Part shown: piece after piece, positions 1 through 64,000 of the stretch
Layout of the letters: every line of letters starts with the position of its first letter
Position numbering within the stretch: the first letter of the stretch is position 1
Assembly: GCA_038077975.1 (NCBI GenBank)
Contig: JBBUGM010000011.1
Span: forward strand, 22,038-86,037
DNA from: Patescibacteria group bacterium
GTDB taxonomy: Bacteria > Patescibacteriota > Minisyncoccia > UBA6257 > 2-01-FULL-56-20
Reading direction: 5' to 3'
DNA: 64,000 nucleotides
Notes under the pieces: generated by a model
Seen by the model: the letters and a program-made list of their open reading frames with translations, nothing else
The model's database searches: none
What the model was told of the DNA's origin: nothing
Made by a program: the position numbers and the translations under genes

Positions 1-116
1 GATAGACATATCCCGCCCACATAGCTCCGATTACTAGATGAACTACTATCTGAAGAGTCTCCCAGTCCATGCTGCACCTCGAAGAATTTACTACTATACA
101 TTGTAATCTTAAACAT

Positions 117-875
117 TTATTTTGTCAACACCATCGGGCCTCTCTCCGTTATCGCTACCGTATGCTCAAAATGGACCGCAAGCGAGCCGTCGGTGGTGAC
201 GAAGCTGTCGTCGGCGAGAGTTTTTGTGGCGCCGGAGCCTATGGCGACCATCGGCTCGATTGCGATGACCATTCCGACTTCGAGTTTTTCGCCATCGCCC
301 GCATATCCGAAATTCAGCACTTGGGGATCTTCGTGGAGCTCGCGGCCGATGCCATGGCCGGTTAGAGTTCGCACTACGGAAAAACCATTTTTCTCCACGA
401 ATTTTTGTATCGCGGCTCCGATATCCCCTACCGTCTTCCCGGCCTTAGCTTGCTTTATGCCCACCGCAAGAGATTCTTCGGTCACTTTTATAAGTTTTAG
501 CGCTTCTTGGCTGATCTCGCCCACAGCAACGGTAATTGCAGAGTCGAGATAAAATCCTTTATGCTTCAATCCTAAATCTAGCTTCAAAACATCTCCTTCT
601 TGTAATTTGTACTTAGACGGCCTGCCGTGCACTACACAATCGTTAAGCGATGCGCATAACGTAAATGGATACGCCTCGCGGCTGCCCGTCGGCCGGTAAT
701 TTAAAAAGGCTGGCTCGGCGTCGGCTTCTTTTATAAGCCGATGGGCTAGCTTGTCGAGCTCCAGAGTTTCGATCCCGGGCCGCACCTCGGCTCGCAAAGC
801 ACGCAGAACCTGGGCGAGCATCTTCCCGCCTTCAGCCATGATCGCAATTTCATGCGGTGTTTTAATCGTGGTCAT
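117..875 (-). CDS. map: methionine aminopeptidase, type I
   Basis: 252-aa ORF with the MetAP fold pattern (VVHG, GHGIG, IEPM). It sits after adk at the end of the spc cluster. Confidence 0.9.
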   Translation of the reverse strand: MTTIKTPHEIAIMAEGGKMLAQVLRALRAEVRPGIETLELDKLAHRLIKEADAEPAFLNYRPTGSREAYPFTLCASLNDCVVHGRPSKYKLQEGDVLKLDLGLKHKGFYLDSAITVAVGEISQEALKLIKVTEESLAVGIKQAKAGKTVGDIGAAIQKFVEKNGFSVVRTLTGHGIGRELHEDPQVLNFGYAGDGEKLEVGMVIAIEPMVAIGSGATKTLADDSFVTTDGSLAVHFEHTVAITERGPMVLTK

Positions 876-913
876 TTTCCGTTTACGTTTCTAAGCTAAA
901 CCAAAAAAATATA

Positions 914-949
914 ACTATCATTATACACCATATGGTTTATAATGATAGT
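914..949. repeat. palindrome ACTATCATTATA-N12-TATAATGATAGT, copy 1
   Basis: 36-bp near-perfect palindrome in the adk-map spacer. Confidence 0.85.
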
Positions 950-959
950 ATTTAAATCC

Positions 960-1751
960 TTAGCTGAAAAGTATTCTGTAGAAATCCAAGGTTTGCGCGG
1001 ACGTGGTTGTCGCATAAACCTTTTTCCCTATTCCTTTACTGCGCAACATGATCGTGCCGGCGATTTTGCCCAAAACTTTATACGGCGCGAGCGATGCATT
1101 GATCGGTTCTAAAACATATCTTCTCTTGCGCAAAATGTCGAAAATTGGCTTTGTGCGGTTTTCGTATTCGTGGAGCCGCACCTTGATGACCTCTGGTTTG
1201 TCCAAGGTACGCCTGTAAAGGCGTCCGCCGCAAACAGGGCAATACTTCGCCTTTACCACGTGAGATAACTTTCCGTATCTAACGTGGTGAACTTTCGGAT
1301 AATAGGCCGTTAAAAGTCCATAGCCGCATTCACGGCAAACAAGACGCGCGCTATTGCGCTTGATAGAACCTTTAGCCGGTAATTTGAGCTCAAAAACAAA
1401 AATATTGTTTTTTCCGTAAAGGCGTTCGAGGATCGGCACAAGTCCCTCGGCTTCGTAAATTGTCCGCGGCGAACCGGAAAAGACCATGCCTAATCCGGCT
1501 TTCGCGATCTTGGTTGCCGCTTCCGATACCTCTCGCAAAACAAAGCTCGGCGTGAGCAGTATCCCTTCGTCGAACATCTTGCGCTCGCGCCTGATAAACG
1601 CCTCTTTCTGCCGCCGCGGATCGTGCACGACGGACTCCAAGTACTTCCCCGTATCAAAATGGATCAAGCCCATTTTCTGGGCCAAAAGATTCGCCTGCGT
1701 GCCTTTACCGGAGCCCGGCGGCCCGTAGAGAATAATTACTATTTTTCTCAT
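960..1751 (-). CDS. adk: adenylate kinase with a Zn-finger LID and a C-terminal extension
   Basis: P-loop GPPGSGKGT. The LID has CRECG...CPVCGG. Start chosen at MRKIVII (M4 of the ORF). About 45 aa longer than typical Adk. Confidence 0.85.
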   Translation of the reverse strand: MRKIVIILYGPPGSGKGTQANLLAQKMGLIHFDTGKYLESVVHDPRRQKEAFIRRERKMFDEGILLTPSFVLREVSEAATKIAKAGLGMVFSGSPRTIYEAEGLVPILERLYGKNNIFVFELKLPAKGSIKRNSARLVCRECGYGLLTAYYPKVHHVRYGKLSHVVKAKYCPVCGGRLYRRTLDKPEVIKVRLHEYENRTKPIFDILRKRRYVLEPINASLAPYKVLGKIAGTIMLRSKGIGKKVYATTTSAQTLDFYRILFS

Positions 1752-1931
1752 TTGAAACAATCATAGCAAAAACTAAAAATATCCGCCAACTACCGATCAA
1801 AAAATATCTCTCTCGCATCGCATTGTACCATTCGCGCGAATGGTACAATGCGACTGTCGAACTAACATTGCGACGCAATAATACCTTGTGAAAAAAATAG
1901 CCCCGACAAATGCCGAGGCTAGCAAAAACGC

Positions 1932-2693
1932 TTATTTTTGACACGAAGCCGTCTGGGTTCTGGTATTAAACTTAATTTGCACTCTTTCCAGTTTGCAATC
2001 AAGACCTCGATTACAACGAATCTGCTCTTTTATGTTGTAGAACAGGGTAGGATAACCAAACGTGCTTAACAGGACAGGAATTGCTTTTTCGTCGTCCCTA
2101 AACCACCATGTCGATTCGATTGCATACAGAATGTTCGTTGAATATTTATCGTTGTCCTCATGCAGGACTTCGGGGAAATGAGTCGCCATGGCAATAACTT
2201 CTGCAATGAGCAGCCCTCGACGTTCATTTTTCGCAAAAAACTCTTTAAGTTCTTCGAGTGATTCAAATGAACTTGTCGAGGCAATACCCGTGTCAACATC
2301 GAATATGAGGTAGGGTTTATCCGCCACTTCCACGTCGTCAGTGATAAACCTCGTATCCTCTCTAAATGATTGCGAACCGCGCTTGCCCTTTTCCGTCTCT
2401 AAAAGATCGAATTGGGTACCGAGATTCAAAAAATCTCTCGGGAATACAATGAGAAACGGGATATTGCTCGTATCGGATTTCCTAAGTCGATTATTGAGTT
2501 GCTCGGACAAGGGGTTGATGGCGGTACGGAATTCTGCTTCTGTCATCTTGAGTGCTTGTGGGTATCCCAAATGGACTAATCGATTGACCTGAATTTCAAA
2601 AAGCAGTTTGTTATCGGATAGATCGTCAGCGCTAATCGCTAGTGCTGAAAGCAGGATAAAGACCATCACTCCAATCCAAAGGCAACCCTTCAT
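1932..2693 (-). CDS. hypothetical secreted protein
   Basis: 253-aa ORF with an N-terminal signal-like segment (MKGCLWIGVMVFILLSALAISA). Has its own TTGACA-18-TATTAT promoter-like site upstream. Inserted between secY and adk. Confidence 0.6.
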   Translation of the reverse strand: MKGCLWIGVMVFILLSALAISADDLSDNKLLFEIQVNRLVHLGYPQALKMTEAEFRTAINPLSEQLNNRLRKSDTSNIPFLIVFPRDFLNLGTQFDLLETEKGKRGSQSFREDTRFITDDVEVADKPYLIFDVDTGIASTSSFESLEELKEFFAKNERRGLLIAEVIAMATHFPEVLHEDNDKYSTNILYAIESTWWFRDDEKAIPVLLSTFGYPTLFYNIKEQIRCNRGLDCKLERVQIKFNTRTQTASCQK

Positions 2694-2892
2694 TTCACAA
2701 CCTCGCCAAAATATACTATCACCTATAATAATTTACAAAGGAGGCCTGTGTCAAGAGTCCACCGGCGCAGGAGTATTTCTTTCTCGATGGGGTTATCGGA
2801 GGTGCAAAAGCTCGGTGTCGCATTGCGACTTTTGCGCCGAGATACAGGCCGCCTTGCCGCAGGAGCAAGGCGAGCCGTCCCTCGAGAAAGAA

Positions 2893-4164
2893 TTACTCCA
2901 AGCCCTCGTATTCGCGAACCGTCAGTTGCGAATTCACCTGTCGCATCGTCTCCAAAGCCACGGCGACGACGATGAGCAAAGCAGTTCCGGAGATCGTCAA
3001 AACCTGAACTCCGGTAAGCTGCTGAATTATAATAGGCAGGATGGCGATGAGTCCCAAAAATGTCGCGCCAAAGAAAGTGATGCGATTCACGATGCCGGAG
3101 AAAAATGCAGTGGTTGACTCGCCGGGGCGCACGCCCGGGACAAAACCGCCACTCCTCTGGAGATTTTTTGAAACTTCCTCCGGATTGAAAGTTATCGCGG
3201 TGTAAAAATAGGTAAAAACGAACACAAGGCCAAAGTAAAAAATGCCGTAGAAAAGCTGGTTGTTTAAAAATCGCGTAATAATATCGTTCAGGCGCACGGC
3301 AATGTCCGGAGAAACAACCGACGCCGCCTGAGCGATAAATTGCGGAAATAAAAGCACGGAGATTGCGAAGATAAGGGGTATCATGCCCGCTTGGTTGATC
3401 TTCAAGGGCAAATAACTTTGCGCGCCGCCGTACATTTTCATCCCGCGAACGCGTTTCGCGTAAGCAACAGGAATTTTCCTCTCTCCTTCATTCAAATATA
3501 CGACTCCGGCAATGACTAAAACCGCGATGATAACGAAGCCGATGTAGGTTGGAAGCAAACCTGGCGTGTACGAAGCAAGCGCAAGCCCTACGGCGCCGGG
3601 AATACCCGCAACAATACCAGCCAATATCAAAAGCGAAATGCCGTTGCCTATTTTCTGCTCGCTGATGAGCTCGCCAAGCCACAAGGCAATCATCGAGCCC
3701 GCCGTGATAACGAGAACGTTGCGCACCATATCAAAGAGATCCGGCCGGTCGATAACGCCTTGGGAGATAAGCAACGTGAGGAATCCATAGGCCTGAACGA
3801 AGGCCAGGGGCACGGTTAAAAGACGCGACCATTGGTTGAATTTGGCCTTGCCGCGCTCCCCTTCTTCGTAATACATCTCCTTGAATTTGGGGAAGATGAT
3901 GGTCAAAAGCTGCATGATGATGGTCGCCGTGATATAGGGGCCGACTCCCAGCATAACGACGGACAAATTCGAAAGTCCGCCGCCGGAGAAAAAGTTCAAA
4001 AATCCTAAGAATTGGTTGGAGCCGAAATATTGACTCAAACGGCTTGCGTCGATGTCAGGTATCGGCACCGCGGCCAAAAGACGATAAAAAACCAAAAGCC
4101 CGGCGACAAAAAGAACCTTGTTACGCAGGTCGGGGATTTTGAAAATTTGTAAAAATCTTTGCAT
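2893..4164 (-). CDS. secY: preprotein translocase subunit SecY
   Basis: 423-aa polytopic membrane ORF. Position after rplO is the conserved spc order. Confidence 0.95.
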   Translation of the reverse strand: MQRFLQIFKIPDLRNKVLFVAGLLVFYRLLAAVPIPDIDASRLSQYFGSNQFLGFLNFFSGGGLSNLSVVMLGVGPYITATIIMQLLTIIFPKFKEMYYEEGERGKAKFNQWSRLLTVPLAFVQAYGFLTLLISQGVIDRPDLFDMVRNVLVITAGSMIALWLGELISEQKIGNGISLLILAGIVAGIPGAVGLALASYTPGLLPTYIGFVIIAVLVIAGVVYLNEGERKIPVAYAKRVRGMKMYGGAQSYLPLKINQAGMIPLIFAISVLLFPQFIAQAASVVSPDIAVRLNDIITRFLNNQLFYGIFYFGLVFVFTYFYTAITFNPEEVSKNLQRSGGFVPGVRPGESTTAFFSGIVNRITFFGATFLGLIAILPIIIQQLTGVQVLTISGTALLIVVAVALETMRQVNSQLTVREYEGLE

Positions 4165-4172
4165 GATTTTTT

Positions 4173-4243
4173 ATCAACGAATAGCGAATTTTGTTTCGAA
4201 TTTACGAATTCGTAGATTCGCAGTTTATTCGTTATTCGCTGAT
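4173..4243. repeat. intergenic imperfect palindrome, ACGAAT/ATTCG word family
   Basis: ATCAACGAATAGCGAATT ... ATTCGTTATTCGCTGAT. The right arm overlaps the rplO stop. Confidence 0.8.
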
Positions 4244-4681
4244 GACGCGCCCCCCAGCGCGTTCGATCTTCGCCTTCGCGCTCTTCGACACCTTTAACCC
4301 CTCCACGCGAATCGGCATGCCCATCTCTCCCTCGCCTAAAATTTTAACATCACCGCTAAAGCGGCGCGGCAAAAGCCCCGCCTCGAGAAGGAATTTCTTG
4401 TCGAGCGTAAATTCGCCTTTTTTCGCATGAACTTTTATTACTAAAGACAGGTCCTTCAAATTAAATATCTTCGACGCTGGCGAGGTCGGCTTATTCGGGC
4501 CACTTTTCCCAAGGCCACGTCTCTTCGGAATACGGATGATAAGGTCGCGCTCTGCCGGCCTAATGCGCCTCCCGGAACGCGACTTCTGTCCCTTAGTTCC
4601 TCGGCCCGAGGTCGTACCGCGCTTGCCGCCGCGCCCGACGCGCTGAGCCCGCTTTTGAATTGATGATAGATTGTGCAGCAT
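4232..4681 (-). CDS. rplO: 50S ribosomal protein L15
   Basis: 149 aa with a Gly/Arg/Lys-rich N-terminus (GRGGKRGTTSGRGTKGQK). Follows rpsE directly. Confidence 0.9.
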   Translation of the reverse strand: MLHNLSSIQKRAQRVGRGGKRGTTSGRGTKGQKSRSGRRIRPAERDLIIRIPKRRGLGKSGPNKPTSPASKIFNLKDLSLVIKVHAKKGEFTLDKKFLLEAGLLPRRFSGDVKILGEGEMGMPIRVEGLKVSKSAKAKIERAGGRVISE

Positions 4682-4685
4682 TATA

Positions 4686-4826
4686 AAACTCTAAATTCTA
4701 ATTTCTAAATCCTAAACAAACTCGAAATTCAAATATCTAAATTTTAAACGTTTGTTATCTTGAATTTTGATTATTGGGATTTGTTTCGGATTTCGGATTT
4801 CGTGCTTCGGATTTCAGATTCTTTAG
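4686..4826. repeat. imperfect palindrome, TCTAAAT/ATTTAGA word family
   Basis: The left arm is in the rplO-rpsE spacer. The right arm is the 3' end of rpsE. Confidence 0.7.
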
Positions 4827-5273
4827 GGCTTCGATCGTCGCCAAAGCATTCGTCAGTTTGTTCGGAGTTCGGCCAAGGCATTTTGCCGTGGCATCCTTCA
4901 CGCCGGCAAGAGCGAGCACGAACCTCACTGCGCCTCCAGCCCGAAGCCCGTGGCCGTCCGAGGCGGGCTTGATCAAAACCTTTGCGGCGCTGTATTTCGC
5001 GAAAACCTCATGTGGAATAGTTCGCTGGTCTTTGAGGCCGATCTTGATGATCTTTTTCTTCGCGTCTTCTTTCGCTTTGCCGACCGCCTGGGCAACATCT
5101 ATTCCTTTTGCGATACCCACCCCAACCCTGCCCTTGCCGTCACCCAAAACAATGGTCACCCTGAAACGAAATCTTTTTCCGCCGGCGACAACACGCGTGA
5201 CCCTGCGGAGGTCAAGAACTTTTTCCTTGAATTCTTCTCTTTTGGCCACTCTTGGTGAACGATCTCTTCTCAT
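4755..5273 (-). CDS. rpsE: 30S ribosomal protein S5
   Basis: Core RVTRVVAGGKRFRFRV. Start taken at MRRDRS (M21 of the ORF). The C-terminal tail KSEARNPKSETNPNNQNSR is encoded by repeat words. Confidence 0.9.
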   Translation of the reverse strand: MRRDRSPRVAKREEFKEKVLDLRRVTRVVAGGKRFRFRVTIVLGDGKGRVGVGIAKGIDVAQAVGKAKEDAKKKIIKIGLKDQRTIPHEVFAKYSAAKVLIKPASDGHGLRAGGAVRFVLALAGVKDATAKCLGRTPNKLTNALATIEALKNLKSEARNPKSETNPNNQNSR

Positions 5274-5279
5274 TGTTTT

Positions 5280-5514
5280 ATTATTCACCCGCAAGAATAC
5301 CCGCCCGCTTGCGGGCGGGATGAATTGCGGCACGTGAATAATAACCCCGCCCTATTTGTGGCAGAAATTGAGCAATTGCAATATTAGAGCCGTAAGGCGG
5401 CTTCGCCTTTAAGTGATGCATATGCTTAGATTTTACAGCAAATAGGGCGGGGTGAATAACCGCAAGACCGCAGAGCGGTTTTGGATACCGCACCGCTCTG
5501 CGGTGCGGTTATTC
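5280..5514. repeat. three abutting long hairpins (5280-5342, 5344-5453, 5454-5514)
   Basis: Perfect stems: ATTATTCAC/GTGAATAAT plus CCCGCCCGC/GCGGGCGGG; ACCCCGCCCTATTTG/CAAATAGGGCGGGGT; GAATAACCGCA/TGCGGTTATTC plus CCGCAGAGCGG/CCGCTCTGCGG. Confidence 0.85.
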
Positions 5515-5860
5515 ATATATTTAATCCGCCGCTTCGCGCCCCTTCGGCTAGAGCTCTCACGCGGCCGTGATAACGGTAGTGCCGACGGTCAAAAACCGCT
5601 TGCGAAATTCCGAGTTCTTTCGCTTTTTTGGAGATTGATTCTCCGACTTTGCGCGCCTGGTCCGTTTTCGAACCCTTCACGCCTTTGCTCGAGGCATTGG
5701 CAAGGGTGTGTCCCTTCACATCATCTATCAATTGTACAGAAAGGCCCCTATTGCTCCTCAAAACCGCGAGCCGTGGGCGCACGGCGGAACCAGAAATCCG
5801 CGCCCTTACACGAACGACACGCCTTGCCTTTTTTGCATTAAATGATTTTTTTTGGTTCAT
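5513..5860 (-). CDS. rplR: 50S ribosomal protein L18
   Basis: 115 aa. RPRLAVLRSNRGLSVQLIDD is the typical L18 signature. Operon position fits. Confidence 0.9.
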   Translation of the reverse strand: MNQKKSFNAKKARRVVRVRARISGSAVRPRLAVLRSNRGLSVQLIDDVKGHTLANASSKGVKGSKTDQARKVGESISKKAKELGISQAVFDRRHYRYHGRVRALAEGARSGGLNI

Positions 5861-5977
5861 CCCGTTAGAAGCAGATCGCGATCAAGGAAATCTGCAAAGT
5901 TTTTAATTAGTTATAAAGATTATCACTTTTATGTAATATTTTCTAGCCCGCGCCACGCGATCGCGGCTTCTAACGGG
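5861..5977. repeat. long-range hairpin in the rplF-rplR spacer
   Basis: CCCGTTAGAAGC (5861-5872) pairs with GCTTCTAACGGG (5966-5977). The loop is AT-rich. Confidence 0.8.
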
Positions 5978-5992
5978 ATTCATGTTGCGTTA

Positions 5993-6541
5993 TTAAGCAA
6001 CGGCAGCGGCACCGGCCTTCTTACCCGCCTTCCTTCTCACTATTTCACCGCGATACCTGATGCCTTTGCCCTTGTACGGCTCCGGCTTTTTGTAAGCTCT
6101 AATGTCCGCCGCAACCTGGCCCACAAGCGCCCTGTCAGCTCCGGACACTTTGATCGTGTTCTTTTCGATCTCTACGGCCACGCCTTCGGGTATCGTGAGG
6201 CGCACTGGCACGGCATAGCCCAAATGCAAAACCAAATTCTTCCCCTCCACTTGAGCGCGGAAACCAACTCCTTCGATATCCAACACTTTCAAAAAATTCT
6301 CTTTGGCGCCGCGGATCGCGTTTTGAACCAAAGCCCAAGTCGTTCCCAAGATCGCCTTATCTTGTTTGCGTTTGGCTTCGAACTTAACCCAAACCGAACC
6401 TTTGTCTGCGACAACATCGATGCCAGGAAAGAGTTTTACTTTCCTTTCCGTTTTGGCGCCTTTAACCAGCAAAAAATCTCCATTTTGCGCAATGGTTACG
6501 CCTTCGGGCAATTTGATAGGTTTTCTTGCTAAACGACTCAT
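5993..6541 (-). CDS. rplF: 50S ribosomal protein L6
   Basis: 182 aa starting MSRLARKPIKLPEGV. Operon position fits. Confidence 0.95.
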   Translation of the reverse strand: MSRLARKPIKLPEGVTIAQNGDFLLVKGAKTERKVKLFPGIDVVADKGSVWVKFEAKRKQDKAILGTTWALVQNAIRGAKENFLKVLDIEGVGFRAQVEGKNLVLHLGYAVPVRLTIPEGVAVEIEKNTIKVSGADRALVGQVAADIRAYKKPEPYKGKGIRYRGEIVRRKAGKKAGAAAVA

Positions 6542-6543
6542 GT

Positions 6544-6915
6544 TTACCAGATTTCGAATAAATACTCGCCGCCAATCTTTTGTTTTCTTGCGTCTTTGTT
6601 GCTCAATATACCCTTCGGCGTTGAATAAACTCCCCAGCCATAACCGTTCTTCACCGCTTTGATATTCCGATAATCAACATAGATGTGCCGACCCGGCTTG
6701 CTGACAAGTTTGATGCCTCTTATCTCGTTTTGATTCGGCAGTTTTATCTCCAGAAAATTCTTTTTGCCTACCGTCTTTTTCTGGACGTCTTTGATGTGAC
6801 CGGTCGCCGAAAGCACTTGGGCAATGGCAAAATCCATCTTAGAAAACGGAGCAAGAACGGAACTCTTTCCTGCGGCCTCGGCATTTTTAATTCTTGGTAA
6901 TAGATCGTAGTACAT
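6544..6915 (-). CDS. rpsH: 30S ribosomal protein S8
   Basis: 123 aa ending GGEYLFEIW. Operon position fits. Confidence 0.95.
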   Translation of the reverse strand: MYYDLLPRIKNAEAAGKSSVLAPFSKMDFAIAQVLSATGHIKDVQKKTVGKKNFLEIKLPNQNEIRGIKLVSKPGRHIYVDYRNIKAVKNGYGWGVYSTPKGILSNKDARKQKIGGEYLFEIW

Positions 6916-6921
6916 TGGTTT

Positions 6922-7107
6922 TTACCAGCTTGCTTTTTTTACTCCTGGTATCTGTTGCATGGTCGCCATTTCCCGGAAGCAAATACGGCAGAGATTGAAG
7001 TCCCTCATGTATCCCCTCTTCCTGCCGCAGCGAAAACAGCGCCGCACTATCCGTGTGGAAAATTTTGGTTTCTTTTTACTGCGCGCGATTACAGATTGTT
7101 TTGCCAT
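6922..7107 (-). CDS. rpsN: 30S ribosomal protein S14, type Z (zinc-binding)
   Basis: 61 aa with CFRCG...CRIC cysteine pairs. Confidence 0.9.
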
Positions 7108-7118
7108 ATCAATGTTAA

Positions 7119-7226
7119 AGTTCTAATTTCTAAATTCTAAATTCTAAAAATCCCTTCGGGTTTAAAATTTTGAAATTTGATATTTGTGATTTGTTTAGAA
7201 TTTAGGATTTAGGATTTTTCAGCGGA
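7119..7226. repeat. imperfect palindrome, TCTAAAT word family
   Basis: TCTAAATTCTAAATTCTAAA ... TTTAGAATTTAGGATTTAGG with a central CCCTTCGGG hairpin. The right arm encodes the rplE C-terminus. Confidence 0.8.
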
Positions 7227-7726
7227 ACCCCGAATGATCGATATTTTTCCATCGCCTTTTCTTTATTCTTAACTTTAGGCACAACGGTTACGCCCAAAGA
7301 AAATGTAGTGGGCGATAGCTCGGGACTGACCTCGGAAAAAACAAGTTGTTCCCTGAGTCCGATGTTCAGTGAACCTCCATCGTCTACCGCCGACAGTTTG
7401 ATCCCGCCAAAATCTTTTACCCGCGGCAATACCATTTTAATCATCCGCTCGAAAAAATCAACCATCCTTTTCCCGCGCAGGGTAACTTTAAGGCCGACAA
7501 CTTGCCCCTGCCTGGTTTTGAAGCCGGCAATGGACTTCTTGGCCGGACGTGATGCCGGTTTTTGGCCGGAAATAAGAGCAACGTCGCGCATGACTTGGGG
7601 CAGGATTTTTTCCTCAAAATTCGGCTGAGAACTCAAACGGCCGATGCCAACATCAATAACGATCTTTTCGAAAAAGCTGGCTATGCCCTTACCGTGGTCG
7701 GATGTGTGTTTAGTGGTTTTATGCAC
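7202..7726 (-). CDS. rplE: 50S ribosomal protein L5
   Basis: 174 aa. Operon position fits. The C-terminal codons (KNPKS) are encoded by a repeat arm. Confidence 0.9.
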   Translation of the reverse strand: MHKTTKHTSDHGKGIASFFEKIVIDVGIGRLSSQPNFEEKILPQVMRDVALISGQKPASRPAKKSIAGFKTRQGQVVGLKVTLRGKRMVDFFERMIKMVLPRVKDFGGIKLSAVDDGGSLNIGLREQLVFSEVSPELSPTTFSLGVTVVPKVKNKEKAMEKYRSFGVPLKNPKS

Positions 7727-7826
7727 GTTCGCTGTAGCTCACACACTAATTACCGCTAATATGGAACGAATAAACGCTAACATATTCGTGGTAATTCGTG
7801 TTTGTATTCGTGGTTATTCGTGTGCG
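7727..7826. repeat. imperfect palindrome, CACAC/ATTCGTG word family
   Basis: CACACACTAATTACCGCTAATATG ... CATATTCGTGGTAATTCGTGTTTG. Confidence 0.8.
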
Positions 7827-8132
7827 CTATATATTAGCGCCGCACTTCTTGCAATATCTGACCTTTTTGCCGCCTTCGCTACGAGATCCTACTCGCGCGG
7901 CTTTTTTACAACTCCCGCAAATAAGCATCAATGAAGATGCGTGCACGGGCCGCGGCACGTTAACTACTTCACCTTTCTGCCCCTGCCGCTTTGGCTTGGA
8001 GCGCTTCTTGTAAAGATTCAACCCTTCAACGGTCGCTCTGTCGTCTTCCGGAAAAACGCGCAAAACCTTGCCGACTTTACCGCGGTCCTTACCCGAAAGA
8101 ATTTTTACATTGTCGCCTTTGCGTATTTTCAT
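7827..8132 (-). CDS. rplX: 50S ribosomal protein L24 with a C-terminal Cys4 ribbon
   Basis: KOW motif MKIRKGDNVKILSGKDRGK. CGSC...CKKC at the C-terminus. Confidence 0.9.
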   Translation of the reverse strand: MKIRKGDNVKILSGKDRGKVGKVLRVFPEDDRATVEGLNLYKKRSKPKRQGQKGEVVNVPRPVHASSLMLICGSCKKAARVGSRSEGGKKVRYCKKCGANI

Positions 8133-8217
8133 GGAGTTCGGCTACGAAATACGAATTTCTTACGAATATACTAAATCATTTTCGTATATTCGTACTTTTT
8201 CGTAATTTAGTAGAGAA
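8133..8217. repeat. imperfect palindrome, ACGAAT word family
   Basis: TACGAATATAC-12 nt-GTATATTCGTA core, with imperfect outer arms. Confidence 0.8.
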
Positions 8218-8586
8218 TTACACGATTTCTTCCGCCATCGTCATTAATTTCTCAAAACCTTTTTCTTTGAGCTCGCGCGGCATCGGCCCGAAAACTCTGG
8301 TTGCCATGGGTTCTTTCTTCGCGTCAACAAGAACAACCGCGTTTTCATCAAAACGGATGTACGAGCCGTCTTTTCTCCTCATCGGCGCCCGCCCGCGAAC
8401 CAAGACCGCTTTCACAATGTCCTTTTTCTTCACCGCCTTCCTCGGCTCCGCCACCTGGACGGAAGCAACGATGATATCCCCGATCCTCGCGTACCTGCGC
8501 CTCGTTCCGCCTAAAATCCTAAAACAACGCACTATCTTTGCGCCTGTGTTGTCCGCTACTTTTAATATGGCTCGTTCTTGGATCAT
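8218..8586 (-). CDS. rplN: 50S ribosomal protein L14
   Basis: MIQERAILKVADNTGAK. Start taken at M8 of the ORF. Confidence 0.95.
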   Translation of the reverse strand: MIQERAILKVADNTGAKIVRCFRILGGTRRRYARIGDIIVASVQVAEPRKAVKKKDIVKAVLVRGRAPMRRKDGSYIRFDENAVVLVDAKKEPMATRVFGPMPRELKEKGFEKLMTMAEEIV

Positions 8587-8680
8587 TGCTAACGCGAGCG
8601 ATGCCAAACTACGAATCTCATGCGAATCTACGAATTAATTTTCGAGGCATTCGCATGTATTTGTAGTTTTGAATCGCAAT
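8587..8680. repeat. imperfect palindrome containing a copy of the 32-nt MPR motif (8646-8677)
   Basis: CCAAACTACGAATCTCATGCGAAT ... ATTCGCATGTATTTGTAGTTTTG. Confidence 0.8.
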
Positions 8681-8935
8681 TTACGTTTTCCCCACGATCC
8701 GCCACCGCTTATCTTTCGAAAGCGGCCGCGTTTCCTCAATAACGACTTTCTCGCCGACATGATATTCGTTCTTTTCATCATGGGCTTTGAATTTCTTCGA
8801 TGTCTTAAAATATTTCTGATATTTGGAATGCTTTTTCAAGCGCTCAATCAAAACAACCCTGGTTTTCGCCATTTTTTCGCTAACAACAGTTCCTGTCAAC
8901 CTTCTTTTTTTACTTGTTTCTTTGTTCATGGCCAT
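8681..8935 (-). CDS. rpsQ: 30S ribosomal protein S17
   Basis: 84 aa. [14 protein letters not shown] is the S17 pattern. Operon position fits. Confidence 0.9.
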
Positions 8936-8940
8936 AATTT

Positions 8941-9141
8941 TTATGATCTCGCTGCTTCGTTAATAAAAGTAGATATCCGAGCGATATTTCTTTTCAAGGC
9001 ATGCAATTCCTTTACGTTCTTCACTTTACCAGCCGCCAAATTGAATTTCAGCTCGCGTAAACGTTCACGGCTTTCTTTTGCGAGCTTTTGGAGCTCGGGC
9101 AACGGCTTACTTTTTAATTCTTGTAGCTCGCGTTTTTTCAT
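8941..9141 (-). CDS. rpmC: 50S ribosomal protein L29
   Basis: 66-aa helical ORF between rplP and rpsQ. Confidence 0.85.
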
Positions 9142-9238
9142 ATTTGAATCGCTCGCACACCAAGTACCACTAATATAGAACGAATAAACGCTAATATATT
9201 CGTGGTGCTTCGTGTTTATATTCGTGGTTATTAGTGTG
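9142..9238. repeat. imperfect palindrome, CACAC/ATTCGTG word family
   Basis: CACACCAAGTACCACTAATATA ... TATATTCGTGGTTATTAGTGTG. Confidence 0.8.
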
Positions 9239-9649
9239 TCATTTACTAATGACTATGCTTTTGAACGGTAATTTATGCCCGGCAAGCCGCAGCGCCTCTT
9301 CGGCTATGTTGCGTTCGACGCCGTCGATCTCAAAGATAACTCTCCCCGGACGAACAGGGAAAACATAGTGGTCCACAGAGCCCTTGCCTCCTCCTAGGGT
9401 CTTTTCCGGCGCCTGCTGTGTTATCGGCTTATCGGGGAAAACGCGTATCCAAAGCCGGCCGCTCCTTTTAAGGTGCCCGGTGATGGCGCGGCGCGCCGCC
9501 TCGATTTGGCGGGAGTTTAGCCACGACGCCTCTGTTGCCTTGAGGCCGAACTGGCCGAAGCTGACATTGATCCCTCGGGTCTCAACAAGGCGCCTGCGAC
9601 TTCTACCTTTCTGCCACTTTCTGTGTTTTACTTTCTTTGGTATTAACAT
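9239..9649 (-). CDS. rplP: 50S ribosomal protein L16
   Basis: MLIPKKVKHRKWQKGR start. 136 aa. Confidence 0.95.
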   Translation of the reverse strand: MLIPKKVKHRKWQKGRSRRRLVETRGINVSFGQFGLKATEASWLNSRQIEAARRAITGHLKRSGRLWIRVFPDKPITQQAPEKTLGGGKGSVDHYVFPVRPGRVIFEIDGVERNIAEEALRLAGHKLPFKSIVISK

Positions 9650-9726
9650 GTTCGCTATTGCTCACACACTAAGTATCACGAATATGGGACTAATTACCAC
9701 TAATATTCGTGGTGCTTCGTTTCATA
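9650..9726. repeat. imperfect palindrome, CACAC/ATTCGTG word family
   Basis: CTCACACACTAAGTATCACGAATATG ... AATATTCGTGGTGCTTCG. Confidence 0.75.
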
Positions 9727-10410
9727 TTAGTGATGTTTAGTGTTGTCTTCGCGCGCGAAGACCTCGCCTTTATATATCCAGATCTTGATGCCGATCGTGC
9801 CGTATGTGCAGAATGCCGTAGATTGCCCGTAATCGATGTTTGCCCGCAGCGTTTGCAAGGGCAATGCACCCCTGCTCAACCATTCCCTTCTTGCGATCTC
9901 ACCGCCATCTAACCGGCCGGAAAACCTTATCTTCGCGCCTTTAACTTCCTTGTACTGCATGATCGATTCAAGGTACTTTTTCATTGTTCTTCGAAAGGTC
10001 ATCCTTTTTTCTAGGTCCCAGGCGATCTGCTGAGCGATGTATTGAGCCGAAATTTCCGTGCGCTTGAGCTCTTCGACGTTAACACTGATACTTGCGGCAG
10101 TTTTTGTTTTCCTCAAGCCCTTAAGCACTTCGTTTATCGCTTTGCTTAGGTCTTCAATGCCTTTGCCACCTCGGCCTATGATGAGTCCCGGTTTTGCGGC
10201 CTTGATCAAAATTCTCACACTGCTGGCCGTCCTTTCTATCTCGATCGAAGAAATACCTGCGAGGCCGATCCTCTCGTTGATCACTTTCCTAATTGCCTCG
10301 TCCTCTTCGAGATGCTTGCCAAAAATCTTCCCGCGCGTCGGAAACCAGCGCGAAGCCCACTTCACGTTTATGCCCAACCTAAAAGATTTTGGATTTATTT
10401 TGTGTCCCAT
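9727..10410 (-). CDS. rpsC: 30S ribosomal protein S3
   Basis: MGHKINPKSFRLG start with a KH domain. 227 aa. Confidence 0.95.
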   Translation of the reverse strand: MGHKINPKSFRLGINVKWASRWFPTRGKIFGKHLEEDEAIRKVINERIGLAGISSIEIERTASSVRILIKAAKPGLIIGRGGKGIEDLSKAINEVLKGLRKTKTAASISVNVEELKRTEISAQYIAQQIAWDLEKRMTFRRTMKKYLESIMQYKEVKGAKIRFSGRLDGGEIARREWLSRGALPLQTLRANIDYGQSTAFCTYGTIGIKIWIYKGEVFAREDNTKHH

Positions 10411-10436
10411 CGTTCGCTATAAACTCACTTAACCGA

Positions 10437-10940
10437 CTATACTGCTTTACGCCTAGTGAATAATCTCTTAAAGAACCCTGGCCTTTTCGGTTTTTGTGTT
10501 TCTCTCGCAACTTCAACTTTCTTTTCCTTCCTAGGACGCCTTGCCTCTCCCGGAGGAAGTTTCACTTTCTTAGGCACAACTATCTTAAAGCGCGGCGCTT
10601 TCGGATTCACGTTTTCGGAAAGAACCATTGTTATGTGGCTCATTTTTTTCTGGATCGGGGTCGCCATGCCTTTCGCCCTCGGCAAAAACCGCTTGAGCAT
10701 CGGCCCTTGGTCAACCTCGAGCTTCTCAATGTAAAGCTTCTCGGAATCGAGCTTCTGGTTATTTTTCGCGTTGGCGATCGCCGAACGCAAAAGTTTTAAG
10801 ACCGCCGGAGCCGGGCGCTTTCTCAAAAGCATCAGTTGAGCTTCGGCATCGTTAACGGAGAGGCCCTTCACAAGGTCGGTAACCAGCCGCACTTTACGGG
10901 GTGCGACTCGCAGATAATTAAGTTTTGCGATTTGCTTCAT
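10437..10940 (-). CDS. rplV: 50S ribosomal protein L22 with a basic C-terminal extension
   Basis: Core LRVAPRKVRLVTDLVKG. Start at MKQIAKL. The upstream in-frame extension is repeat-derived. Confidence 0.9.
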   Translation of the reverse strand: MKQIAKLNYLRVAPRKVRLVTDLVKGLSVNDAEAQLMLLRKRPAPAVLKLLRSAIANAKNNQKLDSEKLYIEKLEVDQGPMLKRFLPRAKGMATPIQKKMSHITMVLSENVNPKAPRFKIVVPKKVKLPPGEARRPRKEKKVEVARETQKPKRPGFFKRLFTRRKAV

Positions 10941-11087
10941 GGTGATGATGCTAATTTGCGAATTTATCCTAATAATGCGAATGTCGCCGTAGCTCAATAA
11001 TGCAAATATACGAATGGGTCAATTAGTATATTGGTATGCAGCGCTAAAGCGCCATTAGTATCATTCGCACGCATTTGTATATTGGTA
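10941..11087. repeat. about 140-bp dispersed quasi-palindromic repeat, copy 1
   Basis: Near-identical to 12259-12399. Fills the rpsS-rplV spacer. Confidence 0.9.
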
Positions 11088-11432
11088 TTACGCTTTTTTT
11101 TCTTTTGCCGGTGCAACAGCCGCCGCGGTAGCGGCTCCCGCGCCCTCGGCAGACTTCATTTCGAGTTCCTTTTGCATCTTACCGCCGTGGCGCGTAAATT
11201 TGCGCGTCGGCGAAAACTCTCCCAGGCGATGGCCAACCATGTCCTCTGATACCCTTACATCAACAAAAATTTTGCCATTATGGACCGCGAACGTATACCC
11301 CACCATTTCGGGCGAGATCTCCGACGCGCGCGACCATGTTTTAATGGACGCACCCTCGCCGGGCTTCGCTCTGCCAATCTTTTTTATGATGTCCGGGGCG
11401 ACATAAGGCCCTTTTTTAGAACTGCGCGACAT
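11088..11432 (-). CDS. rpsS: 30S ribosomal protein S19 with an Ala-rich C-terminal tail
   Basis: [11 protein letters not shown] start and HNGKIFV core. 114 aa. Confidence 0.95.
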
Positions 11433-11436
11433 GATT

Positions 11437-12258
11437 TTATTTCCTGCGTTTGATAATTAGGACGCTCGACCACTTTTTCCTGTTTCTCGTCTTGTGTCCG
11501 CCGGTAACTTTGCCCCATTTCGTCTTCGGCTTCCGCGTGCCGCGCTGCGTGCGGCCTTCGCCGCCGCCATAGGGGTGGTCAACCGGGTTCATAACCTTAC
11601 CGCGCACGGTCGGACGCACGCCGAGCCATCTTGAGCGGCCCGCTTTGCCAATCGTCACTAAATTGTGTTCCGGATTCGAAACCTGCCCGATCGAAGCAAA
11701 GCAATCCCAAAGCACGCGGCGCACTTCTCCGGAAGAAAGCTTGATGTCCGTATATCCGTCCGCGTTCGCCAAAACTTCGGCGTAAGAACCGGCGGAGCGT
11801 GCGAGTTTCCCACCCATTTCCGGCGACATTTCTATGTTGTAGACCTGATAACCGATGGGGATGTTCTTCAGGCGCAAGCGATTGCCGACCCTAAGCGGCG
11901 CGGAATCCGCCGAAACCAATTTATCCCCGACCTTAAGTCCATGCGGGGCCAAAATGTAATGCTCTCTTGCGTTCGGATAAAGAACGAGTGCGATGAAAGC
12001 GGTGCGGTAAGGATCATATTCCAAAGTTTTCACGACAGCTTCCTGGTTAAGTTCAAGCTGCTTAAAATCGATGACCCGATAAAGTTTCTTGTTGCCGCCG
12101 CCCTGGTGGCGCATCGTTATCCTGCCCTGGGAATTCCTTCCGGAATTGCTCTTAAGTCGGCGCAAGAGCGACCGCTTCGGCCGCACACCGCTTAAGACGC
12201 CGTAGTCAACTACGGTCATGCTTCGGCGCGATGGAGTTGTTGGGGAAAATTGTTTCAT
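11437..12258 (-). CDS. rplB: 50S ribosomal protein L2
   Basis: Contains [13 protein letters not shown] and [12 protein letters not shown]. Start at MKQFSPT. Confidence 0.95.
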
Positions 12259-12399
12259 AATTCTAATCTGCGAATTTATACTAATACTGCGAATGTCGCT
12301 GTAGCTCAATAATACAAATATACGAATGGGTTAATTAGTTTATTGGTATGCTGCGCTAAAGCGCCATTAGTATCATTCGCGCGCATTAGTATATTGGTA
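12259..12399. repeat. about 140-bp dispersed repeat, copy 2
   Basis: Fills the rplW-rplB spacer. Confidence 0.9.
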
Positions 12400-12669
12400 T
12401 TACGCTATGTCTATCTTCTGCCCTTCCTTTAGTGTCACTATCGCTTTTTTATAACCCGGTTGGCGGCCGCGCACAGATCCCACGCGCTTACGCTTCGAGG
12501 GACGATTCACAATATTCACGTCGACCGGATCAACTTTATAAATGGATTTTATCGCTTTTTTTACTTCCGGTTTGGTCGCGTCGGGCCTCACAATAAAAAC
12601 ATACTTCCTCTCTCCGCTCAAGAAAGAAGATTTTTCCGTAACTAATGGTTTTTTGATGACGTCGTACAT
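12400..12669 (-). CDS. rplW: 50S ribosomal protein L23
   Basis: 89 aa. MYDVIKKPLVTEKS start. Confidence 0.9.
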   Translation of the reverse strand: MYDVIKKPLVTEKSSFLSGERKYVFIVRPDATKPEVKKAIKSIYKVDPVDVNIVNRPSKRKRVGSVRGRQPGYKKAIVTLKEGQKIDIA

Positions 12670-12674
12670 TATTG

Positions 12675-13319
12675 TTAACGATTATAACGTTTGCCGATCG
12701 TCGCGAGCGCCTCTTTTTCAACGAAAACACTTTTGTAATTCGCAGTATCGTAAATGTTAAGAGAATTAGCGTGAACGGCTTTTGTTTTCTGCAAATTGGA
12801 CGCGGCGCGCGTGATCGATCTATTGCCTTCGCCGGCGACCAAAAGCACATCGTATCTTTTGTCTTTTGCCGGCACCGCCAAAATTTTCCGAAGCGCGGCT
12901 GCTAAAATTTTTGTTTTTGGCGTTTCGAGCTCGAGGGAAGAAAATACCTTAACGTTGCCGTCCTTGAATTTCTTCGAAAGAACGCTCGCCAAGGCCTGGT
13001 TCCGCATCTTTTTATTAATTTTCTGCGAATAATCCCTTTCCTTATTAGGACCGTGGGATTTGCCTCCGCCAACCCATAAAGGCGAACGGATCGAGCCGTG
13101 CCGAGCGCGGCCAGTGCCCTTCTGCCTCCATGGTTTTCGGCCTCCGCCGCGGACTTCGGCACGTGTCTTCGCGTGCGCCCATGGACGCCTGCGGTTCGCT
13201 AGCTGTGCTCGCAAAACTTGGGCTACCAAAGCCGGCCTCCACTTCGCGCCGAAAACACCCTCTGGAAGTTCCGTTTTCTCCACAACTTTATTTTCCAAAT
13301 TATAAACGTCGGTTTGCAT
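12675..13319 (-). CDS. rplD: 50S ribosomal protein L4
   Basis: Contains GGGRKPWRQKGTGRARHGS. Start at MQTDVYN (M10 of the ORF). Confidence 0.9.
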   Translation of the reverse strand: MQTDVYNLENKVVEKTELPEGVFGAKWRPALVAQVLRAQLANRRRPWAHAKTRAEVRGGGRKPWRQKGTGRARHGSIRSPLWVGGGKSHGPNKERDYSQKINKKMRNQALASVLSKKFKDGNVKVFSSLELETPKTKILAAALRKILAVPAKDKRYDVLLVAGEGNRSITRAASNLQKTKAVHANSLNIYDTANYKSVFVEKEALATIGKRYNR

Positions 13320-13460
13320 AATGTTTAAATCACAAATTACAAGCACCAGATCACAAACAATATCTAATTTCGAAATTCTAAATTCAAAATGTTTTGGTCA
13401 TTTGGATTTTATATTTTGAATTTGTTTGGGATTTGTTATTTGGAATTTGAAATTTTTGCC
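13320..13460. repeat. imperfect palindrome, AAATTC/GAATTT word family
   Basis: The arm ...CTAAATTCAAAAT pairs with ATTTTGAATTTG.... The right arm encodes the rplC C-terminus ISNSK. Confidence 0.7.
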
Positions 13461-14008
13461 ACCTCTACAATTCCGCCTCTCGCTCCAGGAACGGCTCCGT
13501 GCAAGAACAAAAGATTTTTGTCTTTATCGACACCAACAACTTTCAATCCTTTAATCGTGACCCTTTCAACTCCCATGTGTCCTGCCATCCGCCTTCCCGG
13601 CACGACCCTCTGAAAGGCGGTGCTGCCGATCGAACCAGGCGCCCTGAAACGATTTTTTTGCCCGTGCGTCTTTGGACCGCCGGCGAAACCGTGCCGTTTC
13701 ACGACTCCCTGAAAACCTCTGCCCTTCGAAGTACCGCTCACACGCACAACATCACCTTCCTTAAAGGCCTCGACAGAGATAGCGTCGCCTTTTTTGAACT
13801 GTCCAATATCAAAAGTGGCTGGCCATTTGCTCCTGAATTCTTTTTTGTGCTTGCCGAAAGAAACCCGAACGGCTTCGTAGCCGTCCTTTTCTTTCGTACG
13901 CGAAGCGGAAACTTTGTTCGGCTCGGCTTGAAGCACCGTGACAGGGATCACGTTCTGGTCTTTCCAGACCTGGCTCATCTTTAATTTTTTCGCCAAAATA
14001 AAACTCAT
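13436..14008 (-). CDS. rplC: 50S ribosomal protein L3
   Basis: 190 aa with FQGVVKRHGFAGGPKTHG. The C-terminal ISNSK is encoded by a repeat arm. Confidence 0.9.
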   Translation of the reverse strand: MSFILAKKLKMSQVWKDQNVIPVTVLQAEPNKVSASRTKEKDGYEAVRVSFGKHKKEFRSKWPATFDIGQFKKGDAISVEAFKEGDVVRVSGTSKGRGFQGVVKRHGFAGGPKTHGQKNRFRAPGSIGSTAFQRVVPGRRMAGHMGVERVTIKGLKVVGVDKDKNLLFLHGAVPGARGGIVEVAKISNSK

Positions 14009-14100
14009 GTTTTCTTTTCGCAGACCGACGCGGACTTCACGCAGACTAACGCGGAAAATTTCTGCGTAGTTCTGCGTGCGTTCTGCGTAAGTCTGCGTTT
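14009..14100. repeat. imperfect palindrome, CGCAGA/TCTGCG word family
   Basis: CGCAGACCGACGCGGACTTCACGCAGACTAACGCGGA ... TCTGCGTAGTTCTGCGTGCGTTCTGCGTAAGTCTGCG. Confidence 0.8.
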
Positions 14101-14104
14101 ATGA

Positions 14105-14134
14105 CACAAAAACGACCCGGTCTTAGCCCGGGTC
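14105..14134 (-). terminator. intrinsic terminator
   Basis: 7-bp GC stem plus a T5 run on the minus strand. Confidence 0.65.
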
Positions 14135-14234
14135 GCCTGGCTAACACTCCAAAACCTTTATTCGGTTATCGAAAAATAACCATTATTTAGCTTAGTCCCG
14201 CACCGTCCGCCGTCGGCGGTCTGGTGCGCGGATT
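14105..14234 (-). ncRNA. candidate about 130-nt structured leader or sRNA ending in an intrinsic terminator
   Basis: Starts about 7 nt after the -10. Contains the hairpins CGCACC..CCGCC-GAC-GGCGG..GGTGCG and GGTTAT-TTTTCG-ATAACC. Ends GACCCGG-GCTAAGA-CCGGGTC-GTTTTTG. Confidence 0.45.
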
Positions 14235-14240
14235 ATGTAG

Positions 14241-14269
14241 ATGATAGCAAAACGGCGCAACAAAGTCAA
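14241..14269 (-). promoter_or_regulatory. sigma70-type promoter TTGACT-17-TATCAT between rpsJ and rplC
   Basis: Minus-strand read: TTGACTttgttgcgccgttttgcTATCAT. Confidence 0.6.
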
Positions 14270-14322
14270 TGCGAATAGGGCTGGCGGACACAAAACCAAG
14301 AAATAGTCCTTATTTCCTAAGG

Positions 14323-14352
14323 AAAAACCGTCCTTCTGCGGGGCGGTTTTTT
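14323..14352. terminator. candidate bidirectional terminator immediately after the rpsJ stop
   Basis: AAAAACCGTCC-loop-GGGGCGGTTTTTT. The minus-strand version has one A.C mismatch. Confidence 0.45.
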
Positions 14353-14685
14353 CTAAACCATCTTTATTTCGACATCGACTCCGGCCGGAAGATTTAGATT
14401 GCTCAGTGACTCGATTATCTTCTGCGAGGGATTCAATATCTCGACGAGACGTTTATGGACTCGGAGTTCAAACTGTTCGCGCGAGTCCTTGTCGATAAAG
14501 GCCGAGCGATTCACTGTGTAGCGCTTTATCTCGGTTGGAAGCGGGATCGGACCTGCGATCTTCGCGTCGTTCCTTTCCGCTGCCTCAATTATCTGGCGCG
14601 AAGAAGTGTCGATTAGTTTGTGATCGTACGACTTAATGCGCAAGCGCAATTTCTGCGGAATGTCCGCTTCTTTCTTTTTTGCCAT
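14353..14685 (-). CDS. rpsJ: 30S ribosomal protein S10
   Basis: 110 aa with [14 protein letters not shown]. Directly downstream of tuf. Confidence 0.95.
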
Positions 14686-14757
14686 GGATTACTAAATTAC
14701 GAATTTCTTACGAAAATACGAATTCGTACTATTCGTACTTATTCGTAATTTCGTAAC
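14686..14757. repeat. imperfect palindrome, ACGAAT word family
   Basis: Centre TACGAATTCGTA with imperfect flanking arms. Fills the tuf-rpsJ spacer. Confidence 0.75.
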
Positions 14758-15957
14758 TTACTTCAGTATTTTCGTTACAACTCCAGCGCCAACTGTTTTT
14801 CCGCCTTCGCGGATAGCGAACCTCTGCTTCTCTTCAAGGGCTACCGGGGAGATAAGTTTCACAACAAGTTTAACGGTGTCGCCCGGCATAACCATTTCCA
14901 TGCCTTGCGGCAACGTAACTTCGCCCGTCACGTCCGTCGTTCTGATGTAGAACTGCGGCTTGTATCCGGCAAAGAAAGGTGAGTGTCGGCCTCCTTCCTC
15001 TTTGGAGAGGATGTAGACCTCTGATTCGAATTCCGTGTGCGGCGTAACCGAACCGGGCTTCGCGATAACCTGACCGCGCTCAACGTCTTCTTTCTTCAGG
15101 CCGCGGAGGAGAATTCCGACGTTGTCGCCGGCCATACCTTCGTCCAAAAGCTTGTTGAACATTTCGATTCCCGTAACTACGGTTTTCTGCGTCGCGCGCA
15201 ATCCGATCACTTCAACTTCTTCGTTGACCTTGACCTTGCCGCGCTCAACACGGCCGGTAACCACGGTGCCTCTGCCTTCGATCGAGAAAACGTCTTCAAC
15301 AGGCATAAGGAACGGCCTGTCGAGCTCGCGAACCGGCTCCGGGATGAATTCGTCCAGTGCCTTTACGAGATCGAGGATCGGTTTCGCGTCAGCGTCATCT
15401 GCCGATTTCGCGTTCAAGGCCTTCAAGGCCGAACCGCGGATGATCGGGGTCGTGTCTCCCGGAAATTCATATTTCTTCAAGAGCTCGCGGACTTCGGATT
15501 CGACGAGGTCAATCAATTCCGGATCATCAACTTGGTCAACTTTGTTCAAGAAGACGATGATCGCCGGAACTCCGACCTGACGTGCAAGCAAAATGTGTTC
15601 GCGCGTCTGCGGCATCGGGCCGTCTGCGGCCGAGACAACCAAAACCGCTCCGTCCATCTGCGCCGCACCCGTGATCATGTTCTTGATGTAGTCAGCGTGG
15701 CCCGGAGCGTCGATATGCGCGTAGTGGCGCTTTTCGGATTCGTACTCCGAGTGATGAAGCGCGATAGTAATACCACGCGCTTTTTCTTCGGGAGCATTGT
15801 CAATTTGATCGACATTTTCCTCTTTCTTCGCCCATCCCTTCATGAAGAGGACGTGCGTAATTGCCGCGGTCAAAGTCGTCTTTCCGTGGTCAACGTGACC
15901 AATCGTGCCGACGTTCACGTGCGGCTTACCTCTTGTAAACTTTTCTTTCTCTGCCAT
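14758..15957 (-). CDS. tuf: elongation factor Tu
   Basis: 399 aa. G1 motif GHVDHGKTT, plus DAPGH and NKVD. Confidence 0.97.
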
Positions 15958-16022
15958 TTTTTTATTTTTTTATGTTTGAAACGTTTTTAAACCAACCGCC
16001 TTTCGACTAAGCGTTAGTTTAG

Positions 16023-16050
16023 AGCTTACAGGCGCCATTAAATCTGTCAA
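16023..16050 (-). promoter_or_regulatory. tuf promoter P2, TTGACA-16-TAAGCT
   Basis: A second consensus -35, 53 nt downstream of P1. Confidence 0.45.
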
Positions 16051-16075
16051 GCGGCGCGCGTAAGATATTCTAAAT

Positions 16076-16103
16076 ATTATACCAGATGGAAACATGCTGT
16101 CAA
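16076..16103 (-). promoter_or_regulatory. tuf promoter P1, TTGACA-16-TGgTATAAT
   Basis: Consensus -35 and extended -10 on the minus strand, about 115 nt upstream of the tuf ATG. Confidence 0.7.
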
Positions 16104-16210
16104 CCCCGCACCTTTTCCGGCTGGTGCTACGCGCAGAGTACCGAAAAAGCCGGAAAAGGTGCGGGGTCAAGCGCGCTGTGGAAAAGTATTGAAATGCTCC
16201 TGTTAAGAAC

Positions 16211-16245
16211 AAAAAAGCTCGCCAATCCAAAGGATTTGGCGAGCT
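16211..16245 (-). terminator. intrinsic terminator of the 292-aa gene
   Basis: AGCTCGCCAAATCC-TTT-GGATTGGCGAGCT plus T6. The stem starts at the stop codon. Confidence 0.8.
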
Positions 16246-17122
16246 ATTGCGTTTTTCCTTCATATCTCCGAATCAGTTCATTCTGCGGGTACAAAACTTT
16301 CAGGCGAACGTATAAATCATGGGTTTTAACCTGAAAGATCTCTTCGGCTTTACGCCGATGCTTATCTTTCAGTTTTTTGGTGTCGGTAAGGATCTGAAAC
16401 ATAAGAAGGCGGATGTCGTCCGCGAACGGGCCGGTGTTGTCCATTTCGGCTTCGTGGATCAATTGCAGGCCGTGCTCTCGATCACTCGGAAAGCCGTAAA
16501 ACGGCGCGGCGCGGCGCACTATCCAACCTTTAAGTCCGGGCATAAGACTTAATCCGTATTCCGCAAGACCCAAAAGATACTTCGAGTCCTGATAATCGGA
16601 TGTCTCGGCAAATTCTCTCATTCTTTCTGCGGTATCTACTCCTCCTTTCCAATTATCGTTTGCTTTTTGGAACACTCCTTTGATGCCTAAAGCGTCAGCC
16701 GCGACAAACCTGTAAAATCCGACCTTGTCTTCTTCGAGGATTTTTTCTTGGACTTGTTTTATGGCGGTATCGGCGAGAAGCATAAGCTCGGCATAGTAAA
16801 GGTCGTCAATTTTCTCTGTCTTTTTCCCGCTCGTCTCGTCAGCTTTACGATCGGCCCTGAATTGCATACACCGCGCTTTTAGGTTCATCCACGGCCCCCT
16901 CGGGTCATTCGGCTCACGCAAAGTATATTTCTCGAAACTTTCAACCGCCGCCGCGTAATCACTATTGCGAAATTTCAACAATCCTTCCCTGAAAACATCT
17001 TCCGCGTCGGACCGGCGAATCTCCTTTCTTTCTGCATTGTCATACCCCTCTGCCCCGGAAACCGGGAACGACGCGACAACCAACAAAAAAACGGCTATTA
17101 CAGCTAACCGCTTCAGTTGCAT
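16244..17122 (-). CDS. hypothetical secreted protein, TPR-like helical repeats
   Basis: 292 aa with signal-like N-terminus MQLKRLAVIAVFLLVVASFPVSGA. Has its own terminator at 16211-16245. Inserted between fusA and tuf. Confidence 0.55.
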   Translation of the reverse strand: MQLKRLAVIAVFLLVVASFPVSGAEGYDNAERKEIRRSDAEDVFREGLLKFRNSDYAAAVESFEKYTLREPNDPRGPWMNLKARCMQFRADRKADETSGKKTEKIDDLYYAELMLLADTAIKQVQEKILEEDKVGFYRFVAADALGIKGVFQKANDNWKGGVDTAERMREFAETSDYQDSKYLLGLAEYGLSLMPGLKGWIVRRAAPFYGFPSDREHGLQLIHEAEMDNTGPFADDIRLLMFQILTDTKKLKDKHRRKAEEIFQVKTHDLYVRLKVLYPQNELIRRYEGKTQ

Positions 17123-17273
17123 ACATGCCTTCGATTAAAACAACTCCAAGTAGTATAACACAAGCCGTGAACTAATCAACGAATAACGAATTGGAAACGA
17201 ATCTGCAAATGGTTCGACTCCGCTCACCACAAGAAATTCGTAAATTCGAACAGCATTCGCTATTCGCTGATAG
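17123..17273. repeat. ACGAAT-family palindrome with a GGTTCGAC..GCTCACC insert
   Basis: Same ends as 44784-44870 (ATCAACGAATAACGAATT ... ATTCGCTATTCGCTGAT), plus 21 extra nt in the loop. Confidence 0.8.
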
Positions 17274-19394
17274 CTATCTTCTTTTACCCTCAACAATAAG
17301 TTGGGCTATATTGCCAGGAACTATCTCGTATTTGAAGAATTCCATCACAAACGACCCGCGTCCCTGTGTCATTGAACGCAATTCCGTGGCGTAGCCGAAC
17401 ATTTCGGAGAGCGGCACTAGCGCGTCTATCACTTTTACGCCAATACGGTCGGAAAGCTCTTCGATCCGCGCGCGCTTGGAGTTCAGGTTCCCAGTAACCT
17501 CGCCCAAGAAATCGGGCGGCACGATGACCTGCACTTTCATGATCGGCTCCAGGATTGCGGGTTTCGCGCGCCGCACTGCTTCCTGAAGAGCGATCGAACC
17601 GGCGATTTTGAAAGCCGCCTCCGAAGAGTCAACTTCGTGGAAAGAGCCGTCGTAAAGCGAAACTTCTATGTCGGTCAAGGGGTAGTGCGCAAGGACGCCT
17701 TTGTCCATCGCTTCTTTAACTCCCTTCTCGACTGGAGTAATGAACTCTTGGGGTATGATGCCTCCTTTGATGTCATCGACGAATTCGAATCCTTTGCCGC
17801 GCTCGAGCGGTTTAACCTTAAGCCATACGTGTCCGTACTGCCCGCGACCTCCCGATTGGCGAATGTATTTTCCTTCCGCTTCGGATGTTCCGGTGATCGT
17901 TTCCTTGTAAGCCACCTGCGGCCGGCCAACCGAGGCATCAACGCTAAATTCGCGCTTCATCCTGTCGACGATGATCTCTAGGTGCAATTCACCCATGCCG
18001 GAAATGATGGTCTCTCCGGTGTCGGGGTCACCGGCAACGCGGAATGTCGGGTCTTCCTCTGCTAAGCGGTGCAGAGCCGTACCCATTTTCTCCTGGTCGG
18101 CTTTGGTTTTGGGTTCGATGCGGATGCCGATGACCGGCTCCGGGAACGTGATCTTCTCCAAGACGATCGGATTCGCTGGATCGCAAAGCGTATCCCCTGT
18201 CGTCGTGTTCTTGAGGCCGACTATCGCCGCGATGTCGCCCGCGTAGACCTCTTCAACTTCTTCGCGTTTGTTGGCGTGCATGCGCACAACCCGCCCGATG
18301 CGCTCCTGCTCGCCTTTCGTCGTATTCAAAATATATGAACCGCGCTTCAGCACTCCGGAATAATTTCGGAAAAATGCGAGCGTGCCGACGTACGGGTCCG
18401 TTGCTATCTTGAACGCCAGAGCGGAGAACGGCTGATTGTCGTCCGCGGTACGCGAAAGTTCGGCGCTCGTCTTGGGATCGATGCCTTTAACGGGAGGAAG
18501 ATCTGTTGGAGCCGGAAGATAGTCAACCACGGCATCAAGCACAAGTTGCACTCCCTTGTTTTTCAGAGCCGAACCGCAAAAAACAGGCACGATCTTATTT
18601 TCGAGCACAGCTTTCCGCAAAATTCTTTTCAAATCGTCGAGCGCCGGCTCACTGCCTTCGAGATATTGATGCATTAAGACATCGTCATTTTCGACTATCT
18701 TCTCCAAAAGTTCCCCGTGCCTAAGCTTCACTTCGTCGCTGAATGATTCAGGAATCGGGATTTCAACAATGTGCTCACCGTGTTCGCCCTGAAATTCAAA
18801 TGCTTTCTTTTGAAGCAAGTCGATGACCCCTCTAAAGGCGCCTTCGAGGCCGATCGGGATCTGCACCGGCACAGCATTCGGGGTTAAGCGATCGAGAATG
18901 GATTTATAGCTTTTCTCGAAACTCGCGCCCATGCGGTCGAGCTTGTTGATGAAGCAGATCCTCGGCACAGAGTACTCGTCCGCGTACCTCCAGTTAGTTT
19001 CCGACTGCGGCTCCACCCCGGCGACGCCGTCAAAAACGACAACAGCCCCGTCCAAAACTCGGAGCGAGCGCTTCACTTCAACCGTAAAGTCAATGTGGCC
19101 CGGCGTGTCGATGATATTTATGCGATATTCGTGCTCTTTGCTCTTTGCGCTTTGCTCTTTGCTGAAATATGTCGGCACCCAAAAAGTCGTGGTTGCGGCG
19201 GAGGTGATGGTAATTCCCCTTTCGCGCTCCTGTTCCATCCAGTCCATCACAGTGTCTCCCGTGTGTACTTCACCTATTTTGTGAGAAATTCCTGTATAAA
19301 AAAGCACCCGCTCGGATACGGTGGTTTTTCCGGCATCGATGTGGGCAATGATACCGATATTTCTTACTCTCTCAATTGGATAACTTCTGGGCAT
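17274..19394 (-). CDS. fusA: elongation factor G
   Basis: 706 aa. Motifs [14 protein letters not shown] and NKLDR. Confidence 0.97.
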
Positions 19395-19440
19395 ATTAAC
19401 GAGAATAATAACAGCACAAGGCGTGCTTATGCAAAAAGGC

Positions 19441-19929
19441 CTAAATATTCTTCAAAAGCTTTCCCACGCCCTCTAAATATTTCTTCTTTTCTTCATCTGT
19501 CGCTTTAGGATCCCAGTCGACAAATTGCGCCAATTCTCCTTCTACTTTTGCTTTCCCTGCTTCAAGTTCACGCATAGCTTCTTTCTTCTTAGTGTTGCTG
19601 AGTGGGCCATTCAATATTTCATTCTTTAAATTTTCGTAATCAGCTAATGGCTGGACAAAATTGTCGAAGGCCTGCTTTTGGAAAAAGTCATGAAGTTTGC
19701 GCTTGTCTTCGAGCGGAGGCACAACAAGTGCTTTATCCGGCTGCCTCGCGATCCATTCTTTCTCTTCTTCCAGTGTAAAGGCCTCTCTGTCGAACCGCTT
19801 CAAAAAGTTGGTTTTTTGTTTTCGGGCCTTATCGTACTTCCTTCTCTTTGCGCGTTGCGCCTCTTCCGGACTTAATTCAACCTCTTTGGGAAGTTGTTCC
19901 GCGCCGCTTTGTAGTTCGGGTCTTTCCAT
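19441..19929 (-). CDS. hypothetical charged helical protein
   Basis: 162-aa ORF, 5 nt after the preceding ORF and 46 nt before fusA. I recognise no motif. Confidence 0.5.
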
Positions 19930-19934
19930 AAATA

Positions 19935-20534
19935 TTATTTAAGATTGCTAAGTCGATCCAAAAGATTTTTTACTTTTGCTCCGTGAAGATTATATAGATC
20001 TTTAACCAAGTATTGCGCTGCCGGACCGCCTAAGTGGAGAAAGTGTAAGACGTCGTTAATGAGAATCAATTTTTCTTGCGGTGTTCTTGCTTGGTCTATT
20101 TTTTTTGCATACTGCAGTGTTTCATAGCTACGATCGTGAGCCAATATTGGTTCTTTGGAATCGCCGTAATATTTATCTATAGCCCAAATAATTTTTGATG
20201 CAATTTCTTCAATTTTCTGTTCCGTTTTTTCGCTGTAAACCTGCGGCCCTGGGGCTTTAAATGTTTGGCTGTCGCGCAATTCCATTAAACTCAATTCAAC
20301 AAGGTCCAAAAATTTAATCATGTTGGCCTCTCTTTCTTCCTCTGCCTCCAACCATTCTCTGCGGCCATACCCCCACTCGTTCGGCCCTAATGGTTTCGAT
20401 AATTCTTCCCTTGCTGCGTTAAACACTTCTTTGTCTGAAAGAGCCAATTGTTTTGCTTCTTCTAATAAAATTTGTCTTGGATCCTCGTGACTTGGGCTTT
20501 CTGAATTTTCTTGTTCGATTGCTTCCTTTTTCAT
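19935..20534 (-). CDS. hypothetical acidic protein
   Basis: 199-aa ORF starting 12 nt after the rpsG stop. I recognise no motif. Confidence 0.5.
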   Translation of the reverse strand: MKKEAIEQENSESPSHEDPRQILLEEAKQLALSDKEVFNAAREELSKPLGPNEWGYGRREWLEAEEEREANMIKFLDLVELSLMELRDSQTFKAPGPQVYSEKTEQKIEEIASKIIWAIDKYYGDSKEPILAHDRSYETLQYAKKIDQARTPQEKLILINDVLHFLHLGGPAAQYLVKDLYNLHGAKVKNLLDRLSNLK

Positions 20535-20546
20535 GGCTATACGCGT

Positions 20547-21014
20547 TTATCTAGCGAAATGAGCAAAGGCGCGGTTGGCTTCGGCCATGCGATGCATATC
20601 CTGCTTCTTTTTTATCGCCGCGCCTTCATTCTTTGCCGCCGCGAGGAGTTCCTCGGCCAATTTCTCGGCCATCGGCTTGCCTTTCTTCGCGCGCGCCGCG
20701 CCGATTATCCAGCGCAGAGCAAGCATAAATTTGCGCTCCGGCCGCACTTCGCGTGGGATCTGATAGTTCGCGCCGCCAACACGCCTTGAGGCGACTTCAA
20801 GCATAGGCGAAGCGTTCTCGAGCGCTTTTTCGAAAACTTTGAGCGGCTCTTCTTTCGAAACTTTTTTGATGTGCTCCAAAGCGTCATACACAACTCTTTC
20901 GGCCACGGACTTCTTGCCGTCACGCATTACGTAGTTAATAAGCCGGCCGAGCTCGATGCGGTCGTGAATAATATCTGCTTCGTAATGTTTTCTGTAAACT
21001 CGTTTTTTACGCAT
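20547..21014 (-). CDS. rpsG: 30S ribosomal protein S7
   Basis: 155 aa with GKKSVAERVVYDAL and VEVASRRVGGANYQIP. Confidence 0.95.
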   Translation of the reverse strand: MRKKRVYRKHYEADIIHDRIELGRLINYVMRDGKKSVAERVVYDALEHIKKVSKEEPLKVFEKALENASPMLEVASRRVGGANYQIPREVRPERKFMLALRWIIGAARAKKGKPMAEKLAEELLAAAKNEGAAIKKKQDMHRMAEANRAFAHFAR

Positions 21015-21079
21015 TGCCGTTTTTGTCTAAATTTTAGAGTCCGTTAGTGGCGAATAAAATTTAGCCACAAAAACGAGTA

Positions 21080-21178
21080 CCCCGCCCTCTAGGCACATGG
21101 ACCGAAGGTTAACTGTATTGAAGTTTTGAAAATTTATTTTCATGGATTTCTTTATAAGCGATAGCTTAGAGGGCGGGG
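21080..21178. repeat. long-range hairpin in the rpsL-rpsG spacer
   Basis: CCCCGCCCTCTA (21080-21091) pairs with TAGAGGGCGGGG (21167-21178). Same stem core as 5344-5453. Confidence 0.8.
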
Positions 21179-21225
21179 AACTTCGCCCACGGCAACCGCT
21201 CGCTACTCTCGCGGGCGCGTGGCGG

Positions 21226-21636
21226 TTACTTAGGTCTTTTTGTCCCATACTTCGACCTCTGCTGCTTCCTACCTTCAACCCCTGTCGTATCCATCACGCC
21301 GCGGACGACGTGGTAACGCACGCCCGGAAGGTCTTTAACGCGCCCGCCGCGAATGACAACGATCGAGTGCTCTTGCAAGGCGTGGCCTTCGCCGGGGATA
21401 TAAGCGGTTACCTCCATGCCGTTCGTAAGCCGCACGCGGCAAACTTTGCGGAGCGCGGAGTTCGGCTTCTTCGGAGTCGTGGTAAATACTTTAAGACACA
21501 CTCCTCTTTTAAAGGGCGAAGGCGAATCCACTGGCCGATTTTTGATGGTATTAAAATAGTACGACAAAGCCGGCGATTTCGTTTTCGCCTTAACGACTTT
21601 TCGTCCTTTTTTAATTAACTGACTGACTGTGGGCAT
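21226..21636 (-). CDS. rpsL: 30S ribosomal protein S12
   Basis: [12 protein letters not shown] start (M51 of the listed ORF) and [11 protein letters not shown] core. Confidence 0.95.
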
Positions 21637-21733
21637 ATCGAGAATATAGAATAGAGAATATAGTAGAAACATGCAAGTCGTGCACACTAGATGATACCAA
21701 AGAAAATGCTGGCTGACTAGGTCAGTCGGCGAT

Positions 21734-21765
21734 AAAAAGTGTGGGGGCAGAACGTGTCTGCCCCC
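21734..21765 (-). terminator. intrinsic terminator after the 102-aa ORF
   Basis: GGGGGCAGA-CACGT-TCTGCCCCC then ACACTTTTT. Confidence 0.6.
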
Positions 21766-21772
21766 GTTAGTT

Positions 21773-22081
21773 TCAGCGGTTGGCATACCCCACAGAAGGC
21801 GGGGTATACACTTCTCTTCCTTCGGCCGTGGACTGTTGCACCTCCCGCACTTTCACGCACTCGCCAATGTCGAACGAATACGCGGTACAGGTCGAATGGA
21901 TACAGCCGTGCTCCGTGCTGACTTCTCTTGCCGTGAGCAGGTGCGGACCAGTGTTCCGCTCTGCCACGTAAAGGTCGCCGGACCGGATTTCACCCTCGTC
22001 CATCTCGAGCAAGATGCCGCCGAAGTCGACGACCGCTCCACTCCGAAGGGCTTTCAATGTGCGATACTCTCTTCCGAACAT
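21773..22081 (-). CDS. hypothetical protein
   Basis: 102-aa ORF. Strong RBS AAAGGAGG sits 5 nt before the ATG. A hairpin plus T-run at 21734-21765 follows the stop. Confidence 0.45.
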
Positions 22082-22141
22082 CGGGGCCTCCTTTCCTCGA
22101 ATTTACATCTCTTAAAAGTATAGCACAAAAAAGAATCATTG

Positions 22142-22774
22142 TCAAACATCAAACTGCTGGCCAGTGATGGCAAGAAAAAGCAGGTCAATGATTGGAAGCA
22201 AAAATCGGAAAAATCCGGAGAAAACTAAGAGAAAAACAATGAACATTCCGTACCGCTCGAGCCAGATGAAAGCTCTTATTGTCGATTCCGTTTTGGGCAG
22301 AACCGCGAAAAGAACTTTAGAGCCGTCGAGGGGCGGGATGGGAACAAGATTGAAAATTGCAAGCAAAATATTTATAAAAACTATCATTCCGAAAAGCATG
22401 GCCAAGAAACTGGAAAGTAGGCCCGCGACGGCAAACAGCCGAATGAATGTTCCGAAAACTAGCGCGATGACTAAATTCGAAATCGGCCCGGCCACGGCTA
22501 TCTTCGCTCCCCCGCCGACCGGATCTTTCAAGTTGCGCGGATTGTACGGCACTGGCTTCGCCCAGCCGAAAACGATGCCGGCTGTTAAAGATAGTATGAG
22601 CGGCAAAAGGAACGAGCCGAAAAAATCGAGGTGCTTCAGCGGATTCAAAGTCAGCCGCCCCGCGAGCCGCGCCGTCTGGTCACCTAAATATTCCGCAATA
22701 TAACCGTGCGACACCTCATGAATAACGACTGAAAGAATTAGTATGATGAGTTGAAAAATGAGAAGTTCAGGCAT
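22142..22774 (-). CDS. site-2 protease family (M50) membrane metalloprotease
   Basis: HEVSHG (HExxH) lies in the first TM segment. Multi-TM protein. Start at MPELLIF. Confidence 0.75.
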   Translation of the reverse strand: MPELLIFQLIILILSVVIHEVSHGYIAEYLGDQTARLAGRLTLNPLKHLDFFGSFLLPLILSLTAGIVFGWAKPVPYNPRNLKDPVGGGAKIAVAGPISNLVIALVFGTFIRLFAVAGLLSSFLAMLFGMIVFINILLAIFNLVPIPPLDGSKVLFAVLPKTESTIRAFIWLERYGMFIVFLLVFSGFFRFLLPIIDLLFLAITGQQFDV

Positions 22775-22862
22775 CGATCCTAGTTTAACAACAAATCCAT
22801 TTGACACATAATACAGTACTTTGCTAATCTCTATGCAGGATTCCACTTAAAAAGGAGTTTAA

Positions 22863-23441
22863 ATGAAGCGAATCGTCATTAGCGTATTGCTTGCAATCAG
22901 CTTGCTTCTGTCAACTTGCTTGGTTAACGCGCAAACCACCAAATTGAGAATTCCCCAATATGCGCAAATCAAAAACTCAGTCATTCCGCCAATTGAATCG
23001 TGGCAGTTCAAGAAACGCGGAGAACTCTTCTTTGGATATAAACTTAAGCTTTTCAAATTAATCCCAGTCACGGGGACAAAGAAAGTGGTAACTTTTGGAG
23101 AAATATTGACCTTCAAAGACCCCGCAACGAAACAAAAGGGGCTTATCTTTACCAACGCAGAAGGTATTCCTGTCTTCAAGGTGTGGGGCAAGAAAGGACA
23201 AGAATTCGCCGCGATTCGTATCCGCACTCAAAGAGTCGAAACTGACGGCACTGTGTCTGATACCGAAGACATCTGGCGTTCGGGCAGCTATGCGTTGGTA
23301 ACTGCAGAATACATGCGGGATCCTCTCCGCTACAAGATAACCCTTACCGACAGCGATCTCGGATTTAGATTTTCAGTTGAACTTCCGGGCAAGTGTCTCG
23401 ATTCTCGAATTGTGCATTTTTGCGAATCCGTTCAGCTATAG
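22863..23441 (+). CDS. hypothetical secreted protein
   Basis: 192 aa with signal peptide MKRIVISVLLAISLLLSTCLVNAQ. The terminator overlaps the stop codon. Confidence 0.6.
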   Translation: MKRIVISVLLAISLLLSTCLVNAQTTKLRIPQYAQIKNSVIPPIESWQFKKRGELFFGYKLKLFKLIPVTGTKKVVTFGEILTFKDPATKQKGLIFTNAEGIPVFKVWGKKGQEFAAIRIRTQRVETDGTVSDTEDIWRSGSYALVTAEYMRDPLRYKITLTDSDLGFRFSVELPGKCLDSRIVHFCESVQL

Positions 23442-23457
23442 CTGGACGGATTTTTTT
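23426..23457 (+). terminator. intrinsic terminator
   Basis: ATCCGTTCAGC-TATA-GCTGGACGGAT plus T7. Confidence 0.8.
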
Positions 23458-23613
23458 GCGAAAATTCAAAAATTTATTTACTATAAAAACACAAGCGCCC
23501 TCGTGGTATAATGGACCCCGATAGTAGAAATTGCGAAAGCCTCCGGCTATAGTTATAAGTCGCAATTTCACTACGGGGCAAGTATCACGACCAGGCTTTT
23601 TACCCCGTAAATT

Positions 23614-23685
23614 GCCTCCGTAGTCTAATGGATAAAACGCGAGCCTTCGAAGCTCGATTTGGGGGTTCGAATCCCTCCGGGGGCA
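23614..23685 (+). tRNA. tRNA-Arg (anticodon TCG)
   Basis: Hand-folded cloverleaf. Acceptor GCCTCCG/CGGGGGC, anticodon arm CGAGC-CTTCGAA-GCTCG, T loop TTCGAAT. CCA is encoded at 23686-23688. Confidence 0.9.
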
Positions 23686-23702
23686 CCAAAACAAGGTGAA
23701 AA

Positions 23703-23730
23703 CCAGCGCTACACCATGGTGTAGCGCTGG
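23703..23730. terminator. bidirectional terminator (28-nt perfect palindrome)
   Basis: CCAGCGCTACACCATGGTGTAGCGCTGG, flanked by an A-run and a T-run. Lies between tRNA-Arg and the convergent 607-aa gene. Confidence 0.75.
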
Positions 23731-23767
23731 TAGTTTTGTTGCAAAAGAAGTTTTAAAAGGCGGATTT

Positions 23768-25591
23768 TTAAAACGGCAATAGCGGTCTGAAGACCTCGAG
23801 AAGATTTCCTCCGCCCGACTGGAGCGCATAGCACTTCTTGATCGCCTCGAGCACTTCCGGAGACGGCGGCTGATACTGTAAACTTCTCACCACTTCTTCG
23901 CTTAAAGAATTCTTAAGGCAGGAAATGACTTCGGGCGGAAAGGACGGCAGCGACGCCGGTTCAATGTTTTCCGACTTGCAACCGTAATATACTCCGCATT
24001 CGGGAGATTCGAACACGACAAACTTGTTCTGTCCGGGCGGGCATTCATTTACTGTAGGCATTGCCGGGCAAATACTGCCGGGAGATGGCAGTACACCGCC
24101 GCCGCTTGGCGGTTGAACTCCTGCTCCTGTTCCGGATTCATAGAAACACCGCTTAACCGCCTCGGCGAATTTCTCCCCCGAGATCGTGCCTGCTTTCAGT
24201 TGCTCTAAAACCCCTTCTCCTAAAACACGCTTCGCACAGCTTAAAACATCCGGCGGCAAGTTCTCGAAACCAAACTCTCCCGGTGCGCCGCCAGGCAACA
24301 CGCCACCCTCGCGCGGCGGAGCAAACTGTTCAAAACAAGAGCGGATATTGTCGCCAAGCTCAAGCGTCGGAGCTATTTTGCCCTCGCGAATCGCATCGAA
24401 ATCAACTCCAACCTTCACGCGGATGCAATTTAACACCTCTTGCGGCGCACCTTCAAAAACCTCTCCGGGAATTCCTCCCTGGCCAAACCTTTCGAAACAT
24501 TCGTGAACCTTCGTGCCGATTGCGGGGCCGGGAACAAGCGTACCGGCTTCAATTTCTGTAATGATGTTTGGACCGAGAGAGGATTTAAGGCAAGCGACAA
24601 CTTCTTCCGGCGCCTGCTCTAGTCCAATTCGCAAACTGGCAACCCCTTCTTTGAGGTGACGCAGTTCTTCCTCCGGCACTAAACCGTATTCTTGCGCGAA
24701 TTTGAAACAATCTTCCTGGTGCTCCGGCGTGTTGCAATACGCTTCACATTCGCGCGGACCGCGGCAGCCGCCTGGGCCCATGCCGCCGGTCTTGCGGATC
24801 AATGCCGCCTGTTCCGGAGGAATAAGGCCGACTTTCTCGCCGAAAGAAACACATTCTTCAAAATGATCTGGGTTTTGGCAGTACGACTCACATTCATTCT
24901 TAGATCTGCAACCACCCGGCGTCTCGCCTTTTTTAGCGAGTTCCAAGAACTTCTGGAACTGACCGGGAGGAATGTTCCCCTCTCCGCCATGCGTTATCGC
25001 GAGTCCGGCTTTCTCGGCGAAAGCGAAACACTCTTCGGCATGGTCAAAGTTACTGCAGTACGCTTCACAGGATTCCTTCGAATTACAGCCGCCGGGCATT
25101 TGGCCGCCGGAACGAATGTAGCTCAAAACTTTCCTGCCTTCGGCAACGTTTTCATCCTTTACCCCGTTCTTTTCCGCAAAAGCAATGCATTCTTCGATGT
25201 GTTCGGTATTGGAACAATAAGTATTACATTCGCGCGGAGATCTGCAGCCGCCGGGACCTCCGGCCTCCAGCCGGTCTCTGAACTTCCTTGCGAACCCGGC
25301 TTCTTCTTGACTCATCAAACCGTGCGCTTCGGCAAATGCGATACATGCCTCCATGTTTTCCGGCTGCTCGCAATAGGATTTACATTCGGATTTGTCTCGA
25401 CAGCCGCCAAGCTCAGCGACAGGGAAAACAATGCCGGCTTCGTCGATTTCCGCTTCCGTCGGCTCCGGCCCGCCTTGACTCGCGCTCGGCGAGGCAGGCT
25501 CCTCGGCAAAAGCAACGATGGCAAAACTAATAAGAAGCGCCGCAGTTAAAACGGATGCAACTAAAATAAATTTGGTTTCTATTCGCGGCAT
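23768..25591 (-). CDS. secreted Cys-rich tandem-repeat protein
   Basis: 607 aa with an N-terminal TM/signal segment. Five copies of GGC-x5-C-x3-C-x8-C-x2-FAE. Followed by four copies of a second single/double-Cys module. Confidence 0.7.
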   Translation of the reverse strand: MPRIETKFILVASVLTAALLISFAIVAFAEEPASPSASQGGPEPTEAEIDEAGIVFPVAELGGCRDKSECKSYCEQPENMEACIAFAEAHGLMSQEEAGFARKFRDRLEAGGPGGCRSPRECNTYCSNTEHIEECIAFAEKNGVKDENVAEGRKVLSYIRSGGQMPGGCNSKESCEAYCSNFDHAEECFAFAEKAGLAITHGGEGNIPPGQFQKFLELAKKGETPGGCRSKNECESYCQNPDHFEECVSFGEKVGLIPPEQAALIRKTGGMGPGGCRGPRECEAYCNTPEHQEDCFKFAQEYGLVPEEELRHLKEGVASLRIGLEQAPEEVVACLKSSLGPNIITEIEAGTLVPGPAIGTKVHECFERFGQGGIPGEVFEGAPQEVLNCIRVKVGVDFDAIREGKIAPTLELGDNIRSCFEQFAPPREGGVLPGGAPGEFGFENLPPDVLSCAKRVLGEGVLEQLKAGTISGEKFAEAVKRCFYESGTGAGVQPPSGGGVLPSPGSICPAMPTVNECPPGQNKFVVFESPECGVYYGCKSENIEPASLPSFPPEVISCLKNSLSEEVVRSLQYQPPSPEVLEAIKKCYALQSGGGNLLEVFRPLLPF

Positions 25592-25618
25592 TCGAATGTA
25601 TTTGTAGTTTCGGATCGC
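25587..25618 (-). repeat. 32-nt MPR motif copy (supplies the start codon of the 607-aa gene)
   Basis: GGCATTCGAATGTATTTGTAGTTTCGGATCGC. Compare 8646-8677 and 39163-39194. Confidence 0.8.
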
Positions 25619-25620
25619 GG

Positions 25621-25869
25621 TTACTCGAATGGATTTTTATATAGCCCCTCGATCGGATTCACGTCTGGCGCGACCGCAGGCAATGCATTTTTGAGAGGAT
25701 TTTGTGCTTCCTCCGCAAGTTGCGCGCCCAAGCTCGCCGGCCCATCAAACTCGCCGACCGGAGTTTCAATAACCGGGGAGACACCGCGCAAAACAAAAAA
25801 CCAGTATGCAAAACCGGCTAAGAGAATAAGAACTGCGATCAAGATAATTAAACGTTCTTTGTGCGCCAT
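25621..25869 (-). CDS. small membrane-anchored protein
   Basis: 82 aa with one TM segment (LIILIAVLILLAGFAYWFFVL). Confidence 0.5.
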   Translation of the reverse strand: MAHKERLIILIAVLILLAGFAYWFFVLRGVSPVIETPVGEFDGPASLGAQLAEEAQNPLKNALPAVAPDVNPIEGLYKNPFE

Positions 25870-25944
25870 ACCTTATTGAAATTATAGCAAAATGGCGCTA
25901 AAGTAGTTTGTGAATCCCGCCCATAGCTTCCGCCTTCGCATAAT

Positions 25945-26017
25945 GCCCCGTTAGCTCAGCTGGTAGAGCTGCTCCCTCTTAAGGAGAAGGTCGCAGGTTC
26001 GAATCCTGCACGGGGCA
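25945..26017 (+). tRNA. tRNA-Lys (anticodon CTT)
   Basis: Acceptor GCCCCGT/ACGGGGC, D arm GCTC..GAGC, anticodon loop CTCTTAA, T loop TTCGAAT. CCA is encoded. Confidence 0.9.
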
Positions 26018-26036
26018 CCAAGATTAAACTTTCAGA

Positions 26037-26090
26037 TTTTTGGCCGACGAGATTGGCCGCGCTTCGCGCGGCTGAATCGGTCGGGCAAAA
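26037..26090. terminator. long hairpin after tRNA-Lys, flanked by T5 and A5
   Basis: Core GCCGCGC-TTC-GCGCGGC with imperfect outer pairing. Confidence 0.5.
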
Positions 26091-26109
26091 ATCGGAAAGT
26101 TTGATATTG

Positions 26110-26283
26110 GTGGAATTATACAACTCTGCTCGAACATTTTTTGAACGAAACTGACCGCCTCCGCTTACCGCCTGCGCCGAGGCTTCGGCGGGCAGGCGCT
26201 CCGGCGGAACGCTCGGGCGTGGCGGAATCCCCCCGCCCCCCTTCCGCCGCGCCCTCGCGGGAGGCCAAAATTTTTCGCCGCTA
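26110..26283. repeat. left arm of a long inverted repeat (174 bp)
   Basis: Reverse complement of 27593-27759, with 2 substitutions and one 7-nt indel block. Confidence 0.9.
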
Positions 26284-26308
26284 ATTCAATTAAGAAAAGA
26301 TTTACCAT

Positions 26309-26328
26309 AGTTATATTATAGTATAACT
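26309..26328 (+). promoter_or_regulatory. candidate operator AGTTATA-N6-TATAACT upstream of the XRE gene
   Basis: 7-6-7 inverted repeat, 44 nt before the XRE ATG. Confidence 0.35.
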
Positions 26329-26371
26329 GTTGTCCGACAAAACAACAAGTGGTAAACTGTGAATAAGGAAT

Positions 26372-26578
26372 ATGCAGGAAATATCTAAAAAGTTAGGTGA
26401 GAACTTGAAAAAAGTTCGCGCTAAGAAAAAATTGTCGCAAGGCGCACTGGCACGTCTTTTAGAGGTGGATAAGGGTTATATAAGCAACATTGAGAGCGGA
26501 AATAAGAATCCTACACTTGCGACAATTCAAAGATTGGCGGACGCGCTTGGCGTGTCGGCCGATGAGTTAATAAAATAA
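26372..26578 (+). CDS. XRE-family helix-turn-helix transcriptional regulator
   Basis: 68 aa. LSQGALARLLEVDKGYISNIESGNKNPTLATIQRLADALGV is a classic HTH_3 pattern. Confidence 0.85.
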   Translation: MQEISKKLGENLKKVRAKKKLSQGALARLLEVDKGYISNIESGNKNPTLATIQRLADALGVSADELIK

Positions 26579-26582
26579 ATTT

Positions 26583-27584
26583 ATGTCAAATTTTGAAGAA
26601 CAACCACAATTTACACCGAAGCAAAAACAGAATAGTGTCGAGCACAACATGGGTGGTGTTAGTGTTGAAACATTAACCGAAGAGCTTGAGAAGTTGCGCG
26701 CGCAAGAAAAAATTTCTGAGGTGGAAATTCCTACTCTATTTGAAAAAATAAATAGAAAAATACTTACACAAGTCGGTGAACACCCCGAAGATGAGTTATT
26801 AAGACAGCTTGCTGAACGAAAGGCAGAAATATTTCGATCGATTTTGGAAAGAATGCAAGCGACATGTGGCGACCGTGGCAATTTTGAAGCGTTGGAAGGA
26901 GCAGCAAAAATTATGACGACGGAGGGAAGACATGTATTTGGTGAAGATATAAATCGGCCATATTTTGATGTACGAACACAAAAAATATATATGGGTCCAG
27001 AGGCAACAAGAATACTTGCTAACCCCGATATTCTAATTGCCTTGCTTGCGGCGAAAGGGTCAAGTGGCGCAGCCAATGATTTACACCATGAGTTTATACA
27101 TTCCCATCAAGTTAGAAAAACACAAACAAGTAAGGAAAAGCTCGTGGAAGCATTGAACATTTTTGGAGATAAGAATCTTCTTCTAAAAGAAGTTCATGCT
27201 CTGATAGGCGCAGATAGGAAAGGCAACGGGAAACGAATTGAAATTGGCAAGCTTCACGAAGAATTAAGCAGCGATTCTTACGGGTTAATTTCAACAGAAG
27301 AAGATGTGCGTCGTTTGAAAAATGCCGCGCTAAGAGTAAAGCAGTTGTATGCGCTCGGTTTTTCAGATGAAAGCATTGGGGGGTTGGTGGGCAGGACAAA
27401 ATGGGATAAAAAATCAGGAACTTATAATACTCTTGCATCTGAGGTTGAAAGAGTAATGCGCGACAGAAATTTATCCGAGAACGAAATTGCTAGTTTAGTG
27501 AAAGCGGATGAATTAAAAACTAGATTAAGGATCGAGAAAACGAGAATTGCTGCAAAAGAGGTTGTTGAGGGGTTTTTGAAATAA
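26583..27584 (+). CDS. hypothetical protein with an HExxH motif (putative metallopeptidase partner of the XRE regulator)
   Basis: 333 aa starting 4 nt after the XRE stop. HHEFIH motif mid-protein. The pairing resembles ImmR/ImmA-type modules. Confidence 0.6.
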   Translation: MSNFEEQPQFTPKQKQNSVEHNMGGVSVETLTEELEKLRAQEKISEVEIPTLFEKINRKILTQVGEHPEDELLRQLAERKAEIFRSILERMQATCGDRGNFEALEGAAKIMTTEGRHVFGEDINRPYFDVRTQKIYMGPEATRILANPDILIALLAAKGSSGAANDLHHEFIHSHQVRKTQTSKEKLVEALNIFGDKNLLLKEVHALIGADRKGNGKRIEIGKLHEELSSDSYGLISTEEDVRRLKNAALRVKQLYALGFSDESIGGLVGRTKWDKKSGTYNTLASEVERVMRDRNLSENEIASLVKADELKTRLRIEKTRIAAKEVVEGFLK

Positions 27585-27592
27585 TTTCTTAA

Positions 27593-27759
27593 TAGCGGCG
27601 AAAAATTTTGGCCTCCCGCGAGGGCGCGACGGATGGGGGGATTCCGCCACGCCCGAGCGTTCCGCCGGAGCGCCTGCCCGCCGAAGCCTCGGCGCAGGCG
27701 GGAAGCGGAGGCGGTCAGTTTCGTTCAAAAAATGTTAGAGCAGAGTTGTATAATTCCAC
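27593..27759. repeat. right arm of a long inverted repeat (167 bp)
   Basis: See 26110-26283. The outer end carries an outward-facing TTCAAA-18-TATAAT. Confidence 0.9.
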
Positions 27760-27922
27760 TCGCAAATTTATTTTTTCCTCGCTGCCAATTGTAAGGAGTA
27801 AGGTTCCAGAAATGCCGTAGAGGGGGTCGGGGAGAAATGTAATCTCTCCCCGTGTAGGAATTAGTCCCGCCAGGCGGGACGAGTTCAAAACCGAGGGTTT
27901 TGAAAGCGCAGCGAAGCGAGCA

Positions 27923-28339
27923 GTGAGATGCCTGGTGGGCGGACTAAATTACCCAAATTTATGCCCAAAGAAGAGTTTCAAAAGTGGCAAGAAGATTTGG
28001 ATCGGCGCGCGGAGGAAGCCGTGCAGAAAAACGCCGGCAAAACGCGGCAAGCTGAATCACCGAAAAAATCTCCTAGCGAAGAAAGCGTCCCCGCAGAAAG
28101 CTCAAAGGGGGGCGGCGCAGAAAAAACAAAGGATTGAAGAACGGATAAATAATTTGCGCAAGGATGGTTGGCAAGTCGTCGAGATCCTGCACGGCAAAGC
28201 TAAGGTTGGAGAAGAAAAAGCGGCGCCAGATGAGGAAATTCGCGTAGAAGGATTCGGAACGACTTTTTATATATTAAAAAGAAAAAAGGGTCGGCAACAC
28301 GACGAACCAAACGACGACGATGTGGAGACTGTCTATTGA
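27923..28339 (+). CDS. hypothetical Lys/Glu-rich protein, reading frame ambiguous
   Basis: Two overlapping ORFs (27928-28137 and 27923-28339). Each looks protein-like over a different half. G6 and A6 runs at 28107-28126 lie at the crossover. Confidence 0.35.
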   Translation: MRCLVGGLNYPNLCPKKSFKSGKKIWIGARRKPCRKTPAKRGKLNHRKNLLAKKASPQKAQRGAAQKKQRIEERINNLRKDGWQVVEILHGKAKVGEEKAAPDEEIRVEGFGTTFYILKRKKGRQHDEPNDDDVETVY

Positions 28340-28365
28340 AACGTTTGCTTCTCTGAACAAAATAT

Positions 28366-28393
28366 AAAGGCGGGATATTTCATCTCGCCTTTT
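28366..28393. terminator. bidirectional terminator between convergent genes
   Basis: AAAGGCGGGAT-ATTTC-ATCTCGCCTTTT. Confidence 0.65.
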
Positions 28394-28395
28394 AC

Positions 28396-29037
28396 CTAAA
28401 AATCCACTTCGAAGAAAATCCCGAACATATTAACTCCGTCATTCGGCTTAGGCGTTCCGAATACAGACGCGAAGTTAGAGTAATGGCGGTAGCGGCCTCC
28501 AACGATGATCGCGATGTTTCTGTTCCATCGCGGATAATGTTCAAATCCTACATCTGCGTTTATAGGGAATTGAAATGGTCCGGTTGTACGATCCGAGTGC
28601 GCATGCGGCCCAAAATAACTTCCGCCGACTCCACCGCCAAGAAAAAAAGTTGTGCGATAGAACACGGGGGAATGAATGCGCACGTCCAAAGAATATGCCA
28701 CGATCTTACCGGACGAAAAAGGAAGCGCGGTGCCGATATTCAAATTATGACCAAGCTCAACGCGCTGCAGCAAAGAAGCTTCTCTGACTCGGAATCTGTG
28801 TATCCAACGGTAGCTTGTCGAAACGATATGCAGCGGGTGTTTGTCAATCTTCTCCCGTTTGGTTTCCCATGGCCACTCCTCGCTGAATTGAAATTCTATT
28901 CCTCTCCCTATGTCTTTTCGCATCCAAAATTCTTGAGGCGCGGCCTCCTGCGCAAAGCAATGCGTGGGAAGCAACGTCAAGAAGAATAAGCCGCTAATCA
29001 TCGCGGTTGTCACGAAACGAGCGCTGTGTCTCCTCAC
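28396..29037 (-). CDS. PagL-like lipid A 3-O-deacylase / acyloxyacyl hydrolase family beta-barrel
   Basis: C-terminal VGGRYRHYSNFASVFGTPKPNDGVNMFGIFFEVDF matches the PagL HxSN...PNDG signature and ends in an aromatic residue. GTG start 5 nt after a GGAGG RBS. Signal peptide present. Confidence 0.7.
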   Translation of the reverse strand: MRRHSARFVTTAMISGLFFLTLLPTHCFAQEAAPQEFWMRKDIGRGIEFQFSEEWPWETKREKIDKHPLHIVSTSYRWIHRFRVREASLLQRVELGHNLNIGTALPFSSGKIVAYSLDVRIHSPVFYRTTFFLGGGVGGSYFGPHAHSDRTTGPFQFPINADVGFEHYPRWNRNIAIIVGGRYRHYSNFASVFGTPKPNDGVNMFGIFFEVDF

Positions 29038-29129
29038 AACTGCCTCCGATTTATTGAACTTCTCGCAGTATACGCCATATCGGCTAAAAAGGCAAGGTCT
29101 TTGCCACAATGTGCAATTTGCTATAATAT

Positions 29130-31313
29130 GTGCAACTCCATAACATGCGCATCCCCCTCACAACTCCCCTCTTCGGAATCCACGGAATGGGTCCGGGATT
29201 CGTGAAGCGCCTCGAAACTCTCGGCATCAAAACCGTTCGCGACCTTTTATGGCACTTCCCCGCCCGTTACGAGGACTTCTCCAAGATCTATAAGATCGGC
29301 GAACTCGAACCGGGGCAACACGCGACGATCCAGGGCGTGATCGAAGACGTGAGCGTTCGCAAAACTTGGAAAAAACAGATAACGATAGTCGAAGCGATGA
29401 TCGCGGATGAGTCGGGAACTATCCGCGCCGTCTGGTTCAACCAGCCGTACCTCGCCACGTCCTTGAAACCCGGGAGGCTTGCAAACTTCGCCGGCAAAAC
29501 CTCCGTCTCCGACGAAGGAGAAATATATCTTAATCATCCGGCGCATGAAATTCTCTCGCAGAAAAAACAGGAGACCAGGCACACCGCGCGCCTCGTGCCC
29601 ATTTACCCCGAAACGAAAGGGCTGACTTCGAAAGGCCTGAGATTTTTGGTCCAACCGATAATTAAAAACGTGGAGCTCGTCGCCGAGTGGATCCCGCAGG
29701 AAGTTCTGGCGAAATTCCGTCTTCCGGAAATTAATCTCGCTTTGAACGACATCCATTTCCCAAAGGCGATCGAAGACGCGGCCGTTGCCAAAAAAAGATT
29801 TGGGTTCGAAGATCTCTTTTTACTTCAGCTCTACAACCTTCAGCAAAAGCTCAAACTCAAAGAGCAAAAAGCTCCGGCACTCGCGACGGACATTGAATGG
29901 CTCAAGGCCGTCATCGAAAAATTGCCGTATGAACTCACGCTCTCGCAGAAAAAATCGCTCTGGGAAATGGTCAAGGATGTCGAACATCCGCGGCCGATGA
30001 ACCGCTTGCTCCAAGGGGACGTGGGCTCGGGCAAAACGGTCGTCGCGGCGCTTGTCGCGATCATCGCGGCGAAGAACGGACTCCAGACAGCATTCATGGC
30101 GCCGACGGAAGTTCTCGCGAGACAACACTTTGAAACATTGAAAAAGCTATTCGGCGGAGTAGCGCGCGATGTCCAGCCGATAACGGCGCTTATTACCTCG
30201 AGCGACGCCAAGCTCTTCCGCGAAACCGACACTGTTGCGGACGTCAAAAAAGAAGAATTGAATCAGAAAATAAAAGATGGCGAAATAAGAATTGTGATAG
30301 GCACGCACGCTTTGATACAAGAATCCGTGCGCTTCAAAAACCTCGCGTTCGTGATTGTCGACGAACAGCACCGCTTCGGCGTGAAACAGCGTGCGGCGCT
30401 CGCGCAACAGGACGGAAAAAATATACTTTTGCCGCACTTCTTGAGTATGTCGGCAACCCCTATCCCTCGGACGCTCATGATGACCGTCTTCGGCGACCTC
30501 GACATCTCGCTGATCACGGAGTTGCCTGCCGGAAGAAAAAATATAATAACCGAGATTGTGCCTCCTAAGGGGCGAAGCCGTTCCTACGAATTCATCCGTT
30601 CGGAGGTACAAAAAGGGAGGCAGGTCTTCGTGATCTGCCCGAGAATTGAAGTGGCGGGCAAGGAACCGGCGGCGAAAGGCGCGGACCAGCCATCCCTCAT
30701 ATCGCAAAAACAATCCGCATTGTGGGATGTAAAATCGGTCAAAGAAGAATACGAAAAATTATCGAAAAAGATATTTCCCGATCTTAAGGTAGCAATGCTC
30801 CACGGCAAACTCAAACCGAAAGAAAAAGAAGCGACGATGAAACAATTCAGTAGCGGAGCGGTTAATATTTTGGTTTCCACGTCCGTGATCGAAGTCGGCG
30901 TCGACATCCCCAATGCCACGATCATGATGATTGAAGGCGCGGACCGCTTCGGCTTGGCCCAACTTTACCAGTTCCGCGGACGCGTCGGCCGTAGCGAGCA
31001 CCAATCTTACTGCCTCTTATTCACCGACTCCGATTCGCAAAGCACGAAAGAGCGCCTCAAGGCCCTGCTTGAAGCGAAAAACGGATTTGAACTTGCCGAA
31101 TACGACCTTAAACTGCGCGGCCCGGGAGAGCTCTTAGGCGAAGGACAAGCCGGCATGCCCGACCTTGCCATGCAAGCGCTCCAAGACCCCGTACTTGTAA
31201 AAACCAGCCGCGAAGCCGCCTTGGCGATACTTGAAAGCGATCCCAAACTCAAAAACAGTCCCCCTCTCAAAGAAAAACTGTCGGAGTTCGAAAAAGCGCT
31301 GCATCTGGAATAA
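29130..31313 (+). CDS. recG: ATP-dependent DNA helicase RecG
   Basis: Walker A GDVGSGKT and DEQHRFG box. 727 aa. The true start may be ATG 29145, because an extended -10 (TGcTATAAT) ends at 29127. Confidence 0.9.
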   Translation: MQLHNMRIPLTTPLFGIHGMGPGFVKRLETLGIKTVRDLLWHFPARYEDFSKIYKIGELEPGQHATIQGVIEDVSVRKTWKKQITIVEAMIADESGTIRAVWFNQPYLATSLKPGRLANFAGKTSVSDEGEIYLNHPAHEILSQKKQETRHTARLVPIYPETKGLTSKGLRFLVQPIIKNVELVAEWIPQEVLAKFRLPEINLALNDIHFPKAIEDAAVAKKRFGFEDLFLLQLYNLQQKLKLKEQKAPALATDIEWLKAVIEKLPYELTLSQKKSLWEMVKDVEHPRPMNRLLQGDVGSGKTVVAALVAIIAAKNGLQTAFMAPTEVLARQHFETLKKLFGGVARDVQPITALITSSDAKLFRETDTVADVKKEELNQKIKDGEIRIVIGTHALIQESVRFKNLAFVIVDEQHRFGVKQRAALAQQDGKNILLPHFLSMSATPIPRTLMMTVFGDLDISLITELPAGRKNIITEIVPPKGRSRSYEFIRSEVQKGRQVFVICPRIEVAGKEPAAKGADQPSLISQKQSALWDVKSVKEEYEKLSKKIFPDLKVAMLHGKLKPKEKEATMKQFSSGAVNILVSTSVIEVGVDIPNATIMMIEGADRFGLAQLYQFRGRVGRSEHQSYCLLFTDSDSQSTKERLKALLEAKNGFELAEYDLKLRGPGELLGEGQAGMPDLAMQALQDPVLVKTSREAALAILESDPKLKNSPPLKEKLSEFEKALHLE

Positions 31314-31367
31314 AAAACGAGCACATAAATGTTATGCGCTCGTTTTTATTTATTGGAGTAACAGGCC

Positions 31368-32120
31368 CTACCTCAATTCGTAGGTAATCGAAACAGAAAC
31401 TTGCACTTCCTGACTTCCCGGTTCGATCGTCGGAGCCGCTACCGCGTCTCCTCCAAATCCGGCTTCCAATCCTTTCGCGTAGTAAGGGATCGGAGGATAT
31501 CCTCCCGACTCGCTCACATTTACGACTCGCCCTAACCGCACTCCGCTCGCGCGCGCAATCGACTTGGCTTTCTCTCTCGCCTTATCGAAGGCCTCTTCCC
31601 TCGCCCCGCTCAAATATGCCTCTTGGTCGTCGATCGTGAAGTTGATGCCGCCGATCTGGTTCACGCCCAAAGGCGTAAGCCCGGCAACGATATCCGCGAT
31701 CTTGCCCATCTCGCGCACTTTCACGGTAACTGTTTGCGAAAGCGTGTAGCCGACGATGAAATTCCTCCGGATATTCTCGTCATACCTGTAATCGGGAGAT
31801 AAGTTGTAGGACGTTGTCTTGATGTCCTTCGGATCGACCCCGCTCGACTTAAGGAATTCGATCACAGCCGACATTTTCTCGTTGGAATTATTCGCCAGAG
31901 CTTGCGGATTCTGGCCCTGCACTATCACGGAAAAAGATGATTCGGCGATGTCGGGGATCGCCAAAACTTTTCCGTCGGCAGACACCGTTAATGTTCTCAT
32001 TGCCGGCAAAGAATTGCCGTAACGGGAAATGGCCGGGAAACCGGCGAAAAGCATGCCTAAAACCGCAACAGCGATCCAAGTATCAAGGAGATACCAAAAA
32101 TATTTTTTTGCTTTATCCAT
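31368..32120 (-). CDS. SIMPL / DUF541 family periplasmic protein
   Basis: 250 aa with an N-terminal TM segment. Pattern is typical of 26-kDa periplasmic immunogenic protein homologues. Confidence 0.8.
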   Translation of the reverse strand: MDKAKKYFWYLLDTWIAVAVLGMLFAGFPAISRYGNSLPAMRTLTVSADGKVLAIPDIAESSFSVIVQGQNPQALANNSNEKMSAVIEFLKSSGVDPKDIKTTSYNLSPDYRYDENIRRNFIVGYTLSQTVTVKVREMGKIADIVAGLTPLGVNQIGGINFTIDDQEAYLSGAREEAFDKAREKAKSIARASGVRLGRVVNVSESGGYPPIPYYAKGLEAGFGGDAVAAPTIEPGSQEVQVSVSITYELR

Positions 32121-32166
32121 TGGATTTAATTATTTTTTGATCGACAAATTCACTGCGGGCATTATT

Positions 32167-32185
32167 CCCTGAGCTTGTCGAAGGG
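32167..32185. repeat. CCCTGAGCTTGTCGAAGGG motif, intergenic copy
   Basis: The same 19-mer or near-identical variants occur at 42344-42362, 54962-54978, 59352-59370 and 61097-61115, and inverted at 41411-41429. Confidence 0.85.
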
Positions 32186-32190
32186 TAGAA

Positions 32191-32958
32191 CTAATATCGA
32201 CCTATGTTTATTATTTTAGCAAACTCCCTTGCGTCCAAGCTGGCACCTCCGACAAGCGCGCCGTCGATCTCATTATGCTTTAGAAAGTTAGCAGCGTTTT
32301 TACTCGTAACCGAACCGCCGTATAAAATACGAGAATTTAGAATAGAGAATTTAGAATAGAGGGTTTTTTTAATAAATTTTGCCATCTCGACCGCTTCTTC
32401 CGGTTTATCGGCGCGGCCTGTGCCGATTGCCCAGATGGGCTCATAGGCAACAACTAGACGAGAATTTAGAATGTAGAATTTAGAATGTAGAATTTTTTTG
32501 ATACCTTGCAGATTTTGGCGAAGCTGGTTCCCAACGAATTGCTTCGCGGTGGAGAGACCGTTGCGGCGCACGGCAAGCGGTTCACCGACGCAGAGAATGA
32601 CCCTGAGGTCGGCGGCAAACGCGGCTTTAACTTTTTTATTTATCATTTCGTCGGTTTCGTTAAGCCACCTCCTTCGCTCGGAGTGGCCGATAATTACATA
32701 TGAAGCCCCGAGCGATTTCAACATCACGGGCGAGACCTCTCCTGTATAAGCGCCTTTCTCTTCCCAAAAAACATCTTGGGCACCGAGTCGAGGGTTTAGG
32801 TTTGAGGTTTTAGGTTTTAGTATTTCTAAAACCTGTTTCAAATATGGAAACGGCGGGCAGATAACGACGTCAACGCCTTTTGGCCCGCGAAAATGCCGCC
32901 ACTCGCCGAGAGGCGGCATGTTGAGCTTCCAGTTCGCGACGATAAGCTTCTTCGCCAT
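32191..32958 (-). CDS. tpiA: triosephosphate isomerase
   Basis: Contains ANWKLN, GHSERR, AYEPIWAIGTG and YGGSV. Three surface loops are encoded by repeat words. Confidence 0.9.
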   Translation of the reverse strand: MAKKLIVANWKLNMPPLGEWRHFRGPKGVDVVICPPFPYLKQVLEILKPKTSNLNPRLGAQDVFWEEKGAYTGEVSPVMLKSLGASYVIIGHSERRRWLNETDEMINKKVKAAFAADLRVILCVGEPLAVRRNGLSTAKQFVGNQLRQNLQGIKKILHSKFYILNSRLVVAYEPIWAIGTGRADKPEEAVEMAKFIKKTLYSKFSILNSRILYGGSVTSKNAANFLKHNEIDGALVGGASLDAREFAKIINIGRY

Positions 32959-33056
32959 ATCAATAAGTAAATTCTAACATATCCCCCGCGCTCGCTTGAC
33001 GCATAAGCGGGCAAACCTTAAATTTAATTTAGAACTTTCGAAAACAGGAGTGCGTT

Positions 33057-33917
33057 ATGAAAAGAGCAATTTGCTCCGTTTTGTTTTTTCTGACTATCTT
33101 GTTTTGCGGATACAGTTCCGCTTACGCAGGCAATGACAATGAGTTCGCCCGCTGGAACGAGCTTCAAACAGGACAAGTCGGCTACATGGACACGGTTTTT
33201 CAGGGCACCGTCATCCAAAGAATGAAAGTTATCTATGTGGGCACAACGCCGCATCCCGTCGGACAATCCGAAGCGGACCGGGCTATCGTTATCGCCTTGA
33301 TCGACAAGGAACTTGCCCCGAAAATGGCAACTGCTGTCGCCGGCACAAGCGGTTCCCCCGTGTATTTCAAAGTGCGTAAGAAGTTGCGCCTCGTCGGAGC
33401 CGCCGCTTTCATGTTCAGCGCCTTTCCTGTCAAAGGAACTATCATGGGAGTAACGCCGATCGAAATGATGATCGCCGGTACCGGAACGCCTCTCACCGAA
33501 CTGCCGCGAACGCTCAAGATCGAGAATTTCGGCGAATTTGGAATCAGGTGGTTGCCGATCTATCTCGACCAGCAAAAACTGCGCGCGAGTGCTGCGGTTG
33601 GAGCGACACCCGCTTCACGCCGGCCAGTACAGGGTGATTCCGTCACTGTCCATTTCCCAAGCGGCGGTGGCGGCATTTGCACCGTAACCTACGTTCACGA
33701 CGACCGCTTTTGGGCATGCGGCCACAGCATACTTAGGGAAAACGGCGAAAAATCGGTTGCTTTCCCCTCGTACCGCACGCAGATCACAATAACCGTCTAC
33801 AGCGCCGAAAGTTCTTATAAAATGTACGACCGCGACCTGGAATTCTTCGGAACGATCACAAGAAACACCTCTTTCAGCATCGAAGGCAAGGTCCACGCAT
33901 ACGGCCAAAATCCGTAA
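33057..33917 (+). CDS. putative secreted serine peptidase (SpoIVB/S55-like)
   Basis: Signal peptide present. GTSGSPVY followed by LVGAAAF resembles the S55 active-site region. Assignment is tentative. Confidence 0.45.
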   Translation: MKRAICSVLFFLTILFCGYSSAYAGNDNEFARWNELQTGQVGYMDTVFQGTVIQRMKVIYVGTTPHPVGQSEADRAIVIALIDKELAPKMATAVAGTSGSPVYFKVRKKLRLVGAAAFMFSAFPVKGTIMGVTPIEMMIAGTGTPLTELPRTLKIENFGEFGIRWLPIYLDQQKLRASAAVGATPASRRPVQGDSVTVHFPSGGGGICTVTYVHDDRFWACGHSILRENGEKSVAFPSYRTQITITVYSAESSYKMYDRDLEFFGTITRNTSFSIEGKVHAYGQNP

Positions 33918-33929
33918 TCGCATAATTCA

Positions 33930-33960
33930 AAGCTCCGCTTATAAGCGGAGCTTTTCGTTT
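33930..33960 (+). terminator. intrinsic terminator
   Basis: AAGCTCCGCTTATAAGCGGAGCTT plus TTCGTTT. Confidence 0.75.
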
Positions 33961-33962
33961 GG

Positions 33963-34033
33963 TGGACCTACGGGGAATTGAACCCCGACCTCCTCCATGC
34001 CATGGAGGCGTAATGCCGTTTTACTATAGGCCC
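33963..34033 (-). tRNA. tRNA-Ala (anticodon GGC)
   Basis: Acceptor GGGCCTA/TAGGTCC with G3:U70. Anticodon arm CCTCC-ATGGCAT-GGAGG. CCA encoded (33960-33962). Confidence 0.9.
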
Positions 34034-34034
34034 G

Positions 34035-34107
34035 TACCCCCAGCAGGAATCGAACCCGCATCTTTCCCTTAGGACGGGATTGCTCTTATCCATTGAGCTA
34101 TGGGGGC
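34035..34107 (-). tRNA. tRNA-Arg (anticodon CCT)
   Basis: Acceptor GCCCCCA/TGGGGGT, D arm GCTC..GAGC, loop GTCCTAA, T arm GCGGG-TTCGATT-CCTGC. Only 1 nt separates it from tRNA-Ala(GGC). Confidence 0.8.
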
Positions 34108-34727
34108 ATATTAACTTCTGAGGAAACACTTTTTATTATAGACTGTATAACGTTAAGCAAGTGACCACCCTTTTTGACTGCAATCCTGCATATTCCATAA
34201 GTTGTTTTCCCTCTTTTGCCGCCATCGTTATAGTACGCCCGAATTTTGTTTTTGTTAACACCGGTACATCTTGACCAATATTTTACGCATCGGTTACGAT
34301 TCATCCCGGTGAAGTATCTCACGGTAATTGATAGCGCGTTTCTATTTACGCCGTAACGCGCGCGCAAAAGTTTTATATACATTTTCACCATTTCGCCATT
34401 TGTATTGGTGAAAATACATCCTCTTTTTGAATTGCCCTCTGCCCAATATAGCATCGCGAGAATGACACAATAGTATTTGTTGGGGCCAGCCATAATTTTA
34501 TCTGCTTCTAAGGCCGCTTTTTCTCTTTCAGCTTGAGCACGCTTACGACTTCCCCCTTGTTTTCCTTTTAAAATCTTGCTATATTTTGGAGAAATCTTGA
34601 GTCGGTGGACATGGTGCCAAACTGTTGTTTTTGGAACAGAAAACATTTTGACCAACTCGTTGATACTGTAACCGCGCCTCCGCAATCTCTTTAGAGATTC
34701 TACCTTTTGCCTTGAGTGTATATGCAT
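34098..34727 (-). CDS. HTH domain protein with a LAGLIDADG-like core (putative homing endonuclease)
   Basis: 209 aa. N-terminal HTH (GYSINELVKMFSVPKTTVWHHV). A single LYWAEGN motif followed by an alpha/beta core. The last 10 nt overlap tRNA-Arg(CCT). Confidence 0.55.
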   Translation of the reverse strand: MHIHSRQKVESLKRLRRRGYSINELVKMFSVPKTTVWHHVHRLKISPKYSKILKGKQGGSRKRAQAEREKAALEADKIMAGPNKYYCVILAMLYWAEGNSKRGCIFTNTNGEMVKMYIKLLRARYGVNRNALSITVRYFTGMNRNRCVKYWSRCTGVNKNKIRAYYNDGGKRGKTTYGICRIAVKKGGHLLNVIQSIIKSVSSEVNMPP

Positions 34728-34835
34728 TATTGTTGTATAATTATATCAATATCCTAGAAACAGCAAATACGTCCTTGTCATCACTTGGGGTTTCTAATGT
34801 AGGGCCTATAGTTAAATGGCATAACACCTCATTTG

Positions 34836-34978
34836 TCCCGACTCGACATTTTTAATATGAACGAAGTCGAGGATTCTCGATAGTTCAGGTGGGCCCATAG
34901 CTCATCTGGTAGAGCGCCACATTTGCAATGTGGAGGTGACCGGTTCGAGTCCGGTTGGGTCCACCTGAACTATCGGAA
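34836..34978 (+). mobile_element. 143-nt insertion inside the outer tRNA-Ala, carrying a complete tRNA-Ala(TGC)
   Basis: Bounded by the outer tRNA halves. Contains a 6-bp hairpin. A 13-bp perfect helix flanks the inner tRNA. Confidence 0.5.
34891..34963 (+). tRNA. tRNA-Ala (anticodon TGC)
   Basis: Acceptor GGGCCCA/TGGGTCC with G3:U70, D arm GCTC-ATCTGGTA-GAGC, anticodon arm CCACA-TTTGCAA-TGTGG, T arm ACCGG-TTCGAGT-CCGGT. No encoded CCA. Confidence 0.9.
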
Positions 34979-35000
34979 CAATGAGGAATTGGCAGTTCGA

Positions 35001-35019
35001 TTCTGCCTAGGTCCACCAA
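35001..35019 (+). repeat. direct repeat copy 1 (TTCTGCCTAGGTCCACCAA, the tRNA 3' end)
   Basis: Identical 19-mer recurs at 35173-35191. Confidence 0.85.
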
Positions 35020-35172
35020 CTAAATTTATCCAACTTCTCGGTAGGTAAATTTAGTTTTATGATTTTGCAGAATCGAACGGGAAAGGGGTCGGGAAAACGG
35101 AAGTTTTCCCGTGGTGGAAGACTTGAAACCGCTGGGTTTCAAAAAATTTTGCATCCGCAAAATTTTGTGAGC

Positions 35173-35191
35173 TTCTGCCTAGGTCCACCAA
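35173..35191 (+). repeat. direct repeat copy 2 (orphan tRNA 3' end)
   Basis: Identical to 35001-35019. No tRNA body precedes it. Confidence 0.85.
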
Positions 35192-35220
35192 TGTGCTAAA
35201 TTAAAAGCATTACAAAATAA

Positions 35221-35538
35221 ATGAAAAAATCCGATTATTTCTTAAAAAGCTTGATAAATGCCGCTGGTGTTTTTGTTTATGTTTTCGGAGTAGTGTGGCT
35301 GATCTCGAACGCAAAAATTATCTTTGGCGAACAGGAACCGGAAGGCCCGATCATTCCCCTTTTCATGCTGCTCTTATTCATTGTCTCGGCAACGATCACC
35401 GTACTTTTGGTGTTCGGAAAACCGGTTTATATGTACCTCGACGGTTTGAAAAGAGAGGCTATCATTTTACTCCTCTCAACGCTCGCGTGGCTTATACTTT
35501 TGCTCGCTGTGGTTGCCGGAGTTATTATTGCGCAATAA
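35221..35538 (+). CDS. small integral membrane protein (3 TM)
   Basis: 105-aa hydrophobic ORF. Confidence 0.55.
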   Translation: MKKSDYFLKSLINAAGVFVYVFGVVWLISNAKIIFGEQEPEGPIIPLFMLLLFIVSATITVLLVFGKPVYMYLDGLKREAIILLLSTLAWLILLLAVVAGVIIAQ

Positions 35539-35545
35539 GGCGGGA

Positions 35546-35575
35546 TTGACTTTTCCCCAAGTTCCGTGCTATAAT
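35546..35575 (+). promoter_or_regulatory. sigma70-type promoter TTGACT-18-TGcTATAAT
   Basis: -35 at 35546-35551. Extended -10 at 35567-35575. Located 40 nt upstream of the small ORF. Confidence 0.7.
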
Positions 35576-35615
35576 AGACTCAGTTCGGCCGATCTCTAAC
35601 CCTTAAGGAGGGTTT

Positions 35616-35792
35616 ATGGCAACAACCATGGTTGAATCTCGGCAGCAGCCACATCTCTTCCGCTTCAAGCCGGAAGTTCCGACGAGCTACAGCTTCGGAG
35701 CTCCCTGCGAAGGCTGCGGATTGCTGATGGGCTCCGCCGAGCATCGATTCCCCTTGGAGAGCGGCGGCACGGGCCACAAGACGTGCAAGTAG
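35616..35792 (+). CDS. 58-aa Cys/His small protein, not in the ORF track (MATTMVESRQQPHLFRFKPEVPTSYSFGAPCEGCGLLMGSAEHRFPLESGGTGHKTCK)
   Basis: RBS AAGGAGG at 35605-35611 lies 4 nt before the ATG. Consensus promoter upstream and perfect terminator downstream. CxxC...HxxC spacing. Confidence 0.6.
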   Translation: MATTMVESRQQPHLFRFKPEVPTSYSFGAPCEGCGLLMGSAEHRFPLESGGTGHKTCK

Positions 35793-35807
35793 CTTCTCCA
35801 GCTTTTC

Positions 35808-35839
35808 AGAGTGTCCCCCTTGGGACACTCTTCTTTTTT
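35808..35839 (+). terminator. intrinsic terminator
   Basis: AGAGTGTCCC-CCTT-GGGACACTCT followed by TCTTTTTT. Confidence 0.85.
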
Positions 35840-35851
35840 GACGCGAAATTT

Positions 35852-36091
35852 TTAACGATGAGGGCAACCGGCCCAACAGCAAGGCCGGCGCTTTCCTTCT
35901 GCAAGCTCTGCGATTGTCCGCTTAACATGATTTTTCCTTGTCTTTGGAGTTTTAACGGAGATAATCCAGCAGATCCATTCGTTGCGCGCGAGTGGCGTAA
36001 TATCCTCCCATGCTGCTCGTGCCGCTGGGTGAGATGTAAGGGCTTTTCTTAAATCCGCTGGCATTTTGTGCGCCGATTCTTTTTCTGTCAT
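35852..36091 (-). CDS. YdeI/OmpD-associated family protein
   Basis: 79 aa. ITPLARNEWICWI and GKRRPCCWAGCPHR are typical of this family. Confidence 0.75.
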   Translation of the reverse strand: MTEKESAHKMPADLRKALTSHPAARAAWEDITPLARNEWICWIISVKTPKTRKNHVKRTIAELAEGKRRPCCWAGCPHR

Positions 36092-36182
36092 AAGATTATT
36101 TTATCAAAAAGAGGCGGTGAAGCCCGCCGTCGCGTTCTTTTTGCGAACTGTGTCCGCCGAAGCCCGCTATGGCGGGCGAAAG

Positions 36183-36269
36183 CGGAGGCGGGAGGATTCG
36201 AACCTCCGAGGGGATTTCTCCCCAACCGCATTTCGAGTGCGGCGCGTTAGACCACTCTGCCACGCCTCC
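36183..36269 (-). tRNA. tRNA-Ser (anticodon CGA)
   Basis: Acceptor GGAGGCG/CGCCTCC, anticodon arm CCGCA-CTCGAAA-TGCGG, long variable arm, T loop TTCGAAT. Confidence 0.9.
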
Positions 36270-36475
36270 ATGCCGCTAATAATAAAACGCCGCAATGCGA
36301 TTGTCGAGAACCAATTTTTTAAAAGAAAAATTGGGGATTAAAATCCCGTGTTGGAAGGCGCCCCGACCAGTTGGTCGGGGCGATGTGGGAAACCGAGGGT
36401 GTCCCAGATGGGGGTCGGGGTTTTAATTTGGACATGCTATACTTGGTCCAGGACTTTTGAAACGGAGAGTGGAAA

Positions 36476-37084
36476 ATGTCCACCTGGGCAGAACGGCTCG
36501 GCTTCTCCAAGTGGGTCGACTTTGACCACACACATTCTTTCGCGGGAAAACTCAAAAACGTTTTCGTTGTGCACGTCGTGAACTTCGCTTGGGTCATCAT
36601 GGCGCTTTTCATTTTGACCCAACTTACTGGCAAAACTTCTCAAGAGATCACCTCTATCCTCGCCGCCAGTCCTTTCATCGGCTCCGGAATACTCCTCAAG
36701 CTCTATCCCGCTCTGGCCGTAAGCGTGCCGCTCTTGTTTTTCCTCGCAGGTATCCTCGCTCCCTATTGGGAAGAAAGGGTATTCCGTGTTCTCGTGAATA
36801 AATACGGTCGGAAACATGAACCCGACTTCAACCCGAAAAAATGGGGATTCACATGGGAACTGATGCTCTGTTCTTCTATCATCTTCGGCATCATGCATGG
36901 CTCGCCACTCAACATTCTCTTTCAGGGAGTTGGCGGGTTCCTCTATTCTTATCTCTACGTCAAGAACAACAATTCCTACTGGTCCATTGTGCTCGCGCAC
37001 GCGATGTGGAACGTTTCTGTCATTTTCCTGCTTCCTTGGTTCGTGAACGGACAACTTTTTATGTTTCTCACCTCCGCATTCTAA
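36476..37084 (+). CDS. CPBP family intramembrane glutamic endopeptidase (CAAX protease-like)
   Basis: EERVFR, FGIMHG and HAMWN motifs in a multi-TM ORF. Confidence 0.8.
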   Translation: MSTWAERLGFSKWVDFDHTHSFAGKLKNVFVVHVVNFAWVIMALFILTQLTGKTSQEITSILAASPFIGSGILLKLYPALAVSVPLLFFLAGILAPYWEERVFRVLVNKYGRKHEPDFNPKKWGFTWELMLCSSIIFGIMHGSPLNILFQGVGGFLYSYLYVKNNNSYWSIVLAHAMWNVSVIFLLPWFVNGQLFMFLTSAF

Positions 37085-37097
37085 CGGAGGTGTTTTT

Positions 37098-38174
37098 TTG
37101 TATGCTACAATTATTCCAATGGCCCAATCCCCAATCATATCTACAATAAAAAAGGTGATGCCGGCGGTCGTCTCCATCGTCATCTCGAAACATCTTGAGG
37201 ATGTGGAAAAGGAACTACCCAAGGATCTTTTCGTTCCCGGGAAGGATGGCGAGAGCGCCCAAAAATTTCACATTCCGGAAATGCTCGTCGACAAGCGCGG
37301 TATGGTGCAGGTCGGCGGCGGCTCCGGGTTCGTGGTGGAGTCGGGCGGCCTTATTCTCACGAACAAGCACGTCATCGGCGACCCCAAGGCGGAATACACC
37401 GTCGTTTTGAACGATGACCGTAAATTCTCCGCAAAAATTTTAAGCCGCGATCCGATAAACGACGTTGCAATCGTGAAGATCGAAACAAAAGGACTGCCCG
37501 TAGTAAAATTGGGTGACGCGACAAAACTCGAACTTGGCGAACAGGTTGTCGCGATTGGGAACGCACTTGGAATATTCAAAAACACCGTCTCGGCGGGCAT
37601 CATCTCCGGCCTATCACGCGCCATCATGGCGCAGGCGGAACCGGACGCGCCGCCGCAGGAAATGCGCGGGCTGATACAGACGGATGCCGCCATCAACGTC
37701 GGCAATTCCGGCGGGCCGCTCGTCAATTTGAACGGTGAGGCGGTGGGTGTGAACGCCGCCATCGTTTTCGGCGCGCAGAACATCGGTTTCGCCATCCCGA
37801 TCAACGCCGCAGGTCGCGATCTCGACGACATAAAAAAATTCGGCCGGATAAAGCGGCCCTTCCTTGGCGTGCGCTACATGATGATCGATGACAACCTTTC
37901 CCAAAAAATGAATTTGTCTGTAAGCTACGGCGCTTTGGTGATGCCAGAGGGGCCGCAAGATATGGGGCACGGCATAGTTCCCGGAAGCCCAGCCGCAAAA
38001 GCGGGCATAAAAGAAAAAGATATTGTGCTCGAATTCGCGGGGCAAAAACTGGACCGCAATCACCCGATCCAGGATTTTTTGGAAAACATGAACGTCGGTG
38101 ACGAAGTCGAAATGCTAGTTCTGCGGAACGGCAAGCAGTTCAGAACGAAGGCGAAACTCTCGGAACGGACGTAG
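37098..38174 (+). CDS. htrA: HtrA/DegP family serine protease with a PDZ domain
   Basis: GNSGGPLVN active site and C-terminal PDZ-like region. TTG start 5 nt after GGAGGTG. Confidence 0.9.
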   Translation: MYATIIPMAQSPIISTIKKVMPAVVSIVISKHLEDVEKELPKDLFVPGKDGESAQKFHIPEMLVDKRGMVQVGGGSGFVVESGGLILTNKHVIGDPKAEYTVVLNDDRKFSAKILSRDPINDVAIVKIETKGLPVVKLGDATKLELGEQVVAIGNALGIFKNTVSAGIISGLSRAIMAQAEPDAPPQEMRGLIQTDAAINVGNSGGPLVNLNGEAVGVNAAIVFGAQNIGFAIPINAAGRDLDDIKKFGRIKRPFLGVRYMMIDDNLSQKMNLSVSYGALVMPEGPQDMGHGIVPGSPAAKAGIKEKDIVLEFAGQKLDRNHPIQDFLENMNVGDEVEMLVLRNGKQFRTKAKLSERT

Positions 38175-38258
38175 GCACCGGCACATTTGCCCTATATTTA
38201 AATATAGGGCAACACGAATGACGACTTCTCTTGTTCGCCAGATTCTAAAAAAGTAAAT

Positions 38259-38280
38259 GGCCGCTTCCGAAGAAGCGGCC
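38259..38280. terminator. hairpin between convergent htrA and the 147-aa gene
   Basis: GGCCGCTTC-CGAA-GAAGCGGCC. A T-run follows on the minus-strand side. Confidence 0.6.
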
Positions 38281-38290
38281 CTATGTGTAT

Positions 38291-38734
38291 TTAGGATGAA
38301 GAAGCGGTCCTGCAAATATCTTGAGCTTTTAGCTTCAAGACGGAGGCTCTACCGTCAAGTTCTCTCGCGTATTTCAAAATGGCATCGCGAACGACATCTT
38401 TCAATAAATCCACCGCCACAACCTTATTCACGGTAATCAGACTGCGAGTGTGATTAGCGGTGTCGAGGACAAAATCAACCTCAAACTTGCCCCTATCCTC
38501 TTTGTCAACAAGAACCACTTTAAAAATAGCGTTGGGACGCGTGGTTTCCTGCCCATATTTGTCGAAAAAGCAGAAGCTCACGGTTACCACCTCGACCATC
38601 TCCGACAAAACTCCCATCGCTTGTTCGAAGAGGAGGCAGATCTCGTAGACATTCCTGCGTTCGTCGTATCCTGGTTGAACAATACACAATTCTCCGCGAG
38701 CATCGCGGGCCACCGTGTTCACGCTAATCTTCAT
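38291..38734 (-). CDS. hypothetical protein
   Basis: 147 aa counting from MKISVN, which has the RBS GGAAGGTG. Confidence 0.5.
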   Translation of the reverse strand: MKISVNTVARDARGELCIVQPGYDERRNVYEICLLFEQAMGVLSEMVEVVTVSFCFFDKYGQETTRPNAIFKVVLVDKEDRGKFEVDFVLDTANHTRSLITVNKVVAVDLLKDVVRDAILKYARELDGRASVLKLKAQDICRTASSS

Positions 38735-38811
38735 CCTGCACCTTCCTTGAGCTCTCAAAGAGCTTTTAATTTCCGGCAAGCAAAGCTGTACCGGATATGC
38801 GCATTATAGCA

Positions 38812-39126
38812 TCATCCGAGCCAAAGCGCAACGATGCCGAATTTTCTAATTTTTTCTTTATAGCCGGGGTAGCCACCATAAACCTTTCTCACCTCACCCG
38901 AAGAACCTGCCAATGGCATAACTTTTTTGTAGTTTAGGGCGCGGAACATCATACCGATATTTCTAAAATGACTTACGCGTTTAACTTTCTTCGTCAGCCG
39001 CAATGTGCTGCAGCTAAAAACCAGCCGGTCGCCAGCTTCAATTTTTCTATAGCGCTCCGTAACTGCGCGAGTTTCGACGGTTTTTAACCCCCGCCTGATT
39101 GCATCGAAATTCTTTCTATCGCTCAT
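38812..39126 (-). CDS. ASCH domain protein
   Basis: FDAIRRGLKTVETRA...GDRLVF is an ASCH/PUA-like pattern. Start at MSDRK. Preceded by a 14-codon uORF that ends in an ATGA overlap. Confidence 0.7.
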   Translation of the reverse strand: MSDRKNFDAIRRGLKTVETRAVTERYRKIEAGDRLVFSCSTLRLTKKVKRVSHFRNIGMMFRALNYKKVMPLAGSSGEVRKVYGGYPGYKEKIRKFGIVALWLG

Positions 39127-39162
39127 TCTAAACCGCAATGTCCATTCTCGTCTCGTTTTCGC

Positions 39163-39194
39163 GGCATTCGCATGTATTCGTAGTTTGGAATCGC
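39163..39194 (-). repeat. 32-nt MPR motif copy (opens the 14-codon uORF 39123-39167)
   Basis: GGCATTCGCATGTATTCGTAGTTTGGAATCGC. Confidence 0.8.
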
Positions 39195-39196
39195 GG

Positions 39197-40102
39197 CTAG
39201 TATTCATATACATCCACCAGCTTCCCCGCTTTGTCGAATAAGAGAACTCTGTCGTGGTCGGGGTCGAGGAACGTGTTCCTCGTCCATGCGCGGAATTCGT
39301 GCGAAAGGAAATCCGAGTCGAACCTGTGGCGGGAATAACAGCCGCTCAAATTTATTTCGTCCAAATAATCCGGGCAAACATAATCCGTTTCCGGCACGGG
39401 AGGATTTGAACTCGGCAATTTACAGGAACGTAGCGAATCAATATAATCCTCGCAGGCGCCCATCACGCGGCTCATATCGAAGTCGTTAACGGGGTTGGGA
39501 CAGCTTAATGGCAGTGACGGAACAAATTTATTTCTTGCCTGGAGATACCCTGTGCATTTGTTGAGCCGCAAATTAAGGCCGATGGCGCTTTGGCCATAGT
39601 AAATATTCAAATAGCCGCCGCTCTCAAGCTGTATATCCGATTCCGCGGCAAGCCCGGACGGCTCATAAATGTTCACCGCGCGCGGAATAATAAAACTGCC
39701 CCTCCTTCCCTGCATCACCCAGCCGGAAATATTTATCGTGCCAGTTCCTTTAAAACTCGCTTTAAGCGCCGTGCGGCTTGATGTAAAAGACATTCTCACC
39801 TCGCGGAAATATATAGAAAGGTCCTCCGCCGTAAACCCCGACGGAATAAGCCGCGGATCTATCGCCGGCTTAATTTCTTCTTCTGTTGGAACAGACGTTT
39901 TAACGCCGGTTTGTCCGGGATATATTGAAGTGGAACCTGTCCTCGGCACCCTCTCCGAACTTAAACGCGGCGTGCTCGTACTACTCAAAGAGAACCCTTT
40001 CACAAAATCACTGATGCCGCCGGGAGCGCCGGAGGTAAAAAAGAAAACTATGCCGCCCAAGACAACCACAAAAATTAGAACTGTTAGTATTTTGCCGCCC
40101 AT
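39197..40102 (-). CDS. hypothetical membrane-anchored extracytoplasmic protein
   Basis: 301 aa with an N-terminal TM segment. Possible lamin-tail-like beta domain (weak). Confidence 0.5.
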   Translation of the reverse strand: MGGKILTVLIFVVVLGGIVFFFTSGAPGGISDFVKGFSLSSTSTPRLSSERVPRTGSTSIYPGQTGVKTSVPTEEEIKPAIDPRLIPSGFTAEDLSIYFREVRMSFTSSRTALKASFKGTGTINISGWVMQGRRGSFIIPRAVNIYEPSGLAAESDIQLESGGYLNIYYGQSAIGLNLRLNKCTGYLQARNKFVPSLPLSCPNPVNDFDMSRVMGACEDYIDSLRSCKLPSSNPPVPETDYVCPDYLDEINLSGCYSRHRFDSDFLSHEFRAWTRNTFLDPDHDRVLLFDKAGKLVDVYEY

Positions 40103-40186
40103 AATGGTGAATAAAATCCTAAACTCTAAATTCTAAATCCTAAACAATCTCAAAATCGCAAACGGCTTAATTACCAAATAGCATAA
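40103..40186. repeat. TCTAAAT word-family spacer
   Basis: ATCCTAAACTCTAAATTCTAAATCCTAAAC. I found only one arm. Confidence 0.5.
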
Positions 40187-43100
40187 TTACTCAATTACAA
40201 TGTTTACCAGTTTGCCCCTTACATAAACCACCTTTTTTATGGTGAGCGGAGTCGAACCATTCGGAGATTTCCCTTCCAAGTATCTTTGCACCTTTTCGCT
40301 TCGGAGCGCAATGTTCTTCGCATCTTCTTCGGTAATGTTAGCATCCACCTCGAAGGTGTCGCGCACTTTGCCATTCACCTGCACGACAAGCGTAATTTTT
40401 TCCTCTTGGATAAGTTTTTCGTCATACTCCGGCCATTTTTCGAAATCAAGATAGGTCTTGTTGCCAAGTTGAGACCAAAGTTCTTGAGCAAGGTGAGGGG
40501 CGAAAGGATGAAGCAGTTTTATAAATTTCTCTAATTGATGGGTTTTAAAAGCAGTGTTGGATAACTGCCCCGTTGCTCCAGGCAATAAAGGACCCGCTTC
40601 TTCCTCTTCGTGTATTTCGTTAAAAAATATCATCAACGACGATATTGCCGTATTAAATTTAAAAGATTGAATATCATCCCCAACTTTTTTAATTGTTTTG
40701 TGCAAAAACGTGTCTATGACTCTACTTTTTTTGTTCTCTGGAGCATTGTCTACATTTTCTCTGTTTTTTCTTTCGCTCCAGCGCTCAAAATATCTTCTGA
40801 TCTTTCCCAGAAATCTTTCCATCCCCAAAACGCCTTTCGGGTCCCACGGCTGGCCCTGCTCAAAGGGGCCCATGAACATTTCGTAAAGGCGCACGGTGTC
40901 CGCGCCGAACTCACCGACAATTTCGTCTGGATTAACAACATTGCCCTTCGATTTCGACATCTTCTGTCCGTCTTCGCCCAAAATTAGGCCTTGGTGGCGC
41001 AACTTCAAAAACGGCTCTGAAAAATTTAGATAGCCGATATCATGCAAAAATTTTGTAATGAAGCGCGCGTAAAGAAGGTGGAGCGTCGTGTGCTCTGCGC
41101 CGATGACGTATAAGTCCACCGGAAGCCACTCTTTCGCTTTTTTCTTATCAAAAATTTCTTTCTCGTTCGCCGGGTCCGTATAACGCAAGAAGTACCACGA
41201 GGAATCAACAAACGTGTCGAGAGTTTCGGGGTCGCGTTTGGCATCGCCGCCGCACTTAGGGCACACCACGCTCATAAATTCTTTGGAGCTCGCCAAAGGC
41301 GGCACACCTTTGGGGCGATAATTTTTGAGGGGCGGAAGCATTACCGGCAAATCTTTCTCCGGCACGGGAACAATTGCGTGTTTAACGCCGTCGATGATTG
41401 TTGTTCGTTGCCCTTCGACAAGCTCAGGGGATAAACTTTTTGATTTAGAAGATATACTTGGTGAGCCTGTCGAACCATTTCCAATTTCCCAGCATTTATG
41501 GCAATAAATGATGGGTATCGGCACTCCCCAGTAGCGCTGGCGGGAAACGGACCAATCGCGCAAACGGTATTGCACTTTCCGCCCTCCTCCCGCAAATTCC
41601 GTTATCTCCCATTTCGCTGTCTCCGATGTCCTGCCGTCGAACTTGCCGGAATTAATGAGCAGTCCTTCGCCCGTATATACGGATCCCGAATTCAGCTTTT
41701 CATTCCAAAGCTCAACTTCCGCATGCGTCATGTTCTCGTAATTCAACTTCGATTTGTCGAGCCAAATTACGTCATGAGATTCCCTCTCTTCTTTGCCTAT
41801 CTCCACTTGCTTATGGTCTACAAGCTCGAAAACTACCGCTGTTGTGTATGAAACTCTATTTTCGTCCTTGTGTGCGGCAAAATATTCGGCTCTGGCTTGA
41901 CCATCCAGAACTTTGACCAATTTTAGATTCACGAATCCGGTTTCTTCCTCCACTTCCCGTTTTGCGGCTTCGACAACGCTCTCGCCGTCTTGTATCCCGC
42001 CCATCGGAAATGTGGTCCAGTTGAACTTTCTCCATTTAAGCCCGAGGTATTTGCCCGTTTTAGGGTCCTTCACTATCGCATGGACATTCTTCCTTTCGAC
42101 GAATTTTTTGCCGTCAACCGGAGGATTGCGCTTGTCGATAATGTTCGGAACAACCACTTCTTTTATCGGCAATTCAAATTTTTTTGCGAACTCGAAGTCG
42201 CGCCCATCATGCGCCGGGACGGCCATGATCGCCCCCGTGCCATAACCCATCAAAACGTAATCCGCGATCCACACCGGAATTTCTTCCTTCGTCGCCGGAT
42301 TTATCGCTTTCACGCCTTTGAGCTCAACGCCTGTCTTACTATGCCCTGAACCAGTCGAAGGGTCATTCTCTCGCATCCTTTGCAGTTCGGTCTTATGTTT
42401 TGCCTTCTCGACATATTTCTCTACCTCTTTGAAATTTGTAATTTGGTGCTTGAAATTTTCGATGAGCTGGTGCTCGGGAGCGAGAACCATATAAGTTGCA
42501 CCAAAAAGCGTATCCGGTCGAGTGGTGAAAACTGTTATAACCTCCAAAAGGTTTCGCAAAACTTCCGGCTCTTCGGCGGCACAAGCGTGAGGTTTTTCCG
42601 CAACGAAATCCACCAACCGCCCACCAAAAAGTTCAGTAAGTTTTGCCGGTTGGTATTGCGGCACTGCGTCGTCCGTGAGATCCCTGAGCGATAAAAGTGA
42701 GCCAACGTTTTTGCTTATCTTCTTAATGTCGAACTTCCAGTCGAAAGTTTGTGGCTCAAAATTATCGTCGTCGACAAATTTATTCTCGGTAAACCCTCCC
42801 ACCAAAATCGTTTTTCTGACCGGCCGTTTTACCCTCTCAAGCACCTTTAAGGCCACGACTGTTCCCAAACTGTGTCCCAAAATCACGCTGTTCTCATCGA
42901 AAGAAACTGTTTTTAATGCGTGCTCCACCTGATCGTAAACTCTCGGATCGCCAGAATTTGGCAATTCTGGCGCCTGAACTTTATAGCCGCGGTTTGCTAA
43001 CTCTTTTTTGAGCCACGGGAAAAAGTTTTTCTCCGGCGACCCCCTATATCCATGTAGTAAAACAAAATTCGGTTTTTTTGAAAATTGTGAATTGGAAATT

Positions 43101-43795
43101 GGAAATTCTATAATCGCTCCCTCTGACTTCCCTATCCAGTCCTTCTGGCGCTTCGCGGATGATTCAGGCCAATCAAGTCCGTTTAAGTCCGCGAGCAGTT
43201 TGTCCGCGTAGTCCGTTATCCTCAAGAACCACTGCTCCATTTCCTTCTGCTCCACCTCCGCGCCACAACGCTCACAGCAACCGTTCACGACCTGCTCGTT
43301 TGCCAAAACCGTTTGGTCCTTGGGGCACCAATTAACCGTCGCCTTCTTGCGGTAAGCCAATCCTTTTTCGAAAAGTTTTATAAAAAGCCATTGTGTCCAT
43401 TTGTAGTAATCGGGACTTGAAGTGTTTATCTCGCGATCCCAGTCGTAGGAAAGGCCGAACATCCGCACTTGCCGTTTGAAATTTTTGATATTCTCTGCGG
43501 CAACTTCCTGCGGCGCTTTTCCGACTTTGATGGCATAATTTTCCGTTGGAAGCCCGAAGGCGTCCCAGCCCATCGTATAGAGCACGTCATGCCCATTCAT
43601 ACGCATAAAGCGCGCGTGAATGTCCTCTGCGATATAGCCCTTGGGGTGCCCGACGTGCAGGCCAGCCGCCGAAGGATACGGAAACGTTTCAAGTTGATAG
43701 TATTTCTTCTTCGGCTTATCGCTCGCCTTGAAAACTTTCTCCTTTAACCAGCGTTCCTGCCACCTTTTTTCTATTTTGCGAAAATCATATTTCAT
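40187..43795 (-). CDS. leuS: leucyl-tRNA synthetase with inserted serine-hydrolase and NUDIX domains
   Basis: HVGH (HIGH), KMSKS, the editing-domain motifs TTRPDT and GTGAIMAVPAHD. 1202 aa versus about 800-860 typical. Confidence 0.95.
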   Translation of the reverse strand: MKYDFRKIEKRWQERWLKEKVFKASDKPKKKYYQLETFPYPSAAGLHVGHPKGYIAEDIHARFMRMNGHDVLYTMGWDAFGLPTENYAIKVGKAPQEVAAENIKNFKRQVRMFGLSYDWDREINTSSPDYYKWTQWLFIKLFEKGLAYRKKATVNWCPKDQTVLANEQVVNGCCERCGAEVEQKEMEQWFLRITDYADKLLADLNGLDWPESSAKRQKDWIGKSEGAIIEFPISNSQFSKKPNFVLLHGYRGSPEKNFFPWLKKELANRGYKVQAPELPNSGDPRVYDQVEHALKTVSFDENSVILGHSLGTVVALKVLERVKRPVRKTILVGGFTENKFVDDDNFEPQTFDWKFDIKKISKNVGSLLSLRDLTDDAVPQYQPAKLTELFGGRLVDFVAEKPHACAAEEPEVLRNLLEVITVFTTRPDTLFGATYMVLAPEHQLIENFKHQITNFKEVEKYVEKAKHKTELQRMRENDPSTGSGHSKTGVELKGVKAINPATKEEIPVWIADYVLMGYGTGAIMAVPAHDGRDFEFAKKFELPIKEVVVPNIIDKRNPPVDGKKFVERKNVHAIVKDPKTGKYLGLKWRKFNWTTFPMGGIQDGESVVEAAKREVEEETGFVNLKLVKVLDGQARAEYFAAHKDENRVSYTTAVVFELVDHKQVEIGKEERESHDVIWLDKSKLNYENMTHAEVELWNEKLNSGSVYTGEGLLINSGKFDGRTSETAKWEITEFAGGGRKVQYRLRDWSVSRQRYWGVPIPIIYCHKCWEIGNGSTGSPSISSKSKSLSPELVEGQRTTIIDGVKHAIVPVPEKDLPVMLPPLKNYRPKGVPPLASSKEFMSVVCPKCGGDAKRDPETLDTFVDSSWYFLRYTDPANEKEIFDKKKAKEWLPVDLYVIGAEHTTLHLLYARFITKFLHDIGYLNFSEPFLKLRHQGLILGEDGQKMSKSKGNVVNPDEIVGEFGADTVRLYEMFMGPFEQGQPWDPKGVLGMERFLGKIRRYFERWSERKNRENVDNAPENKKSRVIDTFLHKTIKKVGDDIQSFKFNTAISSLMIFFNEIHEEEEAGPLLPGATGQLSNTAFKTHQLEKFIKLLHPFAPHLAQELWSQLGNKTYLDFEKWPEYDEKLIQEEKITLVVQVNGKVRDTFEVDANITEEDAKNIALRSEKVQRYLEGKSPNGSTPLTIKKVVYVRGKLVNIVIE
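41411..41476. repeat. hairpin-forming element inside leuS (TTCGACAAGCTCA ... TGAGCCTGTCGAA)
   Basis: 13-nt arms with one mismatch and a 35-nt loop. Translated in frame as GSTGSPSISSKSKSLSPELVEG. Confidence 0.8.
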
Positions 43796-43872
43796 AATTT
43801 TGTCCCGATTCGTGTAGCGAATCGCGGATCCTCGATTTTGTCACTGCGCGTAGCGCAAACAAAATCGGGACC
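43796..43872. repeat. palindromic spacer upstream of leuS
   Basis: GTCCCGATT...AATCGGGAC and CGATTTTGT...ACAAAATCG nested stems. Confidence 0.7.
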
Positions 43873-43908
43873 ATTTTTTTCGATCTTCTTTGGGTCGTAT
43901 TTAGCCAT
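43873..43908 (-). pseudogene. displaced leuS 5' end (MAKYDPKKIEKN)
   Basis: Resembles the functional start MKYDFRKIEKRW 113 nt downstream. It opens a 38-codon ORF (43792-43908) that runs through a palindromic repeat. Confidence 0.5.
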
Positions 43909-43928
43909 ATTCTCAATTCTATCGCGAT

Positions 43929-44783
43929 TTAGACCTCTACGCCAAAAACATTTTTCGCGTTTCGGGCGATAGCTTCTGCCATTTTTTCGACAGAAACATT
44001 CTTAAGTTCCGCAAGTTTTTTTACAACTTCCGTTACATATGCCGGTTCATTGCGCTTGCCGCGATACGGAACTGGTGCGACATACGGCGCGTCGGTTTCG
44101 GACAGTATCGCCTCAAGCGGGAGCATCTTTATTACTTCGTCGTAGTCACGGGCGAAGGTGATTACGCCGCCGAAGGTGAAAGCGAATCCGAGATCGAGCA
44201 ATTTTTTCGCTTCGTCTTTTCTGCCGGAGAAGAAATGAATTATTCCAGGAGCAGTAGGTAGTAGGTAGTGAGTAGTATGTAGTAGTTCTATCAAATCGGG
44301 AAATGCCGCGCGGCAGTGGATCATCAATGGCTTTTTAACTTCGTGCGCAAGTTCAATCTGCGCCGAAAACCCTTCTTGTTGTTTTTCTACCGTTTTTTTG
44401 TCCGCGTCAGTCAGCGTTCGGTCAGCGTTAGTCCGCGACTGAAGGCGAAAGTAGTCCAATCCGCATTCCCCAAGTGCCACCACTTCCGGTTCACCTGCCA
44501 GCTTGCGCAATGCATCAACGTCCAATCTCTCCCGCTCTTTCTCCGCCTGCTCGTTCTTATCGTGATACCAATTTTCCGAAAAATGAGCGGGGTGAAAACC
44601 GACTGTGGCCCAAACATCTCCTTTATGCGTTTTTGCGTAATTCACGGCGCTCTCGGAACTAGTATATTGCGTGCCCACGGTTATCATTTTTACGCCGGCT
44701 TTTTTTGCTCGCGCGAAAACATTCTCGCGGTCGTCATCATAGGCGGGAAAGTGTATGTGCGTGTGGGCGTCTAAAAAAGTCAT
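43929..44783 (-). CDS. tatD: TatD family metal-dependent hydrolase
   Basis: DAHTHIHF start, GECGLDYF and IHCR motifs. Two low-complexity inserts. Confidence 0.9.
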   Translation of the reverse strand: MTFLDAHTHIHFPAYDDDRENVFARAKKAGVKMITVGTQYTSSESAVNYAKTHKGDVWATVGFHPAHFSENWYHDKNEQAEKERERLDVDALRKLAGEPEVVALGECGLDYFRLQSRTNADRTLTDADKKTVEKQQEGFSAQIELAHEVKKPLMIHCRAAFPDLIELLHTTHYLLPTAPGIIHFFSGRKDEAKKLLDLGFAFTFGGVITFARDYDEVIKMLPLEAILSETDAPYVAPVPYRGKRNEPAYVTEVVKKLAELKNVSVEKMAEAIARNAKNVFGVEV

Positions 44784-44870
44784 GTACCATCAACGAATAA
44801 CGAATTAAAAAACGAATCTGCGAATGGAAATTCGTAAATTCGCAACTAGATTCGCTATTCGCTGATTACT
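44784..44870. repeat. imperfect palindrome, ACGAAT word family
   Basis: ATCAACGAATAACGAATT ... ATTCGCTATTCGCTGAT. Confidence 0.8.
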
Positions 44871-44936
44871 TTAGTTGCGTTTTCTTTGAAGATATGTTAG
44901 CATAAAAGTAGAATTTTGACTTGAGAGGATCGAACA

Positions 44937-45584
44937 GTGCGTTTCCGACTGGCAATTTTCGACTGGAATGGCACGCTTCTGAACGACTTACCTGCCGCTT
45001 ATGGCGCAGTCGTACATATTTTCCAAACCGTATCTCCCAACCTTGAACCGCCGACTCTTGAGGAATATTGCAACGAAATAACTTCAAAATTCATGGATTT
45101 CTACTATGCCCACGGAATACCGACTAGCGTAAGCGGCGATGATCTAAACAATATAAGAAAGCCGTATTATGAAGAACATTCCCGAACGGCCAAGCTTAAC
45201 GACGGCGCGCGAGAATTTCTTGCAAGATGCCAGGAACTCGGACTCAAAAACGCGATGGTAAGCGCTTCTCCCGAAGATGTCGAAAAAACGCTGGCCGAAT
45301 TCGGCGTAGCGAACCTTTTCGACAAAATCCGACTCAAGGCATGGCCCAAAGACGCTGCGCTCAGGGAAACGGTCGAGTATTTTGGCATCCGGCCCGAAGA
45401 AGCTTTTTATGTCGATGACACGTTCGACGGCATAACCTCCGCGAAAAATCTTGGCCTCTGGACGATCGGCTTTACGGGTGGTTATAACACGCGGGAAAGA
45501 ATCCTTGCGGCTCGGCCGAATTACGCGGTTGATTCCTTGAGGCACGCAATAGCAATTCTGAATTCGTGGGAGGTGAAGCCATGA
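44937..45584 (+). CDS. HAD superfamily hydrolase (phosphoglycolate phosphatase-like)
   Basis: Motif I FDWNGTL, later SASP and DDTFDG. Confidence 0.8.
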   Translation: MRFRLAIFDWNGTLLNDLPAAYGAVVHIFQTVSPNLEPPTLEEYCNEITSKFMDFYYAHGIPTSVSGDDLNNIRKPYYEEHSRTAKLNDGAREFLARCQELGLKNAMVSASPEDVEKTLAEFGVANLFDKIRLKAWPKDAALRETVEYFGIRPEEAFYVDDTFDGITSAKNLGLWTIGFTGGYNTRERILAARPNYAVDSLRHAIAILNSWEVKP

Positions 45585-46366
45585 GAATTATCCTCGGACA
45601 CGTCGGCGAGATACGCGCAGGCAAAGGCACTGTCGGCGATCTAATCGATCTATGGCTCAAAGAAAACGGATTTACCGGCGCGAGAGAAAGTTTCGGAGGA
45701 ATCCTCCGCGAAACACTGGGGCGGCTGCAAATGCTTCGCCAAAACGGCTGGACGGCGAACGGCGGGCTTGGGCTCTGCATACTGCGGGAAATACTTTCGA
45801 TCTGGAGCATAGAAAACACCGACTCCAACCTTTTCCTTCTGGCAAAAACTCTTTTCTCTGATAAAGGTTACGGCTACGGCCATGTGGAGACGAACCGGCA
45901 CAATCTGCAAAAACTGGCCCAGATCATGGTCGAACCGGATGCTTTCGGTCCATATGCCCTTGCGCATGCTGTTGCACAAAGAGCCATCAAGAGACCCGTG
46001 CAAGTCATCCAACTCGACGGAGTGCGATGGCTGGAAGACGAAGAAACTATCAGAACTTTTACTGGATACAGAAACGAAGAGCATCCCGACATCTTCGGCA
46101 TCATCCTCTACACAACGGCCGACTTTTACGTGCGTTTGAAACGCGCCAACGAAAGGAAAAGAGAGGGCGAGGCCGGCCTCACCGAAGAACAGGCGCGGCG
46201 CGACGAAGAGCAAAAGAACGAGATTTATATCCCGCAAATCGGCTCCCGCGCCGACTGGAAGATCGTGAATAACTACGACACGCTTGAACCACTCAAAGAA
46301 GATGTTTACAAATTCTGCGAGATGTTCATCCGCACCGTCCTTGAACCGAACGATTCGTACATATAA
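45581..46366 (+). CDS. P-loop kinase-like protein (dNMP-kinase-like)
   Basis: GEIRAGKGT P-loop and LDGVRWLEDEE. ATGA overlap with the HAD gene stop. Confidence 0.5.
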   Translation: MRIILGHVGEIRAGKGTVGDLIDLWLKENGFTGARESFGGILRETLGRLQMLRQNGWTANGGLGLCILREILSIWSIENTDSNLFLLAKTLFSDKGYGYGHVETNRHNLQKLAQIMVEPDAFGPYALAHAVAQRAIKRPVQVIQLDGVRWLEDEETIRTFTGYRNEEHPDIFGIILYTTADFYVRLKRANERKREGEAGLTEEQARRDEEQKNEIYIPQIGSRADWKIVNNYDTLEPLKEDVYKFCEMFIRTVLEPNDSYI

Positions 46367-46528
46367 AAACCCGAACGGCGAGGTTAATACCCTCGCCGTT
46401 TTTCTTTATACATATGCACTTGACACTGAATTGCAGGGGGGGGTAAAATGCCCTTAGGTAATTTAATCTCAATAGAGGTGATAGCATGAAAGTTCTTCGG
46501 GGGTCTTGCTTCCTGCGCAGTCGCAGTT

Positions 46529-46990
46529 TTGATTGCTGTTTCGCTGTATGCACCAATCTTCTTCGTTGTCGTAATTGCCACATCTCAACCAGCGCAAACC
46601 CTCCAAGACAACTTCCATGTCCGTGCTAGTTTCGGAGGCTCTTTGGGCGGTCCGGTGCTCGCCATCAGATCAATGAATCGACGGGTGGTTGAGGGAAAAA
46701 TCATTTCTGTAGAAACTCGCTCTCCCGAGATGCTGACGAACACGATACCAAGTTCATGGTCGGATACTACCGTTCTACGCATCCAGCTTGGCTATGGTCT
46801 GGGCGACGTCGACCGCCGCATTGAATACAAAGCTCCACGGACAATCGATTATACAATGAGTGGGCACGCGGAATACCGACGGGGGCAATTGGTCTGGTTG
46901 GAAATACAACCCGTATTAACGACTTACCTACTCGACAATCATCTCACCCTACATGAACTTCGGGTCACAAAAATTGAGCCGAAACGCTAA
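46529..46990 (+). CDS. hypothetical exported protein, 5' end uncertain
   Basis: Hydrophobic N-terminus. A good RBS plus ATG at 46486 is one nucleotide out of frame. Confidence 0.45.
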   Translation: MIAVSLYAPIFFVVVIATSQPAQTLQDNFHVRASFGGSLGGPVLAIRSMNRRVVEGKIISVETRSPEMLTNTIPSSWSDTTVLRIQLGYGLGDVDRRIEYKAPRTIDYTMSGHAEYRRGQLVWLEIQPVLTTYLLDNHLTLHELRVTKIEPKR

Positions 46991-47001
46991 ACAAAAACGT
47001 G

Positions 47002-47035
47002 CGGCAGGACAGAACGTCCTGCCGTTTTTCTTTTT
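47002..47035 (+). terminator. intrinsic terminator
   Basis: CGGCAGGAC-AGAAC-GTCCTGCCG plus TTTTTCTTTTT. Confidence 0.8.
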
Positions 47036-47060
47036 ATGAAATTTAATGATCAAAAAAAAC

Positions 47061-47100
47061 TTACTATCATTATATAACAATTGTTATATAATGATAGTAA
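47061..47100. repeat. palindrome ACTATCATTATA-N12-TATAATGATAGT, copy 2 (40-bp perfect)
   Basis: TTACTATCATTATATAACAA followed by its exact reverse complement. Confidence 0.9.
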
Positions 47101-47154
47101 TGCTTTCCCGATCAACGGGCACACAAAGATGGGGCTAAATGAGTCGAGGACTCG

Positions 47155-48636
47155 TCAAACGAGTCGGGGAAAAAGCGGCTCGATTTTTTTGACGTGCAAG
47201 TTGTTCCCTTCCCAAATTATGCTTTTGGTTATTTTCTCCGCCGTTTCGGGCAAGAAAGGCAAAAGTAAGGCGGCAACATTGTCGAGCAGAACCACGAGGT
47301 CTGAAACAACACAAATCTTGTCCTCTTCGTGCTCGATGTCCCATGGTTTTTTCTTATTGATATAGCCGTCGCCGAACTGAATAAGTTTCCAAATCTCGGC
47401 GAGCGCTTCGTGCAGTTTAAATTCGGCGATCTTCACTTCCACCATTTTCTTCGCGGCCTCGATTTGCTTCGCCACAACTGCGGACGGGCCGATACACCCT
47501 CTTAGATTTTCTAGCGTCGCTCCTAGTGTCATAACACGCGATGCGAAATTGCCGAGCCCGTTCGCGAGATCGCCGTTGTAGCGCTCGCGGAACTTCTTCT
47601 CGCCCCAATCGCCGTCTTCATGCGACGGAATTTCGCGCAAAAGATAGTAGCGGACCGCATCGGTGCCATATTGCTTCACGAGTGCGAAGGGATCGACAAC
47701 GTTCCCAAGCGTCTTAGACATTTTCTTGCCTTCGACGCCGACAAAACCGTGGACGAAAATGTTATTCGGCAGAGGCAAACCGGCAGACAAAAGCATCCCC
47801 GGCCAGATAGCGGCATGAAAGCGCAAAATGTCTTTGCCGATAAGGTGGACGTCCGCCGGCCACCATTTTTGAAAATTCTTGCCACTTGTCTCTTGTCTCT
47901 TGTCGCTTGTCTCCAATCCAAATCCTATTGCCGAGAGATAGTTCGTCAAAGCATCGCACCAAACATATATTATCTGTGAGTCGTCCCCGGGCACGGGAAT
48001 TCCCCACTCCAAGTCCTTCCTCGGGCGCGAGAAACTCACGTCTTCGAGTCCCGATCTGATAAGCGACATTATTTCGTTCTTACGGCTGTAGGGAAGTATG
48101 CGCAATTCATCGTTCTTGATCATCTCCCCTATATTCTTGCCGTACTTCGACAGCCGGAAAAAATAATTCTCTTCTTCGATAACTTCCGGCTCCGCGCCGT
48201 GGTCGGAACATTTTCCCTGCGCAAGGTCTTTCTCCGTCACAAATGATTCATGGCCAACGCAGTAAAGGCCTTTGTAGGCCTTTTTATAGATATCACCGGC
48301 CTCGACCAACTTATTCCACATCATCTCGACACCGGGCCAATGGCGAGTTTTGTCCGTCGTTCTTATGAAGTCGTCTGGAGATAAGTTGAGCGCGTCTTTT
48401 AACGCCTTAAATTTTTCGACCAGCTCGTCGACGAATTTCTGCGGCTCCATTTTTGCCGCCTGGGCCGCGCGCGCGATCTTCGCGCCGTGTTCGTCCGAAC
48501 CGGTCAAGAAAAAAACATCGTCTCCGCGGAGGCGATGGTATCGCGCGAGAACGTCTGCCTGGACTTTCTCAAGCGCGTGGCCTATGTGAGGCGGCGCGTT
48601 CAAATAATCAATGGCGGTTGTGATGTAAAACTTCAT
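47155..48636 (-). CDS. metG: methionyl-tRNA synthetase (short form)
   Basis: PPHIGHA and KMSKTLGN motifs. 493 aa. Confidence 0.95.
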   Translation of the reverse strand: MKFYITTAIDYLNAPPHIGHALEKVQADVLARYHRLRGDDVFFLTGSDEHGAKIARAAQAAKMEPQKFVDELVEKFKALKDALNLSPDDFIRTTDKTRHWPGVEMMWNKLVEAGDIYKKAYKGLYCVGHESFVTEKDLAQGKCSDHGAEPEVIEEENYFFRLSKYGKNIGEMIKNDELRILPYSRKNEIMSLIRSGLEDVSFSRPRKDLEWGIPVPGDDSQIIYVWCDALTNYLSAIGFGLETSDKRQETSGKNFQKWWPADVHLIGKDILRFHAAIWPGMLLSAGLPLPNNIFVHGFVGVEGKKMSKTLGNVVDPFALVKQYGTDAVRYYLLREIPSHEDGDWGEKKFRERYNGDLANGLGNFASRVMTLGATLENLRGCIGPSAVVAKQIEAAKKMVEVKIAEFKLHEALAEIWKLIQFGDGYINKKKPWDIEHEEDKICVVSDLVVLLDNVAALLLPFLPETAEKITKSIIWEGNNLHVKKIEPLFPRLV

Positions 48637-48736
48637 AAATGTAATGCTAATCTACGAATCCATTCGAATGCAACGAATAATACTAATTCGCATTATTAGC
48701 AGCATTCGCACGCCATTTGCAGATTGGCATTGCGCA
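48637..48736. repeat. imperfect palindrome, GCGAAT/ATTCGC word family
   Basis: AATGCTAATCTACGAATCCATTCGAATGC ... GCATTCGCACGCCATTTGCAGATTGGCATT. Confidence 0.7.
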
Positions 48737-49732
48737 CTATGCCACCGCGGGTTTCTTTCTGCTTACCGACCACTCGTCGATCACTTCTTCAAAAACCGCC
48801 GCGGCCGGCACGGCGATAAGTAATCCAAGCAAGCCCCACACTTCGGCGCCAATAAGCATGGCCGTAATAACGACGACGGGGTGAAGTCCGACTACTTTGC
48901 GGGTTAGGATCGGCACGAAGACGTGCGACTCAAGCTGGTGCAGTCCCAAAAATACCACAAGCGTATAGAGCGCAAGCGTCGGTGAAGTCGCAAAGGCCAT
49001 AAGCGTTGCCGCAGCACCCGAAAGTATCGGGCCGACATAGGGCACAAGCTCGAAAAGTCCTGCGAGTACGCCGAGAAGGAACGCATGCTTTACGCCCAAA
49101 ATTGCGAGCGCACCCCAAACCAATGACCCTATAAGTATGCTCAAAACTATCTGCATGCGGAACCAAGCGCCGATCTTTTTTCGCGATCTCTCGTAAATTC
49201 GCAACCCTTGCTTTTCGTAATCGGACGGCAGAACGACACGAAGGAATCTTTCCACTCCGTCCCTGCTCAAACTTAAGTAAAATGATGTCACGAGGACGGC
49301 AACCGCGAGCCCGACGCCGCCCAACGCCCGCGAGAATATCCCCAAGGGAGAAATATTCCCCGTAAAGAATTCCGCCGATAATTTATGGACAAAATCGCCG
49401 AAAATCTGCGATGTTCTTGAGTCGATGAAGGGCACTACCTTGCTGAAGCTGGAATCGTCGAGGCCCGCGCGTATCGCGTTCAACTCGACGATGATACGCG
49501 GCACTAAAGTGTAAATAACGGCTATCAAAAGGAGCAGGGTTAAAAAGAAGATCAGTACAACTCCAAGCGTGCGCGGTACCCCTTTTTGCTCCAGAAAATT
49601 AACAATAATTTCAAGGCCGGAAGAAACGACTATGGCCAAAAAAAGTCCGACCAAAACCTGTCTGCCCTGGAAAAGCACGACAACGAAAAGCGCGAAAAAC
49701 AATATTCTCCATAAACTTGCCCAGGAAATCAT
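48737..49732 (-). CDS. AI-2E family transporter (PerM/UPF0118)
   Basis: 331-aa polytopic protein with the typical family layout. Confidence 0.8.
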   Translation of the reverse strand: MISWASLWRILFFALFVVVLFQGRQVLVGLFLAIVVSSGLEIIVNFLEQKGVPRTLGVVLIFFLTLLLLIAVIYTLVPRIIVELNAIRAGLDDSSFSKVVPFIDSRTSQIFGDFVHKLSAEFFTGNISPLGIFSRALGGVGLAVAVLVTSFYLSLSRDGVERFLRVVLPSDYEKQGLRIYERSRKKIGAWFRMQIVLSILIGSLVWGALAILGVKHAFLLGVLAGLFELVPYVGPILSGAAATLMAFATSPTLALYTLVVFLGLHQLESHVFVPILTRKVVGLHPVVVITAMLIGAEVWGLLGLLIAVPAAAVFEEVIDEWSVSRKKPAVA

Positions 49733-49734
49733 GT

Positions 49735-51003
49735 CTATAATCTTAAAATTTTCTTGAAAGAGCCGGTATGTTTATACGGCCCAATAACAGCAAGATTCAG
49801 GTTTTTGTCCTTGAAGATCGCCCGAGCCACAGCCCGCACCTCTTCTGCTTTTATGTTTTGTATTTTATCAACTAATCCTTGCGGATGCAATGTTTTTCTG
49901 GCCAAAATTTCCTGCGAACCGTAGTACGAAGCAAGTTCGTCGGAGGTCTCGAGTTCCAGCATTAGGTTGCCGATAAGATGGTCTTTGGATTTCTGGAGCT
50001 CCTTCGCCGGCACGAGTTCCTTGGAAATCCGCCTAAATTCTTCAATTATCGCCTCGATAACGGCGGATGCCTTCAAGTGATCCACGCCGGCTGATACCGC
50101 CAAATAACCATGGTCAAGGTAAAGGTCGGGGCTCGCCGAAACGTAGTAAGCCGCCCCCATTTGCTCCCTGATGCGTTTAAAGAGCCGCGAGCTCATCCCG
50201 CCTCCAATGACGTCGGCAAGAACTTGAATGGCATACCTTCTCTTGTCGAAGAGGTCGAACGCGCGCACGCCCAAAACCAAGTGGCTCTGATCAGATTCTT
50301 TGAATTTGACCATGAGCTCGGGCCTTGCTTGCCTTTCCTTGGTTCTGAATCTCGGAGTGCGCGTGCCTTTTTTGACGTTCTCGAAATATCCACGAACCTG
50401 GGCTTCGGTACGCTTCGGGTCAAAATTGCCGGCGACGACAACAAGCGTTTTTTGCGGAACATAATGCTTACTCCTGTATGTGACGAAGTCGTCGCGTGAA
50501 AGTTTCTTGATTATCTCCTTATGCCCGGCTACATCCCACCCGGCCGGCTGGTCGCCGTAAAGAAGCGAGGTCAGAAGATCGTGAACTTTACGCATCGGCA
50601 TATCCTCATACATATTTATCTCTTCAATGATCACGCCCCTTTCCTTATCGATCTCCGTGGGATTAAAAAGCGGGTTGAGGTAAAGATCGGAAACGATCTC
50701 CATGATTTTCGGTAATTTGCGGTATTCCACCTTCGCCCAATAACCGGTGTATTCGTAGGAAGTGAAGGCATTGGACTGCGCGCCCAGGGCCGCGAGCTCT
50801 TCCGCAATCTGCCCCGGCTCGGGACGCTTCGAAGTGCCCTTAAATGTCATGTGCTCCAAAAAATGCGAAAGGCCGTTTATATTTTTCGTTTCATATTCCG
50901 CGCCGGCTTCGACCAATATCAAAACCGTCGCCGCAACGCTTTTTGGGCGCGGAATAAGGATCGCGCGCAGACCGTTTTTTAGCGTAAGTTTTTTAAATTC
51001 CAT
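49735..51003 (-). CDS. M16 family zinc peptidase (pitrilysin-like)
   Basis: HFLEH inverted zinc motif. 422 aa. Confidence 0.85.
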   Translation of the reverse strand: MEFKKLTLKNGLRAILIPRPKSVAATVLILVEAGAEYETKNINGLSHFLEHMTFKGTSKRPEPGQIAEELAALGAQSNAFTSYEYTGYWAKVEYRKLPKIMEIVSDLYLNPLFNPTEIDKERGVIIEEINMYEDMPMRKVHDLLTSLLYGDQPAGWDVAGHKEIIKKLSRDDFVTYRSKHYVPQKTLVVVAGNFDPKRTEAQVRGYFENVKKGTRTPRFRTKERQARPELMVKFKESDQSHLVLGVRAFDLFDKRRYAIQVLADVIGGGMSSRLFKRIREQMGAAYYVSASPDLYLDHGYLAVSAGVDHLKASAVIEAIIEEFRRISKELVPAKELQKSKDHLIGNLMLELETSDELASYYGSQEILARKTLHPQGLVDKIQNIKAEEVRAVARAIFKDKNLNLAVIGPYKHTGSFKKILRL

Positions 51004-51115
51004 TTGCGGTAAAAACTCTAAATTCTAATCTCTAAACTCTAAACAAATTCAAATATCTAATTTCAAAACCCGAAGGGTCGTTTAGGATTTAGTGTTTAGA
51101 ATTTAGGATTTGCAA
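51004..51115. repeat. imperfect palindrome, TCTAAAT word family
   Basis: CTCTAAATTCTAATCTCTAAACTCTAAAC ... GTTTAGGATTTAGTGTTTAGAATTTAGGA with a central CCCGAAGGG hairpin. Confidence 0.8.
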
Positions 51116-52612
51116 TCACGAAGTGATTGTTGCTATATCTTCCTCGAACCTTGCGGCGTGGACGATGACCGCCTCGCCATATGTCCATCGGTAACTGTAC
51201 CAGCGGCTACCGGCATAATATTTCGCCGCCGCACAGCGCTCCAAAAGTAGCTGTGCCTGGCTCGGTATCTCCCTGCTATATGCCACACAAGAACTCGACT
51301 TCAACATATCATTCAAATAAAGCGCCGTACCCGTAAAAGCATCCGCGTGATTCCATGGAGACGGTGGATTATTGCCTGTTATCTTCGATATCCTATCGCT
51401 ATAGAGCTTCCAAGTGGAAGGAATGAACTGCGCCGGGCCCATTGCGCCGCCGTAAGCTCCGTCACGCCGAATCGGACAAGAAACGGTGATGGAATCCGGG
51501 TTAATGCCGAGCGAGTTTACGATCTCCAAAAATATCGGGATATCGCGCGTAGGATGCATCGCTTCCTTATAACTGCAACGCCCGACGTTCTGCCCGAGGG
51601 CTGATTCACGATCCAGCACCGCAAGTATCAAAGCCGGGCGAACGCCCGTCGCTCCGCTCGCGAGCTTCGCAAAATTATAGGCCTCTTCAAAACTAAGCTC
51701 GCCGCCGCCTAAAAGTTTGAATATCCTTTTTCTGATCTCGGAAGCCGTTGCTTTTGTCTGCTTCAGGAGCTCCTGGTATTTTGACTCCTGCCCCTTGGTT
51801 ATCGCAAGTAGCTCGTTCGTCTTCGCTTTTGTTGTGGCAATTTCCTGCTTCTGCACTTGCTGATAATTCTTGTTGCTTTCCGCATCCGCCTTCGCCAAAG
51901 ACAATTGTTCTTTCTGATCGCTCAACTGATCACGGAGATCTATTACCTGCTCGATCTCGATGCGTAAATTATTTTGCAAAAGTACGATGCTTTGGACATT
52001 ACCGAAGAAGTCCGACAGCTTAGGATTCTTTAAAAACACCTCGACGAGCGTTGCCGTATCGTTCTCGTAGAGATCCTGGAACAAGCGGCTTAAGGCGTCT
52101 TTATGCGATTCTATTGTATCCTCCGTAATCACGATTTTGGACCTCGTGTCGTCTATCTTTTTGTCCAATTCGCGGATACTGAACGTTATGGCCTGGATCT
52201 GTAAATTGAGCTTGGCAATCTTGTCGTTAAGCCGATTCACCTCTCCTTTCAGGGTACTGCCCTGCTTCTGGTAGCTAACAACTTGTCCCTCATATTCGCC
52301 GATCTGCTTCTCGAGATCCGCGAGCTGCGCTTCTAGCGCGCGTCTTTCTTCATCACTCGATTGACCGGAGGCCCTGTTCAAATTGGTTGGGGCGGAAACG
52401 GAACCGAAAACGAGAATAGCGACGGCTACCGCAGAAACCAATGTTTTCAACGTGTTCGAAAGCGGTATGCGCAGGGTCCTTCCCTGCTCGAGATTCACGC
52501 GCTTCACTGAAAACGAAAAAGCGTCGCGATTGCGGCCGCGATTTGAAAAAATGTCACCTAAAATTCTGGGCCTTAAAAGTTTAAATTGGCCCGCTTTTTT
52601 GGGCTTCGTCAC
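51116..52612 (-). CDS. coiled-coil protein with a C-terminal lytic transglycosylase-like domain
   Basis: TM anchor, about 250 aa of coiled coil, then DRESALGQ...[13 protein letters not shown]. Confidence 0.7.
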
Positions 52613-52777
52613 TTAATAAGTATAACGCAGGCGTCGGGCGGCGAGTTACCCGCGCACCAGAAAACCGCAACGACAGCGTAAAATTTGTGGTTAAGTCTGG
52701 ATGGTTTTCGGTGCGGGGTTTCGCTTCACGAAACCACAAAGTAGCGGTTAGTGCCGCAACTGTAGAGCCGTGAAGAT

Positions 52778-53455
52778 TCACTTCCCGGGCTTTTCTTCAA
52801 CCTTCTCCGTAGCTTTTTCGGCTACCCGTTCCGCTTTTTTCTCTTCCGTTTCAACTTTGACCTCACTGACATCAACTGTGGGGGCGGGCGCTACAACTTC
52901 CTCTACCCGTGGCTCGGTCACGGTAACGATCGGTGTCTCCGGATCGATCAACACCTTCACCTTGTGGGGTATATTAATATCTTTAACGTAGATGCTTTGG
53001 TTCAATTCCGCGAGTACGGCAAGGTCCACTTTGAAATTGTGCGGCAGGTCCGCGGGCAGGGCCTCTACTTCGATCTCGGAAATACTTTTGTTCAAAATTC
53101 CTCCTTTGTCCTTTACCGCCGGCGAAATACCCAAAAACTCTACCGGGATCTTCGCCTTGATCGCTTCGTCCATACGCACCTGGTAAAAATCCACGTGGTC
53201 AACTTCGCTCGTAAGATAGTTTTTGCCGACTTCATAAATAATGACTGAGCGCTTTTCCGAGCCGATCATCAAATTAATAACCGTGTTCGTTCCGGCTTCC
53301 TTAAAAATGCGCAGGAAATCCTTCGCGGGAACGGAAAGATGTAAATTCTCTATGCCGCGCCCATAAAGTTCGGCTGGAACAAGCCCTTCTCTGCGCAGGG
53401 AATTTACGGATTTACCCAACTTTTCGCGTTTTTGAACAGCTAAATCAATTGCCAT
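52778..53455 (-). CDS. rplY: 50S ribosomal protein L25/Ctc
   Basis: 225 aa. LRREGLVPAELYG start with an acidic/Lys tail. Confidence 0.9.
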   Translation of the reverse strand: MAIDLAVQKREKLGKSVNSLRREGLVPAELYGRGIENLHLSVPAKDFLRIFKEAGTNTVINLMIGSEKRSVIIYEVGKNYLTSEVDHVDFYQVRMDEAIKAKIPVEFLGISPAVKDKGGILNKSISEIEVEALPADLPHNFKVDLAVLAELNQSIYVKDINIPHKVKVLIDPETPIVTVTEPRVEEVVAPAPTVDVSEVKVETEEKKAERVAEKATEKVEEKPGK

Positions 53456-53497
53456 TGTTAGTTAGAATAGCAAAACAGCGCCAACCGCGCAAGCAAG

Positions 53498-54289
53498 TTA
53501 TTTGCCATTATCCTTGCCGAACCTATCCGCCACGTTTATCGCAAGTTCCGCCAATAATCTTCTCGCTTTCCTCTTTTCCTCTTTCTGCTTTTTCGTGGCG
53601 TCCGGCAAGAGTTTGCCGCCGCCAACGTGGTCCGAGTGGTGCAATATCGCCGCCGCCTTGAACCCAAACTTTTTAGCCGCCGAGAAGATCACGCCGCTCT
53701 CAAGGTCCACACCCGTAAACCCCGCCCGCTTCCATTCGTCGATCATCTCTTTCGTCTGACCGACCATCGTTGAAACGGTTTTCATGATACCGCTCTGGTA
53801 TGGGATCTTCCGCTCACGCAAATGATTCTTGACCCACTCCTCAACTTCTTCGGTTGGATACACGAACCTGTCCTCTTTCCCTAAGAGGTGAAAACTCGCT
53901 CCGTCGGAACGATATGCGGCAGAAGGAATAAAAATCTCTCCAACAGTCAGACCGTCTTTAAGCCCGCCGAAATGCCCAACTAGGATAATAAGTTTCGCGC
54001 CGAGCTTCGCGTGCTGGATGGCTTGGTCCAAACTGAATGCTCCGCCGTAAGCGTGGCTCACTGCGATCTTGAGCCCATTCCTTTCTCCGATCCAAGTATG
54101 CGGCAGGGTGTGCTGGCGGATGTTCGTAAGATACGGTTCGAACTGCGCCTTCAAAAACTCCGGGACGCTCCAATATCCCTCCTCGGCAATGCTCTTAAAA
54201 ATACCCCAGAGTATCAAAACGTCCGGCTTATTCGCCTTATCGATATTCCACCACTTTTTCCATAAACGCTTTGGAAGGTCGCGGTACAT
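53498..54289 (-). CDS. nucleoside phosphorylase family (PNP_UDP_1-like) protein
   Basis: Start taken at MYRDLPK. GHFGGL...GEIFIPSAA and VDLESG patterns. Confidence 0.55.
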   Translation of the reverse strand: MYRDLPKRLWKKWWNIDKANKPDVLILWGIFKSIAEEGYWSVPEFLKAQFEPYLTNIRQHTLPHTWIGERNGLKIAVSHAYGGAFSLDQAIQHAKLGAKLIILVGHFGGLKDGLTVGEIFIPSAAYRSDGASFHLLGKEDRFVYPTEEVEEWVKNHLRERKIPYQSGIMKTVSTMVGQTKEMIDEWKRAGFTGVDLESGVIFSAAKKFGFKAAAILHHSDHVGGGKLLPDATKKQKEEKRKARRLLAELAINVADRFGKDNGK

Positions 54290-54377
54290 AACTATATTAA
54301 ACAAAAATCTATTTGCTTTGACAATGTCGCAATACTTTACTACGCTATACAATAGTAATATCGAGGGAGAAAATCTG

Positions 54378-54650
54378 ATGAGCAGAAAAGTTGTTGGGTA
54401 TACCGTCGAACTCAAAAAGCTTGGGCCGCCGCACGTTTCGCTCAATAATATTGGCGTCGTTCTTTTTCGACGCGGCAAGTTTGATCTGGCAGCCGAAGCG
54501 TTCCGCAAAGCCATTAAACTCCATCCTGGTTGCGCGACGCTTTTCTACAATCTCGGGATGGTGTTAACGAAGCTTGGTCGGCACAGAGCGGCGGAAATCG
54601 CATTGAAACGCGCGGGAGAACTGGATCCGAACTTCAAAATATCCATTTAA
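54378..54650 (+). CDS. small TPR-repeat protein
   Basis: 90 aa counting from MSRKVV, with the RBS GAGGGAG. Two TPR-like units (AAEAFRKAIKLHPG...). Confidence 0.6.
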   Translation: MSRKVVGYTVELKKLGPPHVSLNNIGVVLFRRGKFDLAAEAFRKAIKLHPGCATLFYNLGMVLTKLGRHRAAEIALKRAGELDPNFKISI

Positions 54651-54708
54651 GGGGGTCGGACTTCCTCACGGAAGTCCGACCTCAAAAACATTAAATTACA
54701 CTTAATTT

Positions 54709-55674
54709 CTATCGCTCACTCTCAAACAATTCCACAAACCCCTTATAATTTTTCGCAATCCTCTCCGCCGCTGCCGAGCGGCTGATCTTTTTTGCGGCAA
54801 AATCCGAGAGCGGCCTACTCCAAATTGTGCGCCCGACTGCCATGCCGATAACTCCGGGAATTCCTGCCGCAACTTCAAGCCAGTGGCGAACTTTTTGGTC
54901 GCTCTCGCCGCGTCCGAGAACTATTACACTGATCTCTTTACCTTTCGATTTAAAATTATTGCCTGAGCTTGTCGAAGGCCTATTATTCATGAACCCCTCG
55001 ACTCCGCTCGGTGAATAATCGTTCTTTCTGGCTTCCTCGACGACGGTAGCGAATTGTTTTTCATCATTCAACCCTTCGAGTTTCCAAATATCCGGTTCAA
55101 CGCCGGCGCACTTGAGCTCTCGGATGGCGCCTATCATCACCTTCCAGCGACCTCCGTCGTCGTAATTTTCCTTGCCGCCACACTCGTTGATATCCTTTTC
55201 GGTCGGCGTGGCCAGCAATTCGAATAAAAATTTATATCCGTTTTTTACGCAAAAATCACCTAGTTTTTTGAGACGCACGGCCTGGCGTTTGTTCATCTCC
55301 ACGTCTCCGCGCGGATTGTATCGCACAAGCGCCTTAACATAATTCGGTTGAAGTTTTTTGATGTGCGCGCCGAACGCATCGCCGTATTCGAAATCGAACT
55401 CATCTTGGCCGGATTTTTCGACGGTCAGGATCCTTGTGATGCCTGCCACCTGCGCCTCCTTATGAATTTCCGTGCCCAATTCTTCGTCAACCAAAATCGC
55501 GCCGTCTTCTTTTGATATTCCCATATTTAACGCCGCCAAAAACCCCTCGTAAATTACGTGCTTATAATCCTTTAAAACAATAACTTGCTCCGCGGTTAAA
55601 GAACCGTGTTTCATGCCAAACATCTTGGCGAACGAACCGCGGTGGTCGAAAGGAAGAACGTATAATTTGCGCAT
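54709..55674 (-). CDS. DUF2090 / class I aldolase-like protein (IolC C-terminal-like)
   Basis: YVLPFDHRGSF start pattern. Neighbour of a PfkB kinase. Confidence 0.6.
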   Translation of the reverse strand: MRKLYVLPFDHRGSFAKMFGMKHGSLTAEQVIVLKDYKHVIYEGFLAALNMGISKEDGAILVDEELGTEIHKEAQVAGITRILTVEKSGQDEFDFEYGDAFGAHIKKLQPNYVKALVRYNPRGDVEMNKRQAVRLKKLGDFCVKNGYKFLFELLATPTEKDINECGGKENYDDGGRWKVMIGAIRELKCAGVEPDIWKLEGLNDEKQFATVVEEARKNDYSPSGVEGFMNNRPSTSSGNNFKSKGKEISVIVLGRGESDQKVRHWLEVAAGIPGVIGMAVGRTIWSRPLSDFAAKKISRSAAAERIAKNYKGFVELFESER

Positions 55675-55918
55675 AACGCTTGAAAAATTGATTTAATTAT
55701 TCTAATTGACCTAATTTCTAATCAATGACAAAAACTTATAAATTCCAAATTACAAGCGCCAAATTACAAACAAATCCAAATGAACAAAATCAAAAATTAC
55801 AAACCTTTTGAATTTCGAGCTTGTAATTTTGATATTGTTTGTAATTTGTAATTTGTGATTTATTATTTTTGCAGATTGGGATTTGATTAGATCAATTAGA
55901 GCAATTAGAAATTAGTAA
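55675..55918. repeat. 244-bp nested imperfect palindrome (CTAATT / AAATTACAA words)
   Basis: Outer arms TTCTAATTGACCTAATTTCTAATCA / TGATTAGATCAATTAGAGCAATTAGAAATTAG. Inner arms AAATTACAA / TTGTAATTT. Confidence 0.8.
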
Positions 55919-57172
55919 TTAAATCTCAAAGTATCCCGTCAGCAAATATTTCCTTGAATATTCCTCAAGCTTTTCGCGCCCAAAATATTCGATGAAAATT
56001 TTGTTCCATAAGGCCTCCTGTTGGTGGTAAAGATATTTCACCATTTCTTTTTCCTTGACCAAGCTCATCACGGTGTCCACAAGGTCAAAACTCACCAAAA
56101 CTTCCACGCCGCTCTCATCCCTGAAATAGTGGCCCACCCAGTCGATGTCCTTCCAAAATGCGAGTTCTTTGCTGAAATGATTGAGTTGATCACCCACGGA
56201 AGCAAGGTGCTCCTCTGCTCGAAGCCAGTGGAGCGCTTCGGGATTGATGCGCGGAACGAAAAGTCGCCAGTCGTTCTCATCGTCCTTTGCCAAATAACGC
56301 TGAACGACGAGCCAGATTGATTTATCATTCTCCATAGGGATCTTCTTTTCTAAAACGTCGCCGCGCAAAAGCGAAGTAAAGTTCGCCGTGAAGGTTTTTC
56401 TCTCGCCGCCGAGCTCGCGGAAGATCGAGGAATAAAATGGCACTTCGTTTAAATAGTGGAGGATGAGCGAAAACATCCTCAAAAGTTCTCCGGAAATTCC
56501 CAAGAGCGCCGGGATAATGAAAACCACGCCAAGTTCTTTAAGGTGGCTGATGTTGTGGTGTTTCTTCAAAAGGAACTTCTGCGTCGCCTTGTTCCATTTT
56601 TCGTTGAGCGCCAGCACTCTTACTTCACGCTCTTCGAAATCATCCGGCGTAAGCTTTTCGTATTGCTTGAAAAACACGGTGTTCAGCCAGTCGCTGCCCT
56701 CGATAAACCGGAGAGAACACATAATCTCCACTAGATCCTCTTTCGCAAGCATGCTTTCTACGGATGAGTACCCCAAAAATTCCATTACCTGCCTGGGTGG
56801 TTCTTTCATCAAAAATTCCTTCGCTTTGTCGAGTTTCATGAAAAAGCCCTTCGGCTTTCCCGAGACCCTGAAGGCCATATCGGCTACTTTCTGGCAATCG
56901 CAAGCAAGTCTCGAATTCGGACTTTTCAGGGCTTTGAACAGGTGGTTGTCGTCCGACTCGATCTTGGAGATCAGGGCGTCATAAACGTCTTTCGCATTCG
57001 CGTCGCGCGGCACTCCCATAGTCGAGAGCCGTTCCATAATAAGAGCATCGTTTTCTACGACTATCTTTTTGAACACGTCTTTCTTTCCCGTAGCCGCGGA
57101 AAGGCGCGCCTCAAGGCGTTCCATCATGTGCTTATCAGCGCGCAAAATTTTCGCTACTATTCCTATCGGCAT
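55919..57172 (-). CDS. hypothetical protein
   Basis: 417 aa counting from MPIGIV. TAATG overlap with the PfkB stop implies one operon. Confidence 0.5.
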   Translation of the reverse strand: MPIGIVAKILRADKHMMERLEARLSAATGKKDVFKKIVVENDALIMERLSTMGVPRDANAKDVYDALISKIESDDNHLFKALKSPNSRLACDCQKVADMAFRVSGKPKGFFMKLDKAKEFLMKEPPRQVMEFLGYSSVESMLAKEDLVEIMCSLRFIEGSDWLNTVFFKQYEKLTPDDFEEREVRVLALNEKWNKATQKFLLKKHHNISHLKELGVVFIIPALLGISGELLRMFSLILHYLNEVPFYSSIFRELGGERKTFTANFTSLLRGDVLEKKIPMENDKSIWLVVQRYLAKDDENDWRLFVPRINPEALHWLRAEEHLASVGDQLNHFSKELAFWKDIDWVGHYFRDESGVEVLVSFDLVDTVMSLVKEKEMVKYLYHQQEALWNKIFIEYFGREKLEEYSRKYLLTGYFEI

Positions 57173-58191
57173 TAGATTTTTCTTATTTTTATTTTTAAAT
57201 TTTTCCACCGACTGTCATCGAAACCGCTTTTTGTGAGCGTTCCTTCCGTCGCGCCGATGTGTTCGACAACGGAAGTCGCGTTCGCGGTAGCGAGCCGGAT
57301 GGCATAAACGATATCCGCGGGTTTTGCCTCGTGAATATTTTTCGAAGTTATCCCCCGCCGCATGAGCCCTGCGGTAAATCCGGAGCCGAATGCGTCTCCG
57401 GCGCCCGTGCGGTCAACGAGCTTTTTCTCTTTGAAAATACCGGCTTTATAAATATATTTGCCGTCGGAGACCGTGACCCCGCCGCGGCCTCCGGTCACGG
57501 CGAGTATGCCGGGCACCAGCTTATCGAGTTTTTTGAAAACCGCTTTTTCCCGCGACCATGGAATACCCGTCACAAGCGCGGCCTCTTCGTCGTTCATCAC
57601 TAAGAACGAAAAATCCTTGAGTGATCTCAAAATATTTCTGCGCCGATGACGCAGGTGGTGCCCACTTGGATTAAAGGCGACGGCTATGTTGTTCTTGCGC
57701 GCGAAACGCAAAAGCGGGAAAAGCATCCTGTCCGACTCTCCCGCTAAAGACAGATACCACCATCGGCTTTTCATTCGGTTTAGTTTCAGGTCTGGCAGCC
57801 GGAACGTGTCGGAGGCGCCATGGTAGCCCAAAATCGTGCGCTCACCGCCCTGGAGTAAAAGTACGGAATAGGCGGTCGCGCGGTCGGGCGTGCAAACCAT
57901 AAGATCGGTTTTCACTTTTTCCTGTTTCAATTTCTGGAGCACGCCTTCCCCGGCAAAATCACAGCCAATCTTGCCCACGGCCGCGGTCTTAAATCCTTGC
58001 CGCGCGAAAGTAACGGAGGCATTCGCCGCGTTCCCGCCGATAGTGAAATAAATATCCTGCACTTCAAGCTTCTCGCCCAAGGACAGCGCGTACGCCTTGC
58101 GCGACGGCGTTTTCGGCCATTTGATGACCGGAAAATTAACTTTGTAGAACGCGTCGCGGGTCGTGGAACCGATGGTTATAACGTCTAACAT
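57172..58191 (-). CDS. PfkB family carbohydrate kinase
   Basis: GGNAANAS and DRTGAGDAFGSGF motifs. Confidence 0.85.
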   Translation of the reverse strand: MLDVITIGSTTRDAFYKVNFPVIKWPKTPSRKAYALSLGEKLEVQDIYFTIGGNAANASVTFARQGFKTAAVGKIGCDFAGEGVLQKLKQEKVKTDLMVCTPDRATAYSVLLLQGGERTILGYHGASDTFRLPDLKLNRMKSRWWYLSLAGESDRMLFPLLRFARKNNIAVAFNPSGHHLRHRRRNILRSLKDFSFLVMNDEEAALVTGIPWSREKAVFKKLDKLVPGILAVTGGRGGVTVSDGKYIYKAGIFKEKKLVDRTGAGDAFGSGFTAGLMRRGITSKNIHEAKPADIVYAIRLATANATSVVEHIGATEGTLTKSGFDDSRWKNLKIKIRKI

Positions 58192-58327
58192 AATTTTATT
58201 CCCCGAGTTTACTCGCCTCGCTATCGCTCCGGCGAAGTGGGTCGGTAGGGAGTATCGTACGCTTGACTAAATTATAGCAAAAGTTTACCATTGTATCAGT
58301 TGTTTATCCCAAAAGAAGCGGGGAACG

Positions 58328-58543
58328 ATGTCCCAGACAAATCCAACAGATCCAAGAAATTTTGGGTTATTTACGAAAATCTTCTTAAGCTTGGTTTTTG
58401 CCTTATTTGTTACGGGCTGTGCTTATGTGACTTGCATATTCGCCGATGCAGGTGGAGTTCTAGCTCTTGTGGCAATATTCTCCGGTAGTGCGACTATTTG
58501 TGCAACCTGGCTTGTCTGTGGTCTTTGGTTCAAGTGTACCTAG
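58328..58543 (+). CDS. small membrane protein
   Basis: 71 aa with 2 TM segments. TTGACT-17-TACCAT upstream. Confidence 0.4.
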   Translation: MSQTNPTDPRNFGLFTKIFLSLVFALFVTGCAYVTCIFADAGGVLALVAIFSGSATICATWLVCGLWFKCT

Positions 58544-58648
58544 TAAAACGGCCGTTCTAATGGAGCGGCCTTTCGATTGCATCGGTTTGACAGCTCATAC
58601 GAGGAAGCGCAGGATGAAGGTAGAAACTTGAACGAATGAGGTGCTCCA

Positions 58649-58885
58649 GTGAACATTATCTTGTTTTGGATTTACATCATAAGCGAACGCGCAGTGGAAC
58701 TCGTGCGCTTACAAACCTATCGCGATCAACTCGGCGGCATTTTGAACGGCCTTTCCAATAATTTTGTAATTCTATTTCTGATCGTTGTACTTCTTTATGG
58801 TTTGCTTTTCCTCGGTATGCACCGCGGAGCAAGAAAAGAGCGTAAGATGCTTGACGGGATCAGGCACAAAAATTTCAATAATTAA
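58649..58885 (+). CDS. small membrane protein
   Basis: 78 aa. GTG start 5 nt after GAGGTG. Confidence 0.4.
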   Translation: MNIILFWIYIISERAVELVRLQTYRDQLGGILNGLSNNFVILFLIVVLLYGLLFLGMHRGARKERKMLDGIRHKNFNN

Positions 58886-58957
58886 TCAAGGCAACGCTTT
58901 ACGCGCTGCCCTATTTTTAAAAAATTTGCACCCGAGCTCTTAAACTTTTTATAATTT

Positions 58958-58993
58958 ACTATCATTATAGCACAATTGTGTTATAATGATAGT
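58958..58993. repeat. palindrome ACTATCATTATA-N12-TATAATGATAGT, copy 3
   Basis: One mismatch in the inner part. Confidence 0.85.
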
Positions 58994-59022
58994 GATCGAT
59001 CTCTGCCAATTCAAAACAGAAC

Positions 59023-59045
59023 TATCTATCTATCTATCTATTTAT
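59023..59045. repeat. tetranucleotide microsatellite (CTAT)5 plus TTAT
   Basis: CTATCTATCTATCTATCTATTTA directly abuts the transketolase stop codon. Confidence 0.9.
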
Positions 59046-60071
59046 TTACTTCTTCCTCTTCAAAACTTTTTTCACCGCGTGCTTGATATCTTGAACGCCC
59101 ATTCCGTATTTCTCGATTAAAGCCGCTGGCGGGCCGGATTCGCCATAGGTGTCGTGGAGACCGACGAATTCCATGGGAGTAGGCGCGTGCTTTGCCAAGA
59201 CCTCGGCGCCCGCACCGCCCAAGCCGCCGTGAATTTGGTGCTCCTCGACCGTCACGACCGCGCCGCATTTTTTGGCTAGCTCAATAATTTTTTTATCATC
59301 GATCGGCTTAATGGTGTGGCAGTTCAACACTATCGTGCCGATTTTGCCCTGCCCTGAGCCTGTCGAAGGGTTTTTCTCCAATTCCCGCGCCGCAACCAAA
59401 GCATTATAGAGCACGCCGCCGCAGCCGATGATAAGCACATCCGCACCGCGGGATTGCCAGAAAATTTCGGCTTTCCCGGGCGTAAAAGGCGTCTGGTCGG
59501 TGGTCATCACGGGCGTTTTCTCGCGCTGGAAACGGAGGTATACCGGGCCCCACATTTGCGCCGCGGCCATCGTAGCTTTCCTTCCCTCAACGGCGTCGCA
59601 GGGAACAAAAACTTTCATGTTCGGCAAGACGCGCATCATGGCTATGTCTTCTGTTGCCTGGTGCGTCGCGCCGTCCGGCCCCACGGAAATCCCGGCATGA
59701 TGCCCCGCTACTTTCACGTTCGAGTCGTTGTAAGCGATCGTCGTACGGATTTGCTCCCAGTTCCGGCCCGGCGAAAAAGTCGCATAAGAAGATATGAACG
59801 GGATCTTGCCCGAGACGCCCAATCCGGCCGCGATCGTCGCCATATTCTGCTCGGCGACGCCGCATTCGAAAGACCGCTCTGGAAATTTCTTGAAAAACGC
59901 TTCCGCGCGAGTGGACTCGATAAGGTCCGCGCAAAGCGCGACCACGGCCTTGTTCTCGTCCCCTGCGATGATCAATCCCTCGCCATAACCATCTCTAGTT
60001 GGCGCCATTTTTAACTTATCGCTGTCAAAAATATCAATATTAAGTTGTGCTTCGGGATTGATCATGAACAA
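59046..60071 (-). CDS. transketolase, C-terminal subunit (pyrimidine-binding plus C-terminal domains)
   Basis: PTRDGYG, GVAEQNM and GPDGATHQ motifs. The RBS lies inside the 3' end of the GIY-YIG ORF. Confidence 0.9.
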   Translation of the reverse strand: MFMINPEAQLNIDIFDSDKLKMAPTRDGYGEGLIIAGDENKAVVALCADLIESTRAEAFFKKFPERSFECGVAEQNMATIAAGLGVSGKIPFISSYATFSPGRNWEQIRTTIAYNDSNVKVAGHHAGISVGPDGATHQATEDIAMMRVLPNMKVFVPCDAVEGRKATMAAAQMWGPVYLRFQREKTPVMTTDQTPFTPGKAEIFWQSRGADVLIIGCGGVLYNALVAARELEKNPSTGSGQGKIGTIVLNCHTIKPIDDKKIIELAKKCGAVVTVEEHQIHGGLGGAGAEVLAKHAPTPMEFVGLHDTYGESGPPAALIEKYGMGVQDIKHAVKKVLKRKK

Positions 60072-60362
60072 AACTTCACCCTCCTAACTTTTTATACCAA
60101 TTTTTTAAAATTTTAGCTAAGTGCCGCTTACCCCATCCAGACTTCAAAAACTTTTCTCTTACCGCTGCATCATGTTGATCCAAGTAAGACTCAATGTAAA
60201 TTGGGTAAAGCGGCACTCGATCTCGCGTGGCATAAACTTTGCCAGAATTATGCATTCCTAATCTCCGCTTTAAATCGTTGGTCATGCCGACATATTTATT
60301 ACCGTCAACTCTGCTTAGCAGAACATATACATGCCACATGGTATAAAAAGTTTGGAGGGCAA
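60066..60362 (-). mobile_element. GIY-YIG ORF cassette between the old and new transketolase 5' ends
   Basis: Bounded by the two homologous 5' coding segments. Confidence 0.45.
60076..60339 (-). CDS. GIY-YIG nuclease family protein
   Basis: 87 aa. VYVLLS...KYVGMTNDLKRRLGMHN, plus the conserved E in REKFLK. Confidence 0.85.
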   Translation of the reverse strand: MWHVYVLLSRVDGNKYVGMTNDLKRRLGMHNSGKVYATRDRVPLYPIYIESYLDQHDAAVREKFLKSGWGKRHLAKILKNWYKKLGG

Positions 60363-60443
60363 GCCGTACCCATCCCGGGTCGGTTTCTGCTCCACGTCCG
60401 GCTCAAAAATTTTTTCCGATAAATGTGCTTCCTGATTAAGCAT
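60363..60443 (-). pseudogene. displaced transketolase 5' end (MLNQEAHLSEKIFEPDVEQKPTRDGYG)
   Basis: Homologous to codons 1-28 of the functional gene (MINPEAQLNIDIFDSDKLKMAPTRDGYG). Differs at almost every synonymous site. Reading frame is lost after GYG. Confidence 0.6.
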
Positions 60444-60598
60444 AAGCGTAATACCAATATACTAATGCGTGCGAATAATACTAATGGCGCTTTAGCGCAG
60501 CATACAAATATACTAATTAACCCATTCGTATATTTGTATTATTGAGCTACAGCGATATTCGCAGTATTGGTATGAATTCGCAGATTAGCATTACATTA
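60444..60598. repeat. about 140-bp dispersed repeat, copy 3 (inverted orientation)
   Basis: Its reverse complement aligns with copies 1 and 2 over about 140 nt. Confidence 0.9.
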
Positions 60599-62005
60599 TT
60601 ATTGTAGCCCTTGCACGTTAAACGTGAAACTCTTAAAAACCATGTCTAGAAGCGCGCTTGATTTCGCTTGCGTTATAACTATCAAATAATTCCCGGGTTT
60701 TACGACAACCAACTTGTACGGCGATTCGCCGCTACCGGTGCCCACAACTTCAACTGCCGCCTTCCCGGAAATCGTGATGTCTCGCCGCGAACGTATCTCG
60801 GAGGATGGAATCAATCCCGAAAGGTTAACGGAAAGCCAAGAGTTGATACCGACATCTTCACTCACAACCTCGAAGCTCAATACGTTCGGATTGGCGGGGA
60901 CTTTGAAAAGTTCTTTTTCGTCTTCCGCCACCGTCGCGCGCTTGCTTTGCGAAGTTGCCCCAACCACGGCGTTTAATTCTGGTTTAATATCTTCAAAAAC
61001 TACATGGCTCCGCGGATATTTGAACCCGAAAAGATAAGAGGTGTTGACGTAGGCAATCCAGTTCGAGGTGTCGATTGCGACGGGCGTACTGTTATTCCCT
61101 GAGCTTGTCGAAGGGCTAGTCGCATCCAAAAACCTGAACGTGGAGAGAATTTGGTTGCTGATTTCTCTCGACTTTTCTAGATTTTTCCGGCATTTCCCCG
61201 CAACCACAGATAAACAGTCGGGTTCTATGGCAAGTTGAAAAAACACTTTATCCCGCTCTCGTGTAAATAAAATGGTATCACCGTAAAAATCTGGGGCGCG
61301 AACATCTAAAATTCTCAGCGCGCTTAAATCGTTAAGTGTAAAATATTCACTCACTGGATCGTTGTTCCCAGTAATTTCAAAAATAGTTTCTAGGTCTGCC
61401 AAATTAAACCTATCTTTTCTATAAACTTCGATATAAAAATATTCTAGATAAAATCCGGCTCCAACGTCATCCGACACGTCGACAAACGATAAACTCAGCA
61501 ACAGATCGTTATCTTTTATCTTCCACGAGTAAACGCTTTCTAAATGGCTACTGGTATCATCCCCGTATCTAAAATTGGCCGGATACTTCACCTCAAACCC
61601 AAACTCCTCGTTGCGGTAGGTACTCCAACCCTCCGTTGAAGACGTGGTATCCGTTGCAGACGTTGAAATCGTTAAAGTCTTCGGCGATGTAAATGGGTAA
61701 CAATTCCATTTTTGATCTTTTCTCTTACACCCTAAACGCATACCCATTCCGCATTCTGCTGGTGGTTCATGTCCACAGAAGCCTTGTGCCTCCACACCAT
61801 AAATAATGGGGCACTTTTCGAACTCGCAGTTCGGCCCGGTGCGGCCGACAGCGCTCCCGTCGGGACAGATTTTTGCTTCCTGCGTGCAGGCGGTGCGGCC
61901 AACTTCCTTAGGCGCAGGCAGACCAAAATACCCAACCACCCCCACGGCAACCGCGGCGAGGAAGATGAGGATGGGGAGGGCGATGAAGCCGTTGTTCGAT
62001 TTCAT
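60599..62005 (-). CDS. hypothetical secreted protein (Cys-rich N-domain, two beta-rich modules)
   Basis: 468 aa with a TM/signal segment FIALPILIFLAAVAVGVVGYF. Its ATG overlaps the RelE-like stop (ATGA). Confidence 0.6.
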   Translation of the reverse strand: MKSNNGFIALPILIFLAAVAVGVVGYFGLPAPKEVGRTACTQEAKICPDGSAVGRTGPNCEFEKCPIIYGVEAQGFCGHEPPAECGMGMRLGCKRKDQKWNCYPFTSPKTLTISTSATDTTSSTEGWSTYRNEEFGFEVKYPANFRYGDDTSSHLESVYSWKIKDNDLLLSLSFVDVSDDVGAGFYLEYFYIEVYRKDRFNLADLETIFEITGNNDPVSEYFTLNDLSALRILDVRAPDFYGDTILFTRERDKVFFQLAIEPDCLSVVAGKCRKNLEKSREISNQILSTFRFLDATSPSTSSGNNSTPVAIDTSNWIAYVNTSYLFGFKYPRSHVVFEDIKPELNAVVGATSQSKRATVAEDEKELFKVPANPNVLSFEVVSEDVGINSWLSVNLSGLIPSSEIRSRRDITISGKAAVEVVGTGSGESPYKLVVVKPGNYLIVITQAKSSALLDMVFKSFTFNVQGLQ

Positions 62006-62268
62006 TTATAAATATCGTGGGTTCCGATCTCTAAAAATAAAATGCTACCGTTTTCCAGAAGAGCGAATTTAATGCGGTAAGCGCGGTTAATCCAAAATGC
62101 CCAAAGTTCTTTTTCTCTGCCATGCAGTTTGTGAGTGCCAAGACGAGAATCGAACGGGTTGTTTCTGAAAATCCGCTCCCTCGCTTTCGCTAAGTCCTTA
62201 ATAGCGTCCGATAATTTCTTGTATTGCTTTTCGAATCTGGACGAAGTTCTGATTTCCGTTACGCGCAT
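62002..62268 (-). CDS. RelE/ParE (YafQ-like) type II toxin
   Basis: 88 aa. FEKQYKKL...THKLHG...WAFWINRAYRIKF...LEIGTHD pattern. Confidence 0.8.
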   Translation of the reverse strand: MRVTEIRTSSRFEKQYKKLSDAIKDLAKARERIFRNNPFDSRLGTHKLHGREKELWAFWINRAYRIKFALLENGSILFLEIGTHDIYK

Positions 62269-62570
62269 CGTCGGCTAATCTAGATCGCTAAGCGACTTAA
62301 TTCTTCTTGTTTTTCCAGCGCGGTACTCTCTCAATCCTTCCTCAACGAGTTTGTCCGCTCTCTCCGCCGCTTTTCCGCTCAAATAAAAAGTCGGCACCGC
62401 ACGCGCCAAAAGTTTCTTATATTCCTCAACCGGCAAAACAACGACCCCTTTCTCTTCCTTGATTCTCGATTTTTGGATAGTGATGTTGTTCATTGTTAAT
62501 AGCATAACACATAACCGTATAAAATGCATCGCTCATTTGGCGATTGTAGCTTTTTTAGCTACAATGTCTC
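62006..62570 (-). mobile_element. toxin-antitoxin cassette bracketed by about 85-bp direct repeats
   Basis: The repeats are 61921-62005 and 62571-62655. Both are copies of the 5' end of the secreted-protein gene. Confidence 0.45.
62275..62493 (-). CDS. putative antitoxin of the RelE-like toxin
   Basis: 72 aa counting from MNNITIQ. Sits 6 nt upstream of the toxin. Confidence 0.6.
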   Translation of the reverse strand: MNNITIQKSRIKEEKGVVVLPVEEYKKLLARAVPTFYLSGKAAERADKLVEEGLREYRAGKTRRIKSLSDLD

Positions 62571-62655
62571 GGCCACCAAAATACCCAACCGCCCCCACGG
62601 CAACCGCGGCGAGGAAGATAAGAATGGGGAGAGCAATGAATCCTTGGCGGTGCAT
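62533..62655 (-). pseudogene. orphan 5' fragment of the 60599-62005 gene (MHRQGFIALPILIFLAAVAVGAVGYFGG...)
   Basis: 47 of 48 nt are identical across ATCTTCCTCGCC...TATTTTGGT. Reaches a stop after 40 codons. Confidence 0.55.
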
Positions 62656-62670
62656 AAGAACTTTAAAATT

Positions 62671-62883
62671 TTATTCGAATTCTCCCTTCGGAATCTTCGA
62701 TTGCTTCACTATTGCAAGAAACGTCCCGATCGGGATCGGCTTTGCTCCGCCATGAAGCGGAACCGGCACCATTGTGCCGGATACTTTGTGGCGATAAATT
62801 TGGTGGCTGCCTTTCTGTCGAGCCAAAACAAATTCGTGTTTGGTCAAAATTTTCACGAGTTCCTTGGCGGAAAGCGGCTTCAT
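62671..62883 (-). CDS. hicA: HicA family toxin
   Basis: 70 aa. LVKILTKHEFVLARQKGSHQIYRH pattern. Confidence 0.85.
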   Translation of the reverse strand: MKPLSAKELVKILTKHEFVLARQKGSHQIYRHKVSGTMVPVPLHGGAKPIPIGTFLAIVKQSKIPKGEFE

Positions 62884-63128
62884 TACTTTGCCGGAACTGC
62901 CACCTCAACCTCGTCAACGATCGGACGAGATTTTCTGATAGGAATTCTTTCTCGATGCGCAACGAGTTCTTCGATCCACAATTCCAGGACTTCTTTGGCT
63001 TTTTCTTTTGCTTCCTCAAACGTCCTGCCGAAAGTGGCACAACCGGGAAATGCCGGGAAAGAAACGTTAAAGCCGCCTTCCTCCGCAGGATCAAAAATCG
63101 CAGTGTAATTGTAGATTTTCTGCTTCAT
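62883..63128 (-). CDS. hicB: HicB family antitoxin
   Basis: 81 aa. YTAIFDPAEEGGFNVSFPAFPGCATFGRTFEEA pattern. TAATG overlap with hicA. Confidence 0.85.
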   Translation of the reverse strand: MKQKIYNYTAIFDPAEEGGFNVSFPAFPGCATFGRTFEEAKEKAKEVLELWIEELVAHRERIPIRKSRPIVDEVEVAVPAK

Positions 63129-63323
63129 TATTTATCACTATAATGCAGAGCCGCTCGAAATGCAATTCCAATTACCAAATTGCTCAATTACCTAATTATT
63201 ATTGGCCATCTATAAATCTGAACGTTGAGAGAATTTGGTTGGGATTTTTCTTTATAAAACTAGAAGTGGGCGTAACGAGAAACTGTCGAAAGGATTGAAT
63301 TCTTAGTTAGCGCCCAGCAATCC

Positions 63324-63995
63324 CTAGACATCAAACGTTATGTACTCGTTTAAAAACGGCGTGACCAAAACGTCATTTTTCTCCAGATTTTTTATCTTAC
63401 ATACATACTCAATCTCACGCCCCCTCGGTACATTGAGCACAAACATTCCCGTGACGGGAAGAAAATTCTCGTCCCGCTCGTAATTTAAATACGCCTTATA
63501 GTATTGATCAACTCCTTCTGGAAAACGATCTTCTACCTTCATTATCGTGTCCAACGCAGACGATGCATCGACTGGATTATCAAACACGATTTCAAGAGAT
63601 TCTTTTCCGAAATACGATTTCTTGGCTGACTTTACTTGAGGATACAAGCTTTCGATTTTTTGGCCCAGTTCGTCTATGAACGCTTTAATTTCAGCAGCGC
63701 TAAATGTCCCGTCGGATCGTAGGAAAGAGCGATATTCTGGATATAAGTGTGCAGATAAAACTTTTACCGGGGGAATATATTGTCCAAGTCCGATTTTTTC
63801 TAAGAAAATGTTGGCTCGTTCGATTGAGTCGGGAGAGCCAAGTGCTGCAATTTCATGAAATATCAACGTTACACGCCCTGGCTCGAAATTGTCCTCGGAT
63901 CTGAGACTGCCGTAAAAATTAATTTCTTCTTCATAACATTTACTCAAGCCGTTTTCGTTAATCGAAAATTCGCCAAGCGGAGAAAAATCCTGCAA
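63324..63995 (-). CDS. hypothetical protein (may continue beyond the window)
   Basis: 223-aa ORF. I recognise no motif. Confidence 0.45.
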   Translation of the reverse strand: MQDFSPLGEFSINENGLSKCYEEEINFYGSLRSEDNFEPGRVTLIFHEIAALGSPDSIERANIFLEKIGLGQYIPPVKVLSAHLYPEYRSFLRSDGTFSAAEIKAFIDELGQKIESLYPQVKSAKKSYFGKESLEIVFDNPVDASSALDTIMKVEDRFPEGVDQYYKAYLNYERDENFLPVTGMFVLNVPRGREIEYVCKIKNLEKNDVLVTPFLNEYITFDV

Positions 63996-64000
63996 AGAAG

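Follow-up and report, generated by a model that had tools for sequence, protein, structure and literature searches.

A 209-aa open reading frame (ORF) wedged among tRNA genes of a Patescibacteria group bacterium is, with a likelihood that we place slightly above even, a free-standing gene of the homing endonuclease type residing in the 5' leader of a tRNA gene. The ORF was studied in a stretch of 64,000 nucleotides, called the window here, where its surroundings comprise the following features:

34098-34727, minus strand: 209-aa ORF (P0001) with an ATG start, an N-terminal helix-turn-helix (HTH) and a LAGLIDADG-like C-terminal domain; member of the Arg(CCU) clade
34593-34709, minus strand: HTH region, about residues 7-45, with weak HTH_23 and HTH_7 matches in the query
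34101-34490, minus strand: C-terminal domain, residues 80-209, LAGLIDADG-like by profile and without a Pfam family
34434-34451, minus strand: LYWAEG motif, residues 93-98, with E97 as the putative catalytic acid
34740-34748, minus strand: extended -10 promoter-like element TGATATAAT, about 13 nt 5' of the ATG, recognized by eye
34034-34107 (ARAGORN) or 34035-34107 (Rfam), minus strand: tRNA-Arg(CCU), the conserved partner of the ORF
33960-34033, minus strand: tRNA-Ala(GGC), 1 nt past tRNA-Arg(CCU)
From 34802, on the strand opposite to the ORF according to the sequence-only reading of this DNA: outer gene of an interrupted tRNA-Ala(UGC)

The overlap between the ORF and tRNA-Arg(CCU) described in the sequence-only reading was confirmed, as positions 34098-34107 are both the final 10 nt of the ORF and the initial 10 nt of the tRNA, and the TAG stop codon corresponds to tRNA positions 8-10. 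The proximity of the ORF start to the interrupted tRNA-Ala also held, but the spacing is 74 nt (34728-34801) and not the 75 nt claimed. The tRNA-Arg(CCU) at 34034-34107 is the only one found in the genome, the sole other match being tRNA-Arg(UCU), and this gene and tRNA-Ala(GGC) are probably one transcription unit. The location of TGATATAAT about 13 nt from the ATG implies a nearly leaderless mRNA; the element was absent from a consensus promoter scan because no -35 is found there, and that scan reported a weaker minus-strand site within the ORF (34258-34230). Contigs of two samples from one study span 33982-34927 with zero differences, and no ORF-less contig was found among the DNA contigs compared over this interval.

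The ORF is a genuine gene under purifying selection. It belongs to a large, unannotated Patescibacteria family without a Pfam model (130 matches in the family search; 1091 representative clusters at E ≤ 1e-3, clustered at 50% identity), and dN/dS ranged from 0.06 to 0.15 in seven of eight computable close pairs. A chance open frame between tRNA genes could be suspected from the lack of a Pfam family, from the name "hypothetical protein" given to the two listed members with source names, and from the stored gene call, which at 182 aa is shorter than 209 aa. The number of clusters, the invariant residues described below and the dN/dS values contradict this explanation, which was rejected on these conservation data and has a next to negligible probability. 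Searches of the protein against PHROGs, PADLOC, Pfam and NCBIfam returned only weak HTH-type matches, the ESM Atlas contained only unnamed family clusters, some with HTH_23 and none named LAGLIDADG, and a tblastn search of a phage collection gave no match.

The most constant property of the family is its position. A same-strand tRNA gene directly follows the family gene in 79 of 80 related loci, as it does for the paralogue in the same genome (L082), and the single exception (L079) runs to its contig end. The preservation of this geometry across 79 of 80 loci indicates that the arrangement is not due to chance, and the survey contradicts the possibility that homologues never sit near tRNA genes. 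In the 74 loci where the stop of the frame is no more than 120 nt from the end of the match, ORF and tRNA are separated by -45 to +68 nt, and they overlap in 31 of the 74. The partner is tRNA-Arg(CCU) in 70 of the 80 loci. Of 20 paralogue frames retrieved from relatives, 15 lie -38 to +45 nt from a tRNA, one reads through tRNA-Trp, another is truncated by a contig end, and three adjoin a tRNA with a group I intron, recognized by Rfam for L107 and L110 and by eye for L108.

In a 97-row tree, the ten tRNA identities of the partners require nine changes, the fewest possible, compared with 26 changes in each of the ten shuffled controls listed of 200 run. Each clade corresponds to one tRNA identity, and the ORF falls in the Arg-CCU clade. 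ARAGORN called the partner tRNA intact, with no intron seen, in 93 of the 97 rows. The sequence of the junction 5' of the tRNA is not conserved, and neither terminal repeats nor target duplications were seen around the ORFs. A tRNA 5' remnant upstream of the ORF was found in 3 of 78 loci (z > 3), and a duplicated tRNA 5' fragment was rejected on this count as a general feature.

The N-terminal HTH reported in the sequence-only reading is well founded at the level of the family. Searched alone against Pfam, the query matched HTH_23 weakly (E 0.0075, under the cut-off). HTH_7 was matched by 21 of 35 family members, several distant members exceeded the cut-off, and the profile of 80 diverse representatives (A5) matched the HTH structures of the Sleeping Beauty PAI subdomain, SinR and Hin. 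The family matches are to HTHs of the DNA-binding transposase or resolvase type.

The second claim about the protein, that its LYWAEGN block resembles a LAGLIDADG catalytic helix, is only partly supported. This block (residues 93-99) is the best-conserved of the family: M92, L93, W95, E97 and G98 are invariant in a 35-sequence alignment (A1), E97 and G98 remain so in A2 (45 sequences) and A5, N108 is also invariant and K100 nearly so in the family alignment, giving the pattern LYWAEG..K..N. The motif helix ends in a conserved acid followed by glycine (E97, G98), as in the LAGLIDADG superfamily. In profile comparisons with the PDB, I-DmoI accounted for the best 9 of 13 matches to A2 (top E 7.9e-4), matched A5 at E 3.6e-4 and was the sole non-HTH protein below E 0.01 with either, the two profiles having members in common and the alignment spanning just 45-66 residues. 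The aligned part covers the motif helix, the following strand and the following helix, and LYWAEG is placed on LYVAEG, the second catalytic motif of I-DmoI.

This likeness, below E 1e-3 with two profiles, is not matched by the curated models. An HMM search against LAGLIDADG profiles had been proposed as a check, and no such model matched the query or the family at significance: the query had no match at E ≤ 10 to Pfam LAGLIDADG_1, _2 or _3, to WhiA or to NCBIfam models of this kind, LAGLIDADG was absent from the 25 families listed of 50 when 35 members were searched against Pfam (E ≤ 1), and none of 47 distant members had a curated LAGLIDADG match at E ≤ 0.01. LAGLIDADG_3 was found in one of 45 member domains, with an E-value of 0.18. 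Comparison by hhalign with 33 canonical LAGLIDADG_3 proteins gave the same motif register at a non-significant E of 0.13, and comparison with thin local LAGLIDADG_3 alignments gave a probability of about 1%. No longer fused form of the C-terminal domain gave a score, which is weak evidence.

Comparison with known LAGLIDADG enzymes gives a similar picture. The family resembles I-DmoI (1b24, 2vs7 and others) in having LYWAEG for LYVAEG, followed by K and then by a strand with N, and the domain of about 130 aa has a size that suits a single-motif enzyme; I-CreI is a single-motif LAGLIDADG protein that acts as a homodimer. The behavior of the family as a mobile element, described below, is also alike. 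Unlike these enzymes, the family adds an N-terminal HTH, has very few residues separating the motif from the strand that follows, matches no curated model, and shows its likeness over the first 45-66 domain residues only, and its gene stands on its own in a tRNA leader, outside any intron or intein.

Recognizable nuclease genes occupy the same niche in Patescibacteria. Five of nine free-standing LAGLIDADG_3 ORFs examined adjoin tRNA-Asp or tRNA-Tyr, with overlaps of -10, -15 or -38 nt, an ORF with HTH and LAGLIDADG_3 adjoins tRNA-Ser, and a GIY-YIG ORF overlaps tRNA-Ala(GGC) by 10 nt in G001, a genome of the same genus as the window. The canonical combination of HTH and LAGLIDADG was also found in L160 (341 aa) and L130 (277 aa). 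These LAGLIDADG_3 and GIY-YIG genes share the niche and the stop-in-tRNA geometry of the query family, but their proteins pass Pfam cut-offs and have two LAGLIDADG domains, in contrast to the one divergent domain without a Pfam hit seen here. The nuclease genes of Patescibacteria rRNA introns are likewise selfish, tied to stable-RNA genes and of the same phylum; their hosts are group I or II introns within the 16S and 23S genes, whereas the query gene is located in the leader and does not interrupt the mature RNA. The non-subscription literature searched contained no account of Patescibacteria nuclease genes beside tRNA genes.

The closest precedent comes from phage T4, where SegB is a free-standing GIY-YIG homing endonuclease encoded in the tRNA gene cluster; its site includes a conserved tRNA motif, and it drives the preferred inheritance of itself and of the surrounding tRNA genes (PMC2330249). 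Both cases have a free-standing, here putative, nuclease gene amid tRNA genes, and in one genus of the relatives studied here (that of G062) the linked tRNA allele appears to be inherited along with the ORF. SegB belongs to another nuclease family and to a phage, whereas the query family is cellular, has many clades each with its own tRNA and always sits against or across the 5' end of the tRNA, and its cutting is a prediction.

The distribution of the family is scattered. Members of any type occur in 20 of 41 relatives, and none in G001, which is 97% complete. The Arg-type gene is carried by 1 of 25 genomes of its own bacterial family and by 2 of 41 in that of G062. In the genus of G065, 2 of 26 genomes have it, and 11 of the 26 have no family member at all. 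In four sets of genomes, close relatives differ by presence or absence of the ORF at one syntenic site, with empty sites and conserved flanks in G066 and G100 (ORF-bearing relative G062), G107 and G110 (G061 and G109), G126 and G131 (G065, and also G112), and G137 and G138 (G063). The tRNA-Arg(CCU) persists in the ORF-less relatives examined; at the G137 site, neither the ORF nor a tRNA-Arg(CCU) was detected. Degenerate copies and remnants, as expected of a cycle of invasion, decay and loss, are also present. In G106, all that is left of the ORF is some 50 nt from its 3' end, beside the tRNA (47 of 51 positions identical), and the remnant in G138 consists of the final ORF bases and 40 nt from the start of the linked tRNA allele, located upstream of a complete, different tRNA-Arg(CCU). 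Frames are broken in 3 of 80 loci, and further copies contain internal stops.

Linkage between the ORF and particular tRNA alleles is clear in the genus of G062. There, the tRNA-Arg alleles linked to the ORF (G062 and G106) agree at 96% of positions and those of two ORF-less genomes at 100%, compared with 78-79% between the two classes, and the differences fall in nt 1-46, the 3' third being nearly identical. As internal controls in the four genomes, the neighbouring tRNA-Ala(UGC) was 100% and tRNA-Arg(CCG) 95-99% identical. The pattern is less distinct in other groups: G131 has an empty site, yet its tRNA-Arg and the ORF-linked one of G065 are 97% identical, a continuum of identities to the ORF-less allele is seen across the family of G062, and every tRNA of the cluster is very divergent in the genus of G061, leaving no clean control for the allele test. 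The alleles are hypervariable within genera, and the tRNA-Arg of the window shares 90% identity with its counterpart in G001, which lacks the ORF.

The scatter, empty sites, remnants and allele swaps agree with the suggestion, made in the sequence-only reading, of nuclease-driven turnover of tRNA genes. The part of that suggestion that linked the ORF to the interrupted tRNA-Ala is not supported, as the constant partner of the family is the downstream tRNA on the same strand, here Arg-CCU. In the window, the anticodon loop of tRNA-Ala(UGC) is interrupted by a second complete tRNA-Ala(UGC). A group I intron was rejected as the interrupting element (no Rfam match at E ≤ 1). The same tRNA-in-tRNA insertion is carried by G034, in which no family-like ORF was recognized by eye among nine ORFs of at least 60 aa in 1.86 kb, the contig ending soon after.

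Under the homing reading, the protein, probably a homodimer with the HTH adding specificity, would cut ORF-less alleles of the cognate tRNA locus, and recombinational repair would copy the ORF into the cut allele, often together with the first ~40-46 nt of the linked tRNA. The ORF and tRNA would be transcribed together from a promoter upstream of the ORF and the tRNA released by RNase P cleavage at its +1 position, so that the insertion would cost the host little. In this locus, the same cut would strip the stop codon from the ORF mRNA.

The protein may instead be a domesticated regulator in which the HTH and a LAGLIDADG-derived domain bind the promoter of the ORF or the tRNA gene and control transcription of the ORF-tRNA operon without cleavage, comparable to WhiA, a transcription factor that combines LAGLIDADG-derived domains with an HTH. 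The HTH, the constant location in one transcription unit with a tRNA, and the fact that nuclease activity of the family is a prediction would suit such a role, and a function for the host would also be compatible with the strong purifying selection and with flanking tRNAs that are syntenic at the level of lineages. A regulator is harder to reconcile with an Arg-type gene present in 2 of 26 genomes of one genus, 11 of which lack the family while tRNA-Arg(CCU) persists regardless, with remnants and broken copies, and with known nuclease genes in the identical position. Additionally, non-cutting LAGLIDADG relatives tend to lose the catalytic acid, and E97, which is its putative counterpart, is invariant in 80 diverse members. 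WhiA itself carries its HTH at the C-terminus, after two degenerate domains that lack catalytic acids, and is almost universally inherited by vertical descent; the family shares with it an HTH and a LAGLIDADG-type domain, and membership of its class was rejected on the single domain, the N-terminal HTH, the invariant E97 and the patchiness. The WhiA Pfam model matched neither the query nor the family (35 members; 25 families listed of 50). Altogether, we regard a regulator as unlikely.

Alternatively, a selfish cassette made of the ORF and its own tRNA allele could spread or persist by another route and replace resident tRNA genes through recombination or addiction; the protein would then take part in recombination, bind DNA or kill competing alleles instead of acting as a classical homing enzyme. 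Such a cassette would account for the G137 site with neither ORF nor detected tRNA-Arg(CCU), the strong dissimilarity of linked and ORF-less alleles, the G138 fragment of a linked allele beside a complete resident tRNA, the hypervariability within genera and the second copy within tRNA-Ala(UGC). We nonetheless consider it rather improbable, given that no terminal repeats or target duplications were seen around the ORFs, that the 3' third of the linked tRNA is common to the resident allele, as a conversion tract predicts, that the LAGLIDADG-like motif is retained, and that the tRNA-Arg of the window looks native (90% identity to G001). LAGLIDADG maturases exist, and a maturase-like derivative that aids folding or processing of the downstream pre-tRNA would be in keeping with the inferred co-transcription of protein and tRNA and with the one clade (L107, L108, L110) that adjoins a tRNA with a group I intron. 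With intact, apparently intron-free partners in 93 of 97 tree rows, a patchy distribution and an HTH of the DNA-binding transposase or resolvase type, such an RNA-binding helper is very improbable.

Extending the homing reading to the whole family, it is possible, though we hold this more tentatively and at somewhat less than even likelihood, that the sequences represent an undescribed Patescibacteria radiation of homing endonuclease genes specialized on tRNA 5' leaders, each clade being matched to a single tRNA species. Alongside the canonical LAGLIDADG and GIY-YIG genes of this niche, it would drive a cassette-like replacement of tRNA alleles with breakpoints near the anticodon arm. Its genes would borrow the transcription and RNase P processing of the tRNA, and even U8-A9-G10 as a stop codon. 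Such a radiation would explain the hypervariable tRNA alleles and the tRNA-Ala(UGC) interrupted by a second copy.

At least 1091 clusters at 50% identity without a Pfam model constitute a sizeable annotation gap. If the homing reading is true, the leader of a tRNA gene would be a new niche for selfish nuclease genes, in which the conserved tRNA would serve both as target and as homology arm, and processing by RNase P would leave the insertion with hardly any harmful effect. If tRNA genes are constantly attacked and replaced, there would be consequences for tRNA-based phylogeny and annotation, as well as for how essential single-copy genes tolerate mobile DNA in tiny genomes. The clades could also amount to a natural library of compact sequence-specific nucleases, each with one tRNA gene as its target.

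The ORF-tRNA arrangement proposed in the sequence-only reading, in which a helix-turn-helix (HTH) plus LAGLIDADG-like ORF ends inside tRNA-Arg(CCU) and lies near an interrupted tRNA-Ala, was confirmed by the open frame, by ARAGORN and Rfam coordinates and by bridging contigs. The features of the locus are as follows.

33960-34033, minus strand: tRNA-Ala(GGC), one base past tRNA-Arg(CCU)
34034 (ARAGORN) or 34035 (Rfam) to 34107, minus strand: tRNA-Arg(CCU)
34098-34727, minus strand: the ORF, an open frame of 209 aa
34802-34835 and 34979-35018, plus strand: outer, interrupted tRNA-Ala(UGC), broken in the anticodon loop
34891-34965: inner, complete tRNA-Ala(UGC), inside the 143-nt insert

The first 10 nt of tRNA-Arg(CCU) double as the last 10 nt of the ORF, whose TAG stop forms tRNA positions 8-10, and 74 nt separate the ORF start from the upstream tRNA-Ala(UGC) on the opposite strand. 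Because contigs from two samples of one study span 33982-34927 with zero differences, this arrangement is not an assembly artefact. Selection on the frame was evident from dN/dS values of 0.06-0.15 in seven of the eight computable close pairs, the remaining, nearly identical pair giving 0.64. The stored gene call (P0002, 182 aa) starts 27 codons later, omits 34647-34727 and loses part of the HTH; the 209-aa start, which keeps the HTH whole, is the one favored by the family alignment. Only a single base parts tRNA-Arg(CCU) from tRNA-Ala(GGC) (34033-34035), and CCA is encoded in both tRNA-Ala genes and absent from the tRNA-Arg(CCU) gene.

The gene is real and belongs to a large family without a name. 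A word-indexed protein search returned 130 relatives of about 210 aa with 40-56% identity, all from Patescibacteria or unnamed bacteria and none with a precomputed Pfam domain, and an exhaustive search returned 1091 representative clusters at E<=1e-3. Residues M92, L93, W95, E97, G98, N108, R137, W151, D168, G169, G178 and C180 are invariant across 35 aligned members; across 80 diverse representatives, R16, G19, E97, G98, N108, W151 and G178 remain invariant and Y94, W95, K100 and D110 nearly so.

An N-terminal HTH is clear for the family from profile matches. The query alone provided weak evidence (HTH_23, E 0.0075), HTH_7 was matched in 21 of 35 members, several distant members exceeded Pfam HTH cut-offs, and the family profile matched the Sleeping Beauty PAI subdomain, SinR and Hin. 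For the C-terminal 130 residues, the query matched no curated model in Pfam or NCBIfam, none was present among the families shown for the 35 members or in 47 distant members, and LAGLIDADG_3 was matched in one of 45 isolated C-terminal domains, at E 0.18. The solved protein nearest to the family by sequence is the LAGLIDADG enzyme I-DmoI. A profile of the isolated C-terminal domain (A2; 45 sequences from many clades) matched 13 solved proteins at E<=10, and its nine best matches were all I-DmoI (best E 7.9e-4), with the family's LYWaEGsK...FtNsDp aligned over LYVAEGDK...IWNKN, the second I-DmoI motif. E117 of I-DmoI is a catalytic residue. With a broader, full-length profile (A5; 80 representatives), I-DmoI (E 3.6e-4) was the sole non-HTH match below E 0.01. 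Comparison by hhalign with 33 canonical LAGLIDADG_3 proteins placed the motif in the same register at E 0.13, which is not significant, and comparisons of this type with thin local alignments gave no match. The ESM Atlas model of the protein has a pLDDT of 0.85, and its closest neighbours are all unnamed relatives. Altogether, the reproducible but short profile match and the invariant acid make a LAGLIDADG-like C-terminal domain plausible, and membership of the superfamily is likewise plausible, with motif and profile in favor and the missing curated-model match against.

The constant partner of family genes is the downstream tRNA, while the upstream neighbor differs from locus to locus. Scanning one genome per species turned up relatives in 210 stretches, and 80 loci were retained from them; a same-strand tRNA directly follows the gene in 79 (Arg-CCU 70, Arg-GCG 4, Trp-CCA 3, Lys-CUU 2), and the remaining locus stops at a contig end. 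For the 74 loci in which no more than 120 nt separate the frame's stop from the match end, the gene-tRNA gap ranges from -45 to +68 nt and the tRNA is overlapped in 31, with recurring overlaps of 10, 15, 23-24 and 38-39 nt where the frame reaches stops within conserved tRNA sequence. Amongst 20 paralogue frames fetched from relatives of the window's genome, 15 have a tRNA (Trp, Gly-GCC, Gln-UUG, Lys-CUU, Ile-UAU, Asn, Arg-UCU or Thr-UGU) within -38 to +45 nt, one reads through a tRNA-Trp and one is truncated by a contig end. The other three lie ahead of a Phe-like tRNA whose group I intron hid it from ARAGORN; the intron was identified by Rfam in two loci and by eye in L108. These introns and the paralogue in the window's own genome are located as follows.

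L107 1300-1625; L110 420-658; L108 about 390-670: group I introns in the anticodon loop of the Phe-like tRNA, directly 3' of one family clade
L082 (G000:C16:1046-1705): own-genome paralogue, 29% identical to the ORF

L082 ends 7 nt before tRNA-Gly(GCC) (1713-1784). On a 97-member tree, ten tRNA identities require nine changes, the minimum possible, compared with 26 in each of the ten label shuffles printed (200 were run), a contrast that is descriptive rather than a test since kin share labels. Essentially, one tRNA identity corresponds to one clade.

Known nuclease genes occupy the same position in relatives.

L129, L131, L132, L133 (tRNA-Asp); L130 (tRNA-Tyr); L157, L160 378-1412 (tRNA-Ser-UGA): canonical LAGLIDADG_3 genes at tRNA 5' ends, some with an N-terminal HTH, with stop-in-tRNA geometry
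L091 (G001:C7) 1-384: GIY-YIG ORF in G001, a genome of the window's genus, 87 aa from its ATG (Pfam E 7e-13)

Of nine free-standing LAGLIDADG_3 ORFs taken from relatives of the window's genome, five directly adjoin a tRNA 5' end (tRNA-Asp or tRNA-Tyr), the overlaps being 10, 15 or 38 nt; the tRNA-Asp type has 3413 related proteins, some annotated as LAGLIDADG homing endonucleases. In genomes G100 and G106, an HTH + LAGLIDADG_3 gene of 341 aa lies 20 nt ahead of tRNA-Ser(UGA). The GIY-YIG ORF shares 10 nt with the 5' end of tRNA-Ala(GGC), and a 22-nt 5' fragment of that tRNA is duplicated upstream of it, at 363-384. Since these known genes hold the same position, the HTH + LAGLIDADG architecture and the stop-in-tRNA geometry exist canonically. 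The architecture originally read into the ORF thus stands in part: the HTH is present in its family and the combination has canonical counterparts at relatives' tRNAs, but no curated LAGLIDADG model matches the ORF itself.

The distribution of the family is patchy. Members were found in 20 of 41 genomes around the window's genome (0 to 6 matches each) and none in G001 (97% complete); the Arg-type gene, the clade preceding tRNA-Arg(CCU), was present only in the window's genome (E 2.8e-94; next best 3.2e-30). In the family of G062, two of 41 genomes carry it, and the genus of G065 (26 genomes, E<=1e-8) comprises two with the Arg-type gene, 13 with other clades only and 11 with none. Empty sites with conserved flanks were found in four genera: G066 and G100 versus the ORF in G062; G107 and G110 versus G061 and G109, where contig breaks obscure two further genomes; G126 and G131 versus G065; and G137 and G138 versus G063. 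Remnants were also detected. G106 retains about 50 nt of the ORF 3' end beside the tRNA (47/51 identical), and the rest of the spacer holds another family member in opposite orientation, abutting tRNA-Ala(GGC). In G138, the ORF's last bases are joined to the 5'-terminal 40 nt of the ORF-linked tRNA allele, a piece that breaks off within the anticodon loop, and a complete, different tRNA-Arg(CCU) follows 45 nt downstream. Frames are broken in three of 80 loci.

Within the genus of G062, the tRNA-Arg(CCU) beside the ORF and that beside the G106 remnant are 96% alike and the two ORF-less alleles are identical, whereas the classes are 78-79% alike. Only one difference falls outside nt 1-46, a stretch spanning the 5' acceptor strand, the D arm and the whole anticodon stem, and the 3' third hardly differs between the classes. 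Other tRNA genes of the cluster serve as controls: the four genomes share an identical (100%) tRNA-Ala(UGC), and their tRNA-Arg(CCG) genes are 95-99% identical. A similar split in tRNA-Ser(UGA) (99% within class, 74-76% between) tracks the canonical HTH + LAGLIDADG_3 gene before it. This pattern resembles a conversion tract, or alternatively an immune allele, whose breakpoint falls close to the anticodon arm. A counter-example is G131, where the site is empty yet the tRNA matches the ORF-linked G065 allele at 97% identity, and the family-wide comparison gave a continuum; in the genus of G061, all cluster tRNAs are 63-78% alike, so none was usable as a control. The window's own tRNA-Arg looks native, as it is closer to that of ORF-less G001 (90% identical) than to that of the closest ORF relative (80%). 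Separately, tRNA genes of the same identity differ by 20-35% within a genus (L001, L163, L164, L166 and L167, genus of G061; also the genus of G065), with within-genus identities of 64-71% for tRNA-Ala(GGC) and 63-85% for tRNA-Arg(CCU), far below expectation for tRNAs, which suggests that tRNA alleles are often replaced.

The interrupted tRNA-Ala(UGC) (34802-35018, plus strand) carries its 143-nt insert (34836-34978) behind position 35 of the anticodon loop. A 13-bp helix encloses the inner tRNA, and the whole folds into a nested double cloverleaf (z -6.5); no other tRNA-Ala(UGC) locus was found in the genome. G034 (L143), a genome of another family, has this insertion at the same anticodon-loop position with 83% identity, and three pairs of the 13-bp helix show compensatory changes; the outer tRNA type is uninterrupted in at least seven relatives (G001, G039, G014, G021, G057, G049, G008). 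Possibly, the insert is a mobile 'replacement tRNA' element that resembles an intron. A tie between this interruption and the putative nuclease ORF had been suggested but gained no support: family genes are bound to the tRNA downstream of them, what lies upstream changes between loci, and no family-like ORF was seen by eye among nine ORFs of 60 aa or longer in 1.86 kb near the G034 insertion, where the contig ends soon after. No causal link was therefore demonstrated. A possible common theme is that anticodon-region breaks in tRNA genes are mended from foreign copies.

Behind tRNA-Ala lies a structured element about 150 nt long (35020-35172, plus strand), flanked by direct repeats (35001-35019 and 35173-35191) that duplicate 19 nt of the tRNA 3' end, TTCTGCCTAGGTCCACCAA. 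G001 and G004 have copies of it, with 75-88% identity, immediately 3' of tRNA-Ser, -His, -Asp, -Gly and -Arg, and resembling elements were noted by eye after tRNA-Ala in L092 and L093. It has no Rfam match and looks like a small non-autonomous element targeting tRNA 3' ends.

Regarding expression, an extended -10 element, TGATATAAT, was identified by eye at 34748-34740, just ahead of the ATG, the ORF-tRNA junction leaves no space for a promoter, and a weak promoter-like site lies within the ORF. The tRNA-Arg(CCU) of the window is the only copy found in the genome (88.6% complete). RNase P cleavage frees tRNAs from their precursors, and tRNA-Arg(CCU) is probably transcribed by read-through of the ORF and then released by RNase P, a cut that would strip the stop codon from the ORF mRNA.

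Homing endonucleases are already known from rRNA introns of Patescibacteria (PMC10714607); nuclease genes in tRNA leaders of the phylum were not found described in the literature searched. The closest described case is SegB of phage T4, which lies in a tRNA cluster, recognizes a tRNA motif and carries adjoining tRNA genes along (PMC2330249). The ORF appears most like a free-standing homing endonuclease gene in its mode of action. Its protein would cleave ORF-less alleles of the cognate tRNA locus, and repair of the cut allele would copy the ORF in, often along with the 5' part of the tRNA. As a single-motif enzyme it would be expected to work as a homodimer and to need a near-palindromic site, which the naturally near-palindromic arms of tRNAs could provide; the HTH may add asymmetry.

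Follow-up and report, generated by a model that had tools for sequence, protein, structure and literature searches.

Small RNAs with an embedded small ORF, such as SgrS/SgrT, RNAIII/hld and SR1/SR1P, are known as dual-function sRNAs. The unit described here resembles them in that its transcript, of about 250 nt, would have a promoter and an intrinsic terminator of its own as well as an embedded short ORF, and in a predicted structure that is above average. It differs from them in that the ORF would fill nearly the whole transcript and in that no Rfam family matches it. A review of the subject is also available (PMC12310071).

A second point of comparison is provided by the orphan small ORFs, or proto-genes, of bacteria. 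The 58-codon ORF shares with these a length below 60 aa, a lack of homologues, an odd composition, inconsistent calling by annotation pipelines and restriction to one population; it is unlike typical orphans in that its expression signals are unusually complete and strong. MAGs of Patescibacteria abound in small orphan ORFs that have not been characterised, and the present ORF had already been deposited as a hypothetical protein. It would work as any small stand-alone gene does, and is a single-population addition to the very large orphan small-ORF class and not a new family.

The third comparison is with the small zinc-ribbon and zinc-knuckle proteins (Pfam zinc-ribbon families, DUF5679 and DksA/TraR-type C4 fingers), in particular a DUF5679 protein (PF18930) encoded in a Pacebacteria MAG (locus L007). 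This protein is similar in size (52 versus 58 aa), in its two pairs of potential metal ligands and in its CxxCG knuckle, and its gene lies near the same membrane-protein gene and near tRNA genes, again in a Patescibacteria genome. However, BLASTP gave no alignment between the two at E <= 100, and the 58-aa peptide had zero matches at E <= 10 in Pfam and NCBIfam, zinc-ribbon profiles included. In addition, the second knuckle of the 58-aa peptide is HxxC at the extreme C-terminus and not CxxC, its 30 N-terminal residues are Pro-rich and have no counterpart in DUF5679, and no confident fold is predicted for it. In pattern the peptide is most like the small zinc-ribbon proteins, and we have filed it in no family because both profile and sequence matching fail.

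Here, we describe the element that encodes this peptide. It lies within the window, by which we mean the whole 64-kb stretch of DNA that was analysed, and comes from a Patescibacteria MAG recovered from Hainich groundwater, in agreement with an early guess, made from the sequence alone, that the genome belonged to the CPR. Our preferred reading, to which we assign a probability of roughly 0.55, is that the element is a translated, lineage-specific (orphan), monocistronic small-protein gene. According to this reading, the extended -10 promoter would give rise to a transcript of about 258 nt from near 35582, ribosomes would load at AAGGAGG and initiate at the ATG that follows, and transcription would end at the hairpin and U-tract downstream of the ORF. 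The product would be a soluble peptide of 58 residues, in which CEGCG and HKTC may provide the ligands for one metal ion. That the unit is transcribed and translated, that its product binds metal and that it has a role in the cell are all inferred from the features set out below.

Results and Discussion

A plus-strand unit with strong expression signals

The features of the element and of its surroundings are collected in Table 1. The preliminary description had placed a promoter, a Shine-Dalgarno (SD) sequence, an ATG that opens the ORF, and a terminator in a row on the plus strand, and all four were found where it had placed them, which supports the view of a self-contained expression unit on this strand.

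Table 1. Features of the window discussed in the text, with positions counted from its first nucleotide.
Feature	Position	Strand	Remarks
Cassette upstream of rpsL	21773-22150	-	
Promoter of this cassette	22145	-	TTGACA-17-TGcTATACT; same design as the cassette at 35546
SD and start of this cassette	AAGGAGG 22093, ATG 22081	-	SD 5 nt before the ATG
102-aa protein gene	21773-22081	-	just upstream of rpsL, beside the str operon
Weak-HTH ORF, 209 aa	34098-34727	-	Pfam E >= 0.0075
Split tRNA-Ala-like gene	34802-34835 (5' half), 34979-35019 (3' half)	+	
Nested tRNA-Ala(UGC)	34891-34965		
105-aa membrane-protein gene	35221-35538		upstream of the element
Promoter, sigma-70-type (predicted)	35546-35575	+	TTGACT -35 (35546-35551), 18-nt spacer, extended -10 TGcTATAAT (TG 35567-35568, TATAAT 35570-35575)
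Antisense 100-aa ORF	35580-35882	-	
5' leader, about 33 nt (predicted)	35582-35615	+	holds the SD; start site placed about 7 nt past the -10
7-bp hairpin AACCCUU-AAG-GAGGGUU (predicted)	35598-35614	+	from folding; would partly sequester the SD
SD AAGGAGG	35605-35611	+	4 nt upstream of ATG 35616
58-codon ORF (MATTMVES...GHKTCK)	35616-35792	+	stop-terminated frame, start ATG 35616
Long irregular hairpin (predicted)	35638-35741	+	predicted fold inside the ORF
Intrinsic terminator (predicted)	35808-35839	+	perfect 10-bp stem, 4-nt loop (35808-35831), then TCTTTTTT to 35839
OmdA/YdeI, 79 aa	35852-36091	-	PF13376, E = 2.7e-20; convergent with the element
Rce1-like/CPBP protease, 202 aa	36476-37084	+	PF02517, E = 3.5e-15; called in the NCBI assembly
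HtrA-type protease	37158-38174		from the Pfam scan
Leucyl-tRNA synthetase ORF, 1202 aa	40187-43795	-	

The promoter matches the sigma-70 consensus at 11 of 12 positions, in addition to the TG of the extended -10, and is the top-scoring promoter-like site within 33-38.5 kb. Sites with at least 11 of 12 matches occur seven times in the window versus 0.67 expected under a first-order Markov model; therefore, near-consensus sigma-70 promoters are genuinely in use by the host organism. Judging from its sequence, the promoter at 35546 would be active. Since no terminator intervenes between the upstream membrane-protein gene and the element, transcripts that read through from that gene may contribute to expression of the element.

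The weight to be given to the SD is less obvious. A 4-nt SD core precedes 10 of 41 well-defined gene starts (about 24%) versus a background of 10%, and most starts are merely A/T-rich upstream, including that of an EF-Tu-like gene which stands behind the sole promoter with 12 of 12 matches. AAGGAGG itself is present in 10 copies in the window versus about 7.5 by a hand estimate from base composition, and an ATG follows only two of the 10. The host thus has a low-SD genome, in which an SD is neither needed for a gene nor proof of one. What had been called a textbook ribosome binding site is indeed an intact AAGGAGG, although its value as evidence is reduced in such a genome. The hairpin that would partly sequester this SD was considered as a regulatory device and rejected: its folding energy of -7.4 kcal/mol (z = -1.05) is within chance, with 35 of 200 shuffled sequences folding equally well, and a regulatory role for it is speculative.

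The terminator hairpin has a predicted energy of -17.4 kcal/mol (z = -5.3). Its description as a perfect 10-bp hairpin with a T-run is correct, while the term GC-rich was a mild overstatement, with G-C in 6 of the 10 pairs. On the minus-strand side the hairpin is followed by GAAAAGCU, and because this gives no U-tract, the terminator is predicted to serve plus-strand transcripts only. The OmdA gene, which is convergent, has its stop codon 13 nt beyond the end of the terminator.

Of the approximately 226 nt that separate the predicted start site from the terminator, the ORF occupies 177 nt. When this 226-nt transcript body was shuffled 20,000 times with its dinucleotide composition retained, 2.0% of the shuffles contained a complete ORF of 58 codons or more that begins with ATG, and 0.055% contained such an ORF together with a correctly spaced 5-nt SD. 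Taken together, the signals exceed chance.

The predicted product

The translation of the ORF agrees residue for residue with the peptide quoted in the preliminary description. The product has a mass of 6.3 kDa and a pI of 7.8 and is predicted to be soluble, without a membrane segment; its GRAVY is -0.44 and its Kyte-Doolittle maximum over 15 residues is 0.89. The small toxin of a type I toxin-antitoxin system was ruled out as a candidate, the peptide being neither hydrophobic nor membrane-spanning. Its predicted tryptic peptides include QQPHLFR, FKPEVPTSYSFGAPCEGCGLLMGSAEHR and FPLESGGTGHK.

The CxxC-19-HxxC spacing that had drawn attention to the peptide is real: the ligand pairs are C31-x2-C34 and H54-x2-C57, with 19 residues between them. 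CEGCG and the C-terminal HKTC could jointly hold one metal ion, and the CxxC...HxxC pattern is the one basis on which a zinc knuckle or ribbon may be proposed. The peptide does carry a two-knuckle, four-ligand pattern of this kind, and such patterns arise by chance in Cys-containing ORFs. A search of the PDB gave nothing meaningful at E <= 10, and a single-sequence AlphaFold2 model (pLDDT 60, pTM 0.19) contained only short strands at residues 43-46 and 52-55.

Small-protein mRNA or small RNA

The strongest competitor to a small-protein gene, which we nevertheless hold to be unlikely, is a stand-alone sRNA of about 230-260 nt that acts through base-pairing or protein binding and is either non-coding, its ORF being incidental, or dual-function in the manner of SgrS/SgrT and SR1/SR1P. 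A strong promoter of its own and a Rho-independent terminator, with no co-directional gene downstream, make up the classic anatomy of a trans-acting sRNA; however, this anatomy is equally that of a monocistronic small-protein mRNA and so does not discriminate between the two. The location of the element in a tRNA gene cluster, the orphan status and atypical composition of the peptide, and a host genome that is mostly without SDs all count on the side of an sRNA.

A further argument for an sRNA is the folding of the predicted transcript, which gives z-scores of -3.9 to -4.5 as a whole and of -2.4 without the terminator, whereas coding control windows have a mean z of -0.15 (sd 1.1) and reach -2.5 or below in only 1 of 39 cases. 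Much of this signal lies in the terminator, however, as the ORF alone has a z of -1.3 and the hairpin over the SD is not significant. The long irregular hairpin inside the ORF (z = -3.6) is a weak sign of structured RNA in the model, its boundaries having been picked after folding and the antisense strand scoring equally well.

Known RNA families were also considered. Rfam 15 (4227 families) gave no relevant match at E <= 1 in 12 kb and none relevant to the element at gathering thresholds across the whole window; when the 401 nt around the element were scanned in isolation, no family matched even with the cut-off relaxed to E <= 10. This speaks against an sRNA. ARAGORN found no tRNA or tmRNA at the element and only the flanking tRNAs. 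With cmscan and ARAGORN negative, 6S, SRP, tmRNA, RNase P, riboswitches and the sRNAs in Rfam were rejected as candidates. Nor was homologous DNA found from which covariation could show.

What argues for a small-protein gene over an sRNA is the combination, seen by chance in about 0.05% of shuffles, of an SD, an ATG and an ORF that fills the transcript, together with a codon-position periodicity that would be unexpected in non-coding RNA. The GC content of the ORF by codon position is 0.55/0.53/0.74, with p = 0.027 in a permutation test corrected for the choice of frame. In a codon model, the ORF frame is the best of the six (0.12, versus -0.36, -0.30 and -0.06 to -0.38 elsewhere); its score corresponds to the 12th percentile of real genes and is reached by 9% of non-coding frames. 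The GC2 of 0.53 is atypical, the genome norm being about 0.38. Codon bias of the kind found in highly expressed genes was considered as the cause of the high GC3 and would explain it in part only, as such genes have a GC3 of 0.60-0.64 versus 0.74 in the ORF. A GC content of 0.58 lies at the 97th percentile, a level common to many ordinary coding regions, and GC-richness was therefore rejected as a mark of structured RNA or of a foreign island.

Occurrence and annotation

An NCBI record of a Patescibacteria MAG contains the very same peptide as hypothetical protein AAB897_01780, and the DNA of the element was found in six contigs, from Hainich ENA assemblies, Logan assemblies and the NCBI assembly GCA_964361345.1. 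These contigs (four samples/assemblies) are 100% identical across 35100-36300, and because of this identity neither dN/dS nor covariation can be computed and selection cannot be measured. The annotations disagree: one NCBI record calls the 58-aa ORF, whereas GCA_964361345.1 does not and calls instead a 40-aa antisense, out-of-frame ORF (35806-35928), while missing the OmdA gene. Should the ORF prove to be both translated and highly expressed, it would offer a clean case of a taxonomically restricted small protein with full signals in a streamlined genome. It would then be useful for the study of gene birth and, given that public annotations of this DNA differ, as a benchmark for small-ORF callers.

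No relative of the peptide was found in any of the searches, in keeping with the first impression that it was of no recognisable family; this holds for every library and database searched. A word-indexed search of 5.8 billion clustered proteins returned only the peptide itself. An exhaustive phmmer search of 1.84 billion representatives gave no relative, and its three non-self matches were all artefactual: P0045 and P0047 were rejected because they are translations of tandem DNA repeats, with scores built up from as many as 22 weak repeat matches, and P0046 because a 14-residue CxGCG..GS..H motif, repeated six times, is all that it shares with the peptide. Scanning genome, metagenome and viral contigs in translation brought up no relative of the peptide, DNA-pattern scans and searches of phages and plasmids found none of the element, and no paralogue of the ORF is present within the window. 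The absence of homologues is informative because the same databases recover the relatives of the neighbouring genes; for the 105-aa membrane protein, for example, they contain 43 homologues, the closest non-self one being 71% identical. With no homologue in the databases searched, nothing attests to purifying selection on the 58-codon frame.

A lineage-specific element in a rearranged tRNA cluster

Synteny was analysed by means of the membrane-protein gene, for which 8 loci from the 43 homologues were fetched and examined. By blastn and tblastn the element was absent from all of them, and the genes downstream differ. What lies beyond the membrane-protein gene in the closest relatives (L002-L004) is a short terminator and then unrelated sequence; more distant relatives have other genes there. 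The element was likewise found in none of 80 loci with an OmdA homologue. Because it is absent both from the membrane-protein loci of relatives and from the 80 OmdA loci, the element is lineage-specific; it lies within a visibly rearranged tRNA cluster. In the Pacebacteria MAG the order is simpler, namely tRNA-Ala(ggc), tRNA-Arg, the DUF5679 zinc ribbon, tRNA-Ser, tRNA-Ala(tgc) and the membrane-protein gene.

These observations bear on a further explanation, which we consider decidedly improbable, that the element is functionless or very young, a proto-gene or a leftover of rearrangement that may be transcribed or translated but has no selected function. It is present in one population only, and is missing from this position in the closest relatives (those with 71% identity in the neighbouring protein) as well as in more distant ones. 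The region has visibly been rearranged: a tRNA is nested in a split tRNA-Ala, the 3' end of a tRNA is duplicated and the gene order is unlike that in the Pacebacteria MAG. In addition, the peptide has an atypical amino-acid composition and no confident predicted fold. However, a near-consensus extended -10 promoter, a well-spaced 7-nt SD, a transcript-filling ORF and a terminator with a perfect stem are unlikely to arise, or to persist, jointly without selection, and the streamlined genomes of Patescibacteria leave scant room for junk.

It is tempting to go further and to imagine a case of gene birth within the rearranging tRNA cluster of an ultra-small genome. The element, confined to one groundwater population, would then encode a strongly expressed small metal-binding protein of the Cys/His kind and of recent origin, either de novo or through strong divergence, or else would be a dual-function sRNA. 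We regard this bolder version as more doubtful still.

Neighbouring genes and the precursor-peptide reading

The preliminary description had also raised the possibility of a precursor peptide, and a specific form of this can be imagined in which a RiPP or bacteriocin precursor is processed by the CPBP and HtrA proteases, with OmdA, of a "bacteriocin-protection" family, providing immunity. A small Cys-containing peptide near CPBP, HtrA-type and OmdA/YdeI genes is what suggests it. Pfam assigns the neighbouring ORFs at 31.4-43.8 kb to TIM, SIMPL, an S55-like peptidase, the weak-HTH ORF, OmdA, CPBP, HtrA, ASCH and LeuRS. Eight flanking ORFs in this interval were scanned for a maturase or exporter, and none was found, which leaves the precursor reading without its expected partners: no radical-SAM, YcaO or LanM-type enzyme or C39-ABC exporter is among the products of these ORFs, and the genes are housekeeping ones. 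The empty OmdA loci (0 of 80 with a similar element) point in the same direction, as does the Pacebacteria MAG, in which an HtrA gene and an adjacent 191-aa gene lie near the tRNA cluster without the 58-aa peptide. Finally, the peptide has no N-terminal double-glycine leader, its sole GG being at residues 50-51 of 58. We therefore consider a precursor peptide very improbable.

Least credible of all is that the real gene is the antisense ORF, which does exist as previously listed and offers 100 open codons but starts with a TTG inside the 3' end of OmdA, has neither promoter nor SD nor Pfam match, has a codon score (-0.04) typical of antisense frames, is of a kind to be expected at 57-60% GC and is called by none of the annotation pipelines examined, so that the 58-codon ORF is the better gene candidate of the two.

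A cassette of the same design upstream of rpsL

A second cassette of this design was found on the minus strand, where it precedes a 102-aa protein. The protein has 54 homologues of 45-79% identity in Parcubacteria and Sungbacteria; its ORF is GC-rich and GC3-rich, and it contains Cys and His and falls into no Pfam family. It is a conserved, uncharacterised small protein of Patescibacteria. Its gene and the 58-aa ORF are alike in their consensus -35, extended -10 with TG, AAGGAGG and ATG, and both are GC3-rich, encode Cys and His and have no Pfam family. They differ in that the 102-aa protein has 54 homologues and the 58-aa peptide none, and there is no evident likeness between the two peptides. 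Since a conserved protein stands behind the same cassette, the design expresses real proteins in the host genome and provides an internal positive control for the 58-codon ORF, and the combination of a strong promoter with AAGGAGG marks at least one conserved protein of an unannotated family, upstream of rpsL.

Other observations in the window

Several features of the surrounding DNA deserve mention in their own right. The tRNA-Ala-like gene is split in the anticodon loop by an insert of about 143 nt, which holds a complete tRNA-Ala(UGC) flanked by a 20-nt inverted repeat (34878-34897 and 34956-34975). When the halves are joined, ARAGORN recognises a valid cloverleaf in which the junction 34835|34979 restores the UGC anticodon. 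One tRNA nested within another, the scar of a gene replacement and an unusual intron are all conceivable explanations. An exact 19-nt direct repeat of a tRNA 3' end (TTCTGCCTAGGTCCACCAA) is present on the plus strand at 35001-35019 and again at 35173-35191, 172 nt apart, and ARAGORN found no tRNA in 35020-35200. The repeat looks like an att-site duplication left by integration or excision. Between tRNA-Arg and the split tRNA-Ala lies the 209-aa weak-HTH ORF, which overlaps tRNA-Arg by 10 nt and does not occur in the equivalent cluster of tRNA genes in the Pacebacteria MAG; it may be a candidate for a mobile or homing-type gene. In the contig of the closest relative (L002), the 400 nt of unannotated sequence past the membrane-protein gene contain AAGGCTCTGGGCTTTAGCCCA twice, at 1117-1137 and 1295-1315.

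Downstream of the element, the OmdA/YdeI protein of 79 aa has homologues with 61-80% identity in Patescibacteria, Acidobacteriota, Pseudomonadota and MAGs labelled Nanoarchaeia or Thermoplasmatota (L019-L098), with at least 500 matching genome loci. Such very high conservation across phyla suggests frequent horizontal transfer. At the position of the CPBP protease gene, the ENA call (36437-37222) is an ORF of 246 aa on the minus strand that matches nothing in Pfam, and is probably on the wrong strand. Finally, the leucyl-tRNA synthetase ORF contains extra Pfam domains, a NUDIX domain at residues 569-688 and a serine/alpha-beta hydrolase at residues 242-348, and looks unusually decorated.

Follow-up and report, generated by a model that had tools for sequence, protein, structure and literature searches.

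A putative selfish GIY-YIG nuclease cassette with a replacement gene start in a Patescibacteria transketolase gene

The free-standing seg and mob nuclease genes of phage T4 lie beside their targets and spread by break repair, co-converting the flanking sequence, and known GIY-YIG homing endonucleases owe their site specificity to a DNA-binding domain. Another organization is displayed by the Rickettsia palindromic elements and by REP/RAYT, in which the 'autonomous' copy is a gene flanked by two palindrome halves. Fungal mitochondria harbor mobile endonuclease ORFs (mORFs) with a replacement gene terminus, present in atp6, atp9, cox2 and nad3 of Glomus (Beaudet et al. 2013; PMC3630166) and, as related in that paper, in atp6 of Allomyces macrogynus (Paquin, Laforest & Lang 1994). 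Stand-alone prokaryotic Slx1-like proteins have been seen as mainly vertically inherited and repair-related, with the selfish GIY-YIG enzymes assigned to the other (UvrC+) lineage (Dunin-Horkawicz et al. 2006; PMC1564403). In CPR bacteria, GIY-YIG ORFs have been found in rRNA-gene insertions unlike introns of either group I or group II (Tsurumaki et al. 2024; PMC11270868).

The locus discussed here lies in a 64,000-nt stretch of Patescibacteria DNA (the window), where a GIY-YIG ORF stands between two versions of the 5' end of tktC, the gene for the C-terminal subunit of transketolase: an upstream orphan and a replacement. No description of this arrangement in bacteria was found in the literature searched, subscription journals being largely outside its coverage. 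Its closest known analogue is the fungal mitochondrial mORF bearing a replacement terminus. Both comprise a free-standing endonuclease ORF (in the fungi sometimes GIY-YIG) inside a conserved gene, where it has brought along a divergent version of that gene's terminus. In both, the native terminus has been displaced and survives, unused, as a remnant that matches close relatives, the imported copy does not match them, and the gene is a hybrid. The fungal elements, however, replace the 3' end, carry their ORF downstream of the new end and reside in an organelle, whereas here it is the 5' end of a gene on a bacterial chromosome that is replaced, so that a ribosome-binding site and a start codon have to come with the cassette as well. 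The present ORF further differs in encoding a minimal Slx1/UPF0213-type domain of 87 aa and in being enclosed by a conserved inverted repeat.

An earlier note on this DNA had likened the locus to T4 seg/mob. The likeness stands for a nuclease gene next to its target with no intron or intein involved, but it fails for the duplicated and replacement segment, for which the fungal mORFs are closer: the T4 genes lie between intact genes, use ordinary flanking genes as both homology arms, possess DNA-binding domains and bring no duplicated or replacement gene segment. The REP/RAYT elements share the enclosure of a gene by palindrome halves, but the gene here encodes a GIY-YIG nuclease and not a tyrosine (HUH) transposase, and the mobility of the hairpins here is putative. 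With Slx1-like/UPF0213 proteins (1ywl, 1zg2) the protein shares its sequence family, its size and its lack of auxiliary domains, although those proteins are described as repair-related (PMC1564403) and the present members behave as mobile-cassette cargo. The CPR rRNA insertions are likewise non-intron insertions with GIY-YIG ORFs in Patescibacteria, and hairpins of the family described below occur within 23S-like sequence at locus L059; inverted repeats, protein-gene targets and replacement 5' ends do not feature in PMC11270868, in contrast to this locus.

Anatomy of the tktC locus

The features of the locus, in coordinates of the window, are the following.

60445..60593, minus strand: structured repeat of 149 bp, MITE-like; abuts the orphan ATG and lies outside the cassette
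60363..60443, minus strand: orphan tktC 5' end, ATG plus 26 codons, ending in GYG; encodes MLNQEAHLSEKIFEPDVEQKPTRDGYG
60339..60362, minus strand: left inverted-repeat arm, TTGCCCTCCAAACTTTTTATACCA; contains CCUCC; its final base is the A of the GIY start codon
60076..60339, minus strand: ORF of the putative GIY-YIG nuclease, 87 aa, minimal Slx1/UPF0213 type; without a Shine-Dalgarno sequence of its own
60075..60099, minus strand: right inverted-repeat arm, TGGTATAAAAAGTTAGGAGGGTGAA; codes for the C-terminal KKLGG and stop; contains GGAGG
59982..60065, minus strand: replacement tktC 5' end, 28 codons, MINPEAQLNIDIFDSDKLKMAPTRDGYG; cassette-linked, of foreign composition
59958..59981, minus strand: probable co-converted tract, codons 29-36, EGLIIAGD; boundary approximate
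59046..60071, minus strand: working tktC, transketolase C-terminal subunit; start at TTG 60071 or ATG 60065

The GIY-YIG ORF, the orphan, the tktC starts and the GGAGG were all recovered on the minus strand where the earlier note had placed them; it had overlooked the 21-bp inverted repeat, the 149-bp repeat and a donor-like tract of about 8 codons beyond GYG. The working tktC product, 86% identical to P0033, bears the Transket_pyr and Transketolase_C domains (Pfam), and the orphan reading frame continues past GYG to a stop at 60315. Within the last GIY codons, the GGAGG at 60084-60080 is positioned 8 nt ahead of TTG 60071 and 14 nt ahead of ATG 60065; tktC is now read from the imported 5' end, with the right repeat arm supplying this GGAGG. 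Deletion of 60362-59982 (381 bp, 127 codons) yields an in-frame fusion of the orphan with the remaining tktC. The inserted unit is approximately 381 bp in length, made up of a hairpin-bounded nuclease mini-gene, a short spacer and a 28-codon tktC replacement with its own start, and it separates the GYG of the resident gene precisely from the E codon that follows.

The 87-aa ORF matches the Pfam GIY-YIG family (PF01541; E=4.8e-12; score 46.4 bits, the cutoff being 22.6) over residues 1-67, and no NCBIfam match was obtained. A profile of the family matches the UPF0213 structures 1ywl (E=1.5e-9) and 1zg2 (2.2e-9) as well as SLX1 (7wme; 1e-3). In an alignment of 27 sequences Tyr16 and Glu50 are invariant, and Tyr5, Arg26 and His30 are at least 90% conserved; these five residues (Y5, Y16, R26, H30, E50) are presumably the catalytic ones, by analogy with I-TevI and Slx1. 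The protein is accordingly classed, from its sequence, as a minimal GIY-YIG member of the Slx1/UPF0213 branch and a putative nuclease. Neither Pfam nor the alignment revealed a separate DNA-binding or other second domain, and a protein that is a catalytic domain alone, devoid of the domain that gives specificity, is an observation that counts against homing.

Two gene starts of different history

The orphan and the tktC N-terminus align with a score of 74, compared with a mean of -9.9 (sd 7.5) for shuffled sequences, none of 2000 of which scored as high, and the alignment confirms that the homology stops exactly after GYG. That the orphan might instead belong to a decayed paralogue with downstream remnants was considered and rejected: a tblastn search of the window with tktC matched just the 27-codon fragment, with no further tkt-like sequence found near the locus. 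The GIY-YIG ORF is patchily distributed among close relatives and is absent from three of them (L023, L110 and L024), the first of which is 86% identical over the tktC body at the amino acid level and has a homologous upstream gene. In these relatives the 5' end of tktC is uninterrupted and of the orphan type. In L023 and L110, tktC begins with the orphan-type N-terminus of 27 aa, and their native 5' ends are identical to the window orphan at 71% of positions and at 66 of 81 nt, respectively. Indeed, the orphan is the ancestral version, because an N-terminus of its type is present in almost every one of the 120 closest tktC proteins, and it has diverged no further than the functional N-termini of relatives have. 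An exact-pattern scan of metagenome contigs found no empty allele of the same species, its sole match (L109; 99.9% identical) bearing the cassette.

The replacement is of a different character. Its GC3 is 0.32, as against 0.69 in the tktC body and 0.56 in the orphan, it is 28 aa long versus the 27 aa of the orphan, and its nucleotide identity is 80% to the nuclease-linked counterpart in L022, 58% to its own orphan and 56% to the native start of L023. Codons 1-36 of the tktC protein are closer to L022 and codons 100-339 to the empty-site L023: amino acid identity to L022 and L023 is 0.88 and 0.50, respectively, over codons 28-36, and 0.76 and 0.90 over codons 100-339. Around codon 30, GC3 climbs from 0.35 to 0.85. 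The donor-like tract therefore seems to extend some 8 codons beyond GYG, with a crossover near codon 36. On these comparisons, neither the cassette nor the replacement is native to this lineage, and tktC is a hybrid with approximately its first 36 codons of foreign origin. The proposal of the earlier note, that an inserted cassette had brought a diverged replacement 5' segment, is borne out by the GC3, by the likeness to L022 and by the mosaic tktC, and its interpretation as a whole is largely upheld.

The earlier note had also pointed to differences at nearly every wobble position of the PTRDGYG block. Synonymous differences between orphan and working copy are present there in 5 of the 7 codons, and they are what is expected of synonymous saturation under purifying selection. 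As a sign of selection for divergence they were dismissed, being equally strong between the orphan and the native starts of relatives (pS 0.93). Pooled over 10 cassettes, orphan and replacement differ with pS=0.89 and pN=0.29 (pN/pS 0.33), and the ATG and open frame are kept in all 10 orphans: both copies have evolved as coding sequence. Synonymous sites are nearly saturated (pS 0.6-0.9 in every comparison) and the transfers are therefore undatable by synonymous divergence; old vertical inheritance of cassettes within clades may have occurred. Lineage-specific residues are shared by orphan and replacement at individual loci (ALRDGFG in L005, PTRAGYG in L009), which requires fairly close donors or later co-evolution.

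One codon of the junction block stands apart. Replacement of Arg CGN by AGR is among the few synonymous changes that alter a non-wobble base, and the junction Arg of the window is AGA in the replacement, compared with CGN in orphans and natives. Across loci, AGR is used by 8 of 9 GIY-linked copies and CGN by 8/8 orphans and 3/3 natives without the GIY-YIG ORF, in counts that ignore the kinship of the replacements; the tktC gene bodies use mainly CGN for Arg.

Recurrence of the cassette and its hairpin

The combination of orphan, nuclease and replacement occurs in eight tktC lineages (W, the window's own locus, with L001, L005, L009, L022, L027, L033 and L108), in all of which the orphan ends at G[YFH]G and is followed by the left repeat arm. 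Homologues of the GIY-YIG protein at 56-77% identity adjoin tktC directly upstream, and their own upstream neighbors differ. The spacing from GGAGG to the start is poor in some loci (13-24 nt). A search beside other conserved genes, as the earlier note had advised, uncovered the same layout in two class II aminoacyl-tRNA synthetase (GlyRS-like) genes (L039 and L049), whose junctions follow KRRGF; no obvious motif is common to the target sites in tktC and in the GlyRS-like genes. Elements also reside in many unrelated contexts, namely unrelated genes, tRNA flanks, intergenic regions and rRNA-like sequence, and in L105 one adjoins tktC without an orphan. No orphans were found upstream of secreted PG_binding proteins or at repeat-type copies that flank tRNAs, and L042, scored as an orphan carrier by the automatic survey (z=12), was discounted since the match looks like a low-complexity artefact. 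The 64-kb window contains no second GIY-YIG ORF.

The ORF is bracketed by a 21-bp inverted repeat detected by self-BLAST (60359-60339 versus 60099-60079; 20 of 21 positions complementary), which pairs CCUCC with GGAGG around it. The arms pair in both the MFE and the centroid RNA folds (z=-3.2), and they are conserved with compensatory changes in 33 elements: 86% of cells are paired, versus 76% after shuffling (0/500 as high) and 39-58% in slid controls, and 14 pairs show double changes. Such covariation argues that the pairing is under selection. The inner stem is hypervariable yet complementary, and some elements have CCCGCC/GGCGGG arms in which pairing is kept and the Shine-Dalgarno sequence lost. 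A regex search of the loci recovered ORF-less hairpins of 35-42 bp from the same sequence family, dispersed in other genomes and located in frame in LepA and other ORFs; the window has no solo hairpins outside the cassette. In both target genes (tktC and GlyRS-like), the left junction coincides exactly with the outer end of the repeat, and this exactness, taken with the scattered ORF-less hairpins, hints at a transposition-like step that simple homing leaves unexplained.

Two other accounts of the insert were rejected. A group I or II intron or an intein is contradicted by the lack of an Rfam match at the locus, by in-frame stops and by the lack of room for a ribozyme, the GIY-YIG ORF occupying 264 bp of the 288-bp span from one repeat end to the other and the insert having stops followed by a separate start codon. 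Read-through after removal of the repeat-bounded unit alone would preserve the frame in the window and in L009 (unit of 288 bp, spacer of 9 nt) but not in L001 (spacer of 11 nt) or L005 (5 nt).

A homing-type reading and its rivals

The locus is probably a selfish cassette of the homing type, residing in the chromosome of a Patescibacteria member, and a fixed site across divergent genomes, empty sites in relatives and a mosaic host gene are all found, as is expected of a homing gene. The nuclease would cut cassette-free tktC alleles near the GYG/E junction, and the break would be repaired from a cassette-bearing copy, the donor orphan providing homology on the left and the gene body homology on the right; a small number of co-converted codons and a hybrid gene would result. 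The imported copy would escape cutting because it is recoded, most conspicuously at the Arg changed from CGN to AGR. Lacking a Shine-Dalgarno sequence, the GIY-YIG ORF probably depends for its translation on coupling with the orphan frame, whose stop in most loci coincides with the GIY ATG or lies close to it. The stem would serve to link or insulate expression (through translational coupling or RNase III-type processing) or to define the DNA ends of the element. Counting against this reading, besides the catalytic-domain-only protein and the hint of transposition, are the failure to find an empty allele of the same species, the lack of a target motif common to both genes, the residues that orphan and replacement share at individual loci, the saturated synonymous sites, the uncorrected ancestry in the Arg-codon counts and the poor GGAGG spacing of some loci.

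The mobile unit could instead be the hairpin-bounded element itself, a transposon with MITE-like derivatives that inserts by cutting and joining, by analogy with REP/RAYT or IS200/IS605, its Slx1-like nuclease acting on the hairpin or cruciform of the repeat. The tktC duplication would then result from joining of the left end at a break and recombination of the right end with the donor gene, and the event would therefore not be classical two-armed homing. Terminal inverted repeats are conserved across the 33 elements, as in transposons and MITEs, and the junctions fall at the outer base of the left arm in the tktC, GlyRS-like, tRNA-flanking and intergenic copies alike; the complementary but hypervariable inner stem, the dispersed ORF-less hairpins (in LepA and in 23S-like sequence among other places), the many unrelated contexts, the orphan-less element beside tktC in L105 and the placement of the nuclease in the structure-specific Slx1 branch all point the same way. 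We nonetheless regard this alternative as unlikely, for the occupation of one tktC codon in eight divergent lineages is unexpected of structure-driven insertion, the window has a single copy and is devoid of solo hairpins, inspection of its junctions made no short direct repeat (target-site duplication) evident, and such a transposon alone leaves the imported foreign 5' end and the mosaic gene unexplained. Duplication of the tktC 5' end in situ at insertion, in tandem or as a target-site duplication, followed by divergence with nothing imported, would account for orphan and working copy forming direct repeats around the insert and for the lineage-specific residues shared within each locus. It is nevertheless the most improbable of the readings weighed here: the working copy has 28 aa and not 27, resembles the nuclease-linked copies of other lineages (80% nt) more than its own orphan (58%) and has a GC3 less than half that of the body, and a useless duplicate should have gained non-synonymous changes, stops and indels, contrary to the pN/pS of 0.33.

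Scarcely more credible is a vertically inherited host regulatory device, in which the hairpin (anti-SD/SD) and the small ORF control tktC translation and the nuclease, a housekeeping repair protein of the Slx1-like kind, is encoded there by chance. The pairing of CCUCC with GGAGG around the ORF would suit such control, and prokaryotic Slx1-like proteins are regarded as vertically inherited repair factors (PMC1564403), but patchy presence among close relatives, foreign composition, the mosaic gene, the occurrence of the nuclease-hairpin unit beside unrelated genes, tRNAs and rRNA-like sequence, and the loss of the Shine-Dalgarno sequence from the paired CCCGCC/GGCGGG arms all speak against it. 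There is an equally slim chance that the nuclease draws its specificity from nucleic acid, with the transcript, in which the orphan would repeat the resident, uninvaded allele and be followed at once by the conserved stem, as guide and scaffold, or the stem as a structural landmark. Cutting would then be aimed at whatever sequence adjoins the element on its left, by the logic of TnpB/IscB omega-RNA homing but carried out by a GIY-YIG enzyme, which would explain how near-identical proteins of 87-94 aa serve tktC, GlyRS-like genes, tRNA flanks and rRNA. The integrity of the orphans and the constant position of the junction at the outer base of the stem would be accounted for as well. More likely than RNA guidance, and put forward tentatively at somewhat under even chances, is that the Slx1-like elements bounded by hairpins, together with the in-frame hairpins derived from them, represent a new class of mobile element in bacteria that is widespread among Patescibacteria.

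Read as a homing-type cassette, the locus would exemplify how a selfish nuclease gene can occupy an essential bacterial gene without an intron or intein, by carrying a spare, recoded gene start and a ribosome-binding site. The stranded original start could then act as a portable arm of homology and, perhaps, provide the translation start of the nuclease. A widespread and uncharacterized stand-alone Slx1/UPF0213 family, so far deemed repair factors, would thereby be placed in a mobile-element role, and such cassettes would be a source of hybrid genes and misannotated short ORFs in Patescibacteria genomes. Inference of gene trees is affected as well, because the first 36 or so codons of tktC have a different history from the rest. 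The empty site and the AGA-recoded junction provide a concrete pair of substrates for the nuclease.

The 149-bp repeat that abuts the orphan ATG was found in neither L023 nor L110; by comparison with the empty-site relatives it constitutes a second insertion. It contains internal inverted repeats, and two further copies lie in the window in the opposite orientation, at 12258-12406 (94.6%) and 10948-11095 (91%).

Architecture of the tktC locus

In this Patescibacteria metagenome-assembled genome, the gene for the transketolase C-terminal subunit (tktC) is preceded by a small GIY-YIG nuclease ORF (GIY) and by a stranded copy of its own 5' end (the orphan), an arrangement accurately described in the earlier note, as judged by Pfam domains and a shuffle-tested alignment:

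60443-60363, minus strand: orphan, beginning with ATG and 27 codons in total, encoding MLNQEAHLSEKIFEPDVEQKPTRDGYG
60359-60339 and 60099-60079: arms CCCTCCAAACTTTTTATACCA and TGGTATAAAAAGTTAGGAGGG of an inverted repeat, 20/21 complementary
60339-60076, minus strand: GIY, 87 aa, matching the GIY-YIG catalytic domain PF01541 (E=4.8e-12)
60065/60071-59046, minus strand: tktC, 339/341 aa, with Transket_pyr and Transketolase_C domains

The orphan aligns with the tktC N-terminus far above all 2000 shuffles, no other tkt-like sequence is present in the window, and deletion of 60362-59982 (381 bp) would fuse the orphan in frame with the remainder of tktC. The last GIY codons had been proposed to supply the GGAGG for tktC, and the motif is indeed found there, 8 nt upstream of the TTG at 60071 and 14 nt upstream of the ATG at 60065. 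Absent from the earlier description is the inverted repeat bracketing GIY, the left arm of which stops at the GIY start codon and the right arm of which provides the codons for its C-terminal KKLGG, together with the GGAGG. A transketolase N-terminal subunit gene was not detectable by tblastn in the 64-kb window; in the related contigs L009, L024, L108 and L110 it precedes tktC by one or two genes. The synteny of a downstream PfkB kinase gene (57172-58191) is shared with L006, L009 and L110.

The working 5' end from which tktC is read (28 aa) has a GC3 of 0.32, below the values of GIY (0.39), the orphan (0.56) and the tktC body (0.69). It shares 80% nucleotide identity with the nuclease-linked 5' end of L022, another, cassette-bearing lineage, versus 56% with the native end of L023, which lacks GIY. 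The encoded protein is a mosaic whose relative closeness to L022 and L023 switches along the gene (amino-acid identities of 0.70 and 0.54, respectively, over codons 1-28; 0.88 and 0.50 over codons 28-36; 0.76 and 0.90 over codons 100-339), which therefore places a crossover near codon 36, a few codons past the GYG|E junction at which the insert sits. This position is the pattern that would be expected from co-conversion.

Recurrence, empty sites and the ancestral 5' end

In unrelated contigs that all differ in their upstream neighbours, tktC is directly preceded by homologues of GIY (56-77% identity). The order of orphan, left arm, GIY, right arm, short spacer and full tktC is shared by eight lineages (the window, L001/L025, L005, L009, L022, L027, L033 and L108), in 8/8 of which the orphan ends at a G[YFH]G codon immediately followed by the left arm. 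A comparison with relatives lacking GIY, advocated in the earlier note, is afforded by L023, L110 and L024, where only a short intergenic spacer separates tktC from the upstream gene; in L023 that gene is homologous and the tktC body is 86% identical to that of the window at the amino-acid level. The orphan represents the ancestral 5' end, because the native end of L110 matches it at 66/81 nt and the 120 nearest tktC proteins almost all bear a 27-aa N-terminus of the orphan type. At L105:560-1000, a PCC-domain gene and tktC are separated by just a GIY ORF (72% identical to that of the window) with its repeat; no orphan is present, and the Arg codon at the junction is already AGA. This arrangement may be the intergenic precursor state of the cassette.

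Pooled over ten cassettes, orphan and replacement differ with pS=0.89 and pN=0.29, and the ATG and open frame are retained in 10/10 orphans; both have thus diverged as coding sequence. The wobble differences previously emphasized are present, but they reflect ordinary saturation, as the orphan differs from a relative's native gene with a pS of 0.93. More telling is the junction Arg codon, which is AGR in 8/9 GIY-linked working copies and CGN in 8/8 orphans and 3/3 GIY-less natives (Fisher p ~1e-4, uncorrected and from counts including two of the three natives); Arg in the bodies of GIY-linked copies is mostly CGN. The AGR bias fits either shared descent of the replacement with the cassette or a non-wobble recoding that would escape cutting.

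The paired repeat and its other targets

A scan of species-representative genomes yielded 319 GIY relatives, of which 80 loci were kept, and the repeat is common to about 35 of these (consensus ACCCTCCCAACTTTTTGGAT...ATCCAAAAAGTTGGGAGGGT). Across 33 elements, the 19-23 bp stem is paired in 86% of cells, versus 76% in shuffles (0/500) and 39-58% with slid partners, and two-sided changes are seen in 14 stem pairs; the inner four positions are hypervariable and still complementary. The pairing itself is under selection, since variants such as CCCGCC/GGCGGG remain paired having lost the Shine-Dalgarno sequence (SD). RNA folding of the window locus recovers the stem in both the MFE and the centroid structure (z=-3.2). 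ORF-less palindromic hairpins of this family (35-42 bp, CCCTCCNAANTTTT-loop-AAAANTTNGGAGGG), none of which lies in the window, are found in other genomes (L031:668-702; L024:3633-3667; L029:1256-1290; L059:1773/3545/4123; L009:2912-2946). They occur in frame within long ORFs, including LepA/EF4, encoding ...SPSQILSDKNWEG..., as well as in 23S rRNA-like sequence and within the L009 orphan; the hairpins resemble Rickettsia palindromic elements.

A search beside other conserved genes, also suggested in the earlier note, showed that two class II aminoacyl-tRNA synthetase genes (L039:2300-2900 and L049:1430-2000) combine an orphan, a repeat-bounded GIY and a replacement 5' end in the same way; both are GlyRS-like by N-terminal motif, with the junction after KRRGF. 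The design is seen again at a GlyRS-like gene at the contig edge of L038. Genes for large (825-1176 aa) secreted PG_binding_1 proteins look like another recurrent target, with a repeat-bounded GIY 8-23 nt upstream of the gene start in four lineages (L018, L029, L030, L035) and no orphan detected at these copies. Further repeat-bounded copies, without orphans, occupy exactly the gap between two tRNA genes or precede a tRNA gene by 7-9 nt (L016:2600-3020; L055:2400-2850; L031/L040/L046 near 2761-2771), their outer repeat ends abutting the tRNA ends. In more distant, repeat-less relatives from Omnitrophota and others (L053:2395-2832; L054:1120-1363; L051:2470-2854), the upstream orphan is 18-19 nt long and comes from the 5' end of tRNA-Met, and the GIY ORF overlaps at its 3' end with a complete tRNA-Met gene. 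This is a tRNA version of the replaced 5' end.

Putative mechanism, known systems and neighbouring modules

Sequence comparison shows that the cassette is foreign, that the native 5' end is stranded and the gene a hybrid, that the insertion recurs at one codon, and that relatives have empty sites. The foreign mosaic 5' end, native-type orphan, empty sites and recurrence uphold the earlier proposal of a nuclease cassette carrying a replacement 5' segment, and support a putative selfish element with family-wide scope. The nuclease would cut empty tktC alleles near GYG|E, the break would be repaired with the donor's orphan and gene body as homology arms, and the replacement copy would be immune to cutting. 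A weakness of this cutting model is that GIY bears no DNA-binding domain; the junction exactly at the outer repeat end and the existence of solo hairpins suggest an extra transposition-like step. Lacking an SD, GIY may be translated through coupling to the orphan reading frame. Most loci have the orphan stop close to the GIY ATG or right at it: the sequence reads TAATG in L027 and TGATG in L033, the stop precedes the ATG by 1-13 nt in L001, L005, L022, L039 and L049, and in the window it follows the ATG by 22 nt. The stem could couple or insulate expression, or mark the element ends.

The nuclease was assigned to the Slx1/UPF0213 branch (matches 1ywl and 1zg2), described in a superfamily survey as mainly vertically inherited and repair-related, with selfish GIY-YIG enzymes in the other lineage (PMC1564403). 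For CPR rRNA genes, non-intron insertions carrying GIY-YIG ORFs are on record, and homing was judged not to be their route of spread (PMC11270868). The closest functional analogue is a fungal mitochondrial mobile ORF, which brings in a C-terminal gene segment of foreign origin and leaves the native one stranded (PMC3630166); here, on a bacterial chromosome, it is the 5' end that is replaced, and the element combines a minimal nuclease with a conserved stem. The arrangement is undescribed in the literature searched, which lay largely outside subscription journals.

A 149-bp structured repeat (60445-60593), also absent from the earlier note, stops 1 nt short of the orphan ATG. Its sequence contains internal inverted repeats and has no Rfam match; the empty-site relatives L023 and L110 lack it. 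Further copies lie at 12258-12406 and 10948-11095 (91-95% identity), and the three occur in both orientations with respect to the genes around them. Beyond it lies a second arrangement of the orphan 5' end kind:

62655-62533, minus strand: 40-aa orphan ORF
62529-62002, minus strand: two-gene module (62529-62275 and 62268-62002)
62005-60599, minus strand: 468-aa secreted-protein gene

The orphan ORF is opened by a 69-bp stretch (62643-62575) that is 63/69 identical to the 5' end (61990-61922) of the 468-aa gene, the start of which overlaps the stop of the YafQ-toxin-like module gene at 62268-62002 (Pfam E=1e-4, below cutoff). Adjoining this module is a HicA toxin and HicB-like antitoxin pair (62671-63128, minus strand; Pfam E=2e-16 and 1e-10), and the two together make up a cluster of addiction-type cassettes just upstream of the tktC region.
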